A stretch of 64,000 bases of DNA from Callorhinchus milii. Taxonomy: Eukaryota. Under the pieces are notes generated by a model. That model was given only the letters and a program-made list of their open reading frames with translations. It was not told where the DNA came from and made no database searches. Below are positions 1 through 64,000 of the stretch, piece by piece (the first letter of the stretch is position 1; every line of letters begins with the position of its first letter). The stretch is taken from positions 33,172,001 through 33,236,000 of the forward strand of contig NW_024704742.1 in assembly GCF_018977255.1 (NCBI RefSeq), given 5' to 3'. Made by a program: the position numbers and the translations under genes.

Positions 1-1567
1 CCATTCATCTCTTTGTGTCATCTGCCATGTGACAAAAGAATCACAATTTCACTGAACGCATCAGGGTGCATTTGTACATCAGGGTTTTAATAACTTACAA
101 TTGAATAATTGTCCATCAAATAGCCCTGCAGCTAATTACTTTTCCTGAAGTTCTCCATTTGAGAATAGAATAATTAAAACTATGTTTATTGAGGTTGTGT
201 ATTCGCACAACTTCAAGATCAGAACCGTTTTATGAATGTTTTTCCCCTCAATGGGTAAAGTAAAACATATTAATATATTACTACTATGGTTACAATAAAT
301 TGATTGCTTAAAATGGACTGGGAAGAGGATACTTACAGAATTAGCGAGAACTAGAAGGAATAGAGTTAAACCAGAAAAGATGAATGAAATGAAAAGATGC
401 TTCTGAATGGAGGTGGGAATAGATGGTGTCCTTCCACAAGATTATTCACAAATGCCAATTACAGTTTCACTCAGCTCACCATTCCTTTGGTAACATCACA
501 ACTGAGCATTTTATTTCCTCATTCATTCAACCGCCACATAAAAATTGGACATTGCTGTTTTACATTTAGTAACAGAAGATCATTCAAAGACCATTACTTT
601 AAAAACTAGGTGTCATTTCTAGAAAATGAAGGGTATGAACTGTACCGAGGAAGTGGATTACACCTAGTTTTTTTGGTTGATATTTGCTCTCAGTTCCACC
701 ATTTTCAAGGAATGTGTAGGTTCTCAGTTCCATGTATATCTCTATGTCAGATTTCTTCATACAGAGAAACACATTATGTAGTATGATGAAGAAAAAGGCT
801 ATCTCAAGGTATAGTCATCACAGTAACTCCAACCACAGACAGGGTGGACTTGCATAGCAGCAGGACGTTGATCTTCAACACAGGTGGTGGTGGAGGAAGC
901 CAGAGGATCATGTTATTGCCTGAATCATTTTCATAGTAGCTATGACCAATTTGCCTGAGGACGTGATGCTTATGCTGCTGTATTTATTAGGAGAAAGATG
1001 AGTATATATTCTTGTGGCTCACAAAGGCACAGGGTACTGAACTTGGGCATTTGTGTTCCGGACATTTTCACAACTGCATAGATATAATGCTCTCATTACT
1101 GCTCTGTCTGAGCATTCAAAAACCGTAGGTGTTTCAGTGCTTTGAAGCGTCAGGGTGACCTCTACATGATCTTATGATCGGCACCCCTAGTTTCTGCAAT
1201 ACATTGATCCTCTCAATGGAAAATTGAACCTATTGAACCTAGAAGGACAAAATGTTAACACGTGGATCTGTCTACATGTTCTCAGAAACTCAATCTACCT
1301 GCATGAAGCTCTTATCCAACCCACCATTTACTTTACTTTGGCTGGTGCATGCTTCCATTGGTTCTTTATCTGATGTGACTTTGTTTCTATTGGAGTTGGG
1401 ATGTGGATGCTGCCTCATCCAGTCGAAATTAAGGGTTCAGTTCACAGCAGGATCTTATGTAAAATTCAGTGGGGCCATGTAATGGAATTCTTAAAGAGAC
1501 AACGTCTTGAGGTGTTTTCTTTTCTTCTGACGCGCACACTCCCTCCTACTCCTCCCCCCCCCCCCCC

Positions 1568-1946
1568 CCCCATCCCATTGCTGATGGCAATTTTGTTTGT
1601 TTGTATTTTGAGATTCTTTAATTACTGGATTAATTGCTCGAACATAATTTTGGGTGTCAATTGCTGTTTTGCTGGCTCAAAGAGTGACAGCTACTAAAAG
1701 CTAAAATTATTGTAAGTCAAGTACATTATAGTATTTTTATGATGGGAGGGACACACACCCCATCCCATTGCTGGTGGCAATTTTGTTTGTTTGTATTTTG
1801 AGATTGAGATTCTTTAATGACTGGATTAATTGCTCAAACATAATTTTGGGTGTCAATTCCTGTTTTGCTGGCTCAAAGAGAGACAGCTACTAAAAGCTAC
1901 AATTATTGTAAAAGTACATTATAGTATTTTTATGATGGGAGGGACA
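1568..1946. repeat. Tandem duplication of a unit of about 190 bp
   Basis: catcccattgctg...tttttatgatgggagggaca occurs at about 1571-1753 and about 1761-1946 with few differences, just after a poly-C run. Confidence 0.95.
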
Positions 1947-2343
1947 ACATTGTAGCTATTCAACCAAATATATTATATCTTTGTAGTTGATCATTGTTTA
2001 TTTTAACACTGTGAAATGCAATTTTCTGTGTTTGTCTGTCTCCAAAACATATTTAAAGCAATTGCCTGTAATTTTGTTTGTGCCTTTTTATATAAAAAGC
2101 TTTTTGAGGAAATCATTAGTTTTTTGCTGTATTAGACTTTTTTTATATTTTTTAAAAACTGTGTTCTCTGCTGTGGCTGTTAGTATACTTTTTTTTAAAA
2201 CTTGTAAGCGTAGCTTCATTCACTGTTGCCATTTTTATTCCTTAAAGTTGCTGGCATTCTGTTCAGTGAAGTTTCTTTGTTCGTACTGTGACAACGTACC
2301 CTAAATTTTTTCTCCCTTCCATTCTGCCCTTGTTTCTTCACAG

Positions 2344-2416
2344 TCATTGTATACAGCAGATTCTAGAAAGTGTAAATCATTGTCACCTTAATGGGATAGT
2401 TCACAGGGACCTGAAG
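2344..2416 (+). CDS. CAMK2D: CaMKII delta kinase-domain exon (human exon 6 equivalent), gamma/delta-type variant: (S)[24 protein letters not shown]
   Basis: Pyrimidine tract + cag acceptor, gtcagt donor, 73 nt. Encodes the HRDLK catalytic loop and matches the known delta sequence. Confidence 0.96.
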
Positions 2417-3319
2417 GTCAGTATTTACCAATGAACTGCAAGCAGATATACACTGAGTAGGGGTGGGAGAACTATCTAAAAGATATCCCTTGCCTCAGCA
2501 CAATCTGCATGGTGCCTCTTCTCGATTTGCAAGCCCACAGATCTGCTATGCATCATGGCTCGAACCTTTTGAAATGCAACTCGGCAGGACTTTTCAATCT
2601 CAAAACTTTTTGAACACTGAGCATTTTTAACAGTGATTTGTAAAGATGAAAAATGTGGGTGTGCAAGTGTGTTGTGAAAGTTCCCTACCCTCCAAAAAAG
2701 ATGCTTGCTTGTGATGCATTGCAGTCTGTGAATTGAACACCACTTCTGTTCTGAGACTTGGGCTATGATAGCAACTATTTGCACAACTGGTCACACATTA
2801 CTCCACTGGAATATTAACAGCCTACAGGGCATGCCAAATAAATCTTTAAAAACAAAGAGATAAATATCAAAGCTCTGCGTTGAACCTAAACGTTACTCCT
2901 GTCTGTTGACTAGACTGTGAGTATGTTGCGGGGTGGGGGGGGGGGAGAAGCAAGTGTAAATACAACAATTGTGTTCCCTAAAGCTTTGAGGTACCGCCGC
3001 ACCTCAGCAACTATTTTCTTATTGGCTATTTATTACTTTATGGTTGCCACTGAATACCTGACCAATGGTGTTTTCCTCTTTTAGCTGTTTTCTGCTAAAA
3101 AAGGGAAGAATGTCTACACTTAACTGGAAAAAAGTGGACTATTTGTTGGTTCATGAGGTGACCATTATTCTGCTGGAGCACATGTGTGTTTAGGTCCATT
3201 AAGGATGATGCAGAAATCCCCAGTTGTTTGCTATTTATCATGAACCCAGTCTCTCCAACAGTACACAGAGAGTGAGTGTAAGCTTGGAACTAACACAAGC
3301 CCCTGGTGTTTGCATGCAG

Positions 3320-3392
3320 TCATTGCATTCAGCAGATCCTGGAGGCTGTGCTACACTGCCATCAGATGGGTGTGGTCCACCGAGACCTGAAG
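3320..3392 (+). CDS. CAMK2D: Alternative (mutually exclusive) copy of the same exon, alpha/beta-type: (S)[24 protein letters not shown]
   Basis: tgcag acceptor, gtgagt donor, also 73 nt and the same phases. Paralogous translation with HRDLK. Confidence 0.93.
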
Positions 3393-3799
3393 GTGAGTGA
3401 ATTGAAGATGGTGACATTTTGAACAGTGTCAAACAGTTCTGCAGTCATGCGTGAGGTAAAAGCGTACTCCGTTATTCCTTCCCTTTCTTCCTACTCCCTC
3501 TTCCCCACTGCTCAGGGCTCCAAATAAACATGTGGGCCAGATAGAAGAGGTTTAACATGTGTACAATTATACATGGCATACTAAATATAGGATAGCTTGT
3601 AGTAGATCTAGTTTAGGAGGAGCATCTTCACACAGAGGGTGGCGAGACAGTGGAACTCACTGTCGGAAACTATGATTAAAGCAATTTATTTTTGCAATTA
3701 ACATTGATGTAATTAAGAGAAAACATGTTGCTTACACAAGGGAGCAGTGAATAGAGGAATATAGGATAGGGGAAAAGAAGAAGTGGGTCTTGTGTGAAG

Positions 3800-3965
3800 T
3801 ATAAACACTGACCTCAACTGATTTGGCAATATTGCCCAGAATCTTGTTTTCTTGCTTATTGCTATATCACATTGTTTTGACATAGTGAGCGATGAGTCAA
3901 CAAATACCCCTAGGTTTCTTTTAGGTTCCACCTTGGCAAGTTCCACTCCATCCATTCAAAATATC
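3800..3965 (-). mobile_element. CR1-type LINE ORF2 fragment
   Basis: ORF 3713..3955 reads ELAKVEPKRNLGVFVDSSLTMSKQCDIAISK, like the CR1 'EKDLGV.VD..L..S.QC' motif. Confidence 0.7.
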
Positions 3966-4039
3966 CATTGAATTTTTTTTTAACTTTCTATATGCAGGAC
4001 TTTGTTTCTGTATGTATTGAATTCTGTAGAACTATAAAC

Positions 4040-4174
4040 AAAACGCAAAATACTGCAGATTCAGGAAATCTGAATCAAAAACAGAAGTCACTGGGAACAC
4101 TCAGCAGGTCAGGCAGCATCTATGGAGAAAGGAAAGTGAGTCAACGTTTCGGGTCCATGACCCTTCGTCAGAAC
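4040..4174 (-). mobile_element. Penelope-like element terminal fragment carrying a minimal hammerhead core
   Basis: The - strand reads CTGACGA-AGGGTC-ATG-GACCC-GAAACGTTG followed by ccatagatgctgcctgacctgctgag. A related degenerate copy lies at about 47090-47170. Confidence 0.65.
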
Positions 4175-6341
4175 GTTCTACCGTCAGATAAATTAATGAT
4201 GCTCATTGTAATTGCCTCGACTTTATGATTGCCTCAGCTTAATATAAAACCTGTGTTAGATTGGACAAAAGAATGACCCTACGTTAGTTACGCTTTCATG
4301 TAGTAATGTTTCTCTCAATCTTTGTCCATCTTCCTCCAGTTCCACTGATTTAAACTGTATTTGACCCCATTCCCTCAGGAAGAACACACATGTACTGTCT
4401 GTATTTTTAATCTTTCAATGAGTAGAAAGAAATGGATGGAAGCATCAGAATATTGTTTTCAGGATGCATATCAACCAAAACAATTTGTTTTAAGCTCTAT
4501 GCTTTGCCTGTTACACGCATGACTGTAGTTACCTGACTCTTCAGCCTGATATTCGTATGCATTTTCTTTAGCAACTCTGAATGACCCACTAACTTTGCTG
4601 CTGAGCAACAAAGCTACTGCCAGATCTATTGTGCTGCACAGTCTCAAAATCCTATGCATTTCTGCTCTTGTGTCCCAATTGTGGGTAGCTGACACAAGAT
4701 GAATGCTCAGTGCATTTCATCCTGTATTTAACCACCAAGTGCGTGATACTTAAAGTGTTGCAGTGTCTCTTCCTATGGGTATAGTAGTTCATTATTAGGA
4801 ACCAAAGTCATTTTGATTGTCATGAAGGCTATGTGTTAATGAAATAAGAAAAACATGCACTTTTGTGCCAACAAAATTTGAAATAACACCTAAAATGTAT
4901 AAGCGTTTCAGTTGTTCACCAGACAATCTGGAAGTGACCCTTCTTATTTGTCTATTATGGCCGTCTATAATGCTGGTCTCAGCAGTCGATGTAAATGGGT
5001 CAAGTTGAATTATTGCTAGTTTTCTTTTTTTAAACTCCTCTTTCTCAGTCGAAATTTCTCGATTTTGTGCAGGATATTCTGGCAGTAAAGTTGAAAATTG
5101 ATACATCTTTGCCTCCCCTTGAGCTAAGCCATTTATATGACCAGTTGTTCCTCAGATTGTGCTTCAGGGTTTTTTTTAGCATCAGCTGCAAATGATCCAG
5201 TGGAGACCAACTTGTCAGAAGAACATGTCTATTGGAAATCAGTGTAAAAGTCCTATATAAACTAGAAAGCAAAGCTCATAGCATCTCTAATATTATGCAG
5301 GTCTTCACTTTAAAGACAATCTCTTAAACAATGGTGGTTCACTACCTATAGTAGTTTGACAGAATTTCACCTAAATGTCCTATTTTCCCCAAAACTTGCC
5401 AGTTTAAGGACTAGAAAGAGAAATCAATATCAGCTGGTTTAACATTAATTCCTGTTGTGCTTTTACTGAAAAATAAAATTTGATTGGATCTTTGATTATG
5501 GTTTTGCATATAAAACGACCATTTGTATTTTGGATAAGGCAGTAACCACAAATAAGAAGATGCTTTCAACTATTTTTAAATTGCTAGTCTTGAATTATTT
5601 TTAAGACCAGCTCAATTGAACGACTAGTTCGTTTTTCAGATTTGTCCAGTTTTGAACCCAAAAACAAGCATGACAATGTAAAGGCTGAGAATCACTTCAA
5701 ACCACACTAAAATTCTGAGTTTATACCAGATTGGATTTGCTGAAGAAAGATGCACTCTATATGAATGACATACTCTCTATATTGTATGAAATGTAGTGAT
5801 TTCAAACTGGATTCATTAAACAGGAATATGAATGGGCACTACTTCCAAAAACTGGAAGTACGTAATTCTGAAACACAAGAACTCGCTGCGAAAGCAGATT
5901 GCATCAGAGGGAATAATCTTGAGTTCGTTAGATATGCTTCAGATTCCTTAATTACAGAATTTTATTTGAAATTGATGTGTTTTAAATGGGTGTTCACTGC
6001 TAAATTGGAAATCACTCTAGTTGATAACAATTTAAATTAACATTTTAATAATGACTCAACCTCTTATGTATCAATCTCTGCTGTATGTAAATAAGTTACT
6101 ATTTAAGAAATGAACAACACCCTTGTTGTTTGGAGCCTTACAAGAACAACTGCTCATGTAGGCCTGGTGCTCTGGGATGTAAATAAGATTCTCGTTTGGT
6201 GATCTTTAACTAACTATTCAGTACAGTTGATTCATTGATTTTTTAAAAATCTCTAGAATTGTTGAGTGATATTAACATGAGGAAAACAAAAGCTTATTTA
6301 AGGGTAAACCAAACATCTAATATATGGTGAATATCTGCTGA

Positions 6342-6476
<135 letters not shown>

Positions 6477-7090
6477 TAAGTCGTGAAAATAGTTTCTGTT
6501 TGGTTAAATAGAAAGGCCTGATTTCACTAGTCAAAGTTCTGTTAACAATATGTTTTTTTTTAAAAATAGCTACTATATTATGTTCATCACATATGAAAAT
6601 TGGAATGATCTGTATAATTAGGGGGAACTTTGTGACATTTCTTCTTTTTTAAAAAAACACTAAACAGCCTCTGGGTGGCAGCACCTCCTCCGACAGATTG
6701 GGCTCTCCTGACTGAACTTTCAGAGATCAATTGGCCAATCCAACTCATCAGAAAGAGTCTTTTCTCCCTAGCTCACATGTGTCACAAATTAATGCGTATT
6801 TATAAATGATATGTAATACCAGAAAAATAAACATGATCTTTGCTGGGACTTGAAATGACTAACTTAGTGGTTCAAAGTACAGTGTGAAGTAGCCTTGGAT
6901 TGCTTTAGATTCCAAATTTGTGGCTTATTCAGAAAGCCACCACACTTATCTATGAGAGCAAGCAAGGATGATAAGCAAACTGATCCCTTGTGAGGAATGT
7001 GGTGCTGCAATTTAAACAAAATATTGAGTGGGTTGGACAAATTAAGTCACAGTTAACAATTTGGTGACTGATATTGGTTCTGTTCCTTAG

Positions 7091-7234
<144 letters not shown>

Positions 7235-8183
7235 TAGCAATTTTTTTTATCTTTACAAAAATCACTTTGTTTTGTACTGTTAAATATTACTGTGGATGGT
7301 TACAATTCGAACATTATACATAATAAAATATGGAACTCTACTGACATTCAATTTCCTGAGAGAAACCACTGAAATGTGTTCTATAGTTATGCCCCCCCTC
7401 CACCCGAGAGTAATTTTATTTGTGAACACTGATGGCGTGCAACTATTCTGCGTTCAAAAAGTCAATACACTTTACAGCATATTGTGTGATATCCTATCAA
7501 TGTGAGCGGCATTATAGCAAAAGCAAGGTTTATTTTATTTTTCTGTGATAACTGTGATTCCCGATTGGAAATATCAATAACCATTTAATTCACAAAATGG
7601 CTGATCATTTTTTTTCAATGTTAAAAAGAAGAGGTATATCTGTTTTGGAAAATTATGTCCTTTCTCATTCATTGCACATCTGTTCATCTCATGATTCGGG
7701 GTGAATGGGAGAAATAGTCTGTTAGCATTTAAGAGCTTTTGCCTTGTCAGCTCCTCACTTCTCCCAGGTCAATGAAATTAACTTCCTTGGATTGGGTAGT
7801 ATGAGGGGAATCCCCATGTTTGAATTGGTTCCAAGGATATGTATCTGGTGTATAATCCAAGACACTGTTAATAGTTGACCAGTTGACTGGCTTATCATTG
7901 AGTAGACATACACAATACAGTACAAATTTATGTTTGGAACCTTTCACGTTGGGAGAACATCTGAAAGCAGTTGGGTTCATTTGACATAGCCTCAAACTGC
8001 AAGACAAACCACTGATGGAAAGGGAGGTCTTAACTGGACAAATGCATTGACACTTATCAAAGCTGTATTGGTTGTTTGAGGGTCAATGGACTGTGTATAG
8101 GACAAATAACCCATTTAATTACTGAGCTTGAGCTCTTAGTCCTACTGATTATTGCTTTTAGTGCACTCTGGGTTACTTAATAA

Positions 8184-8342
<159 letters not shown>

Positions 8343-9329
8343 TAGGTCTTTGTTGGATTTGGGAAATGTTAGTGACATACATTAGAAATGTAATTCTTGC
8401 TGAGTGCATTGCTCAATAAATGACAAGATATATTTCCATGTTGTGCTGATTGACACAAGTATATGTTTCATTTGTTTCCCTCTCATCAGTTCCTGAGCTG
8501 CAATTGAGCTTTCTCTGCACCTGCTGCCTTTGACTAGTGGTGTGATCACATCTACACCAAAGCTCATGATAATTGAGCAACTGTGTAATGTCACCATCCC
8601 ATCAATCTTGTAAACAGTGCAAGCAATAAAATGCTTTGCTTAGATAGGAAATCTACTAAAGACATCTTGTTAACATGAGGATTTCCAGAAGCAAGAGTGA
8701 CATCTGGCTCAAATTGATGGAACACCATTCATCTAATTGAAGTGAACATAACCTTTGGTGCCATATCTACAAAAGGTGTTTGACAGTGAATGTGAGATTA
8801 ATATCGTGCAATATTACACAGAAGATGGGCCTTAGGATATTAATCCAGGAGATACTGCCTCCACAAAATGAAGAATGATTAATCTGCTCTATCTCACCTT
8901 TCGTCTGTCCGTGTTCATCTACTGGTGTGCCTGTGTTCTATAAATATACCAGCTGCTAAACAGGCCAGTCCAGCACTGATAAATCAGGGGTCTGCTTTTT
9001 TGTCAGACTTAATGTCAATGGCTTTTGCCATCATCTTTTTTTGATTTAACACCAAATGCCAAATCACTAGAAATTGTTTATTCATCCGCACAATGAGTCT
9101 GGGTGGGGGGAGTTTACTCTGCCACTTCAATCTGTACTTTTGGTAAGAGTCTGTTTGGCCTTAATTTCCTGGCTCCTGATGTGATATATTTGGCTTCTGC
9201 AGAAATATCATTATACATCAGGATACCCCAGAACATCCGTGCTATGTGTGTACAATGATCAGATAAGATAGACTAATCAATCTTGAAGATAGACATCTTA
9301 GAGGGATCCTTGGAAAGACAACAACATTT

Positions 9330-9745
9330 TAAATGAGTTTGAGAAATTGATTCAGAACAATGCTTTCACCAAGATGGCACAGCAACAACAACAGGGTTGC
9401 AAAGGACAATTTTTAGACAGAAACCAAGAAATATTTATTTATCCAGAAGGGAATTAACGACTGAAACAGGCTACCAGGATGGATGGTTGTGGTGAGAATG
9501 CTGGAATCATTTTTTTTAAACAAAAGCCTAATGCTATAATGGGAGGACAAAAGGGTGGGTATTTTGCAAGGATGGGATCATTTGATCCACAGGGTGCCCT
9601 CTTCATCCAAGTGTCTCTTGTATCCTTTTTACTGTTAACTAATTTTGCAAGAAGGCTCTTGAGGCCATTAACTGCTTTTCTTGCCTGCTGCAAATGTTGC
9701 ATCGAATTACTAGGTTTCCTGGATATATTTAAGCATTGATCCATT
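9330..9745 (+). mobile_element. Degenerate CR1-type LINE 3' fragment
   Basis: Similar to the CR1 3' ends at 37.2 kb and 62.7 kb (ttta..cagaaggg..aacgactgaaacaggctacca). Boundaries approximate. Confidence 0.5.
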
Positions 9746-10444
9746 GGGACAGTTTCTGGCAGACTTCTTTATACACGTGTGTGTTTTTCAGATTGCTTAT
9801 GCTGTCGTTATCATGGTGTGGAACAAACACATGCATCCAAATTATCAAACCCATTTTTTCCATGGATCACTTATAATCCAGCTAATTATGGATTAATCCA
9901 TTGAGGGGAAAATCAAAATAAAACTAGTTTCCTGTAAAATATCATGTGAAAAATGCAGTGTTTCATGATAGGTTTGATAATTACTGCATTGAACTTTTAA
10001 TGATTTTTAAAAAAAAATAACCCCATTACATCAAGAATTAAATAAAAATGTTAAAATGGCTGATTCCACGTCCTGCATGCTTCTAACCTGGCAATTTCCC
10101 CCCCCCCCCAGATTACATTCTCACGACCCAGCAACACCAGAAATATTTTCCGCTGTACTTGATATCTATCTCCTTTTATCCTTGAAACCCATTTGATATC
10201 TGTAATAATGATATTTTGCTCTCATTTAGAAAAAGCTTGTTCTTCCCTGTAATATTTCATCATCTGCTCATGTGTCACTACCACCCTCACAATGTCATTT
10301 CTGCAAACACTGTCTGGTCACCTAACTGAATGGTGCTGGTTCTCCAAAGCTCAGAACAGAATTTCCTTATCCAGTGATATGGCTTTCCTCATATTCAGTA
10401 CTAAGCTGAATAACTGTCCCCAGACATACATTACACTAATGTAA

Positions 10445-10744
<300 letters not shown>

Positions 10745-11728
10745 TAGAGTTTTGAAAAACAGGAGACTGAAAATATTAGCTTCTGCCTTTATTAGTATTA
10801 AAATCTCATAAAAGAATGCTTCATGGATGCAGAATGATGGATCAGGCTTGCGTTATTACACAGTCCTGAGCTTGGTTCCAGTGCCTCCCGACATGAAAGG
10901 TGCTATACAAATGTAATTTGTTGTTGTTGGTTGTGAGCGTTTCGTTTATGTGGTAGAAATTGTGCAAGTCCCTGGGAAAATTGTGCAAGTCCCTCCTAAA
11001 TTGTTTTATGTCTAAAATTGCTTTCTGTTAATTAAAAATGCCCCATTCTTTATTTGTGTTTGAAAGTCTGTTCCCATGGTAAAAACACATTTGAATGTAT
11101 GGAATATTAGCCTTGTGAAACCACATACTAAGCATGTATAGAGGGCATCTGATGTTGAAGATCTAATATTAGTTTGCAGTGAGATTGTTTTCAGCAACCC
11201 AGCCGCAGAAAAGTCAATGCAAAAATGTAGCTGAAGGCACAATTGTGAATCATGCATCATTTTATTGAACCAAGTTACAGTTTAGAAAGTAAATTTTATT
11301 TTTCTTTGTTGTTCATGAACAAAACGTCTACCTGTGAATTTGGTCTGCCACCATAAAGGGCATTTTGCTCAATAATTACTTTGACTTTGAAATTAGCGTT
11401 CCCCAGTGATTTTTCTAGACAATTGATGTTTTTAATTTATTTGAATTAATAAAAGGTTTGCAATAGTTGGGACTAAAGACAGTAATAGTTTTTCTCAAGA
11501 AGGAAACTGGAGGAACATCACACTGGCATGATCTACTTTCAGAGTACAGTTCCAAGGGATAATAGCTGTTTCCATTTTACCAGAAGGAGACTCCACTTAG
11601 ATTTATTTTTAAGGAATCCCATTGGAAATTTTAGATCCTGGTGTCTTTAAATGTATTCCGATGTTTAAAACTCTCATTTTAGAAATGATCACAACAAGGT
11701 TATAAAACTGTCTGGAAAAGTAAGCTAG

Positions 11729-11959
<231 letters not shown>

Positions 11960-13194
11960 TAAAATGGTAAGTGCTCTGGAACACTACCCTGCATGAGGGG
12001 TGCTATATAAATACAAATTGTTGTTATAAAAGAAAATTGTGAAAATTTAGCAACTTGTTTTATACATGAGATTAGAAGTTTAATTACCAATCATTTGATC
12101 TTGATAAAAATGTTTCTTGTAATAGCTCAAAATGGGGAGAGGTATTAAGCAGTTTAACGATGGTGAGGGTAGGAGGTATGAGGGCATGCTCTATGTTTCT
12201 CTTCCATTAGTCCATTAGTCCTGTAGCACATTTTAAGCAGACATGGAAAAGAGCACAGTGTGTTCAGGAGAGATGGGAGCTTTATGGGTTATGGTTATGG
12301 AGGTATCTTGAAGTCAACTGATGTTCAACTACATGGAAAATCGTTTGATGACGAAGCTGCTGGAGATGACACTTAACGGCAAAGTGCAGGGAGATTAAGT
12401 CTCAAATTCCACCTTTACTTGATAATGAGTTACGACCAGACTGTCTGAGCACTGGCCAACAATGTTTAACACACATAAGGATAAGTATGGGAATGCATAT
12501 TCAATGAGGAAGTTGTAAACGTGTACATGATGTAGGTGGAGTTAGCAAACATGGTGAATGAAATACATGTGGGTGTGATTCCTGTTTATTATTGAAAGGT
12601 TTCTATTGTCAGCCTGCCTCAGCTGGTGGCACTCTCACCTTTTGAGTCGGAAAGATGAAGGTTCAAACCACATACTTTGAATTTATAATGTCTCAGGACT
12701 TGCACCTATGCTAAGACTGGAGAGCAATGCTGTCCCAGGACACAGGCAGAAACTCCTTCTCTTTTCAGTGTTCCTCTGCGTTAGAGTATCAGCCTAGAGT
12801 ACGAGAGTTCAAAGTCCTAATGTGGGGTAACATCCCACAACATTTTGACTCTGAGACAAGAGTGCTGCTATCTGAGCCAGACTAATACCTAGGCATTAAT
12901 AGGGTGGTTCCTGAAATCCACCCGAATCACAAAGTAGACTGGTTCTAAAATGAATTAATCATTTAACCAGAAGAAAATGTCGTAACCTTCACAAATCAAG
13001 GCCTGCTCCTGTAAATATAAAATGAACAAAATGTACAAAGATTTAACATGTAAACTCTGAAAAGCCAATTAAAATAAGCCTGCCAGACTGGAATATTGAG
13101 AGGTCATTTGTGTTTCTGGTTTTGTTGCCTAAATAAACATTGCTGATGTATACTTGAGCTAATTTTTCTGAAGTTGTTCCTGATTCCTTTTCAG

Positions 13195-13237
13195 GGTGCT
13201 ATTCTCACAACTATGTTGGCCACAAGGAACTTCTCAG
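13195..13237 (+). CDS. CAMK2D: Calmodulin-binding exon GAILTTMLATRNFS (Thr306/307)
   Basis: cag/gtgcgt boundaries, 43 nt. Confidence 0.96.
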
Positions 13238-13610
13238 GTGCGTATCAAGTAATGCTAGTGCACAGTCTATGTAATACTTATGCAGAGATTTAAAACGTTT
13301 TGAGTAAAGAAAGCATTTGTTTATCAAATCCCCGGCTTTTCTTACTTGTTTTGTTACAACGTGCTGTGGAACTTTCATCATTGTAAAGCATTTGGTTTAC
13401 TCAAATTTATGTTATGAGATGACACATCTATTTAAATGTAGTCAAACTACCTACAAAATATTCATGATGCTGTGAGCCTGTGTGGAGAAAGTACCTTAAC
13501 ATGTATGCCTGGAGGGTTTTCCCAGACTCGTTTTTTTAAAGATAATTTATTTGGGATACTTTTCGCATTTCTCTGACTGTTTGTGATGGTATTGCTTACC
13601 AAGGTTGTGC

Positions 13611-13667
13611 TAGTGTATGCAGTTTCTTAAGAACCATAAACAGGTTCTTAAGAAACTGCATACACTA
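13611..13667. repeat. Perfect inverted repeat, 25-bp stem with 7-nt loop
   Basis: tagtgtatgcagtttcttaagaacc - ataaaca - ggttcttaagaaactgcatacacta. Confidence 0.97.
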
Positions 13668-14424
13668 TCTTGCTCTAATTATTAAGTTATTAAAATGCCT
13701 CTGCAGGATTCCATACTATACTTCGGTGAGATGAGAACAGTGGAGTCGATAGCCATTATATTGTGTCTGCAGTTGGAGATTTTCTTACCAGTGGAATCGT
13801 CAATTTGTCCAACTTACTTGCTGTCCCTCCACTGGAAAGTCCTCAGTTGAAACCATCTGATTGAAGGAATTCCTATGGGAGTCTTTACCACATAGAGCCA
13901 AACCTGAGATGGTACACAGTATCTTCTCTGCTTCACTTGCAGAATAATGTGAGATATAACATAGCTTTGAATTCTGCAAAGCCATTTAACCTCTGTTTGG
14001 AATAGTGTAACTACTTGGATTAGATTTGTGACTTTACGACAGTGAATTTTATGGAAAGGGGAGATGCATTTTTTAAAAAAATGCTTTTTTAAAAGGCATA
14101 ATATGGAATTGATCTGTATAAACTAAAATTAACAAGAGAAATCTGAATGACTTGGCTTAAACCTTTGTATAATTAGTTTTATATTAATACATATATAATA
14201 AAAGGTGCCACAAACCTACAATTATTTTTCGGGACCCTCAATGGTGTGAGGATATTATCTATGATTGTAGACCTAGATGTAAACTACGTTTTTTTTTCTC
14301 ACCCAATGTGTCAGATCATTGTGAATTTACATCTTTCTAGTTGAGCAGTGTGCAATTTATTCCATTCATAATTTGGAATAAAACTCCTGACATTGACAGA
14401 GGGGTGGGAGTCGGATGGAGAAAC

Positions 14425-15432
14425 TACAACAACAAAATTACATTTGCGAAGCTCCTTTCACGTCGGGAGGACGTCCCAAGGGGCTGGTCAGACAGAGTTG
14501 CGGACCCAAGGGATCGGGGTCAGGGAGGGTGGAGGGCAGGGGTGAAGCAGAGAGATCGAAAGCACAGTTGAAGAGGAGGACCTTGAGATGGGTCTTGAAA
14601 GTGGCAAGGGAGAGGGCGGGGTGGAGGGTCTGTGGGATGGAGTTCCAGGGTGCGGGGGCGGAGTGGCAGAAGGCCTGCCCACCAATAGTGGGACGAGCGA
14701 GGTGGGTGACGTGAAGCAGGCCAGAGTCCGCTGAGCGGAGGGAGGGAGCAGGATGATAGGGGGTTCGAAGGTCACAGAGGAAGGGGGGAGCAAGACTGCG
14801 GAGGGCTTTGAAGGTGAGGACCAGGATCTTGAACTGTATCCTCTGTGTGATGGGAAACCAGTGGAGTCGGGCGAGGATGGGGGTAATAGGGTCATGGGGT
14901 TTGGTGCGGGAGAGGACACGGGCTGCAGAGTTCTGGATGATCTGCAGCCTGTGGAGGGAAGAGTTGGGGAGGCCAACAAGCAGTGAGTTTGCATAGTCGA
15001 GTCTTGATATAATGAAAGCGTGCATGAGGGTTTCAGTGGCCTATGATGTGAGACAGTGGCAGAGCCGGGAGACATTGTGGAGGTGGGGGAAGGCAGAGCG
15101 GGTCATGGTGCAGATGTGGGGTAGAAAGGATAGTTGAGGGTCAAACAAGACCCCAAGTTTCCGGACTGGCTTAGTAAGGTGGAGTGTGCAACCGTAGATG
15201 GTGATGCTGTCAGCGCCTGAGGTGTGGAGGCCCTGATGGGAGCCAATCAGGAGAGCTTTGGTCTTGTTGACATTCAGCTGTAGAAAGTTAGCTCTCATCC
15301 AGGATTTGATGTCTGACAGACATTCTGTCAGGACAGCAGTGGTCCTGGAGTCAAGAGTGGAGGCAGAGAGGTACAGTTGGGTGTCATCCACATACATGTG
15401 GAAGTTGACCCCATGTCTGCGAATGACGTCAC
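14425..15432 (-). mobile_element. 5'-truncated L2-clade LINE (RT C-terminus and 3' tail), frameshifted
   Basis: ORFs with FHMYVDDTQLY, LGVLFDPQLSF, SRLDYANSLL and LHWFPI..RIQFKIL. Tail gggacgtcctcccgacgtgaaagg...(ttg)n. Confidence 0.93.
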
Positions 15433-16629
15433 CAACTGCAAAGTTGGAGATTTGCATCATGGTTTTGCATAAGTGCCTTGATATCATGATGCAGTGGTGT
15501 AACAACAATGGTGCAAGTGGTGCCATGATACAACCCTTTGGTGGCGGAATGACTCGTGGTCTCTCACTCCCCATTTCGATATAGTTATTTCACATGTGAG
15601 TTATGTCAGAGAGAGAGAGAACACGAGGAGACAAAGGTAAGCAACATTTTAGGTTCTTGCAGGCCCTTCTGGGGTCTTGTTACGCCACTGATGATGCTGC
15701 TGCTCTTTCTGTAGGAACAGAAAAACCAAATGTTTGCATTGGGTCGGTAACGTAATACTCTTTGCATACTTGCCCCATCCAGCACGTACACACAAATTAA
15801 ATTGCAGTAGTCAAAATATGAATCCTGGTATTTATGTTCGGTCTGACTCGTACTTGTTTGAACTGACTTTCAAGTATATTTTATATATGAATCACCAGTG
15901 AATTTTAATTTAGACTTGCTGATCCCAATTTATTGAATTCAAGACACCACATTTCTTGTAATCTCTTTTTTAAAAACGATAGATTTAAACCATGGGTATT
16001 GAAACTTACAGCTGATTTGCAAAATGTAGCTATCTGGTAATCAATCCTGATTATGAGGATACGTTCAAAGTGGTTAGATTCAAAGGATGTTAAAAAATGA
16101 AATAGCTATTGTTAGAGGTACGAGAGACAAGTTCCTTTGTATAAAGTAAATTTAACAAGAAAAGCCTGGGTACTTGGCTTTAACCTGTTTACAGTTAGTT
16201 TTATGGTTTCATAAATGTAGAATCTGGTCCTGAGGATTTCAGGATAATAAATATTGCCCAATCTTTAGACCAGTTATCTTGCTAAATATGTGCAGTAAGA
16301 AAATTCTCGGGAGTGGTATACAGGAGTGGTATACAGGATGCTAATCATCTGAAGAGTCCACGTGTATTTAGCGGAAGTCTCACTAACTTGGTAGTTTCCT
16401 TTTATGAGTTAACTAAACCAGTAGGTAAGGGCTAGCCAATAGATATAATTTGCTTAGGTTTTCAGAAGCCATTAAAATAGAAAATGCAAGGCTAAAAGAA
16501 TCTTAAGGCTCAGCAAATGGCAAATTAGCTCAGAAATTAAAAGCCATCTTGGCGACTGGAGGAAAAGTATTAGAAAAATAAAGCTTGTCTGGGATAATGA
16601 CTTAGTTATACAGGGGCCACTTCTGGCTC

Positions 16630-16810
16630 TCATAGAATCATAGAATTGTACAGCACAGAAAGAGGCCATTCGGCCCATCGCGTCTGTGCCAGCTCCTAAA
16701 AGAGCAATCCAACTCAATCCCACTGACCCGCTTTCTCTCCATAGCACTGCAATCCTGTCCTCCCCAAATACCCATCTACTTCTCTCTTAAAAGTTGTTAG
16801 TGAATCTCCT
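16630..16810 (-). mobile_element. CR1-type LINE/SINE 3' tail
   Basis: catagaatcatagaat 8-mer tail and gaggccattcggcccatc stem. Similar tails at about 46470, 53525 and 54410. Confidence 0.65.
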
Positions 16811-19384
16811 TCTGTCTTTGCTATTTAAATTAATTTGAGTGAAGCACTTCACTTATCCTGGCCAACAATCCCCCAGATTAATTAGTCACATCACTCTTTG
16901 TGGGACCTTGCTGGTGAAGATGGCTGCTGTTTGTGCCTACGAAACAGTCACTATACTTAACAGTAACTGTGAAATACTTTGAGATGATCCAACTTGGAAA
17001 GGTGCTACACATAAAAAGTAGGTTCTTACTTTCTTACCTAAATACAGTTTTGAATGAATAAGTCTCAAACGCAACTGTAATACTTCCCAGCAGATGTATG
17101 AAATAAAACAGTGATAGCCAACATTTTTGTTTAGCTAATTTTTCTTGATTGAATATTTCTTGATTTATGACCACACCATGTAATACTACTCGATAGCTAC
17201 TGGAAACAAAATATTGATTTAACACAGACTTGCCTAGACTAGTGCAAATGTTTGGCAGGCCGTTTCTTGATGCCCCCACGAGACATGTTTGCCCTTGGGC
17301 CATTGGTTGGCCACCACTGGAATAGAGTCTTAACAAAGGCAGAAAATAGTTGCCACACTAACTGACCAATGTAACGTGCAACCTGGTTCGTTCTCTGTTC
17401 TCACACAGCAGATTTCTGGACAACATTGAAAAACTGGCCAGCACATGAAACCCCACAATGCATTCATTTGTTTTCTGTTCTGAGATAACTTACAGTCCCT
17501 AACCAGTTTTGACTTGCGAAAACACTTTTCTGTTGTTTTGCCGATACCAAGAGCAAGTAGTAACTGCTGATCTGACCATTTGTGGCCCAAATCTTGCTAA
17601 TCCAAATTGTGCCTGTGGATCTTTTCTTGATAAAAAAANTATAATTTTGGTTGTCAGCTTGCATTATGCAATGCAAACAAGAGTGGTTGAGAAATACAAA
17701 GTAGCATGGCAAATAACTTCTAGCATGCCTCAGTGACCTGCAGCAGAGTCCATAACTTTATCGAATAATTCATGTGAGGACTAACGGATTTGGATGTTTT
17801 TCATCGTTATTTTACAGCTTTTCTTGGATTTTCTTGCCGTCCCTCTCTTCCTGTCTCTTCAAGATGTAGGCTTATTTATTGTTGAAAGACATTTAGCTGG
17901 GAGATCCTTCCGGTTACACCGAGGTTACCTGTATGAATAAGGCAAAATAGGTTAATTTACCATTCTTAATAGTTTTTTACTTAAAATGTCTGGAGGAAAG
18001 ACAAATGATTTGCATGTTGCCTCATTACAGTTATATTGGGGTCTGCTATGCAGTGTGTCTTAATGGGATTCCTTAATAAAGAATCTTGTTGGAATTCTCG
18101 GCCACCCGCTGACACTTCACTTCGGAAATGTGGGTCGGGCCTATAACGTTTCTCCCAAGTAAGGGAAGGGTTCTTGTCAATGATCCTCTTGGTATAAGGA
18201 ATTAACCCACATACCAAGTAAAAATTAGAATCTTTATTTTACCTCAGCCAAAACAAGCATTAGGGGCTCTTGTTTCTGGATACACTCCTATTGAGTATGT
18301 GCAAAACAGTCTCAACCACCACAAGAGGATATTCCCCAGATCTACCAATCTCCCTATAAATTCAGGGGTCACTTCACATTGGATCAAAGTCCCTGTGAGT
18401 TACAGTAACATATTTCTTTCTAGTTGCCAAACAGAATCCCCTTTTGTGCAGCTCAGATTCTATTTTTAAGGATTCCTGCTAAGAAGCATCACATTTTGGA
18501 TCCTACTATTACCTCTGACTTTTTGCAACTCAATTAGCTTAAAATAAGCAGTTTCTTTTAAAGTTTGTGCTAAATGTTATTCGCTAAGAAGGTATTGATA
18601 TTGCAATATGAATTACTAATTAATAATTTCGACATGTATTTTGGGAGAGTCTAGCAATATATCCTACAGCACATGTAAACAAGTAGTTTATAATATGAAG
18701 TAAAATAATACAGAGTGAAATGTGCATTTCAGGCAAATAGTCTTTCAGGAAAAATGGACCGCATTTTAACTAGGTAATAGAATGTTTGTTTCCCAAAACA
18801 GGCTGTATTTAAATATATTATAGTTAAATATTGATAATGTTTTGAGTTGTAAGATGTTGCTACCTTGCTGAATTCCTGTTTTTGGATCTATTTATCAGTG
18901 TTAGCATCTGACTGCAAGAAATTTATTTTCTCCTGGGTAGATGTAGCATTACAAAGAGGTTTTTTAAACTAAATCAGTAAGCAGCCACACACAGGGTTTT
19001 ACACAACTAACTTTACTTATTAGAAATTCAGCTAGCAATTCAACCAAGCACAATCTTTATTGATTCCCCTTGTTTTGTAATTGTTCTGCATGTCATTGTT
19101 CGAGAGCACTGTGTGAAATGATAAATTAGGAGTGGTAGCCATTGTGCCAATTTGGTTCAAGTGCATGGGACGTGAAAACCATTTGTTTTAGATAATGTTA
19201 AAGTCACTGAAATGATCATAAACATGTTTCATTTTGTTCCTCCCTTTTTCCCTTCTCCACTTTGTTTGGAATTTGTTCCCTGTAAGGTAAGACCCTAAAC
19301 ATCTAATTGGGCATTTTTGCAACTCAAAGCAATCACTGCCTGATTGACCAATAATCCCTGCTTGCTTTATGAATTTAAGACTGC

Positions 19385-20326
19385 CAGACTTGGGTCCAAA
19401 TGCAAATACATCTGAATTTGCATTTGCATTTAAATGTGCTTGAGACAGATGTCATTTAGTCACAACACAGAGACAACAGACACTTGTATATACGTCATAA
19501 TGCTTATGTACTGCCTATCACGTTCCAAAGTCTCATAGGCCGTATTCATTCCAAAACGTGACATGTAGATAATTATTTGTATATGATATATATGAAGTAT
19601 TAAAAAGAGATGTTTTAAAAACCAAAGTAGTCAGCTGCCACTTTCACACAGCTAACTTTACTGATTAGAAATTCAGCTTGGGTTCAAATATGAACGAGTG
19701 CATTTAAATGCAAATTCAAATGATGTGTTGTCTCCAAATGCAAATGTACATGATGCCGATGTGGCATTTCCTCTTTGGGCAGAAAAAAATGCAAATGTGG
19801 TAACTTTGGTCTCGAGCACATTTAGATGCAAATGCATTTGCAGTCTATTTACACATAGAAGTTGTTCGCCTCGCAGTTTAACTCAAACTGTAATGTGACA
19901 TGTCTCGGAAACGCTCAGCTGTATTTGAGAACTTTGATGTACCAGAGAACGCCACTGGTATGAAATTTAAGGCAGTTTGCAAACACTGCCATTTGCAGAT
20001 GTGCGGTACAAAAAGCGGGACATCAAATTTGGTGAACCATCTGAAGCGAAAACATCCATCAATATCACTGCGTGCTTCATCGAGTGCTGAGTCAAGTTCA
20101 GATACAGAGGAGAAAAAGATGAGTAACTTCATGGTCACCGCACACAAGAATATCCGTATGAAACTTTTTACTTAATGCAATGAGTTTTGTATATGAACTT
20201 GTGATCGTTTTGACATGTTTTGACCCGTGTATTGCATTCAGACATATATATGTGGTACGTACCGTTTAAAAGATAGTTATTTCGAGAATAAATGCTCTTC
20301 AAGTGTTGCATTTGAACCCATGTCTG
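19385..20326 (+). mobile_element. Non-autonomous hAT DNA transposon with BED-finger ORF
   Basis: TIRs cagacttgggtccaaatgcaa / ttgcatttgaacccatgtctg. 8-bp TSD aagactgc / aagcctgc (7/8 match). Repeated caaatgca subterminal motifs. Confidence 0.9.
19900..20175 (+). pseudogene. BED zinc-finger ORF (N-terminus of a hAT transposase), 91 aa
   Basis: S.VF..F ... AVCKHC ... GTSNLVNHLKRKH is the BED pattern Cx2C..Hx4H. ATG start, no catalytic DDE domain. Confidence 0.85.
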
Positions 20327-20511
20327 AAGCCTGCCTTCTACAAATTTGCCTGAGGTTTATTCTGCCTAACCAAGATTGCTTTCAGCAAAATAAAATTTTG
20401 CCTGCAGCATTTTCTTTCCTGTTGCTGTGAGTTAAGCACTGGCTTTGCCAAAAGCTCACTTTGTTGTGGGAAATGATAGGTCTAATTTAGATTTTTGTTA
20501 TCCATTTACAG

Positions 20512-20552
20512 CAGCAAAGAGCTTGCTCAACAAGAAGACCGATGGCGTTAAG
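20512..20552 (+). CDS. CAMK2D: Linker exon (A)AKSLLNKKTDGVK
   Basis: cag(cag) NAGNAG acceptor, gtaggt donor, 41 nt, restores phase 0. Confidence 0.94.
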
Positions 20553-20984
20553 GTAGGTTGGAATTTAATGAAACCACATGCAGTGATGTAACCCTTCCTT
20601 CTAATACTTTGGTTTTGTTTGGCCACAGTATTTTGTTCTTAGTCTTGTTTTATCACTAATGAGGAGGACGTGCAGGTTCACATACTCTCACATAAGGTTG
20701 GTGTCCGAAACAATGTGCTTTTGCAAAGTAAATTCTTGCATCTTGATGTAGTTTTCAGATAGCTCGGATTCCTTAAGGAAAGGTACAGAATAAGATTGTT
20801 CACACTAGTTGGTTTAAGGGATGAGTTATATAAGCCTCTTACCTGGAAGTTCCATTGAATTATGTATGTAACGGTCAATACTGTATCATTATTCGCCTTG
20901 TTGTCTCATCCATCTAGATTTCCTGTCGGTCTAAAATTAATATTCAGTTATAAACATTTCTACTGTGATAATCAAAGGTGCCGT

Positions 20985-21577
20985 ACAATACAATTTACAT
21001 TTATACAGAACGTTTCATGTCAGGAGGACAACTCAAGCGCTTAACACTGCTGGCTGGGCATTCGAGCTGGGGGTGGGAGCTAAAGGGGATAGGGAGGGAA
21101 GAGGTGACTGAAAGCGCGGTCAAAGAGGTAGGACATCATACGGACTTTTATCAAGGGAAGGAAGCGAGCGAATTTGGGGAGGAGGGAGGGAGGGAGGGAG
21201 AGAGAGCAGACAACTACAACTCCTCAGAACTGTGGAGCCCTGTAGCTTTGTGGTTTGATTCCCGGCAGGGAGAAATGTTGGGCATGTTTCCTTACTCCAT
21301 ACACCTCTGTTTATCTAGCAGTAAGTAGGAACCAAGTATTAGTCAATTGGCAGATCGCTTTTCCATGGGTAATAATCCCTTCAAAATTAAAAAATATAAT
21401 AATTTGGTCACTTAATCCATGACTGTTTGTGGGACACGGCTGTGTGCAATTGCCTACCGCGTTTCACCCACAAAACATACAATCACTAATTTTACAGTAT
21501 ATTCTGTGACGTGCTTTGAGACATCTAAAAGATGTAATAAGGCGCTATATCAAATGCAAGGATATTATTATTATTAC
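20985..21577. mobile_element. L2 tail (- strand, about 20985-21190) next to a degenerate tRNA/Deu SINE (+ strand, about 21230-21577)
   Basis: Matches to the L2 tail and to ctgtttgtgggac..gctgtgtgcaatt...aggcgctatatcaaatgcaagg(att)n. Confidence 0.75.
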
Positions 21578-23194
21578 TAGTCACACATTTGTCCCAATTC
21601 ACATTTGGGTTACGTGAGTTTTTTTCAGAGATAACCAGGAAGAAGAAAATATTTTGTAGTTGGAACCTCACCTGGTCTTAAAATAAAGGACTGTACTCTT
21701 GCTCTTTGACTACAAATCCAGCTTTTTTCACAACACTTTGAGAAGTTGATGTAAGATATTGGAAGATGAGAAAGCAACTGATTTCATGAATAAATCATTT
21801 CCTTCTTGAAGGTCCATGTTGGCATAAGCAATGCCTAGGACTTTGGATAATTAATTGCCCTAGATCATATTCCCCTGCCAGCTTTATTTGTTGGATTGGG
21901 TTTGTCACAAGCTTTACCCCAGACATCAGTGCAATCTAATTCTTTATTCACGAGAAAATATAAATTCTATCTCTCACTCACTCACTCACTCACTCACGGA
22001 TGCACTCACCCACACACACACACATGCACACACTCCCTTTGATCAATACTATCCATTTTGAGACTGCTGTATCACCTAGCGAGCAGTCTCCGCTGTGCCT
22101 GTCACAGACGTGTGGATTTGGACTCCTCAGAACAGACTGGAGAGGAAAAGGTACCTGAATTAGAGGTCAATATCGGTCCAGCCAACATTTGTTTTTCTGT
22201 GGTTCAAGGCTAAGGTCTAAACTGTCAATATCTATAGCTTAGTTGACAATCCTGCCGGTGACCCTGCATTTGATGGAACAGCAGCTCATTATGTTTCCAA
22301 ATCCATGAGTATATGTGTAATTTCTACTTTCCTCATCCTTTCCAACATAATTGACCTTTTGCTGTTTTATGAGAGATATTGCATTTGATATAGCACCTTA
22401 CCACACAGTCAAAACGTCTTAATGTACATCATAAACAGCAAAGTGTAATGGCTGAAAGAGAGTAACATAAATAAATCACTGACCCTCGTCTAAATCTTCA
22501 CTTCTGCCTTGGTATAAGGAAGATAACTATAGTTGTACATACCTGTCTATCAATATGGATACATATATCAACCTTTACATCTGCATTTGCTAGATGTGTA
22601 TAATTTGTTTTTGTACACATCATGGCTGGACTGCAACTTAATACCATTTTCCTACCCTTTTGCCATATTCCTTGAGTCCCCCTGCCTACCAAATATTCAA
22701 CTTTTTTTGTCTCAAATATTGCAGTTGACCCAGTATTTACAGCCTTTGCAGTATGGAATTACTTCCCTATTAAATGTATTCCCAATTTAATTCCGATTGG
22801 CAGAATTATGACTGTGCATCCTTTTTTGCACCAATATAATTGATTCAGAAACTAATAACTGCACGATCTGTGACCGACTGCCTTTACTGAAAAGAATATT
22901 ACATTAATTTCCACTTGAACTACTCAAGCTTTTCTTTCCCATTTCCAACTGAGGATGATTTGATTTTATCATGTCCTTGACTTGTGTTATCTTTATTTAC
23001 AGCGGGCAATCAATGAAGTCTGTTGTGCTACTAAAGTCTTAAGAGAACTCGTTACGTTTGTTACACTAACAACGTCTTTTAATGATTGCTTAAGCTGTGG
23101 ATTTTATTCTCTGTATATATCTGATCTGGTAACGTTTTTGACATTGGTAGGTGCTTTTTTAAACTACATTATAATGTCCATTTGCACATCATCC

Positions 23195-23572
23195 TAGTCC
23201 TCACAATGTTCTCCTGGCTCCCAACAGATCTATTTCATGGTCTTTACTCTCACCTATAAATCCATTCATGTCCTATCACCTCCCTATCTGTTATTATTAT
23301 TGTTATTATCTTCCACTACCCCACTTGCTCACTCACTCTGCTTAGCTAACTCAGGCCTGTTGAGCCTCCCCCAACCCCTCTGCCCCACCAGCCGAGACTG
23401 AGCCTTCAGCAACTACATGCCCAATCTCTGGAGCTCCCTTCTGTCTCACCGTGCGCATGGTCAACTCTCCCTTCACCGTATTTCCTGCCTCAGTGTCTGA
23501 CACTTACCCTGTGAAATGCTCCAAGACTTTATTCTACCTGGATGGCATTCTATAAATGCAAGTCGTAGTTGA
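23195..23572 (+). mobile_element. Old L2 3' fragment
   Basis: Degenerate match to the ctggctccc...ttcaaagccctccatgg...tataaatgcaagt L2 pattern. Confidence 0.6.
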
Positions 23573-25215
23573 TCGTACACAATGAGAATATAATGTCAGT
23601 TTAAAATATGTCTTGGAATATGATTCAGAATTCCTATCAGAACTTCATTCAACCTTGTCTCACGAGTAAGCATAATCGGTGGCAAAGTAGTTTGACACTT
23701 TAGGTGCCCAGCCATCTGCCTGACGCACTTTGATTCATCCTCTTTAATGTGAAAGTCTTGATATAAATGTAAATAGTTTTTATTATTTGTATCCTTGTTT
23801 AAGCACATTATGAAGTATTGTTACACAAGCTGCCTTATACTTCAATGAAGCAAAACTAGGGATCACATATATAGTGCAGTTGTGTTTGATTTCTCAAGAG
23901 ATGGGTACCATGGCACAAACCTCTGCATTGCAGCTGCTGTACTAAGATCTTCATAAAACTTTCATGTTAGGCGAAATTCACATTATAGAGCTAATGTTTA
24001 ACCACTCCTGACTTTAACTTTCACGGAGATCTTGAAAAGCTGGTGGCCTGAACCATGACGGTTATTAGTGTTGTGTTATCTCCAGTCTAGTATGAGTATC
24101 TGATCGAACATCCCAGAGTCCATTATACATTAATTGTACTCATATTAAGAGAATACTTAGTGAGTCCATCTCTTTGTGAGTGCTTGGATCTTCTCTGCCT
24201 AACAAGAATTTGGGGTGCCCAGTGTGAACAAGTGATGAAGTGTGTTCAGCGTGTTCTGATTAGCGTGTTCAGAGAAACTGGAGTCAGGACTTTGAGGTTA
24301 AACTGGCAGTGAAAAGAAAAGGAGGCAGTGAGAAGTGGCAGTGAAAAATGCCATTCTTCACATTTAGAAGCAGCAATGGGGATGATGGCTGGCAGGAACA
24401 AAGGTGCCAGCAGGTGTGGTAGGCAAAAGAGTATTCCCACCTGAGCTCGATTGATAATTATAATCTGAAATTCTCATGTTTTTAACAAATTTGATGTGAT
24501 AATTATCATATTGAATCAGTTACAAAATTGCATTATTCACCTGGTATTTCTTTTTTTTTTAAAAGTCTCTTAATCTAGGTAAATATAGATTTCACACTGA
24601 TGTTACATAAAAATACATCTTTCTGACTAGCTTAAAACAATTTGCTTCTTGTGTGTACTTCCTACGTCTGCAAGAAAGCACTGTCTAAATGACAATGTAG
24701 GGGGCTGGTGGATAGGATAATTAAAAATAGTGGTTCTTTTCACTATATGTTCAAAATGATGAATCACATTGTGAAAGGGTAATGTCATTGCTTTGTGATG
24801 CTGCTTGGGTGGTACAACTGGAGAAATCATTTACCAGAAGCAAACTCTCCAAATTAGTCAAGTGGTTGCCAAGAGTGAAGATTTGGAAAAATTCTACATA
24901 ATTATAGTTTAAATCCTGGTTCTGGAAAGGGTGGTGCTGTGTGTTAAAATCTTGCAAGGAAAAGAATTCTGTATCATTGCACATTCTGGGAATTTAAGAG
25001 GAAAACATTATTTATGAAGTAATGTTAATTTTTTTTGTGTGGCTACTTTGGGTTGAACTGCTGTTACAGCAATTCCATTTTCTGGCATAGTTGTACAGAC
25101 CTGTGTTAAACACCAACGAATCCTGTGCTGCTGCTAACAATCTTGAGGTTGGACTGTGAGTTTCTACATCTCCAACATTGAACAACAACAGTAAATTGCA
25201 TTTGTATAGCATCTT

Positions 25216-25532
25216 GGAGTCCTGTAGCTCAGTGGTTAGAGCACTCGCTTTGCAAGCGAGAGACCTGAGTTCAATTCCAGGCAGAGGGCGAAACCTTGGG
25301 CAAGTTTCCTTACTCCACACAGAGCCTAATAATAATCCCTCCAAAACCAAAATCAATAATAAAAATTGGTCATTTTCAATCTACGACTGTTTGTGGGACA
25401 TTGCTGTGCGCAATTGGCTGCCGCGTTCGCCCACAAATATACAGTCAATTCACTTTACAGTGTGTTCTGTGAAGCGCTTTGGGATGTCCTCCCGACGTGA
25501 AAAGCGCTATATCAAATGCAAGGATTATTATT
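25216..25532 (+). mobile_element. tRNA(Ala-like)-derived SINE with Deu-like core and L2 tail, inserted into a - strand L2 tail
   Basis: A box tagctcagtgg, B box gttcaattcc, anticodon arm ctcgc-tttgcaa-gcgag, (att)n end, flanking atctt duplication. Confidence 0.9.
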
Positions 25533-28452
25533 ATCTTTCACGAAGGGAGGACATCCCAAGGTGCTGCACAATGAGGGGTTTGCATCCGAGCTGCGGGTTG
25601 GGTTCGGAAAGGGCGTGGGGAAGGAAGATGACTGAAGGCACAGTTGAAAAGGATGGTCTTGAAATAGGCCTTGAAGGGAAGAGTACAGTAGACATGGATT
25701 ATGAACCTTGGCCAGAGCAAGTTATTTTCATGAATTCCTTTTGTGAGGATTTGGTCTGTTTTTTCTCTATAGTTGCCAAACAGTGCTACATTATTCCAGT
25801 TCTGAATACTCTCTGTAGGAGAATATTTGGGCTATATTTTTGGAGCATGGTGGGGGGGAAGGGTTAGAAGGCTAACTTTCTAAACCATTATTGTACAGGA
25901 AAGGAGAGGAATTTGAACACTTAGGAAAGGAATTTGAGTAAATGAAGTGTTTAAAAAGAATCATTGTTCTGTCTGTATGTCAACTATTTTTTTCTAAGAA
26001 TTATAAAGTGGTATGCATCATATACTTGTTTTGTTAATTTATTCTATTTTGCTCTTATGGTTCAATAAATAGTCTATCCTTCCATTAAACCAATGCAACT
26101 TCTATTTTGTTTGAGATTAACTCATATGCCTTACATTTGTACACCAATAAGAGTACATTCTATGATGGTCTCTTGGAAATAAGAGAGACCGTCAACCTTC
26201 GATTATTAAGAATTAAGAAAAAGATTTAACATTGGTTTTAGACTTTTGAATGATTCATAATCTGTTTATTTATGTGCAATATAAATATGTTATCTCGCCT
26301 TTTAGAAGCACACATTTTGAAGTTTTGATGATATTATTTCTCTAGCTCTCAGTGAGACTTTAATTACCGTGAAAGCATATCCTTTGACAATATGGCTAGA
26401 GGATTTTTAAATGGGACTGAGAAAACTCCTTGATGTTAATATATACAATATTGAAGGATTTTCTCAACTGAATGAATAAACCATGAGTGGTATGGTAGGG
26501 CATTGTGTTAGAGCACAAACATCCAAAGCAGTGGATTGATGAGAGAATATCCCATATTGCTAAAATGCAAACAGCTTCCCCAAGGTGGGAAATTGAATTT
26601 GAAAGGAAGCCATGCTCAGAACCTGCTTCTTCACATGCGAGTATTTTGTTCAGAGGAACAATAGCAAAGGTGCAGAAACAGTTCATCTGTTCCACCCTCC
26701 TGACTGCATTTGGTACAAGGCCAAGGGAAAGCTGTCCCATTGATATTTAAAAGTTAGAGAAATCCGAATGAAGAAACCAAACATGGTAATGTTTGAGAAT
26801 TCCTGTTTGTGAAATCCTATGGAAGCAAATTTCTGTTTCCATGTTCTCAAAATGTATGCAGTTGCTTTGCAGAAAGTAGTGTTGCAAAATGATTTAGAGA
26901 AGTGGACGTGCACATATCTAACATATGCCGACCTTAATTTTAAAAAATCTTTGCTTTTGATTGAAAAGTGGGACTTGCTGTTACTTTTCCTAGGTGTTTC
27001 TTCCTTCAATCCTATGTAATCATGAAAGGTAATCACTTTGCATGCCATCCTATCAATGTGGTCTAGAATTAATTCTGTCTTTTTCAAGCTAATACAACAG
27101 AGAGTTTGGGTGGTAATTTTAGCTGTTTGCATTTGTACTTTGAGTTTTCTTTTTGGAAAATAACATTCTGTGTCAAGAGTGTTTGGAACTAACCATGCTT
27201 ATATTTTAAATCTGAGCAAGCTGAACAAATATACAAGATGTTGGTACACAAAGTAGGTGTGTATCTGTCTAAAGCAACATGAAACAAGGAGACAAATGCT
27301 TTACTGCCCTATGGATAAATTCTTCTTCAGATGTGATTGCCCTGCTGGGGCTGCAGGTGAGAAATTACCTGTAGCCAGTTATTTTAGGTTCATGCTGGAA
27401 ATGTCCTCAAAGCTGTGTTTCATCAACTTAACACAGGAACAGGAGTCAGACATTCAGTCCTTCGAGCATTATTAGATAATATTTAGATCTCAGTGCCATA
27501 ATCTGCAACACGCATGCTATTTCTAACACAATTCAGATCTCTTGTAAGAGAATTTACTTTCAAGATGCTGAGTCTTTAGGGTTAACATTTCAAAAATAAA
27601 GTATCATTGAATTTGTGATCTGCATCATTAAAGGATAAATACTCATTAGTTGGCTAACATAAAGCATCTGTTACAAATTAAACAGCCATAAAGGCTTTGG
27701 CTTTTCAATTAAATCAATGCTTACCGAATGTAGAATGAATTATATCTTATGTGGTGTGTTTTCATGGAATTGTAATTCTGATAATATATTGCTTACTGAA
27801 TACATTTGCCAATGTTTAAAAGAATGTAGAATACATTCAAAGTCGTCCCATAGGTATATAACTTTACATAAATCTGTTTAAGATTTCCTTCCTATAGAAA
27901 TAAATCTCTTGACAGTTGCTTCATATTGGTACCAAATCCTTGCATAGAAAGTGATTATACATAATAGTTGGTTATGTTCAATATTTACTGCCAATGACAT
28001 ATTTCAGAGCACAGTCATAACTAATACAAAATTGCTTGGCTGTTGTATTACCAACAAGCTTCAATCACGATCACGAATTCAAACTTCATGTATTTCCAAT
28101 TCTTTTATAATTTTCAAGCATCTTCACAGAATCAATTAGATTAGCTTAACTGGAGACAAAATGCACAAACTCCTTTTTTTAAACAAACTGCTCGTAACGT
28201 GTGTTTACTGTGTCGTAATCTTTTCTAATTCGTATATTGGCTCAGTTCCAAATGGTGTATTGTAACCAATGCATTTATTTCCTAGTTCTGTAAACTGTAC
28301 ATGACTTGCAAACAGTCAAATAGGTTTAGATCATAAGACAGACTGTAGACAATCCATCAATCAGAAGAGATTCATTCATGGTCGGTCTTAACCTGTTTTG
28401 CAACAATAAATTGAGGCTTATGCATTTTCTATGTTTTTTTACATACCCACAG

Positions 28453-28512
28453 GTTAACAACAAAGCCAACGTTGTAACCAGCCCAAAAGAACCCGTACCT
28501 ACCCCAGCACTG
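28453..28512 (+). CDS. CAMK2D: Variable linker cassette exon [20 protein letters not shown]
   Basis: cag/gtatac boundaries, 60 nt, phase 0-0. Resembles mammalian delta [20 protein letters not shown]. Confidence 0.93.
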
Positions 28513-29071
28513 GTATACCTCAACTCCGTTGTTTTGTTTTTTGCTTTCTGAGGGGGTTACCATGTGAGAGCTCGTCATGTGTCTCTGTTCTGTTTTGTGG
28601 GGAATCCATCTGTGTAGGCAGCGTGCATTTTTATTTTTAACCAGTAGTTGCTGTGACACTGAACACGGTGGTAGTTGCTAGTCTGCATGTTGTAGTGGAA
28701 GGTCTCTGTGCCTTCCCGCATGTTGTTTTTAGTTCTCCTGGCGATGCCAGCAACAGCACCAAAATGTGACCTGCTCCAAATTCAGTAGCATAGGCTACTG
28801 ACATCAGGGAGCTAGCAAACAGAAATGCTGCTATGCACCTAGAGAAACTGCATGCCATGACTGTAGGAGATGGAGGTTTTGTTACAGGATGTCCAGATAG
28901 GAGTTGCTGGTTGTGTTAGATCCATCCCTGATTTTATGTATTTTTTAAACATCATTTGTTTTTGGTCATCATGACATTGCTTTTTAGCCTCATCATCCTT
29001 GTAGCTGGCTCGTTCACACTTTGACGACGAAGGATAAGCTTGACCAATGAGTTTTCTTTTATCTTGCTCAG

Positions 29072-29116
29072 GAGCCCCAAACTACTGTAATCCACAATCC
29101 TGCTGATGGAAATAAG
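29072..29116 (+). CDS. CAMK2D: Variable linker cassette exon EPQTTVIHNPADGNK
   Basis: cag/gtatta boundaries, 45 nt, phase 0-0. Resembles delta EPQTTVIHNPDGNK. Confidence 0.94.
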
Positions 29117-29959
29117 GTATTACAAGATATGTTCACCAGTTTAAGCATCACACAAATTGTTTCGCCAGCAGGCCTAGCACTAATCTGCAGAATGTACCAA
29201 CCAAGGAAAAAAATATACACAATCTACTATCAGAAATATCGTAGCATTCTGTGTTACGTTTTTCGAATTTCTTTCGTCTACTCTCCATTTCAGTGTTTTG
29301 TGGCCTTGTGTTTGGCTGAGGGTGTTTTATGGTGTATTCAGCAAGCTTCTGGTATTCTGTGTATTTTTCTTTGTTAACTGGTGATTTCGTAAAGTGCCAA
29401 TACAGCATGCAGTGTTGGTTATCTTGTCCAGTGTCTTGTGCCAGCTTGGGTTGAAATGCAGAATGAGTGTTTTTGCAGTTTGTGGTTCCACCTGGTACTT
29501 GTCCCATTCAATTGCTTTCTGATCATAATCCAGGCTTCAAACAAAATTATGTTTTCAGTTATATTTTCAGTGCATGTTTTATGTTATACCTGAGGTGCAA
29601 CAGGGCAATAAAGGTGTTTTTTGTTTATGATTGCGTTGGGAGTCATGTGGTCTTTTGCTTGAAAGTACGTCTGTTTGCTGCAAATTACTTTCTCCCAGTT
29701 GTTCAATAGCAGTGAGTGAAAAAGGTCATAACACGTGAATGCATAAAATGTATGTGTCCACTGTCATTTTACTGATTGTATGCTGCATCCCAGGAAACAA
29801 TGATGCCCTTCTTTGTCTGTGTTATAATGTATTTTATACAACTGTACTTTGCTCAGAATACTACTGTATAATTTAAAACACTTGAGTAACACTAGCGCAC
29901 TTTTATATATTACAGTACTAGATCAGATTGTATAAACTTTGCTGAAAGTTTGACCGTGC

Positions 29960-30170
29960 CTTCAGCTCCCCTCTCGACTCTCTTCCCCCTCCTCGCTCCC
30001 TCCCTTCCCTCCCCTCACCCTGACCATTTCCCCCCTCCTCGCTCCCTCCCTTCCCTCCCCTCACCCTGACCATTTCCCCCCTGCTCGGGTCATGACCCAA
30101 CTGTGCAGCGCCTTGGGACGTCCTCCTGACGTGAAAGGCGCTTTATAAATGGAATCTTGTTGTTGTTGAT
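29960..30170 (+). mobile_element. L2 3' tail with an internal tandem duplication of about 47 bp
   Basis: cccctcctcgctccctcccttccctcccctcaccctgaccatttcc twice, then the L2 tail and (ttg)n. Confidence 0.85.
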
Positions 30171-30522
30171 GTTGAAAGATAAAACTTTGCTTTAGTTGCA
30201 TTGTGTGTCTATACAATAATATTCATTGGTTAATGAAGCTACATCAGTACACATTAGTTTTACTTTGTCCATGTTTCATTAAGATTTGTTTACATTTTTA
30301 TGATTGGATGCTTTCATTTAAATAAAAATTGTTTTGAGTGAATAACTGCCCGCAATTTAAGGCCACAGAATTTATATATTAAAATGCTGCACAAATCTTC
30401 ACCTTGCATATTGTATTTGTGGCCTCAGCTTTTTAAGTTCACACAGAAAATTGATGAATTCTTATTCATGGACGCATAGTTTCATATTGTACTGGTGAAA
30501 TGAGGTTTGCTTTTCTCTATAG

Positions 30523-30571
30523 GAATCTACAGAGAGCACGAACACCATCATTGAAGATGAAGATGTGAAAG
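30523..30571 (+). CDS. CAMK2D: Linker exon ESTESTNTIIEDEDVK
   Basis: tag/gtacgt boundaries, 49 nt, ends in phase 1. Confidence 0.95.
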
Positions 30572-32379
30572 GTACGTATAGTGAGATTGAGAAGTAACTT
30601 AGAATCATTACTATTTGCTTAGTCTTCATATATTTATTGTGGTGCTCTTCAAAGTAGCATTGACCAGATTACTAGTGTATTTATAGCATCAAAGTGGCTC
30701 CATTAAAATGTGATAAATGCTTATGAACACTTAATTCAGTGTTGCGGATTACTAGTACCGTATTTCTGCAATTAGAACATGTGTGCAGGGAATTATCCTG
30801 AATAATTATTATCAGATCTAAAATGAGTCCCAATTTATGTTTTTTTTGGTGGTGGGCGGGTGGGGGTGGGTGGAGTTTGAAAGAAAAGTTAATTCTCTTG
30901 TATTTTCTTGACAACAAACTTTTTATCATAGATTAATGGAGAAATGACTACTGAGTTATGAGAGATTGGAGTATTTTATTTTATTCCCGAGTCCATTTAT
31001 TTACGTTTGGAGTGATCCATATTCATGTCCGTTTCTTTGGTTGTATTTCAGTTCTTTGCTGTTCAGATGCCAGTTTTCTTAAAGCATATTGGCACTTTTG
31101 TAAAGGCTGTGTCTAGATGAAATTTTAGTGATCGTAATGTATATCAGAATTTCACTTTATATCCAGCATATCGGTCTGGGTCAGTTTAGTGAATATATTT
31201 AGCGTTAGTCTCACCAAATGCACTTGGGATGGGCCAGGGACTGGACACGTTGAATTGCCTTGGACCCTAGATCACTGTGTTCAAGTCTTGGCTTTTGGGA
31301 TACTGACCACTGAGGTGTTTAAAAAGATGGTCGGTATCTTGCCAAATAACAATCGAGTTTTCTCAATTTCAAACCAAAATTCCAATGCAGTGGACCAGCT
31401 TCATCCAACAACAACAACAAATTACATTTGTACAGCGCCTCTCATGTCAGGAGGTGTCCCAAGGCTCTGGGTCACATTGACATAGAAATCAGCTTTGGAG
31501 ATCTGCCACTGCCACATCTGGGTGCATGTGATGTAATAAATATTAAATCCATCACTCAGACGACTGCAACAACAGATAGCGTCCCAGACTCCAGTATTAA
31601 GCTCCTGCATGCCACCCATTTATTACATCCATTGGAAACATGGCTATCTATTTGAGTCATCTTCTTGTGGCATTGACTGCTAATTCATCAAGGGCCCAAA
31701 ATCTACCTTGTTCTTATATTTAAGACCATTACCTTAAAATTTAAAATCATGCAGAACTTTTTGAAAATAATTAAATTTGGGGGCTCATTTTCCACCTTTT
31801 TTAAGAGGAGCTTGTGAAACTGGCTTCTATTTTTAGGCAGAATTTCAGATTTTTCCAAAATTGGTTTAAATGCTGAAACCACAAGAAATATTAAGCCTCT
31901 GGTGGGAAAGTTGCAAAATGTGATTGATGCATTGTCCTTAATGCTGTTGCATTATCAATTTCTGAAATGTGCTTTACATTAACCAGACCAAATTGGATTT
32001 TAATAAGGTTCTACCTTGCTTCTTGATGCTGAAATACATAACATAAGACAGCAATAATTTATGGTTTAGAATTTTTTTAAAAATTATTTTGTCCATACTT
32101 GAAACTATTAAATTAAATTCTTGCCCATTTTTGCCTTGAAATTTTTTGGTTCAATTAACTAACTGTTTTGAGATCTGTGCATAATTCTACATAATTTTGC
32201 AGGAATTGTGGAAGGAGAGGGTAGGGTAAAATAAAATTATACCGTTCACCAGAGTAATGAGCTATGTGCAATGATTGAACTCAGGCCCTTCAATCCTTTA
32301 AAAAAAGACATTTCGTAGGGTATATGCGATTTTAAATGGGATTGAAAAAGTAAACAGAAACCTTGTCTGGGATTCGTAT

Positions 32380-32740
32380 GAATCCATATCTCTGCGACCT
32401 ACTAAAACGTTACCAATCTGTCCACTCTTTCCAGTCGGCAGGTACTGGCCTGTTCATGTACCCTGCCCTGCCTGGTCCACCTTGGACATTTGAGCTTTCG
32501 GCCCCCACCCTCTGGAACTCTATCCTGGAGCCCCTCCACCTCCCTTTGCCTCCTTCAAGGCCCATCTCAAGACCTTCCTTTTTGACCATGCCTTTGGTCA
32601 TCCTCCTGACGCCAGCCCTTTTGATTGTTGTTGTTGTTGATTCCAACCCCCAGATCGGATGGAAATCCTTCAATGTCCAGTATCTTGAGTCATCCTCCTG
32701 ATGTGAAAGATGCTGTATAGATGAAATGTATTGTTGCTGC
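32380..32740 (+). mobile_element. L2 3' fragment
   Basis: cccaccctctggaactc...ccttcaaggcccatctcaagacc...gatgtgaaagatgctgtatag. Confidence 0.8.
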
Positions 32741-33783
32741 TGGGAACAGAGCAGGAAGCCAAGAATGAGAAGGAAAAAGAAAGGGGCAGGTTTTTAAATC
32801 TGGTTTTAAATATAAACCAACAATTGGGAAGCTTGAAAGGCCAAAACAATGGAGCTTTAAAATATAATCTAATGTTCAGTTAGTCCTGATCCATAATCTT
32901 ATGATAAAGGTATCTTTGGCACATTTGTTTGATACTGAAACAAAACAACATGCACAGTGCAGCTCTTCATTTAGTTATATTAGTCAGCAATGTGGGTAAC
33001 TGTTAGGTTCACTCAGTCTTTACTGAACTATTTAGCCTTTAATGCCCTGATGAAAGGACAACCTTGCAGAGCTGTTAATTGGGTGACTTTACTGGCAAGC
33101 TGGGTTTTCTTTTATGATTGTTATCCTGTGGGCATTGGTAACTATGTTCCAGTCCAAAATTAGCATCTCTCGGGGTCTGAGAAAGGTGGCTCGAGTTATT
33201 GCTATTTTTACCATAAGCACTGAATCTGTCATGAAAATATTGTAAAATGAGTCTCATATTTGCATTGTTTCTGCAGCATCTGGTGAAAGGTTCTATTTTT
33301 GAAGGAGAAACACAATTGAGTGTGTTGAATTGAAGTACTGTATTAAGACTTATAATTGTTGTCTGCATATTTAGCATTTTAAATGCTGGTTAAAACTTGC
33401 AATGCAGAGTAGTTTGAATGAAATGGGATTGTGGCATCTGAACAGAACAGAAAATGCAACTTATTAAAACCTTTTGACAGCAGTTTTGACATCATTAACT
33501 TCATTTATATTCATTGTTTCATTATTTCACTCTGGCATTTTTCTCCCTCCCAACATCTGCACCTTTCCAAGTACAGACTGCTCAGAGGAGTGTAAGACAG
33601 GAAGGTTATGTTTCAATCATTCATCATCCTCTTCCTCCTGCTCTACCATATCTTCTTGCTGGTCTCCATCCTTGCTCTGCCCCAGCAGTCGCTCCTGCTG
33701 TCACTGTGTCTTGAAGATCCTGGTCACCCTCTACCTTTTCATCTTTATTTGTTCATATGTTGTGTTTCTTTCCATCAATTCAG

Positions 33784-33885
33784 CGACCAAGTGCACAGAA
33801 AATGCAAACGTTAACCCAAATGCACATTCAGAGAATCAGTCGCATGAGTCAGATCCTTCACAGCCTGCACCTTCCTCTGTCCAGT
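33784..33885 (+). CDS. CAMK2D: Candidate extra linker cassette exon (A)TKCTENANVNPNAHSENQSHESDPSQPAPSSVQ(S)
   Basis: Pyrimidine tract + cag acceptor, consensus gtaagt donor, 102 nt, symmetric phase 1-1, no stop. Sits where beta/gamma CaMKII carry variable inserts. No transcript evidence. Confidence 0.6.
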
Positions 33886-36098
33886 GTAAGTCAAGAGCAC
33901 AACAGTCCCTGTGGTCCCATGGAGCAGAGGTCCCACCGTTTCTGAGCTCAGAGCCACCCAGGACATTAGGTACCCTGACCCCTGACTGAGAACCCACTAG
34001 CCCCCACACTCAGCGCAGGCTTCCTGCGATGCAACAAGACCTTACTCCTGCCCTCCCTCACAGGCTCCACAAAGGCTGCTCTGAAATAACAAATCACACA
34101 CCAGAACCATGGGAACGGGTGTCTCTCATCCGTTACTCGGGCTGCGCTGCTTCCATAGTCCAACTAGGCTTTCATAGATTTCATAGCCTCTGCACTTCCA
34201 GTGCGTCTCCCACCACCACCCAAAACGATCTTGTGGACCCAGTTTGAGAATGGCTGCCATAGAAGATTAATGTGGCTAGACTAGAAGATTAACTAGACCA
34301 TATATAGGACTGAAGACTTTTTACAAAGTGTTACTTTTACAGTAACTAAATAATGATGCCCAAAATGTCAATTTTTATGTCCTATGCTTTTTTGTCCACC
34401 AGTTATTATTGTGATGTGTATACTTTTGTATGTAAATAGTGCTACATGTACAATTTTTGTTGTGGTACAGATGTGTATTATAGTGTGAACCGTACACTTG
34501 TTTATTTCACTTTTAGGCCTGAGTGTTTCATTGCTAGTGACTGAAATATGCTCATGTGATTCAGATGTTTTTGTCACCCTGTTTTTTAAAGGGTGTAATG
34601 AAAACAGTATTATGTATGTGAAAGTCGCTATACAAATGTAATTTTGTTGTTGTACGTCTCTATTTTTGACACAAATATTTTTTGGCCTTAATAGTGACAA
34701 TGACTTGTGTAAAAAGCTCCCATCCTGTATCAGTTACCCATCATTTTTTTGAAAAAAGTTTACAAAGCAGTATGCTTCTCGCTATTGTATTAAATTATGC
34801 AAAGAATAGATGTTCCGTGTGAGTGCAGTCACTGCAGTTTGTAGCAATACTGCTGCACTCATTGCAAAACAATACTTCATCTAAAATCAAGCTGAAGAAA
34901 TATAATATTCTGCTGCTGATTTCAATATCCAGCATATCAAAATTAAGGTTCTTATCAGGATATTCCTAGGTAGTCATCTTAATTTTATTTTTGTCAAATT
35001 TTGCAGTTCGCAGTTGTGAATGATTTGGAAAGATTTCTTCAAAAATTCTTTATCTTACGTAATTGGGCATTAAGGTTGTGACCTAATAACTGGCATTAAA
35101 GATGTTTCTTCTTAATCTGATACAGCATGGTGGCTCTTGAGTACTTCACTGTGCTGCATTGTTCTCAGACAATGTTGTTAGGAATGTAATTCTGGTATCA
35201 GTGCCTAAATAATTACATTTTGTTTTCTATAGAAGAAATGTAGTACAGTAGCATTCAGAGTTATGTCTTCAAACTGATGTGTAGAGCAAACAAACAGACA
35301 GAAGGTCAGAGTTGAAATCAGTTTAGTATAAATAGCAAATTTATTCTAAAAAATGAAAGAATTGCTCATTTAGATTATTAGATAGTTGAGATACACAAGA
35401 ATTGCCTCCTATTGGTTAATGGCATAATTAAGGACTTCTGTTAATTCACAGTTTAAGCATGGTTAGCACAACTCAGAACTTAGACCTCTCTGGGAAGGAG
35501 GAAAGGATAAGGTTATTTATAGAATTAACTTTTAACTTGGTTAGTATTGATACAAATTTTTACAATTGTGGTGTTGGTCATCCCCCATTTAAGCCTGATA
35601 ATGTGGCCTTGCATCTTTATCTGGAAGACAAGATACAGTGTTGAAATACGGCACAAAACAAAGTCCACAAGCATTGAGGGAAATGTAAATGAACGTCTAT
35701 CCACTTGTTATGAAAGAATTAAGATGTCAAAATAGGCCCTGCTACAGTATAAGGTGTGGCATTTGTCTCCACATGGAGGGAGAGAAAGGAACTAAGTGAA
35801 GATGACAAGTGGCATTGGTACTTGTGCTTTGAAAATTGACAGCCGAATTTGCTCATTCTGATGCATGTTGTTGGTTATTCTCCAAACACAATTTACTGAC
35901 CCTTACTGGCGTATGTGCCTTGGTTTGGAAATTCTGATTGCACGTTTTGTGCTTGTTGTTCCTCGAATACCTTTTAGTCTTAATGTCTGCACTTGGAGCA
36001 TCAACTTTATTTGTTTTTAAAATAAGTGATTTTAAAATTTTTAAATTTTCAACAGTGGTAGCCTGAGAGAAATGGGAAATCTTTTTAGAGACTAGTAG

Positions 36099-36239
<141 letters not shown>

Positions 36240-37214
36240 TAAGCACCTTTTTTTGTTGGTTTCCACAATTCAAAATTGGTTGCTTTGTTGCTTATTGCAT
36301 AATTGAAGAGTTTGGACTTTGAACAGTAATGCTTTTAACCACTGCTTATTCTCTCTTGGAAATACAACCCCCCCAAAAATGTTTCAATTGACTTGATGCC
36401 AACCTCCATATAGGTTCCAAAAGCTATTGAAATCTTTCAAAAATGTTAGATTTACATACAATTTTATATGTATTAGATGCGATCATTACCATATACTTGA
36501 GGGTTCCCAGTCATTCTAAATATCTAGATTCAGGGAAACTGGTGCATATATGATGTTTTCAGTCTTTTATTTTACCCTCTCAATTAGTTATCCTTATTCT
36601 AAACATCTTATCCAGCAAATGCACAATCTGAAAACTCGATACTCCATATCCACCGCTTTACCTAATAAACAACCACCAGGAAGTGCACAGCAGTATCTCA
36701 GAATGAGAGTGCAGAAAGAGAAAAACATATTATATTTCACTTCAATAGATGCTGCCTCTGGATAATGGGTGTAAAATTCCCATTACCGTCACAATCTATT
36801 AAATTTTGTGGACTAAAGCAATAGCTTCATTAAACTTGCCCAGAGCCATAGAGGTACCTAATATATATTAGACTTAATGTATTGTATCATGAGTGCTACT
36901 GCACTATATTACAATATCTTAGGTAATTATGTGTAATATGACTCATTCTTACAAACTGGGTAAATTTTCACTGGGATACTACATGACAGGAGTGAAATAT
37001 TTCTGATTGGGGACATGATTGAAAAATACTATTTTGCACACAGCAGTGTCCCACAAACAGCTATGGAGTGAGTGATCAATTATATGTGTTTTTTTTGGCC
37101 AGCACAATGGGAGAAACTCCATTCTCTTTTTGAATAGTGCTGTGGGATCTCTATAGGCCACCAGAACAGGCAGACCTCAGAGTTCAGCAGTACTCATGAT
37201 ACAATACATTAAGT

Positions 37215-37717
37215 CTAATTCATATAAGGTTCAAGGAGGGCAACCAACATGATTGAGGGAATGGAAGGGGGCTGGACTATTACGAGCGACTAAGTAAATT
37301 GAGCAATTTCACGCTGGAAAAGAGAAGAATGAAAGGCAACATGATTGCTATCTTTATGATTCTAAAGTGGCATGACAATATAGATCATGACAAGCTGTTT
37401 CAACTTTTCCTGAATAGTAAAACCAGAGGACACAGCCTGCGATTGAAGTGGGGGTTAATTCAGAACAAATCTATGCAAACACTATTTCAGTGAGCGAATA
37501 GTAAACCTATGGAACAGGCTCCCTAGGGAGACGATTGAAGCAAGAAGTGTTGATTCTTTCAAACACAGATTAGATAGTTTTCTTTTAGGAAATAACATTT
37601 ATAGGATATAGTACATAGGTAGTTTGGGACATATGTGCATGCGACCGCCAGGAAGGTGGAAGGCGAACTAGATGAACCTTGGTCCTTTCTTCATGTAGCA
37701 TTTCTTATGTTCTTATG
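37215..37717 (+). mobile_element. CR1 LINE 3' fragment
   Basis: Translation F-LEKRRMKGNMIAIF..LK...SKTRGHSLRL. Ends in the ttcttatgttcttatg 8-mer tail. Confidence 0.85.
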
Positions 37718-38189
37718 GTTCATCTATGTCTCTGACGGATCTAGTGAAAACCATTGTTTCAATCCAGAAGATTTAATAGGTCATGATGGTTATGGCAATT
37801 TTACACCCATTATCCAGAGACACCATCTGTTGGAGTCAAATATAATGTTTTTTTTAATCTGATGGACATCACTTTGGACATTCCAACAAATTCCCAATGC
37901 TGTATTGGTGTGTCAGCATAGATATGGGTTCTAAATCCTGTCATGGGGCTTAAGCCCACAACCTTTTGACTTAGAGACAAGATTGCTACCATGACCACAG
38001 AGGCACAAAATAATTAATGCTACTGTAGCACAGTATGTTATGTCTGCTATTCATTGCTGATTATTTGCTTGACTGTCTTTCTAACTCTAAGGATTGTTAT
38101 CTCTCCCGAGTATCTATGATGGGGGAATGGCGTGAGATCCTTATGAACTTTGAGCAATCCTCATATTTTGAAAATAACTGATCTTTTGA

Positions 38190-38330
<141 letters not shown>

Positions 38331-38387
38331 TAAATTATGTTTTTTTTTGTGTGATCTTATTATTAAAAGTGATGCATCTTTTTGTAG

Positions 38388-38616
38388 CTCTGTCCAAGAA
38401 CAACAAGCCAATTCACACCATCATCTTGAATCCACACGTCCATTTGATCGGCGATGATGCAGCCTGCATAGCGTACATCCGCCTCACCCAATACATTGAC
38501 AGCAGCAGCATGCCAAAAACCATGCAGACTGAGGAGACCAGAGTCTGGCATCGCCGTGATGGGAAGTGGCAGAATGTTCATTTCCACCGCTCAGGAACCC
38601 AATCCGCATCTGTCAA
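38388..38616 (+). CDS. CAMK2D: Hub exon (A)[75 protein letters not shown]
   Basis: tag acceptor, AA|gtaagg donor, 229 nt. Lies inside ORF 38312..38620. Confidence 0.97.
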
Positions 38617-39708
38617 GTAAGGTGGATTTATGCATTGGTGCATGGAAGAGCAGGTAGTTTCTTAATAACTGCAGCAAAGCAATGAGAAATCCTTTACATG
38701 CAGAAATGCCTTTCCAAGTTGCTTGACGCTAAATGATTTGCATGTGACTATTTAGACACCTCAGCCCTTAGGAATACCAGAGACAGGCTGAAATGTCACT
38801 TTGCAAAAGTTAGTTGGTTTCTATTTATTTCCAGCTGAGCAGACAGCTGGTATCACATTTCAGGTGACTCACTCAGGATTACGAACTTCTGACAGTTCCC
38901 ATTCATCCAATGTTAATAGTGAGAAGAAAAGAAGCCAAGCTTTTATTGGGTAGTGAAAATGTAACATTGAACAGTTAATAACCAATGTGTTAAACCAAAT
39001 ATCAGTTCATATCATTTGGCAGAATCACATTTCATATATTTAGAGGTCCACTTAAATTCAAGATTGCCAAAGGATTTCTGAACTAGATTAGTAGATGGTC
39101 TCTTTTATTTACAATAATTAATTGTATTAATAATTAGTATTATAATTAGTTCATTTATATCATCTGGAATGCTTTGAATTTCCCAGAATATGTTCCTTTT
39201 TGAAATTCTCCGCAGTTCTGCTCTGAAACCAACATGTGATAATAATCAATTAATAATCCTTTGCGTTTGATATAGTGCCTTTCACATCAGAAGGATGTCT
39301 CGAAGTGCTTCACAGGATTTATTGTAAAGTGTAATGACTGTGTATTTTGTAGGTGAAGATGACAGCCAATTTGCATGTGATAATTACATGTGGAGAATAA
39401 AATAATCTGGCAATTAGAAAATAAAAGAATCTGGTAACCAGAAGTGGGTCACACTGACCTGCTCTATTGTGCTGTACTTCCAGAGCAGAGTTCCTGTGAG
39501 TTGTTCTGAATACTCTTTGCATTTGAAATATCAAGTTAAACCTCACTAATTAGTTGTGAAGTGCTTTGAGACGTTTCAATGTGATAAAGCTCTCTGAAGA
39601 TATACGTTCTTTCTTTAGAGAGTGCCGGAAATTATAGTTGCTTTCCTCACAAGAGATACTGTAAATAGTTTTTTCTGATCATTCATTCTATCTCAGTTAA
39701 AGTATCTC

Positions 39709-40013
39709 AGTCCTGCAGCTCAGTGGTTGGAGCACTCGCCTGGCAAGCGAGAGACCCGGGTTCGATTCCCAGCAGGGTGAAACCTTGGACAACTTTCCTT
39801 ACTCCACACGCCCGATAATAATCCCTCTAGAAAAAAAATAAAACTGGTCATTTCAATCCACGACTGTTTGTGGGACACTGCTGTAGGCAATTGGCTGCCG
39901 CATTTTGTCTACAAGGTATACAGTCAATTCACTTTACAGTATATTCTGTGAAGTGCTTTGAGACGTTTAGATGATGTGAAAAGCGCTATATCAAATGCAA
40001 GGATTATTATTAT
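39709..40013 (+). mobile_element. tRNA-derived Deu/L2-tail SINE (same family as 25216)
   Basis: A/B boxes, shared body, (att)n tail. Confidence 0.9.
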
Positions 40014-40171
40014 CATTAAATGTGTGGGGGTTGGCGAAGGAGGATGGATTCTAAGGTCTTATGGCTTGAATAATTTGCATTTTGTAGAGAATGCAAAGAC
40101 CAAAGTGCCAGCAGTATAGCTCTGTTCTAATCTATTTATTTGTTGATTTTTAAAATCTTGCTCTCTTCCAG

Positions 40172-41793
40172 CTAAAAACAAGTGATGCCACTGCTGGATT
40201 GTCAGCACTCCTGATGGACTGGAAGGTTACAATCACATCAACAGGCACTTCCAGTCTATTTTCACGCATGTTTCTGAATGCATGAAGCTCTGACAGTGCA
40301 CTTGTGACATGTCCTTTTGTTTATTCCATCCGTAAATGTGTTTGTTTATGCCTCTTGGGGAAGAAACATTACAGGCAGAATGAAACCAAAGGAAGAAAAG
40401 TTTTTGAAAGTACTTTTTAATCCTTTATTTATGCCAATTTTCTGAACTTGTTATAGCGGTAAACATCTAAATAAAATCAAAAGATAATTTTTTTTTCTAG
40501 ATTTGAATTGCATTTTAAAGGAGAATAATTGTGCCCCTTTTTTGGGTCAGTATGGGAATATATATGTGGGTCATATTCATACAGAGTATAGAAGGGAATG
40601 TTCTGAATGTTTCAGGCACTATAAGTTGCCATTCCAAAACCAGTCAGGGCTGGCTGTAACAGTCTCAATGCATGAACTGAACAGCCTTTTACCTTCATTG
40701 ACACTTACTGTTTTTTTGTCCAGCTGATACATATGGTAAAATATCTTTTTTTTAAAAAAAGCAATGAAACATCCTCATGCTAGATTTCTTTTACTTCTTG
40801 TATTTCATATCAGTATCCTGTTAAGATCATTTTCAGGTTGATACTTTATTTTCAATTCACTTTGTTGTGCAATATCTTTCTGGAAAATCAAGCTTGCTTT
40901 CTCTATGGCGATGTACAGATTTGTGATTTGAGTCTAAAATGCTATTGCTTTTTGGTGGGAATATTAGGGTTTAGAATTTTGTGAAACTCCGTTAACTTGC
41001 TTATTGGTAGCTATTCATAGTTCTTTCAGATTGAATAATAAATACAAAACTTGGAATTAAACCTATGAAATATAGTACAGTGGATCTGTGATTTATATGC
41101 ATCGATATATACCATTCACTTGCCTTAGGCAGGTGCTCAGATAGCTCGATCTTTTCATTTTTTCTTTCTCCCAATTCATGCCGCATCTAAAGGGATTAAT
41201 TTTTTTAAATGAAAAAAATTGTCTGTGTGATATTTGCTTATTGACATGGAGAACAGGATGATTTTGCTTCTGCTTCTCCTTGTGTATTTGTGAGGTGTTC
41301 TTGTAAACGATTCGGGTTATCTGATGTGTAAGTTTTTTTTGGAGGGGGTACTTTTAAAATATTTGTTTCTTGACTGTTTGTATACATATAGGGCTAACTG
41401 TATACTGCAGTACTGAATAGTGCATGATATCTCAATCAATGATTGCTGGCAGCGATCAAACTCTCGCCCTATAATTCATTCCTGGCGAGGTTAATGTTTG
41501 TATTATTTCAACTTGTGTGTTGGTTAGTCAACTATCCACCCTTTTAAACAAATCACACTTCACTGCTGAGAATACAGTCGTGAAATAGATGAAAATGATA
41601 TGTCACCATCACATGGATTCAGAAACTGTTTAAATAAGCATGTACATTTATTGGGCCATAGTAATCTGCCAATAACATCTGTGAAAGAATAAAAACCTCT
41701 ATTTTGGTGACTACTTGTAGTAAAATATGTGTGTGAAATCTAAATGTGATCTTAACATTTTAATGCCGCATGTGGTGTTAAAGTAGTATTAAA
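40172..41793 (+). other. CAMK2D: Probable CAMK2D terminal exon: AA|C TAA gives ...SVN-stop, followed by the 3' UTR
   Basis: ctctcttccag acceptor followed by CTAA. Repeat-free AU-rich sequence with AATAAA at 41688-41693 and ATTAAA at 41788-41793. The end is approximate. Confidence 0.7.
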
Positions 41794-42208
41794 GACTTCA
41801 GTTTGTCTTCCACACCAAGTTATGAAGAGCAGCGATTGATTTTTCAGCACCATTGAAATGATATTTAAATTCTGTCATTTAAGGAAAGCTGCTGTTTATC
41901 ATGGGACACAGTGTACAGAATTCTTGCCATAATGGTAAATGACTGATTGATATATTAAAACAAATAAATTTGTGATTATTTCTCCTGACTGCCTGCTCCA
42001 TGTTTTTTTTATATAAAAAAGGAATATGCTGCAAGAATGCAAAGTTTGAATTTTTGTAAATCAACTCCTGTTTCAGTTACTCATGGTGTTGGCAGCTATT
42101 TATGACAAATGGTGAAAGGAGTCTCTCCTGATGTCTTGGCCAGATTAATTGTCATTCATCTCAGGGCTATTTGTAGGACCTTATTCTGAACAGAGATTTG
42201 CCTTAGGC

Positions 42209-42426
42209 CTAGGTGGTCAACTGGTGGCCGAAGGGCCGCATCTGGCCCAGAGGATCATTTGCATCTTTATTGTCTGACAAGCAAATATAGGCGACATGCA
42301 GGTGCCAGGGAGACTCTGCCCAGCAATGGTATTGGACAATCAGGATAAAATATTGCTTATGTGGTCCGCTAATGTTTCTCAAACCTGGAGTGCAGCCCTC
42401 GGCAGCCAAAAGGTTGGACCAGCCTG
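42209..42426. mobile_element. hAT/Charlie-like MITE
   Basis: Ends ctaggtggtcaact / aggttggaccagcctg, 8-bp TSD ccttaggc / acttaggc, gggccgcatctggccc subterminal hairpin. A related end lies at about 17270-17320. Confidence 0.7.
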
Positions 42427-42619
42427 ACTTAGGCATTCATAAAATGAGTTTCCACTGTACATAGAACTGGCAAGTGGAGCAGTCTCGGAATAAAATTACA
42501 AGACCTTTTGACCATCAAATACCATCAATATCCACTTTGTAACTGTAAAATGCTTATCTCCTGACATCAAAACAAGAGGCTTCGAAAAGAAAAAGCAATA
42601 ACTCCGAGGAAATCATGTT

Positions 42620-43697
42620 AATGATTCCAACTGCGAAGAGATGTTGGACTTCCTCGAATCCAAAATCGAGGGTATTCGTTCGGCTACCTCTCCCTCATCC
42701 ACTGCTACCCCTTCAACACCTCACGCTCTGGCCCCCATGCATCCCTCCCTACACACCTTCGACCCTGTTTTCCCCTCTTTCCTCATCTCCCATCATTTCC
42801 AAAATGAAGCCCATCACATGCTCACTCAACCTCATCCAAACCCCTCTCCTCACAGCTCCACCTCCTGGCCCCTCTTTTAACCGACATTATCAATCTTATC
42901 CACTAGCTGTCATCACCTCTATCATCAAAGAACCTTCCCTGAACCCATCCCTACGTTCCAGCTATCACCTCTTCTCCAACCTCGCATTCCTCTCCAAGAC
43001 CCTGGAATGAGTCATCGTATCCCAGCTTCGCTCTTTCCTCTCTTGTACAGCACGGAAACAGCCCTGGTCATTCTGAACAGCTGTGGCCAGGGCTCTCTCT
43101 GCCTCCTTGACCGCTCTGCTGCCCTTGCCTGGTTCAAATCCTACCTCTCCTACCATCTCCACTTTGTCGCCACTAACAGCTTCTCCTCTATCACGTGTGA
43201 TGTCCCTCAGGGCTCTGTCCTTGGCCCTCTACTTTTCAATATCTATATGCTCCCTCTTGGTGACATCATCTGTGACCCTATAACCCCCATCCTCGCCCGA
43301 CTCCACTGGCTTCCCATCACACAGAGGATGCAGTTCAAGATCCTTGTCCTCTCTTTCAAAGCCCTCCATGGCCTTGTTCCCCGCTACCTCTGTGACATCC
43401 TAACCCCCTACCATCTTGCTCGCTACCCGCCACTCAGTGGGCTCCTTCACGTCCCCCACCTCACTCACTCCACCATTGCCGGGCGGGACTTCTGCCAGTC
43501 TGCCCCCACCCTCTGGAACTCCAACCCGCAGTCCTCCCCCTTGCCCCCTCCCTTGCCTCCTTCAAGACCCGTCTCAAGGCCCTCCTCTTTGATCGTGGTT
43601 CAGTCACCATCCTTCCCCCTCCTGCCCTCCGTCCTTGGAACATCCTCCCGATGTGAAAGGCGCTACACAATTGTAATTTTGTAGTTGTGGTTGTTGT
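42620..43697 (+). mobile_element. Internally deleted L2 LINE
   Basis: ORF with [27 protein letters not shown] and LHWLPI..RMQFKIL, plus L2 tail. Confidence 0.92.
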
Positions 43698-44389
43698 ACT
43701 AATGCTCAAAGCATGAAATAAGGGAGAACCAGATACATTAAGGCTTTTTGGTTGTAAGGCAGATTTGTTCAATTATGGTTGTCTGATTTACCAGTTTGCA
43801 TGGGTGGCACATTCATCAATTACTCCCACAGCAAGTCATGAATTTCATTCTGAGATGAATGGAATAACAACTTTGCTCCTGGGAGATGCCATCCCAGTGC
43901 AAAAGAATAAATCTAGAAATTATTTTATTGGGCTGTAAATATGCTCGAGGCCAGTGATCCACATCAACTATTATATATCAAAATCACAAACAACATCCTG
44001 TCTGCATGTAACCAGGGTTCCCTGTGCCTCCAAGTCTCACTCGAGCTTTCTGCTGCTTTCAACATTGTTGACCACTTTATCCTTCTCCACTAACTCTCCT
44101 CCTTGATACATGCCTGAGGCTCCATATTTTTTGTTTCACTCCTGCTCAACCCAGCAGCTTCAATATGTTTCTTCTCATGGCTTCTCCTCCTGAACTGAAT
44201 TCTGCCCCAGACCAGTTGGCCCCGAGGCAACCAAAATCCAGTAAAACTGAACTAAAATTGTGAGATTGATTATGGTAATTAGGACATTGGAAAGACCAAA
44301 CAATGTTCATTCCACTACTTGCACCTGCTGGTTGACGCATCACGAAACTGGATATCTTTTGTCACATTTCCCCCTCTTAATTCAGAATT

Positions 44390-45760
44390 AGACCTCTGCG
44401 ATCTTGTTCAAACCTACCCAGCTCCTCTTTCTTTGCTGACTGAATGCAGGCCTGCTTCATCTATCTGAAAATGTGCCTTATCTCCAACCATCAGCAGGTG
44501 GGCTTTCAACTATTCTCTCCTTGCTCTCTGCAACTCCATCCTAGAGTCCCTCCAACTTGCTCCCTCCCTTCCCTCTGTCAAAGCATTTCTCAAAACGTAC
44601 CTCTTTGACCTTGTTTTCAGCCATCTTTCCCCTTCCCGCTCCCCTATGCTCCCACTCCCAGCTCAGGTGCCAAGCCCGCAAGGTGAATGAGCTTTGGGAT
44701 GTCCCAACATTAAAGGCACTACATAAATATAAATTTGATTGTACATGTTGTATAGAAAGAAACCAACTTGGTAGTAAACAACCACAACAACAACAAATTA
44801 TACTTGTACAGCGCCCTCCACATTGGAAAGACGTCCCAGGGCACTGGACAGTCAACAACAACGAAATAACATTTGTATAGCGCCTTTCACGTCGGGAGGA
44901 CATCCCAAAGCCCTGGACAGACAGTTTCAGACCCGAGCTGAGGTTCCGGGTGGGGGAGAATGGAGGGCAGGGGGGGAAGCAGGGAGATCGAAAGCACGGA
45001 CAAAGAGAAGAGTCTTGAGGTGGGTCTTTAAGGTGGCGAGGGAGGCGGTGAGATGGAGGTACTGTGGGATGGAGTTCCAGAGGGTGGGGCGGAAGGCCTG
45101 CCCACCGCTAGTGGGGCGAGCAAGGCGGGGAAGTGAAGCAGGCCGGAACCCGCTGAGCGGAGGGAGCGAACAAGATGGTGGGGGGTTTGGAGGTCGGAGA
45201 GGTAGGGGGGAGCAAGACCATGGAGGGCTTTGAAGGTGAAGACCAGGACCTTGAACTGAATCCTCTGTGTGATGGGAAGCCAGTGGAGTTGGGCAAGGAT
45301 GGGCTAGATAGGGTCATGGAGTCTAATGTGGGACAGGACACAGGCTGCAGAGTTCTGGATGGTCTGCAGCCTGTGGAGGGACGAGTTGCATAGTCGATCC
45401 TCAGTAACGGATTTTTGGAACCGAGATGGGAGTTGGGGTCAGGAGACGTGGAGTGTAGGGGGGGTGAGGGTGCAAGAAAACCGAAGTCACAGTCGAAGAG
45501 GACATCTTTAGATGGGACTTGAAGGAGGCAACAGAGGGAGTGAAGAGTAGGGATTGCGGGATAGACTTCCAGAATGGGGGGGTGGGAGGGGTGGGTAAGA
45601 GATGCTGAATGTCCGACCGCCAATGGTGGGGCGGGAAGTGCGGGGGATCTGAAGCTGGTTGAGTGGAGGGAGCAGACAGGCTGAAATGGGGTTATGAGGT
45701 TGGTGAGGTAGGGGGAGCAAGACTGTGGAAGGCTTTGAAGGTGAGATCGAGGGTAAACAG
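44390..45760. mobile_element. Cluster of L2 fragments: old + copy about 44390-44735, - tails at about 44785, young - copy 44853-45395, older - copy to about 45760
   Basis: Near-identity of 44853-45395 to the 14.4-15.0 kb element, and repeated L2 tails. Confidence 0.85.
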
Positions 45761-46169
45761 GAGCATTGGCATATGTGAATTGATGCAATCTTGTAAAGCC
45801 AAGCTGATCTGCAGTGCAAATAGGACTGCATCATGCTGGGTATAAGAATAATTTTGTCATCAGAGGTAGGTTGATTACCTCTCTTTATCATATATTGCCT
45901 CTGATTCACGAATTCAAATGGCTTTTTTTTTGTGTTTACTTCTTTTGATTCCATTTTTAGCTTTGCAAGAAAACCAGTAACAGTTGGAGGAGTCTGCCAT
46001 CCTGTGGTCAACATATATACTACATAGTGGAGTGAAATAAGATTTACTGCTACCTTTCTTGCTTTCCAGCAAATTTATCGTAAATGCAAATAAATCAGTT
46101 CTTCAAGTGGACCTGGCAGAGATCATTTTACATTAGGTGCCAGTGTACCTGTACTATCAATACCACTCA

Positions 46170-46455
46170 GTCGCTGTTCTTCAGATGAGACATTAAACCG
46201 AGGACCCATCTACCTGTTTAGGTAGATATTAAAGATTCCGTGGCACTAATCAAAAAGAGAAGAAAGTTGGTCCTAGTGTCCTGACCAACAATCTCCCAAA
46301 TAAATGATCACTCACTTCACAGTTATTTAGCATTGTGCAAATTAATTGCCATGTTCCCCCATAAAATACAGTCACTCCACTTTACAGTGTTGTGAAGTGT
46401 TTGGGTTGCCTTGACAATGTGATAAGGCGCTATATCAAATACAAAGATTATTATT
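46170..46455 (+). mobile_element. 5'-truncated SacSINE1/LmeSINE1-like Deu SINE
   Basis: cagatgagacattaaaccgagg (5S-derived segment), body and tail. Similar copies at about 56490-56735 (+), 47500-47830 (-) and 36980-37175 (-). Confidence 0.7.
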
Positions 46456-46829
46456 TATTGTTAGAACCATAGAAATGGATGACAGAGTAGGAGACCATTC
46501 AGCCCATTTTTTCATGTTGGTTATTTCCCTTGTGAACAGTAGCTGAATGTGAGTAACCAAGCTGGGTAAAGTGATTCATCCAGAAATGTGATGCTTTTGA
46601 GATTTTCTGCTTTATTCCATTCGAACCAAGAATAGTTTATTTTAATTTACGGCACAGCAGAGATATTATGAAAATCTGCCTCAAATTTCATATTGCCATA
46701 ACAACGGATTAGATTTTTTAGAAAAAATACATTTGTGCATAGTTTCGATTCAGAAGCATTTTTATTTAAAAAATGGATTTGTCCTCATCATCATGAATTA
46801 CAATATATATTGTAACAAACCACTTCAGA

Positions 46830-47175
46830 CCATAAGAACAGAGCCCATCTTCTCATCTCCCATAACAGCTCACCTTCCCCTTCCCCTCTTCTGTGACCAT
46901 TAGCACATCATCCCAGACACACCTTTTCTCTCTCTGGTCTGTCTCTGCCACCATCCTTTGTTTTGCATCATGAAGACCTCTTTAACCCATCATCCTCTGT
47001 CCTCCAGCCCATTTTCTCTTTTGTCCTCCTTGCCCTGCTTCCCTTCTCTCTGTTTAATCCTTAAAGTCTCTCCATCCCCACATCCCCCGGTTCTGACGAA
47101 GGATCGTGGGCGCGAAATGTTGACCCACTTTCTTTTTTCCATAGATGCTGTTCCCAGGATCTCTGTTTTTGTTTA
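46830..47175 (+). mobile_element. Penelope-like terminal fragment (degenerate)
   Basis: Pyrimidine-rich stretch ending gttctgacgaagg...cgaaatgttgac...ccatagatgctg, homologous to 4040-4174. Confidence 0.6.
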
Positions 47176-49149
47176 TAATATAGATTGGTGAAGCTCTGAA
47201 TGAAGCTGCAAATGAATTCTGGTGTTTGTTTATTCAATTGAAAATATGAGGAAACTTGAATAAGCTCAGAACATTATTTATTTAAGCACTCTATATATAA
47301 GTGCAAGTTGTTGTTGTATTAAAAAACATTCAAGGTTGATTATAATAATAATAATAATCATAATCCTTGCATTTGATATAGCGCTTTTCACGTCTTCTAG
47401 ATTATGCTGATACGGGACAAGAAAAGGTCACTCATCATAAAGTGCAGAGGTTGGCAATTTTGACATCGACATAGACGAACCAGTTTGTTTAGTAAAAAAA
47501 ATCTGAGTATTTGATACAGCACCTTTCATGTCTAGAGGGCATCTGAAAGGGCTTCATAGGATTCACTGTATGGTGCAGTGACTGTTTATTTTGAAGGCAA
47601 ACACAGCAGCCAATTTGCATACAGGAATTTCCCACAAACAGCAATGAAGTGAATGACCAATTTATTGCCGGGATTTATTGTTACCCAGGACACAGGGAGA
47701 AATTCCCTTTTCTTTTCCAATTGTGTCATGGGATCTTTAATGTCCACCTCAACAGGCAGGTGGGACCATAGGTTAAGGTCGCAACAGAAGGATGACATCT
47801 CAAGATACACCTCAAGCCCTGCATCAGAATGTCAACCCAGACAATGGAAGTTTAATTTGGAGTTTGAACTCAAAGGTGAGATTATGAGCCAAGATAACAA
47901 CTGTTCATGATAAACAGCACAAACAAAGCAGTTTGTTTTTATCTTCTGCGGTGAATATAATTTTCCACGTATTTCCAGACAAAGTGCATTGAATAGTCTT
48001 CCCTCTTTCAGTTTTAAGGAAAGAAATATAAGAAAAAATGGCACATTACAGTAATCCTCCCCAAGGGAAAATGACTTTTTTAAATCTTATTCCTGTAGTA
48101 GAATGAAATGTGTAAACATATAACAAGAAGCACATATATTCGCTCAAAGTGGTTGGTTGTTAAGCACTGAGCAACCTGCATTCCTTATTCTATTGCATAA
48201 TCATTTTCTTGGAACCTATTTTACATTAACTTATTCATGATAAGCCTGATAAGCACCATGCAAACATTTCACAATAATATAAATACTTCATGACTGTGAT
48301 ATACATAATATCTGCAGATTTAAATGTTACACCTTCTTGGGTGAATACCAATGCATATCCAGGATGAAAATCTCCCTCCCCCTATCACACACACACACAA
48401 AATTGTAACCATACAAAAAATACAATGAATAATGCATAACAGGGAGCGATTTGCAGTCTGTAACCTAATCTTGACATTCAGGTGGGAAATGATTCAGGTC
48501 TTCAAATTGCTGAGAACTGTTGTTGACGTAAATGCAAAACAGACTTTTCAACTTTGTCTGTGAGTGTAGAACTGGGGGATATGAGTCTGTAGCCTCGAGC
48601 AAGACAAGAGATCAGAAGGATATTTTCTTCCCTATAGACTAATGAATACGTGGAATAGATTTCCAACAAAAGCAGTTGATGACTATCTGGATGTAGGGAT
48701 GAGTATGAAAGGAAGGATCCGATACTCCCAGGGGTTTGTGCTGCCGGAGTGGAGTGGAGGAGGGAGTAATATCCTCGAGGTTCAATAGTAGAGATCAGAT
48801 CTGGAGATTCGCTTAATTATCTCTGAGATTGGATGGAGTAAAATTCCAGGATATGGTATTATGGTCAAGCACAAAAGAATTATTATTATCATCATCAGTG
48901 CTAATTATCTTAACAATACAATCAATAGACATTGCTTCCACCAACCACACCACCCCCCCACCCTTCCTTCTCGACCAGTGGAAATTGTTGTCTGATTGCC
49001 TTTGACTGAGTTTTTCGTTGCTAGAATATTTTTAGACGACCATTATTTTAACTCTGTGGAATAATAAAAATAAGACATAATTTGCCAATTAGAACTTCAG
49101 TCTTGTTTTATTCAGTTTATTCTGAATATTTCCTTGTAACCCCTTGCAG

Positions 49150-50150
49150 ATTACATCTATTATTCTGTCTAAGTACTTTTCCCTGTCTACGAGTACCATT
49201 CCCATCATCAGCACTATCCTTCTAAAAACTCTTGCTGGATCCATTCCTGCTCTCAGACTACTGCCTCATCTCCAACATCCCTTTCCTCTCCAAGGTCTTG
49301 GAACGAATTGTTGCTTTTCGCTCTTTGCTCTCCCGCCACTTCCTTCATGAACCCCTCCAATCGGGTTTCCGTGCCATCCACAGCACAGAAACAGCCCTGG
49401 TCAAAGTGACAAATTACATTCTGTCCATCAGCAACCAGGGCTCCCTCTGCCTCCTTGTCTTCCTTGACCTCTCTGCCTTCCCCCACGCCCGCAAAATCAC
49501 CCGGTTCCACCGCTGTCTCACACTGCAGGCCGCCGAATCCCTCATACACACATACATAGAATCCAGGCTTGACTATGCAAACTCCTTGCTTGATGGCCTT
49601 CCCAACTCCTCCTTCCATAGACTGTAGATCATCCAGAACTCTGTAGCCCGTGTCCTCTCGCGCACCAGGCTCAGCCCCATCCTCGCCCGACTTCACTGGA
49701 ATCACACTTCACACAGAGGATATAGTTCAAGATTCTGGTCTTCACCTTCAAAGCCCTCCATGGCCTCGCTTCCGCCTACCTCTGCAACATCCTAACCCCC
49801 TACCATCCTGCCCGCTCCCTCCGCTCAGTGGACTCCGGCACTGCTTCATGTCCCCTGCCTCGCCCGCCCCGCCATTGGCAGGCAGGCCTTCTGCCACTCT
49901 ACCCCCACCCTCTGGAACTCCATCCCTCAGTCCCTCCGCCTCAACCCTTCACTTGCCTCCTTCAAGACCCATCTCAAGACCTTCTTCTTCGAACGTGTGT
50001 TCGATTAACCCTCCTTCCCCACCTGCCCTCCACCCTCCCTGATCCAAACCCTCAGCTCAGGTCCGAAACACTGACTGTCCAGCTCCTTGGGACGTCCTCC
50101 CGATGTGAAAGTCGCTATACAAATGTAATTTTGTTGTTGCTGTTGTTGTT
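49150..50150 (+). mobile_element. Internally deleted L2 LINE
   Basis: ORF with ISNIPFLSKVLERIV, QSGFRAIHSTETALVKV and LDLSA joined directly to SRLDYANSLL, plus L2 tail. Confidence 0.92.
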
Positions 50151-51481
50151 TTCAATGATTCATAACCCTGCATATTGTAAGCATGTGTATTGGCTACAAA
50201 TCATAACATAATAAGCAATAAATGCAGTTGATAAAGTGACTTATTGTGTTCACATTTCATCCAAAGGAGTAGATTTGCAACTTTCAGTGTTCCCTTCATA
50301 CTGCACTGTAGTGTTGGTCTAGAAATTAGGGAAGTCCTGATGTGAGGCTTAAGCCCACAAATCTCTGACCCAGTGATGAGAATATCAGCAGCTAAACCAA
50401 ACTAATACTGCCGTTTATTGCTTGTTGTGCAGTCCGACAAAAATAAATACCAATTATCAATTTTTTACACTCTAAATTTGATCAATTTGCTGGTTACCAA
50501 ATCACTACAGATATCACTTCCAGTCCACTGCACATACACTAGTGACCTGGAAGTCGACCATTTTTGTAGCATTCATCTTTTAAAACATTTTTTGAAGGAT
50601 AAACGTGATTTTCTCCAGCAAAAATAAGAACCACTGATTTCTACCAGCCCTAACTATAAACTAGTCATTCTGGTAGCATTTTAAGAATGCTCAAACTCGA
50701 GAGCTTGTGTTTTTGGCAAGAGGATGGTTTCTCACCGGAGCAATCTCAATCTCCTGCTGTGTAAACACAAACCAGGTATAGTCAATGCCCTGTGTGCTGT
50801 GAAAAGATTTAAGAAGTTGAGCTGCCGATTTCAATCAAACACTTCTGGTTTCAGAGAGCAGAGCCTCCTCATTAAAATATAGTGTGATTAAAGGCACCAT
50901 GCAGTGGGACAAATACTGCAGCTTCATTACTATTTAAACTTTTTTTTTACTAGGCTCTCTGCTTGCTCCTTAGGCAAGATGTGGGATTTGTACAGTAATT
51001 ATTTATTTATGGCAGTCTCTTGGTTGGTGTAAAAACCTTCCTGGCTGATTATTATCAGTCCACCTCATGCAGCAAGCTGAAACAACAATTAGTTGCCGCC
51101 TGGTGATCTCTCTATACCTAACCCTAACACTTTGAACTGCTTGAACATAATCCAGGGGATATGCGGAATTCAATTGCAAGAAATGTGTATCCACTCATGA
51201 ATTAATACAAAAATACAACACAAAGTTACATTTGTAAAGTGCTTTTCATGTCGGGAGGACGCCCCAAGGCGCAGTAATAGTTGATAACACAAGCTAAACA
51301 AATGCCTTCTACCTCATGCCCTGATAGATTTTCAGAAGTTAAAAGATTAACAATGACAACAAGATTACATTTGTATAGTGCCTTTCATGTCGGGAGGATG
51401 TCACAAGGTGCTGAAACAACAACAACATCTTATCTGGTGTAATTCATGTAAGGCTAATGTCTTGGAGCATTTCACAAGAAT

Positions 51482-51828
51482 ATAATAATCCTTGCATTTG
51501 ATATAGCGCCTTATCGCGTCTTCGAGACGTCTCAAAACGCTTCACAGAATATACTGTAAAATGAATTGACTGTATATTTTGTGGGCGAAACGTGGCAGCT
51601 AATTGTGCACAGCAGTGTCCCACAAACAGTCTGGATTGAGTGACCAATTTTTTAAAGGAATTATTATCCCTGGAAAAGCGATCTACCAATCGACTAACAA
51701 CCAGGTTCCTACTTACTGCTAGGTAAACAGAGGCGTGCGGAGCAAGAAAACTTGCCCTACATTTTGCCATGCTGGGAATCGAACCCAGGTCTCTTGCGAG
51801 TGCTCTAACCACTGAACTATAGGACTCC
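51482..51828 (-). mobile_element. tRNA-derived Deu/L2-tail SINE (family of 25216)
   Basis: Reverse complement begins ggagtcctatagttcagtggttagagcactcgc and ends caaatgcaagg(att)n. Confidence 0.9.
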
Positions 51829-52331
51829 AGGAAAGCAGTTGGATACCAAGCGAGGGAGAAGGAGTAGAAGAGAATAGGAGGTGGCTGTAGTTGAAGAGGT
51901 ATGTTTGTAGGTGGTTAAAAAGGATGACAGGAAATATAAACTCCAAACAACAATAACAAACCTATGTCACCTGTACAGAAAAACAAAATAGGTCACAAAT
52001 GAATAAAATGAGTCACATGGGGACGTAACTTCAAGTGGGAGGAGCTCCATCTTGTGAAATGTGGGGCTCATGGTCCCTTAAAATGGCCCAGACTGGATAG
52101 GTTTATCAGCTGTCAGTCATTGTGGTGCTTAGAATTCAGCTTGGTAAAGATCATGTCCACACTGCAACCCCGACTTGTGCTAATTTCCTTTGTCTGAATG
52201 ACAAAAGCGGACTCTAGAGTGGTACCATATTGTCAGAATATTTAGCTGATTCGTGACCAGAGGAGCCTGGCCACTCTCTGATTTCCCTTTCAATAGGCAA
52301 GTTATTCTGCTTAGTATATTCTCCAGTCATC

Positions 52332-52768
52332 CTGGCTCAGTTGGCAGCATCCTTGTTTCTGAGTCAGAAGGTTGTGTGTTCAAGCCTGAGATTGGGAGAT
52401 TGAATTAATGTAGTCAAGGCTGACACACCAATGCCACTTTAGACTGGGGAGCGCTGATTGTTAGAGGTGCTGACCTTTCGACCAGATATTAAACCAAGGT
52501 CCCATCTGTCTGTTGGAGGTCCAGATTGATGTTAAGGATCCTGTGGATCTATTCAAAAAGAGAAAGGAACTTTTTGCAGTGTCCTAGCAAATCCTGTGAA
52601 TAAAGTTTGTCATTCACTTCATGGCTGTTTCTAGGACACTGCCATGTGCAAATTGACTGCTGTATTCGCCTACCGAATACAATCATTTCACTTTACAGTA
52701 AATCTGGTGAAGCATTTTGAGTTTTTTTAATAAGATAGTAAAGCACTATATCAAATGCAATTATTATT
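52332..52768 (+). mobile_element. SacSINE1/LmeSINE1-like SINE (tRNA + 5S-like + Deu + L2 tail)
   Basis: tggctcagttggcagc...tctgagtcagaaggttgtgtgttcaagcc head with shared body and tail. Confidence 0.8.
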
Positions 52769-55030
52769 TTTAAAACACAATTTCTACTTTTTAAAAATCT
52801 TGTAATTCCATTTGATATCTGGAATAAATTTAAGCTGAATTTTAACATTTAAAGTCTCTAATAAAAAGTCTCTTTCCAGGAACTTACTATGCGGGGCTCC
52901 TAAAAGATGAATCAATATACTCTCATTAAGTTTCTATCCTGACCGTTTGTAGTCAAAAAGATGAGTTCTATGCAAAATCCAATACTAATTGTGTAACATT
53001 TTTTAACTGAGTAAACAGAGTTTAGATCATTCTCTCACTCTCTCTCTCTCCTCCAAATGCAGTACTACTGAGAATGAGCTGCTCTGCTGACTGATGCTGT
53101 TATGTTAGTGAATTTGAAAGTGATGTGCCAACACTAAAACTGTTCTATGCAATATTCACAGTGGTTATTTTTAAAACTTACTTGACGTTAGTTAAACTCA
53201 TGCTGCTGCAAGCTGTTAAAAGTGAAGCATGAATTCAGCCGATGTCCTGTAATGCCTAAAAATATTCTCTGTGTACAGAACACTGCTTTTCAAAGTGAAT
53301 TGTGTTCACTCTGCCTTTCCCCAGAAAGGCTGGTTGATCCTCAATCTGAAAATTATTGTTTTTATATCTTGATTTCTCCAAGACCCAAATGCATCTCCCA
53401 GGACTTGTAGTGTTTGAGTTTTGTGTGAGGGACTTGGCTGTGGCAGATTTAGAAGTAAATTGTCCTTTTTCAATGGGCAACTGGATCAAGTCCAATTAAC
53501 TTTTTGTCAAAACATACAATTTGAAAAACTATAGCACAGAAGGAGGAAGGATATCATCCGGCCCATGCTGGTGCTAGTTGCTACACTAAAGCTGTGCACT
53601 TAATCCTAATTCCCAATTCTTTCCCTGGACTGTTTATTTATTGATTCTCTCAATATTCTCCTCAAATTTCTTGTTAGATGTTAGTAGCTACTTCAGCAGA
53701 TGTTACACGTTAGTAGCAACTTGTGGCAAGGCATTCCAAGCTAGAGCAACTTATTTTGGGGCAACTTAATCTTTGATATCCACTGTTGCTGCTGGGTTAG
53801 TTTGTGTTACAGTTTACCTGAGGTTCTCTTCCCTCTTCCTGACCAACAGAGGAGCAGCTACAGCACTTCCTCTCTCTTGGATGCCAACAGGACCAATTAG
53901 CAACGGTTTACCCCTAATTCACATTCAAATCCCTGACTTTCTCGTGTCTTGGACATCCTCCCCATGTGAAAGACGCTATGCAAATCTAATATTGTGTTGC
54001 ATTGTACTGTATCGTATTGTACAGCTCCTTCTCAATCGATGCCCCTTCATTCACAAGTGCCTCCACCTGTCAATCAATCCAATTTACCAATTCCACTGCT
54101 CCCATTGCCTCCCTTGTTCTTCCCCGTTCCTCCGCCCCCCTCACGGATTGACAGCCCAACTCCAATCGCTTCAGTCGGCTGTCAATCCTCTTATCTTTCT
54201 CTCTTCCACTGATAAACGTCTCTTTCAATGACACCTGCAGATAACAGTTAAAACATTGGCCACATTCAGTTCAGTTTCCATTTCTTTGCACTTTCATGCA
54301 GTATGTTGCATCAGGATACATGATTTGAGTTCAAGCTGTACATCTGCTGGGAGTCAATATCTCTGTTGATCTTTTGATAACTAAATAACATAAGAAAAAA
54401 TAGTAACATGGAAACCTACATTACAGAAGGAGGCGATTCGGCCCATTAAAACCCACTGGCTGACAGAGCAAGGAGATCCATTCAATCCCACTGCCCCGTG
54501 TTATCCCCATACCCTTCAAACAGTGGTGGACTTACTCCCCAAAAGGATTCAGGATTCGGCATAAAACCTTTCTTTTAAAAATTGTGTATGGGCTTAAATA
54601 GGAGGGTGGGATCCAATTTCCCATTTAGTCAGTCCACTCCTGCCCTCAAGCCACTCTCTATTGTATGCCTAGCTATTTCCTTCTAGAAAGCCACAATTGA
54701 CTCCATCACCATTCTGTGTGCCAACAACTCTCTGTTGGCTGCTAACATTCAGAAGTTGTTATACTAATATTCTCTTCCAGCACAAGAACTTCTTCGATCC
54801 AATTGGGACAAAGTGCAGTAGCCTGATATTTGTATGCATCATCAGTGGCCCACCCACAGCTGGTGTTTAAAATAGCGACCAGACAACCTGAAAAGACCCT
54901 TTGTGTCAAATTATTGTGTTAAGATCAGGAGGGAGAGGAGTGAAGTATATTGGCTGGTGTCGACATCCAAAACCTGTTGATTATTATTTCTTTTTTAATT
55001 GATTCAATTCAATCATTTTCTCAGGTGTCA

Positions 55031-55426
55031 CCCTGGCTCAGTTGGTAGCATTCTCTCCTCTGAATCAGAAATATGTGGGCTCAAGCCCAAGTCAGGACTT
55101 TGACACTCCAGTGCACTGTTGGTGGAGTGTTGCATTATTGAAGGTGCTTTCCTTCAGATAAGACATTAAACTAAGATCCTGTCTGCCTGTTCAGGTGGAT
55201 GTTAAAGATCCCAGGGCATTACTCGAAAAGAAAAGGGAGTTTCTCTGGTCTCCTGAGCAACAATCTCCCAAATAACATTGGTCACTCACAGCAATGCTAC
55301 ATGCAAGTTAGCTACCACATTCCCCAACAAAAATAGTCTCCCTCTACAGTACATCCTGTGTAGTGTTTTGAAATGTCCTCCCATCATAAAAGGCTCTATA
55401 TCAAAGGCAAGGATTGTTATTATTAT
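55031..55426 (+). mobile_element. SacSINE1/LmeSINE1-like SINE
   Basis: Same head, body and tail as the 52332 and 63098 copies. Confidence 0.8.
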
Positions 55427-57859
55427 GAAATGTATCACATATGTCATCACCCCCCTTATGTGCCCACAAAACCCACTCATGACAACTCATCAGAAAGCAG
55501 TGTTGATGGTGTCAAGCTGAGCAGCTCTTTCACTCACTGAGAATCGTCTCACCCAGAAGGCAATGAGATAAAAGCAAATCAAAAAAACTACGCATAAAAA
55601 AGTTAAAAGGAATTGTTTGCAAAAGATCAAACACCAGTAGAATTCATTAGTGTTCGTATGTTTAAAAATGCATTAAGATTCATTAAATTGGAATATTTTA
55701 GGTAAAGATGCCTTTACCAGCAACAATGTAATAGTATCTATAATTCAGCTTGTTATTAACTCCTTTTGTATTTTTAATCTGCTTTTGAAAAATTCAGGTG
55801 CTCTTTATAGTTTTCGATCCTGCCTCGAGTAGATTTATTCCTGACCTTTAGTGTTATTTTCATAATGTATTTCATTATCCCATAGCCTTTTGGAACATGC
55901 ATTATAAATACACACCTGTCACAGCACACCGCCCATGGGTTGACAAGTTGCATACAGTATTCCGTGGCACACCATTTGTTGTTAAGATTGTAACACTGCT
56001 CGACTTGAATTACTCTTTCTGAAATTAATTTAACATTGCAAAATCCAACACGTTGGACGTTTGCTCTTGGTTTGCTCTTGATTCAAATCTAATTTTGACT
56101 CCTGGCTTGCCAGTAAATTTCCTGATCTCAGAGAACATTTCCCAAGGTCAGCGAATGAGCACAGCGGCCTCAATATTCCAATCCAATATTTGATTAAAGG
56201 CTTGGAGGATTTGGCGGGAGATGAACAATTATATGTTACATGGTTTATGGAAGTGCCATGCAATTCACATTCAGGTTAATATTGATCTGATTAAGTGTTA
56301 AGTGATTATAATTCAGCTTTCTACTAATAAATAATTATTACATAATAAGTTTTAGCTACTACTTTATGGGTATAATTGCAATTACAACTGCATTCTATTT
56401 TCCTGTTTCACCCAGCGAAGGATATCTCACTTTAAAGTAAGTGCAAGCTCTTAGGTGCTATGACTGCAGTGATTTTTACCAGCCATCCCTTCGATGAGAT
56501 GTTAAATCGAGGTCCCATCTGCCTAAACAGGACCCGTTACATATCCTATTGCACTGCTCGATAAGAGAAGGGAGTTGTCCAAAATAGATACATTTGTCAT
56601 TTATTTGTTTGTGGGAGACTGCTGTGCACAAATTGCCTGCAAAATACTATCACTACAATTTATAGTAAATTCTTTGAAGTGTTTTGTCCTTTCAACCTGA
56701 AAGGCACTACATCAAATGCAAGGATTATTTTTATTATCAAGTAAATGGTGCTTAATGATGCACAATTTTAGCTGCTACACTTCACAGTAAATCCTGTGAA
56801 GTACTTAAGAGATGTCCTTCTGACTTCAAGGGTGCAATATTAAATGCAAGTTTTATTTAGAATAGGTTGTGTTAAACCTTTAATTCTCTAAATGATTTTC
56901 AGTGCTGTAACATCATTGCAATTGCCATCCCAATATAGTTGCATGTCTTTTGGCAACATAACAACATGGTTATTAGAGTCAGCATCAACAAGTCAGCCAG
57001 TAAGCAGCTTGGGATCCTCGTCATTTGAAAATCTTCAACCCTTCAGTTGCAATAAACATCAAGTAAAGTCAATAGAGTCTTCTTGTTGCTGCTTAGATCA
57101 ACACATCCAGCGATACATGTATAATATAATTAACAATCCTTTCATTTAATATAACACCTTATCCTATCATTCAGATGTCTCAAAGTGCTTCACAGGATTT
57201 TAGTGTTAAGTGAGAGTTTCTTTGTAGACAAATACGGAGGCCAGTTTGGACAGAGAAATTGATTATAGCCAACACAATTGGAGGGGAGGTTGAACATAGT
57301 GGAGATTCCTTTAAATACTTTGAAATTGTACCTGATCTGGGAAAAAGGACAGATCGTTCTACAGTACAGCACTGGCAACCTCTATTTGAAAATTAGCACG
57401 GATGGTTTCCAAAGGGTAGTGATCTCTTTGACATAAAGTTAATTCAAATGAATAAGCATTACCCCTCTGAAATCACACATGTACTTGGGAAAAAAAGCAG
57501 CACAATGAAGAATAAGACACTGAAACCTTCCTCCTAGGGGTATCTGGTACCTGTTTTCCCGTCACCTTGGCCAAAAATCCCGAGACAAGGGGTGGGGAAA
57601 TCTGAAAAGGGCGAGGTGTGGAAGATGGCTGAAAGCATGGTGAAAGTGGCAGGCTTTGAATGTGAGAAGGGGAAAGGGTGAGATTCTTATAAGTGACAGG
57701 TAAAGCATTTGCATACTTTGAACCCCTATGGTGTCCCTTTGACCTCAATCCTAAGTGCTAAATACAACAATCAATGTCCATTTTGCCATTGGTACCTTTG
57801 AATATCCAGGCATCTGCAAGATCACCACAGTCCTTCATAAAAGTGCAGTCACACACGCC

Positions 57860-59431
57860 CTTTACATGTAACACTTGTACATTTTATTTTAATTAAATCA
57901 GCCATCGTACACATTGCAGTTGCTATGTATTTGTTAGTGTTTTAATTTTGTTTCCATTTATCCTTATTCTAATACATGCCCTCATAGATATCATATACAA
58001 TATTTGTTATCACATTGGGAACAAGATGCTGAGTCGTCAACTTAAAATTCACTTCTTCTCACAGTCTGAAGTTCTTTGATTACACAGCAAATAAAATAAA
58101 GTGAAATAAAACAAAAAAGTATAAACCAAAATGTAATTACAGAGACATCATCTGCGCTGTAAATAACACCACAGGGCATGGCTAGAACAGATATGCACTC
58201 CTTCCATCGGTCTTCATAGTCAGTCAATGCAGGCGTACAAACTACCAAAATAAGCACTGGCAATCTGCCTGCACTGTCCAACCGAGTCAATATATTTCTT
58301 TATTTAACTTTCTGAGCACTGAGCGAATTTTGTCCTTATATTAAACAAATATCCATAATAACTTAAGAAATGTACAATAAGATTTCATGAACACATTAAA
58401 GAAAGGAGAGAACCAAACAATTCAAAATACTATATAATCAATATCATTGGATCGTGTTTTTGTTTTTCCTTTTCGGAGGCAGTGAGCTGAACTATTTCCC
58501 CAGTGCAAAGATGGTTAAACAAGCCTATATATGATTACCACAGCTATAAATACTACATGCATGTACAAAAAGAAGCCAGTCTTGTTAAATAATGCTGAAA
58601 TAACCAAAGTATTCGGTCTGGGTTCTTTTTCCTTTTGTAACGTTCATCTCAGTTTCAGTTATCTACAGTGCAGGTGCCAGTAGAAACAATCAAACCGCAG
58701 GAACAAGAGCATGTGGATTGGTGGAAGCAGTGAAGAAAGTTGCAAGTTCTAGAAACAAGTAATGGCAGCATGAATTACACGACCAAATGTAGTAGCCACT
58801 TTTAAAATTCATACTAATGCAGTGGATGCAGAAAGGTCTGATACATTAAGTACAGATGCTAGCATATTTATTAAGCTATTCGACTTCAAGAAATTTGAGG
58901 GACTGCAAGAGTCTCAAGTTGCTCCCTATTAGTCCTGCACACTCACGATCTGTCACTATGGCAACACTTAGCAATTCTCTGTTCGGCAATCAAGAAGGGA
59001 CTTTTGTGTTCATTGGCGATCTGTGTAGTCAAGATAGGAGTGTCTTAGTCTCGCAAGCTGAAACGGTTTTACCATGTAGGTTTTTTTGTGTGGTAAAGTC
59101 CTTTTGCAACAGAAAATGAGAAGAGGCCTGTGGATGAAGTTGATATTCTGTGAGCATTGGACCTGATGGTGCAGATTGGAGGCAGCAAGGATTAGTGTGT
59201 TCCTAGTACAGCTGTAAGAGGAAGCTCTGGTGTTCAAACAGTAGTAGCCATCCAAAGATATGGATGCCATCTTTGGTCACAAATTAGCTTACGGTAAAGA
59301 GAAAAGGCGAATTCAATTCTACTTTCCTCACGGATACCTCAGTGTCTTCAGATGGAAAATAATATACAATTCTTCCTGTGAAGTAGTTTGAGCAGTGGGG
59401 ACAGAATAGATATGTGTGATGTCTTAGCTGT
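57860..59431 (-). other. ANK2: ANK2 3' UTR with candidate poly(A) signal
   Basis: Repeat-free AU-rich stretch downstream of the stop. AATAAA on the - strand at 57883-57888. The end is approximate. Confidence 0.6.
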
Positions 59432-59615
59432 TTATTTTCTCTCCTGTATCCAGTCCTCGCCACAGAAACGACCGAGAAGTTCTTGTAGGTCGTGTTTCAG
59501 GTCATCATGTTGTAGTGCTTCAGGCACATTCTCTAGCTGTTCCTCGTGTATGTGCTTCCCCTCCCGATCCGTCACCACAGTCCTCTTCTGTGTGCTAGCT
59601 TTACTCATGGTCGTC
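59432..59615 (-). CDS. ANK2: Ankyrin-2 terminal coding exon, long frame (R)TTMSKASTQKRTVVTDREGKHIHEEQLENVPEALQHDDLKHDLQELLGRFCGEDWIQERK*; the alternative frame gives DDHE*
   Basis: ttttcag acceptor on the - strand. Translation resembles the ankyrin-B alternative C-terminus as I recall it (RTTMSKA..QKR..V..L.R.CKED), and the short frame parallels the canonical DNNE* end. Synteny with CAMK2D. Confidence 0.88.
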
Positions 59616-59775
59616 CTGAAAAGACAGAGGGAGAGAAAAGGGGAAACCAAGGAGAGAGGCGTAAGGCAAACATCAATAATCAACATAAAGAGAGGGAAAG
59701 AGAAAAACAAAAGCCAAATAGTAATAAAACCAAAGACAGAAACCAAGAGACCAGGGAAAGGATGAGAAAGCACAA

Positions 59776-59877
59776 GAGTGAGAGTGCAAAGGTAAGAGTG
59801 AGAGTGCAAAGGTAAGAGTGAGAGAGCAAAGGTAAGAGCGAAAGAAAGAGCGAAAGAGCGAAAGAGCGAAAGAGCGA

Positions 59878-59957
<80 letters not shown>

Positions 59958-59960
59958 AAA
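59776..59960. repeat. 20-bp minisatellite (gagtgagagtgcaaaggtaa x3) grading into (aaagagcg)n and (aaag)n
   Basis: Read directly from the sequence. Confidence 0.97.
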
Positions 59961-61206
59961 GAAATCCAGCAGAGCGAGAGAACCACAAGGAGAGCAAAAG
60001 GAATAAGGAAGAGAGAGAAAACCAAAATTAGTAAAGAAAACAGTAAAGAATGAAGCACAAAACAGATAAAAAGAGTGAGTGTATTAAAGTGTAATGGGAT
60101 AACCAGGGAGAGAGAGAGTTCAGTGAAAGAGTAACCAATGACACTAATACTACAGTATTTCTGAAGTTCCTTGTCAGTTTATTAAAATTTCTTTTTTTTT
60201 AATGAATTTGAATTGACTTGTATTTGGCGAGGCATAAACCTCACTCAAGAACTAATATTACACTTTCAACTTTGGCATTGGCTATGGTACCTCAGTTGAG
60301 AGGATGATTGATGAAGATATGAACATCCCTAAAATTAAATCTCAGGTTGCTGAAGATGTTTGGAATTTTTTGTGTGTCAGCTGGGTGTCTGACACGTGCA
60401 GAAACCCATCACCGTGCTTAAGAGTATCCAAGAAAGTTCCGAGGATGGCATCTACTCATGGAAATTCTCAGTCTCGAATAGAAATGCACATTCTCTCTTT
60501 GGACGGATGGAACTTGTTTAGGTAAACAATCATGCTCTAGAGACAATAAAGAAAAATGCTCTGTGATCATTTTAAGATATCTTTGGTCATTCGTGTAAAT
60601 GGTGTTTCAACCTCAAGCAATTTGTGGATCTTATTTGAAGGCGGAGGGTGGCTGCTATCTTGAATGTACAATATTTGTTATTATTTACAACCTTCACCTG
60701 CTCTGAGAAATGTTGTGAATATGGATGTTAGTACTAAGTCCATGTAGGTTCTGATTTGCATGGGAAACTGTCGTCATGAGTGTTCCATGGGACACAAGCT
60801 GAAGCAGAATAAAAATTCTTATTGAGACTGAGAAATCACATACTTTATACATTATAAATACTGAACGCCCAGGAGTGAGGACAGTTTTCTACAGTGGGAT
60901 ACCGTTTATTCCAAACAAGCCTTGATGTCTCAGTAACCCTGGGTGTATTATTATTGCTATGCATTATATAGAAATCTTTGTCTTAAATTAACATTCTTTA
61001 ATCCAGAACAAGATTGGAATGAACAGATTTGTTATTCTAATTGCTCCCTTGAGAAACAAGTTTCCCCCTGAACTTTATGATTGATAAGTCATGCTCGGAA
61101 GCTTATAGACATTTTATTCATCTTGAGATTGTTTTAATGCCATCAATAGATGTCACAACCAATTCCAACTGTGAGTACACTCCACTATTGCAACAGTTTT
61201 GTGCTT

Positions 61207-62325
61207 CAACAACAACAAAATTACATTTGTAAAGTGCTTTTCACATCAGGAGGAGGTCCCAAGGCACTGGACAGACAGAGTTACGTACCTGAGCTGGGGG
61301 TCAGGGAGGGTGGAGGGCAGGGGGGGAAGCAGGGAGATCGAAAGTACAGTCGAAGAGGAGGGTCTTAAGATGGGTCTTGAAGGTGGCAAGGGAGGAGGCG
61401 AGGCAGAGGGACTGGAGGATGGAGTTCCAGAGGGTGGGGGCAGAGTGGCAGAAGGCCCGCCCGCCAATAGTGGGGCATGCGAGACGAGGGACGTGAAGCA
61501 GGCCGGCGCCCGCTGAGCGGCAGGAGCGAGCAGGATGGTAGGGGGTTAGGAGGTCGCAGAGGTAGGAGGGAGCAAGACCATGGAGAGCTTTGAAGGTGAG
61601 GACCAGAATCGTGAACTGTATCCTCTATGTGATGGGCAGCCAGTGGAGTTGGGCGAGGATGGGGGTGATAGGGTCGCGGAGCCGAGTGCGGGAGAGGACA
61701 CGGGCTGCAGAGTTCTGGATGATCTGCAGCCTGTGGAGGGAGTAGTTGGGGAGGCCGACAAGTAATAAGTTTGCATAGTTAAACCTCCATCAAGCGTTAG
61801 CACAGGGGACCAAGGACAGAGCTGCTGAGGAATGCCATACGAGACCATCTGGGGGCTGCAGAAGAAGCGTTTGTGGAGATGAAGTGCAGGCGGTGTGAGG
61901 GGTACGATCTGAACCAGTCAAGGACAGAGTCGTGGAGGTTGAGGTGAGAGGAGAAGCGGTAGATGAGGATAGAGTGATCGACGGTGTTGAAAACAGCAGA
62001 GATGTCAAGGAGGACGAGGAGGCAGAGGGAGCCCTGGTCCCAGATGGACAGAATGTCATTAGTCACTTTGACCAGAGCTGTTTCTGTGCTGTGAGCGGCA
62101 CGGAAACACGATTGGAGGGGTTCGAGAAGGGAGTGGAGGGAGAGGAAGGAACGAAGCTGGGAAGCAACAACTCATTCCAGGACCTCGGAGGGGAAAGGGA
62201 AGATGGAGATGAGGCAATAGTTAGGGAGTAGAGAAAGGTCCAAGGAGAGTTTTTTAAGAATAGGAGTGATGACCGCAGTTTTTAATGGGGTGGGAACAGT
62301 ACCAGAGGACAGGGAGAGGTTGCTA
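61207..62325 (-). mobile_element. Internally deleted L2 LINE
   Basis: LLVLLDISAVFNTVDHSIL..WFRSY, L2 tail at 61207. Similar to the other L2 copies. Confidence 0.92.
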
Positions 62326-62659
62326 TAAAAAAAGTTAAAAAAAATAAACCCTCCAGTAAACTCAAGTTAGCTTCACGTGTTTGTTCTAGAGTTACCCTGG
62401 TTAATGGTTAGTGTATACTGATCACAACGTCACTTACACAACAGTGACCACTGTTCAAACACTAACTGTTCACACGTCACTAAAGCAGGCAGACCTCCAT
62501 CAAGCGTTAGCTGGTCAGTGGTACTCCTTTGCAGGAGAAACAAGAATGCTACAAGCCAACCCAAACCTTTTAATAACTGATCCATCCTCTTTTACAATCT
62601 CTTTCTGAACTACATTTGGGATGTAGTCTTTTCCGTGGCTCCCTGCAAAACTTAAAGCC

Positions 62660-63830
62660 TGGGTGAAATGGAAGACAATACAAATTTAAAGGAGGTGTGA
62701 ATATTACTGCGATGACAATGTGTGCAATCCTTCTCAGTGAAGTCAATCAAAAAGGTAAGCAGGATATTGGGCTATATTGCTAAATCAGTTGAGTTTAGAA
62801 GCAGAGCGCTGTCACATTCAGGCTATATAGTGCTCTGATCAGACTGAACCAAGTGCTGTAGAAAACAATGAGATTGATCCTCAGGAATGAGTTTTGAATA
62901 ACGATTAGACAAGCTGCTTTATTCAGTCATGAGAGAAGATGACTCAAAGGGAACCTCATAGAGGTGTATAAAATTGTAATGGGATTAAAAAAGTAAACCC
63001 AGAACAATGTTTTAGAATGCACCAAGACTGTAGATCAACAGGACATAGGTTTAGAGTTGCAATTTCAGGACAGATAGCAGGAAGTTCTGCTTTACGCAGC
63101 TTGGCTCAGTGTTGGCACTCTTGCCTCTGAGTCAGAAGGTTGTAGGTTCAAATCCCACATCGGGTCTTGAACTCACATAGTCTAAGGTGACACTCCAATG
63201 CAGTGCTGGAGGTGTGTTGCATTGTCGGAGGCGCTGTCCTTCGGATAAGACTTTAAACCGAGAGCATCTGCCTGTTCTCCCCCGACCCCCAGCTCGGCTC
63301 TGAAACGCTGTACACTGTCCAGCACCTTGGGACGTCCTCCCGACGTGAAAGGCGCTATACAAATGTAATCTTGTTGTTATTATTGTTGTTGTTCAGGTGG
63401 ACATTTAAGATCCCATGTCACTATTTGAAAAGAGAAGGGAGTTTCTCCTGGTGTCCTGACCAATAAATAAATCGCTTAAATAAAATTGTTCACTAACTCA
63501 ATGGCTGTTTGTGGGACATTGCTGTGCACAAATTGCTGCTGCATTTGCCCACAAAATACAGTCACTCCACTTTACTGAATATCCTGCGAGGCATCTCAAT
63601 GACGTTGATAAGGCATTATATCAAATGCAGGGATTATTATTATTATTATTACTTAGAGGGTAATTAATGACTAGAACAAGTTTCCAGGAAAGGTATTTGA
63701 AGCCAGGACACTGGACTCATTTAAAAAGCCACTTGAAAGAATATTATGGGAAGACGATAGGGTGGGTATTCTCAAGGGATGAGATCAGATAGGTTGAAGA
63801 GCCTTCCTCATGCAAACTGATCTGGTGAAC
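62660..63830 (+). mobile_element. CR1 fragment interrupted by a Deu SINE (63098-63650), itself interrupted by an L2 tail (about 63278-63393)
   Basis: CR1 sequence stops at tttacgcag and resumes at agagggtaattaatgactagaacaag. The SINE consensus ctgcctgttc|aggtggac is split by the L2 tail. Confidence 0.85.
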
Positions 63831-64000
63831 TTACGAAAAAAAAGATTGGTGCAATGATCATATCTTTCCAGCAAATCAAAGTGGAGGTGCTGTGTCATTG
63901 TGATCAGAATAGGATCTCCGACTGTATGAAAAGCTTTAACGCTGCTTTTGAGACAACCATTAGCCACATCAGTTTCTACCTTATACAGATAGCACCTTAT

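Follow-up and report, generated by a model that had tools for sequence, protein, structure and literature searches.

Positions 33577 to 33885 of the 64,000-nt window of Callorhinchus milii DNA analysed here (the window being the whole stretch) probably constitute an alternative linker exon of the CaMKII delta gene, camk2d, with two acceptors and one donor, and the long form of this exon would be genuine conserved coding sequence already present in the ancestor of jawed vertebrates. Use of the distal acceptor (33784) would insert 34 hydrophilic residues between ...EDEDVK and RKQEIIK, and use of the proximal acceptor (33577) would add to these a disordered Ser/Cys-rich stretch, an invariant Cys-Cys pair, a basic residue and a 20-residue hydrophobic helix. 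The features of the locus, all on the + strand, are as follows.

30523..30571, +, constitutive linker exon ESTESTNTIIEDEDVK, ending in phase 1 and followed by a gtacgt donor; placed by tblastn of P0009 and P0001
Between 30523-30571 (...EDEDVK exon) and 36163-36239 (RKQEIIK exon), +, camk2d intron that holds the alternative exon
33484..33576, +, pyrimidine-rich tract (70% C+T) before the proximal acceptor ...gtacag/AC, with an extra AG at 33570-33571
33577..33885, +, long form of the alternative linker exon, 309 nt, phase 1-1, 103 codons, stop-free
33577..33597, +, proposed 15-nt microexon (33577-33591) with its gtaaga donor, present in the sequence and unsupported
33577..33695, +, Ser/Cys-rich part of the long form, variable in length and predicted to be disordered, with near-invariant W-S-P and C-P-S motifs
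33696..33701, +, invariant Cys-Cys pair, six residues ahead of the hydrophobic core
33717..33776, +, hydrophobic core ILVTLYLFIFICSYVVFLSI, 20 residues, candidate membrane helix
33784..33885, +, short form ATKCTENANVNPNAHSENQSHESDPSQPAPSSVQS, 102 nt, phase 1, distal acceptor ...caattcag/CG, hydrophilic 34-residue insert
33886..33891, +, shared donor GTAAGT, translated as ..Q-C-K.. if read through
33885..33989, +, read-through of the donor, 34 more codons and then TGA at 33987-33989, a possible hub-less ending
36163..36239, +, first hub exon, reading (A/S)RKQEIIK... after ...cttag; placed by tblastn

The kinase, regulatory, linker and hub exons of the protein records P0009 and P0001 were placed in order along positions 2342-38614 when the window was searched by tblastn, and P0001, which is from a catshark, matches Pkinase (E 4e-77) and CaMKII_AD (E 6e-59). 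A kinase domain, a regulatory segment and an association (hub) domain are hence arranged in order around the exon, as in a CaMKII gene. The name CaMKII delta is based on P0009 and orthologous records, P0008 and P0009 both being labelled Callorhinchus milii. The stretch 33577-33885 is single-copy in the 991.5-Mb genome (one match), and no second genomic copy of the exon was found in a single-sequence search of this genome, in which the best other match had an E-value of 0.23.

Most of the anatomy given by the original prediction was borne out. The upstream exon at 30523-30571 with its phase 1 end, the downstream exon starting at 36163, the 102-nt phase 1-1 exon at 33784-33885 with its gtaagt donor, and a stop-free stretch of 309 nt in the same phase that contains ILVTLYLFIFICSYVVFLSI were all confirmed on the sequence. 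The tract before position 33577, described there as free of AG, has an AG-free run from about -94 to -8 but is not free of AG throughout, an AG being present at -7 (33570-33571). The two acceptors are 207 nt apart, and the proximal one adds 69 residues upstream of the short insert. The 3' half of the hydrophobic core also provides the distal acceptor with its pyrimidine tract and branch region. With its position between EDEDxK and RKQEIIK, lengths of 102 nt and 309 nt in phase 1-1, AG acceptors and a GTAAGT donor, the exon has the properties of a variable-linker cassette.

The 34-residue short insert is present with 100% identity in three C. milii protein records (P0008, P0009 and P0114). Thus, the 102-nt exon is not new and is already annotated in C. 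milii; these three records use the distal acceptor only, and the 309-nt reading is unannotated in this species. The long reading was found in predicted CaMKII-delta records of a catshark, five frogs, a lizard, a sea turtle, several birds and the platypus, i.e. in at least 12 other species, all of the long-form records being predicted isoforms. A search with 38 candidates gave nine matches, seven of which include the long reading (catshark, hawksbill turtle, Xenopus tropicalis and four other frogs), and the matches of the long part to these orthologous records had E-values of 1e-17 to 3e-32. A second search with 50 candidates added birds, Pogona and the platypus, the long reading being present in 12 of 14 matches; the remaining two, both from the green turtle, have just the short part. 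A profile search gave 23 matches, which consisted of 16 CaMKII-delta records and seven unnamed ORFs of the same sequence. When 1.84 billion representatives were searched with a profile, only open reading frames of this exon type were recovered. The E-values in the profile searches were as low as 1e-43. In the reverse direction, tblastn aligned the catshark record P0001 to positions 33579-33896 (E 3e-40). No usable match was obtained in the ESM Atlas, Pfam returned nothing below E 0.15 for the 102-residue reading, and a metagenome scan for orthologous DNA gave 354 pattern matches, none of which was confirmed. No mouse or other therian record was among the matches to the long-exon queries.

The long form is joined to the hub in Scyliorhinus (12/14 cluster members), Leptodactylus (14/14), Larus/Pluvialis (14/14), Pogona (9/9) and Hyperolius (5/5), and the short form is joined to the hub in 18/18 Chelonia/Dermochelys cluster members. 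As sea-turtle records carry the short form too, the exon has two acceptors. The proposal that an ancestral CaMKII-delta insert lies at the EDEDVK/RKQEIIK junction is therefore supported, the long reading being in frame in cartilaginous fish, amphibians, sauropsids and a monotreme. Judging from these orthologues, it is quite likely that the proximal acceptor at 33577 is also used in C. milii. A listing of sequencing runs gave eight entries that contain the stretch or part of it, none of them recorded as RNA.

The open frame around the exon spans 173 codons from stop to stop. As ten of the 6926 frames in the 64-kb window have at least 173 codons, this length alone is unremarkable, and the open frame by itself is weak evidence for coding. 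It would be in keeping with an origin of the frame and the splice-like sites as a chance feature of the intron. However, this reading is refuted by the occurrence of the short part in three records from the same species and by the E-values of the long part in the sequence and profile searches, and its probability is considered negligible. The exon stands far above chance because it is conserved in other vertebrates.

Conservation along the long form was assessed in an alignment of 12 species (A1), which starts exactly at the exon junction. All indels in A1, including those of Ser runs in the Ser/Cys-rich part, are in frame, and C40, C41 (12/12) and the segment C58-I66 are invariant. Identity to C. 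milii is 15-18 of 20 residues in the hydrophobic core versus 11-20 of 34 in the part shared with the short form, and 12 of the 20 core columns are invariant versus one of 34. On the evidence of the aligned sequences, the hydrophobic core is the most conserved segment of the long form. The layout of the core was compared in 16 sequences, which included seven divergent unnamed ORFs (P0031 to P0038 without P0035). The core is 20-21 residues long in all 16, with a mean Kyte-Doolittle hydropathy of 1.85-2.89, and contains a single proline in a single sequence, most flanks having one to six prolines; K or R immediately precedes it in 15 of the 16. Among random 20-codon strings of local composition, 0.8% are open, free of P, D, E, K and R, and have a Kyte-Doolittle value of at least 2.0. 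Two of the divergent ORFs, P0031 and P0032, have this exon as their best match in the genome of C. milii (E 6.4e-7 and 4e-5), and for P0034 this exon is second at 0.0115, practically the same E-value as that of the top match (0.0106).

The main alternative for the upstream part is that only the 102-nt exon is real, and that 33577-33783 is a conserved intron segment with a polypyrimidine tract, a branch point and splicing-regulator sites, which is open by chance and is included in predicted proteins as annotation pipelines extend to an upstream AG. The composition of the region would suit this alternative, the region being 64-70% pyrimidine and its hydrophobic part, with 70%, being located exactly at the polypyrimidine tract that the short exon requires. 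Since the core overlaps this tract, part of its conservation needs no protein function. Moreover, invariance is greatest in the 33-36 nt directly before the distal acceptor, which encode the invariant CSYVVFLSINS, and the records of C. milii and Chelonia/Dermochelys have the short form only. Against it, the frame is open in 16 of 16 sequences despite the indels in the Ser runs, every indel being in frame, and conservation extends about 200 nt upstream of the distal acceptor, where it includes the invariant Cys-Cys pair and a near-invariant Trp, which have purine-containing codons. The core is rich in codons for V, I, A, Y and C rather than those for F, S, L and P that a pure pyrimidine tract would give, and proline, nearly absent from the core, is common in both flanks. 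The start of the exon falls at the same residue in records from several databases and many species. Finally, the divergent ORFs retain the length, hydrophobicity and layout of the core with only 5-11 of 20 core residues identical to the reference, which argues for selection on the protein and not on a pyrimidine tract alone. Restriction of coding to the 102-nt exon is thus regarded as rather improbable.

The suggestion that the hydrophobicity could simply reflect a translated pyrimidine tract is accordingly retained in part: the final 33-36 nt probably have a second role in the 3' splice-site region of the short exon, and the rest behaves like selected protein. The invariance of CSYVVFLSINS would then be due to double service, its nucleotides being both helix codons and the 3' splice-site region of the short form.

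Two further proposals for the exon were rejected. A 15-nt microexon at 33577-33591 exists as a sequence together with its gtaaga donor, but protein alignments show no conservation of this donor, the GT-encoding Cys-Lys of C. milii being replaced by C-N, C-S, G-S, G-D, R-D or S-D elsewhere. The microexon is unsupported, though not disproved, and no record was found with a five-residue insert that could show it. An internal start of the kind found in alphaKAP was rejected as a conserved feature, given that the long exon has no Met in C. milii and X. tropicalis; in birds and turtles, it has one.

The evidence for a membrane helix consists of Kyte-Doolittle hydropathy and secondary structure from AlphaFold2. 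In C. milii, the maximum over 19 residues is 2.49 and lies in the core. AlphaFold2 applied to A1 predicted a single helix at residues 37-74 with block pLDDT values of 92, 96 and 83, those of the core being 92-96, and the remainder was predicted to be disordered, with pLDDT below 50 for residues 1-28. As judged by its hydropathy and by a predicted helix with pLDDT above 90, the segment would be capable of spanning a membrane, as is that of alphaKAP, and the chances of its insertion into a membrane are put at even or slightly better. The Cys-Cys pair may be a site of palmitoylation. With a basic residue before the helix and acidic residues after it, the kinase side is predicted to be cytosolic. 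The helix lies about 440 residues into a cytosolic kinase and is followed by 170 residues in the long form with the hub or by 70 in the read-through product. The predicted topology of the full-length protein is awkward, in that a cytosolic kinase and a spanning helix would put the hub domain on the opposite side of the membrane. An anchored product may or may not keep its hub.

A sub-case of the preferred reading, considered unlikely as a description of the long form in general, is that the long form serves mainly as an alternative last exon. The donor would then be left unspliced to give a monomeric, hub-less kinase with a C-terminal hydrophobic anchor, the short form would be left to mRNAs that encode the hub, and no hub would have to lie across the membrane. 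The Q-C-K motif is found at this position in unspliced ORFs from other taxa too, and hub-less records end in or just after the exon in the hawksbill turtle (P0002), Engystomops (P0006) and the budgerigar (P0013). However, the long form is joined to the hub in 54 of the 56 cluster members, and the intron (33886-36162) contains no AATAAA, its only ATTAAA hexamers being located at 34789 and 35095, about 0.9-1.2 kb downstream. The tail after the helix would have 70 residues in the C. milii read-through versus 38 in P0002 and 51 in P0006, and in typical tail-anchored proteins it is shorter than 70. As to mammals, an excerpt of PMC12060085 describes an alternative last exon of mouse Camk2d, '17.5', which lies in the same intron and is used in the olfactory bulb, and the part of PMC1431701 consulted lists a hub-less mouse Camk2d cDNA. 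Mouse exon 17.5 is at most a possible homologue of this exon, and therian records are missing among the long-exon matches.

The alternative linker exon may be compared with several known systems. By position it corresponds to 'exon 19' in the genes for beta and gamma, and mouse 'exon 17.5' is located in the same intron. The linker exons of CaMKII beta and gamma are optional cassettes in the same slot, between exon 18 (...EDEDxK) and exon 22 (RKQEIIK), and in the same phase; they have about the length of the short form, which shares their hydrophilic character and their richness in Ser, Pro and Gln. Unlike the C. milii delta exon, none has been described with a hydrophobic extension, and a published listing of CaMKII exons includes no such exon for human delta. 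Homology with exons 19-21 of beta and gamma was not apparent, as the complete equivalent introns at the four paralogous CaMKII loci of the same genome gave only chance-level matches when searched by tblastn with 16 insert sequences. The long form resembles mouse exon 17.5 (PMC12060085) in being optional, in lying in the same intron and in the hub-less products seen in the truncated turtle, frog and budgerigar records, but the mouse exon is a last exon of 2732 bp that has a stop and polyadenylation signals of its own, and no hydrophobic segment is mentioned in the excerpt of that source.

AlphaKAP, which brings CaMKII activity to the sarcoplasmic reticulum membrane, is like the long form a CaMKII gene product with a hydrophobic membrane anchor. 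It is produced from an alternative promoter and has no kinase domain, whereas the delta exon is an internal cassette between kinase and hub without a Met in C. milii. The own promoter and start codon, N-terminal anchor and missing kinase domain of alphaKAP therefore have no counterpart in the delta exon. In single-pass and tail-anchored proteins with juxtamembrane cysteines, a hydrophobic helix of 20 residues is flanked on its cytosolic side by a basic residue and a pair of cysteines, and on the far side by acidic residues. The long form has this layout of helix, charges and cysteines in common with them, but the placement of its helix in the middle of the protein is not classical.

No description of a hydrophobic or transmembrane linker exon of CaMKII delta was found in the open-access papers and bioRxiv preprints searched, in which CaMKII linker inserts are described as flexible spacers, nuclear signals, or actin- or SH3-type motifs. 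Records with the long form come from shark, frog, lizard, bird, turtle and monotreme; none of the mammalian isoforms described contains this form, and a literature centred on mammals could have missed it. It is relevant to model animals that carry the exon, such as Xenopus and birds, and to annotation, the long form being missing in C. milii. The exon would also illustrate clearly how a single sequence can be under constraint as protein and as a splice signal at once.

The helix may be a built-in membrane anchor of the kinase, and the choice of acceptor would then switch the enzyme between a soluble and a membrane-bound state. We tentatively propose, as a possibility somewhat short of an even chance, that most jawed vertebrates make an integral-membrane CaMKII with a palmitoylatable Cys-Cys pair and a true transmembrane helix in its linker, switched by acceptor choice and with helix codons that double as a splice signal, and that therians lost the ability to encode these features, retaining at most a hub-less last exon in this intron. 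Access of CaMKII to membranes is thought to occur via partner proteins or alphaKAP, and a conserved helix in the linker would be a different route of targeting.

The window carries most of the CaMKII-delta gene on the + strand, with its exons in order, as located by tblastn with two full-length records. The intron between the exon ending in EDEDVK and the first exon of the hub (the association domain), from 30571 to 36163, is 5.6 kb and hosts the alternative exon.

Kinase, regulatory and linker exons of CaMKII-delta, + strand (tblastn)
30523-30571, + strand, linker exon ESTESTNTIIEDEDVK, ending in phase 1 (tblastn)
33577-33885, + strand, 309-nt stop-free extension of the 102-nt exon in the same phase, behind ...gtacag (long form)
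33784-33885, + strand, 102-nt exon, phase 1-1, acceptor ...caattcag, donor gtaagt (short form)
36163-36239, + strand, first hub exon, (A/S)RKQEIIK... (tblastn)
38387-38614, + strand, last hub exon (tblastn)

When checked on the sequence, all coordinates of the original prediction were exact. The AG-free pyrimidine tract that it described upstream of the proximal acceptor at 33577 runs from about -94 to -8 relative to that acceptor, ending there because an AG lies at -7, and a 15-nt microexon proposed at 33577-33591 was unsupported. The exon stretch is present as a single copy in the 991.5-Mb genome. As frames of at least 173 codons (10/6926 in the window) are not rare, the case for the exon rests on cross-species comparison. 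The sole N of the window is at 17639.

With the 102-residue reading as the query, nine proteins were found among 38 candidates. Two of these, the C. milii records P0008 (UniRef) and P0009 (XP_007895203.1), include the 34-residue insert of the 102-nt exon at 100% identity between EDEDVK and RKQEIIK and nothing from the upstream 207 nt, and the identical insert is found in a third C. milii record, P0114 (V9KAW6). The short exon is thus already annotated in C. milii and is not new. The other seven matches, predicted CaMKII-delta isoforms from Scyliorhinus canicula, Eretmochelys imbricata, Xenopus tropicalis and four further frogs, contain the long reading. Using the turtle insert as the query gave 14 matches among 50 candidates and added the birds Pluvialis, Calidris, Larus and Melopsittacus, the lizard Pogona, the platypus and three messy homology-based bird models, as well as two Chelonia mydas records with the short part only. 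Among the cluster members listed, the form was uniform within each cluster, the long form plus hub being found for Scyliorhinus (12/14, the other two being fragments), Leptodactylus (14/14), Larus/Pluvialis (14/14), Pogona (9/9) and Hyperolius (5/5), and the short form plus hub for Chelonia/Dermochelys (18/18). Hence, annotations make use of both acceptors, even among turtles. No therian or named teleost record was in the hit lists of the insert searches, which is an absence from lists and not proof of absence. Across jawed vertebrates, sequence comparison shows the long reading to be conserved. Other species have the long exon annotated; the C. milii annotation lacks it, and we infer that the proximal acceptor is used in C. 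milii.

In an alignment of 12 species every indel is in frame, all of them within the Ser-run. The alignment begins at the very first residue past the junction, which fits a proximal acceptor common to the species. As judged by segment identities, the best-conserved part of the exon is the part unannotated in C. milii.

Conservation of the insert by segment (identity to C. milii; invariant columns)
Ser/Cys-rich start: 7-17/27; 2/27
W..CC..LK segment: 9-16/19; 4/19
Hydrophobic core: 15-18/20; 12/20
Annotated short-exon part: 11-20/34; 1/34

Fourteen matches came from a profile search across 1.84 billion cluster representatives; apart from close relatives, they included eight unnamed, divergent ORFs (P0031-P0038; E 1.7e-7 to 4.3e-4). 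In these ORFs the elements follow a common order: a Ser-run, then a W.SPS-like motif, a pair of Cys residues (reduced to a single Cys in two ORFs), a basic residue, a hydrophobic segment 20-21 residues long and a hydrophilic tail, followed in most by Q-C-K, which is the read-through of the donor ..CAGT/GTAAG.. Of three divergent ORFs compared with the C. milii genome, two have the exon as best match (E 6.4e-7 and 4e-5); for the third it ranks second, with E 0.0115 versus a practically equal 0.0106 for the top match.

The original prediction had allowed that the hydrophobicity could simply be a translated polypyrimidine tract. The long-specific part is 64-70% pyrimidine and must accommodate the polypyrimidine tract and branch point that serve the distal acceptor at 33784. 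Invariant CSYVVFLSINS corresponds exactly to the last 33-36 nt ahead of this acceptor, and we take it to be under a double constraint, as protein and as splice signal, which would make the helix far more invariant than membrane-type helices usually are. To this extent the alternative holds, but the remaining conservation, which extends ~200 nt upstream of the distal acceptor and includes the invariant Cys-Cys (33696-33701) and a nearly invariant Trp, is not accounted for by a splice signal on its own. Codons of the hydrophobic core (33717-33776) encode many V, I, A, Y and C residues, beyond the F/S/L/P expected of a pyrimidine run. In 16 sequences, including seven divergent ORFs (P0035, almost a duplicate of P0034, was omitted), the core is always 20-21 residues long, with a mean hydropathy of 1.85-2.89 on the standard Kyte-Doolittle scale. 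K or R directly precedes it in 15/16, and a single proline occurs in the core of one sequence, versus 1-6 in most flanks. The seven divergent ORFs keep the core layout with only 5-11/20 identities to the reference, and among random 20-codon strings drawn with the local base composition, 0.8% have an open frame, lack P/D/E/K/R and are equally hydrophobic. AlphaFold2 applied to the alignment predicted one helix at residues 37-74 (block pLDDT 92, 96 and 83), with the remainder disordered.

When the four human CaMKII genes are given one common exon numbering, exon 18 (..EDEDxK) and exon 22 (RKQEIIK) are separated by exons 19-21, which are proline-rich, in beta and by exon 19 in gamma, and delta has none listed in this slot (bioRxiv 10.1101/721589). 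A review of delta splice variants, in its own exon numbering, places all variation between exons 13-17 and 20-22 (PMC7991079). The C. milii exon fills in delta the slot that these exons occupy in beta and gamma. No similarity of the exon to the equivalent introns of four C. milii paralogues, compared whole, was found. The EDEDTK-RKQEIIK intron of the paralogue on contig C13 (about 19068838-19069217) is only ~380 nt, leaving no room for such an exon there; those of the other three are 2.7-12.5 kb. The CaMKII gene product known to carry a hydrophobic anchor, alphaKAP, is described as transcribed from the alpha gene through an alternative promoter and as lacking the kinase (PMC5882894, PMC9913510), whereas the delta helix lies in an internal cassette that in C. 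milii has no start codon, and the resemblance would be functional. A description of a hydrophobic or transmembrane CaMKII-delta linker exon was not found in the main text of open-access papers and preprints.

Bird and turtle-like sequences have a Met inside the exon (..GDMERL..) that is not conserved in the chimaera or X. tropicalis. Several of the unnamed ORFs P0021-P0029 begin at this Met or stay open well upstream of the acceptor, and the homology-based bird models P0012, P0016 and P0018 run into intron sequence on either side of the exon.

Elsewhere in the gene, kinase exon 6 occurs in two tandem versions (2344-2416 and 3320-3392), each with an AG acceptor and GT donor; P0008 includes the first and P0009 the second. 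The pair matches the mutually exclusive exons 6A/6B reported for mouse and human Camk2d (PMC12060085, bioRxiv 10.1101/721589), and is therefore older than the split of cartilaginous and bony vertebrates. Scanning the window's + frames with a simple motif pattern found no KRKSS..-type nuclear-localisation exon in the region 20556-28449; in C. milii this exon may be diverged, absent or overlooked by the simple pattern. Catshark P0001 has KKRKSSSSVQMM between the exons corresponding to this region. The longest open frame of the window, 42881-43681 (+, 267 codons), lies downstream of the gene and is probably a decayed retroelement, given a weak RVT_1 reverse-transcriptase match (E 8.6e-4, which misses the Pfam cut-off). 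No Pfam match was obtained for four further long open frames of the window.

The exon most likely combines one donor with two acceptors, the distal giving a hydrophilic 34-residue spacer and the proximal placing a disordered Ser/Cys-rich stretch and the helix ahead of this spacer. In length, hydrophobicity and flanking charges the predicted helix matches a membrane anchor, and we infer that it serves as one in the long form. The charges flanking the helix, basic at its N-side and acidic at its C-side, together with the N-side Cys pair, point to a kinase side facing the cytosol. A difficulty is posed by the long-plus-hub models, in which the hub would be placed on the opposite side of the membrane, unless the helix is embedded without spanning the bilayer. 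P0002 (turtle), P0006 (frog) and P0013 (budgerigar) end within or shortly past the exon, and read-through of the donor in C. milii adds 34 further codons before a stop at 33987-33989. Mouse Camk2d is reported to have an alternative last exon, 17.5, in the corresponding intron, used in the olfactory bulb (PMC12060085), and a mouse Camk2d cDNA without the hub is listed (PMC1431701). The read-through product would be a monomeric kinase without the hub domain, carrying a C-terminal anchor.
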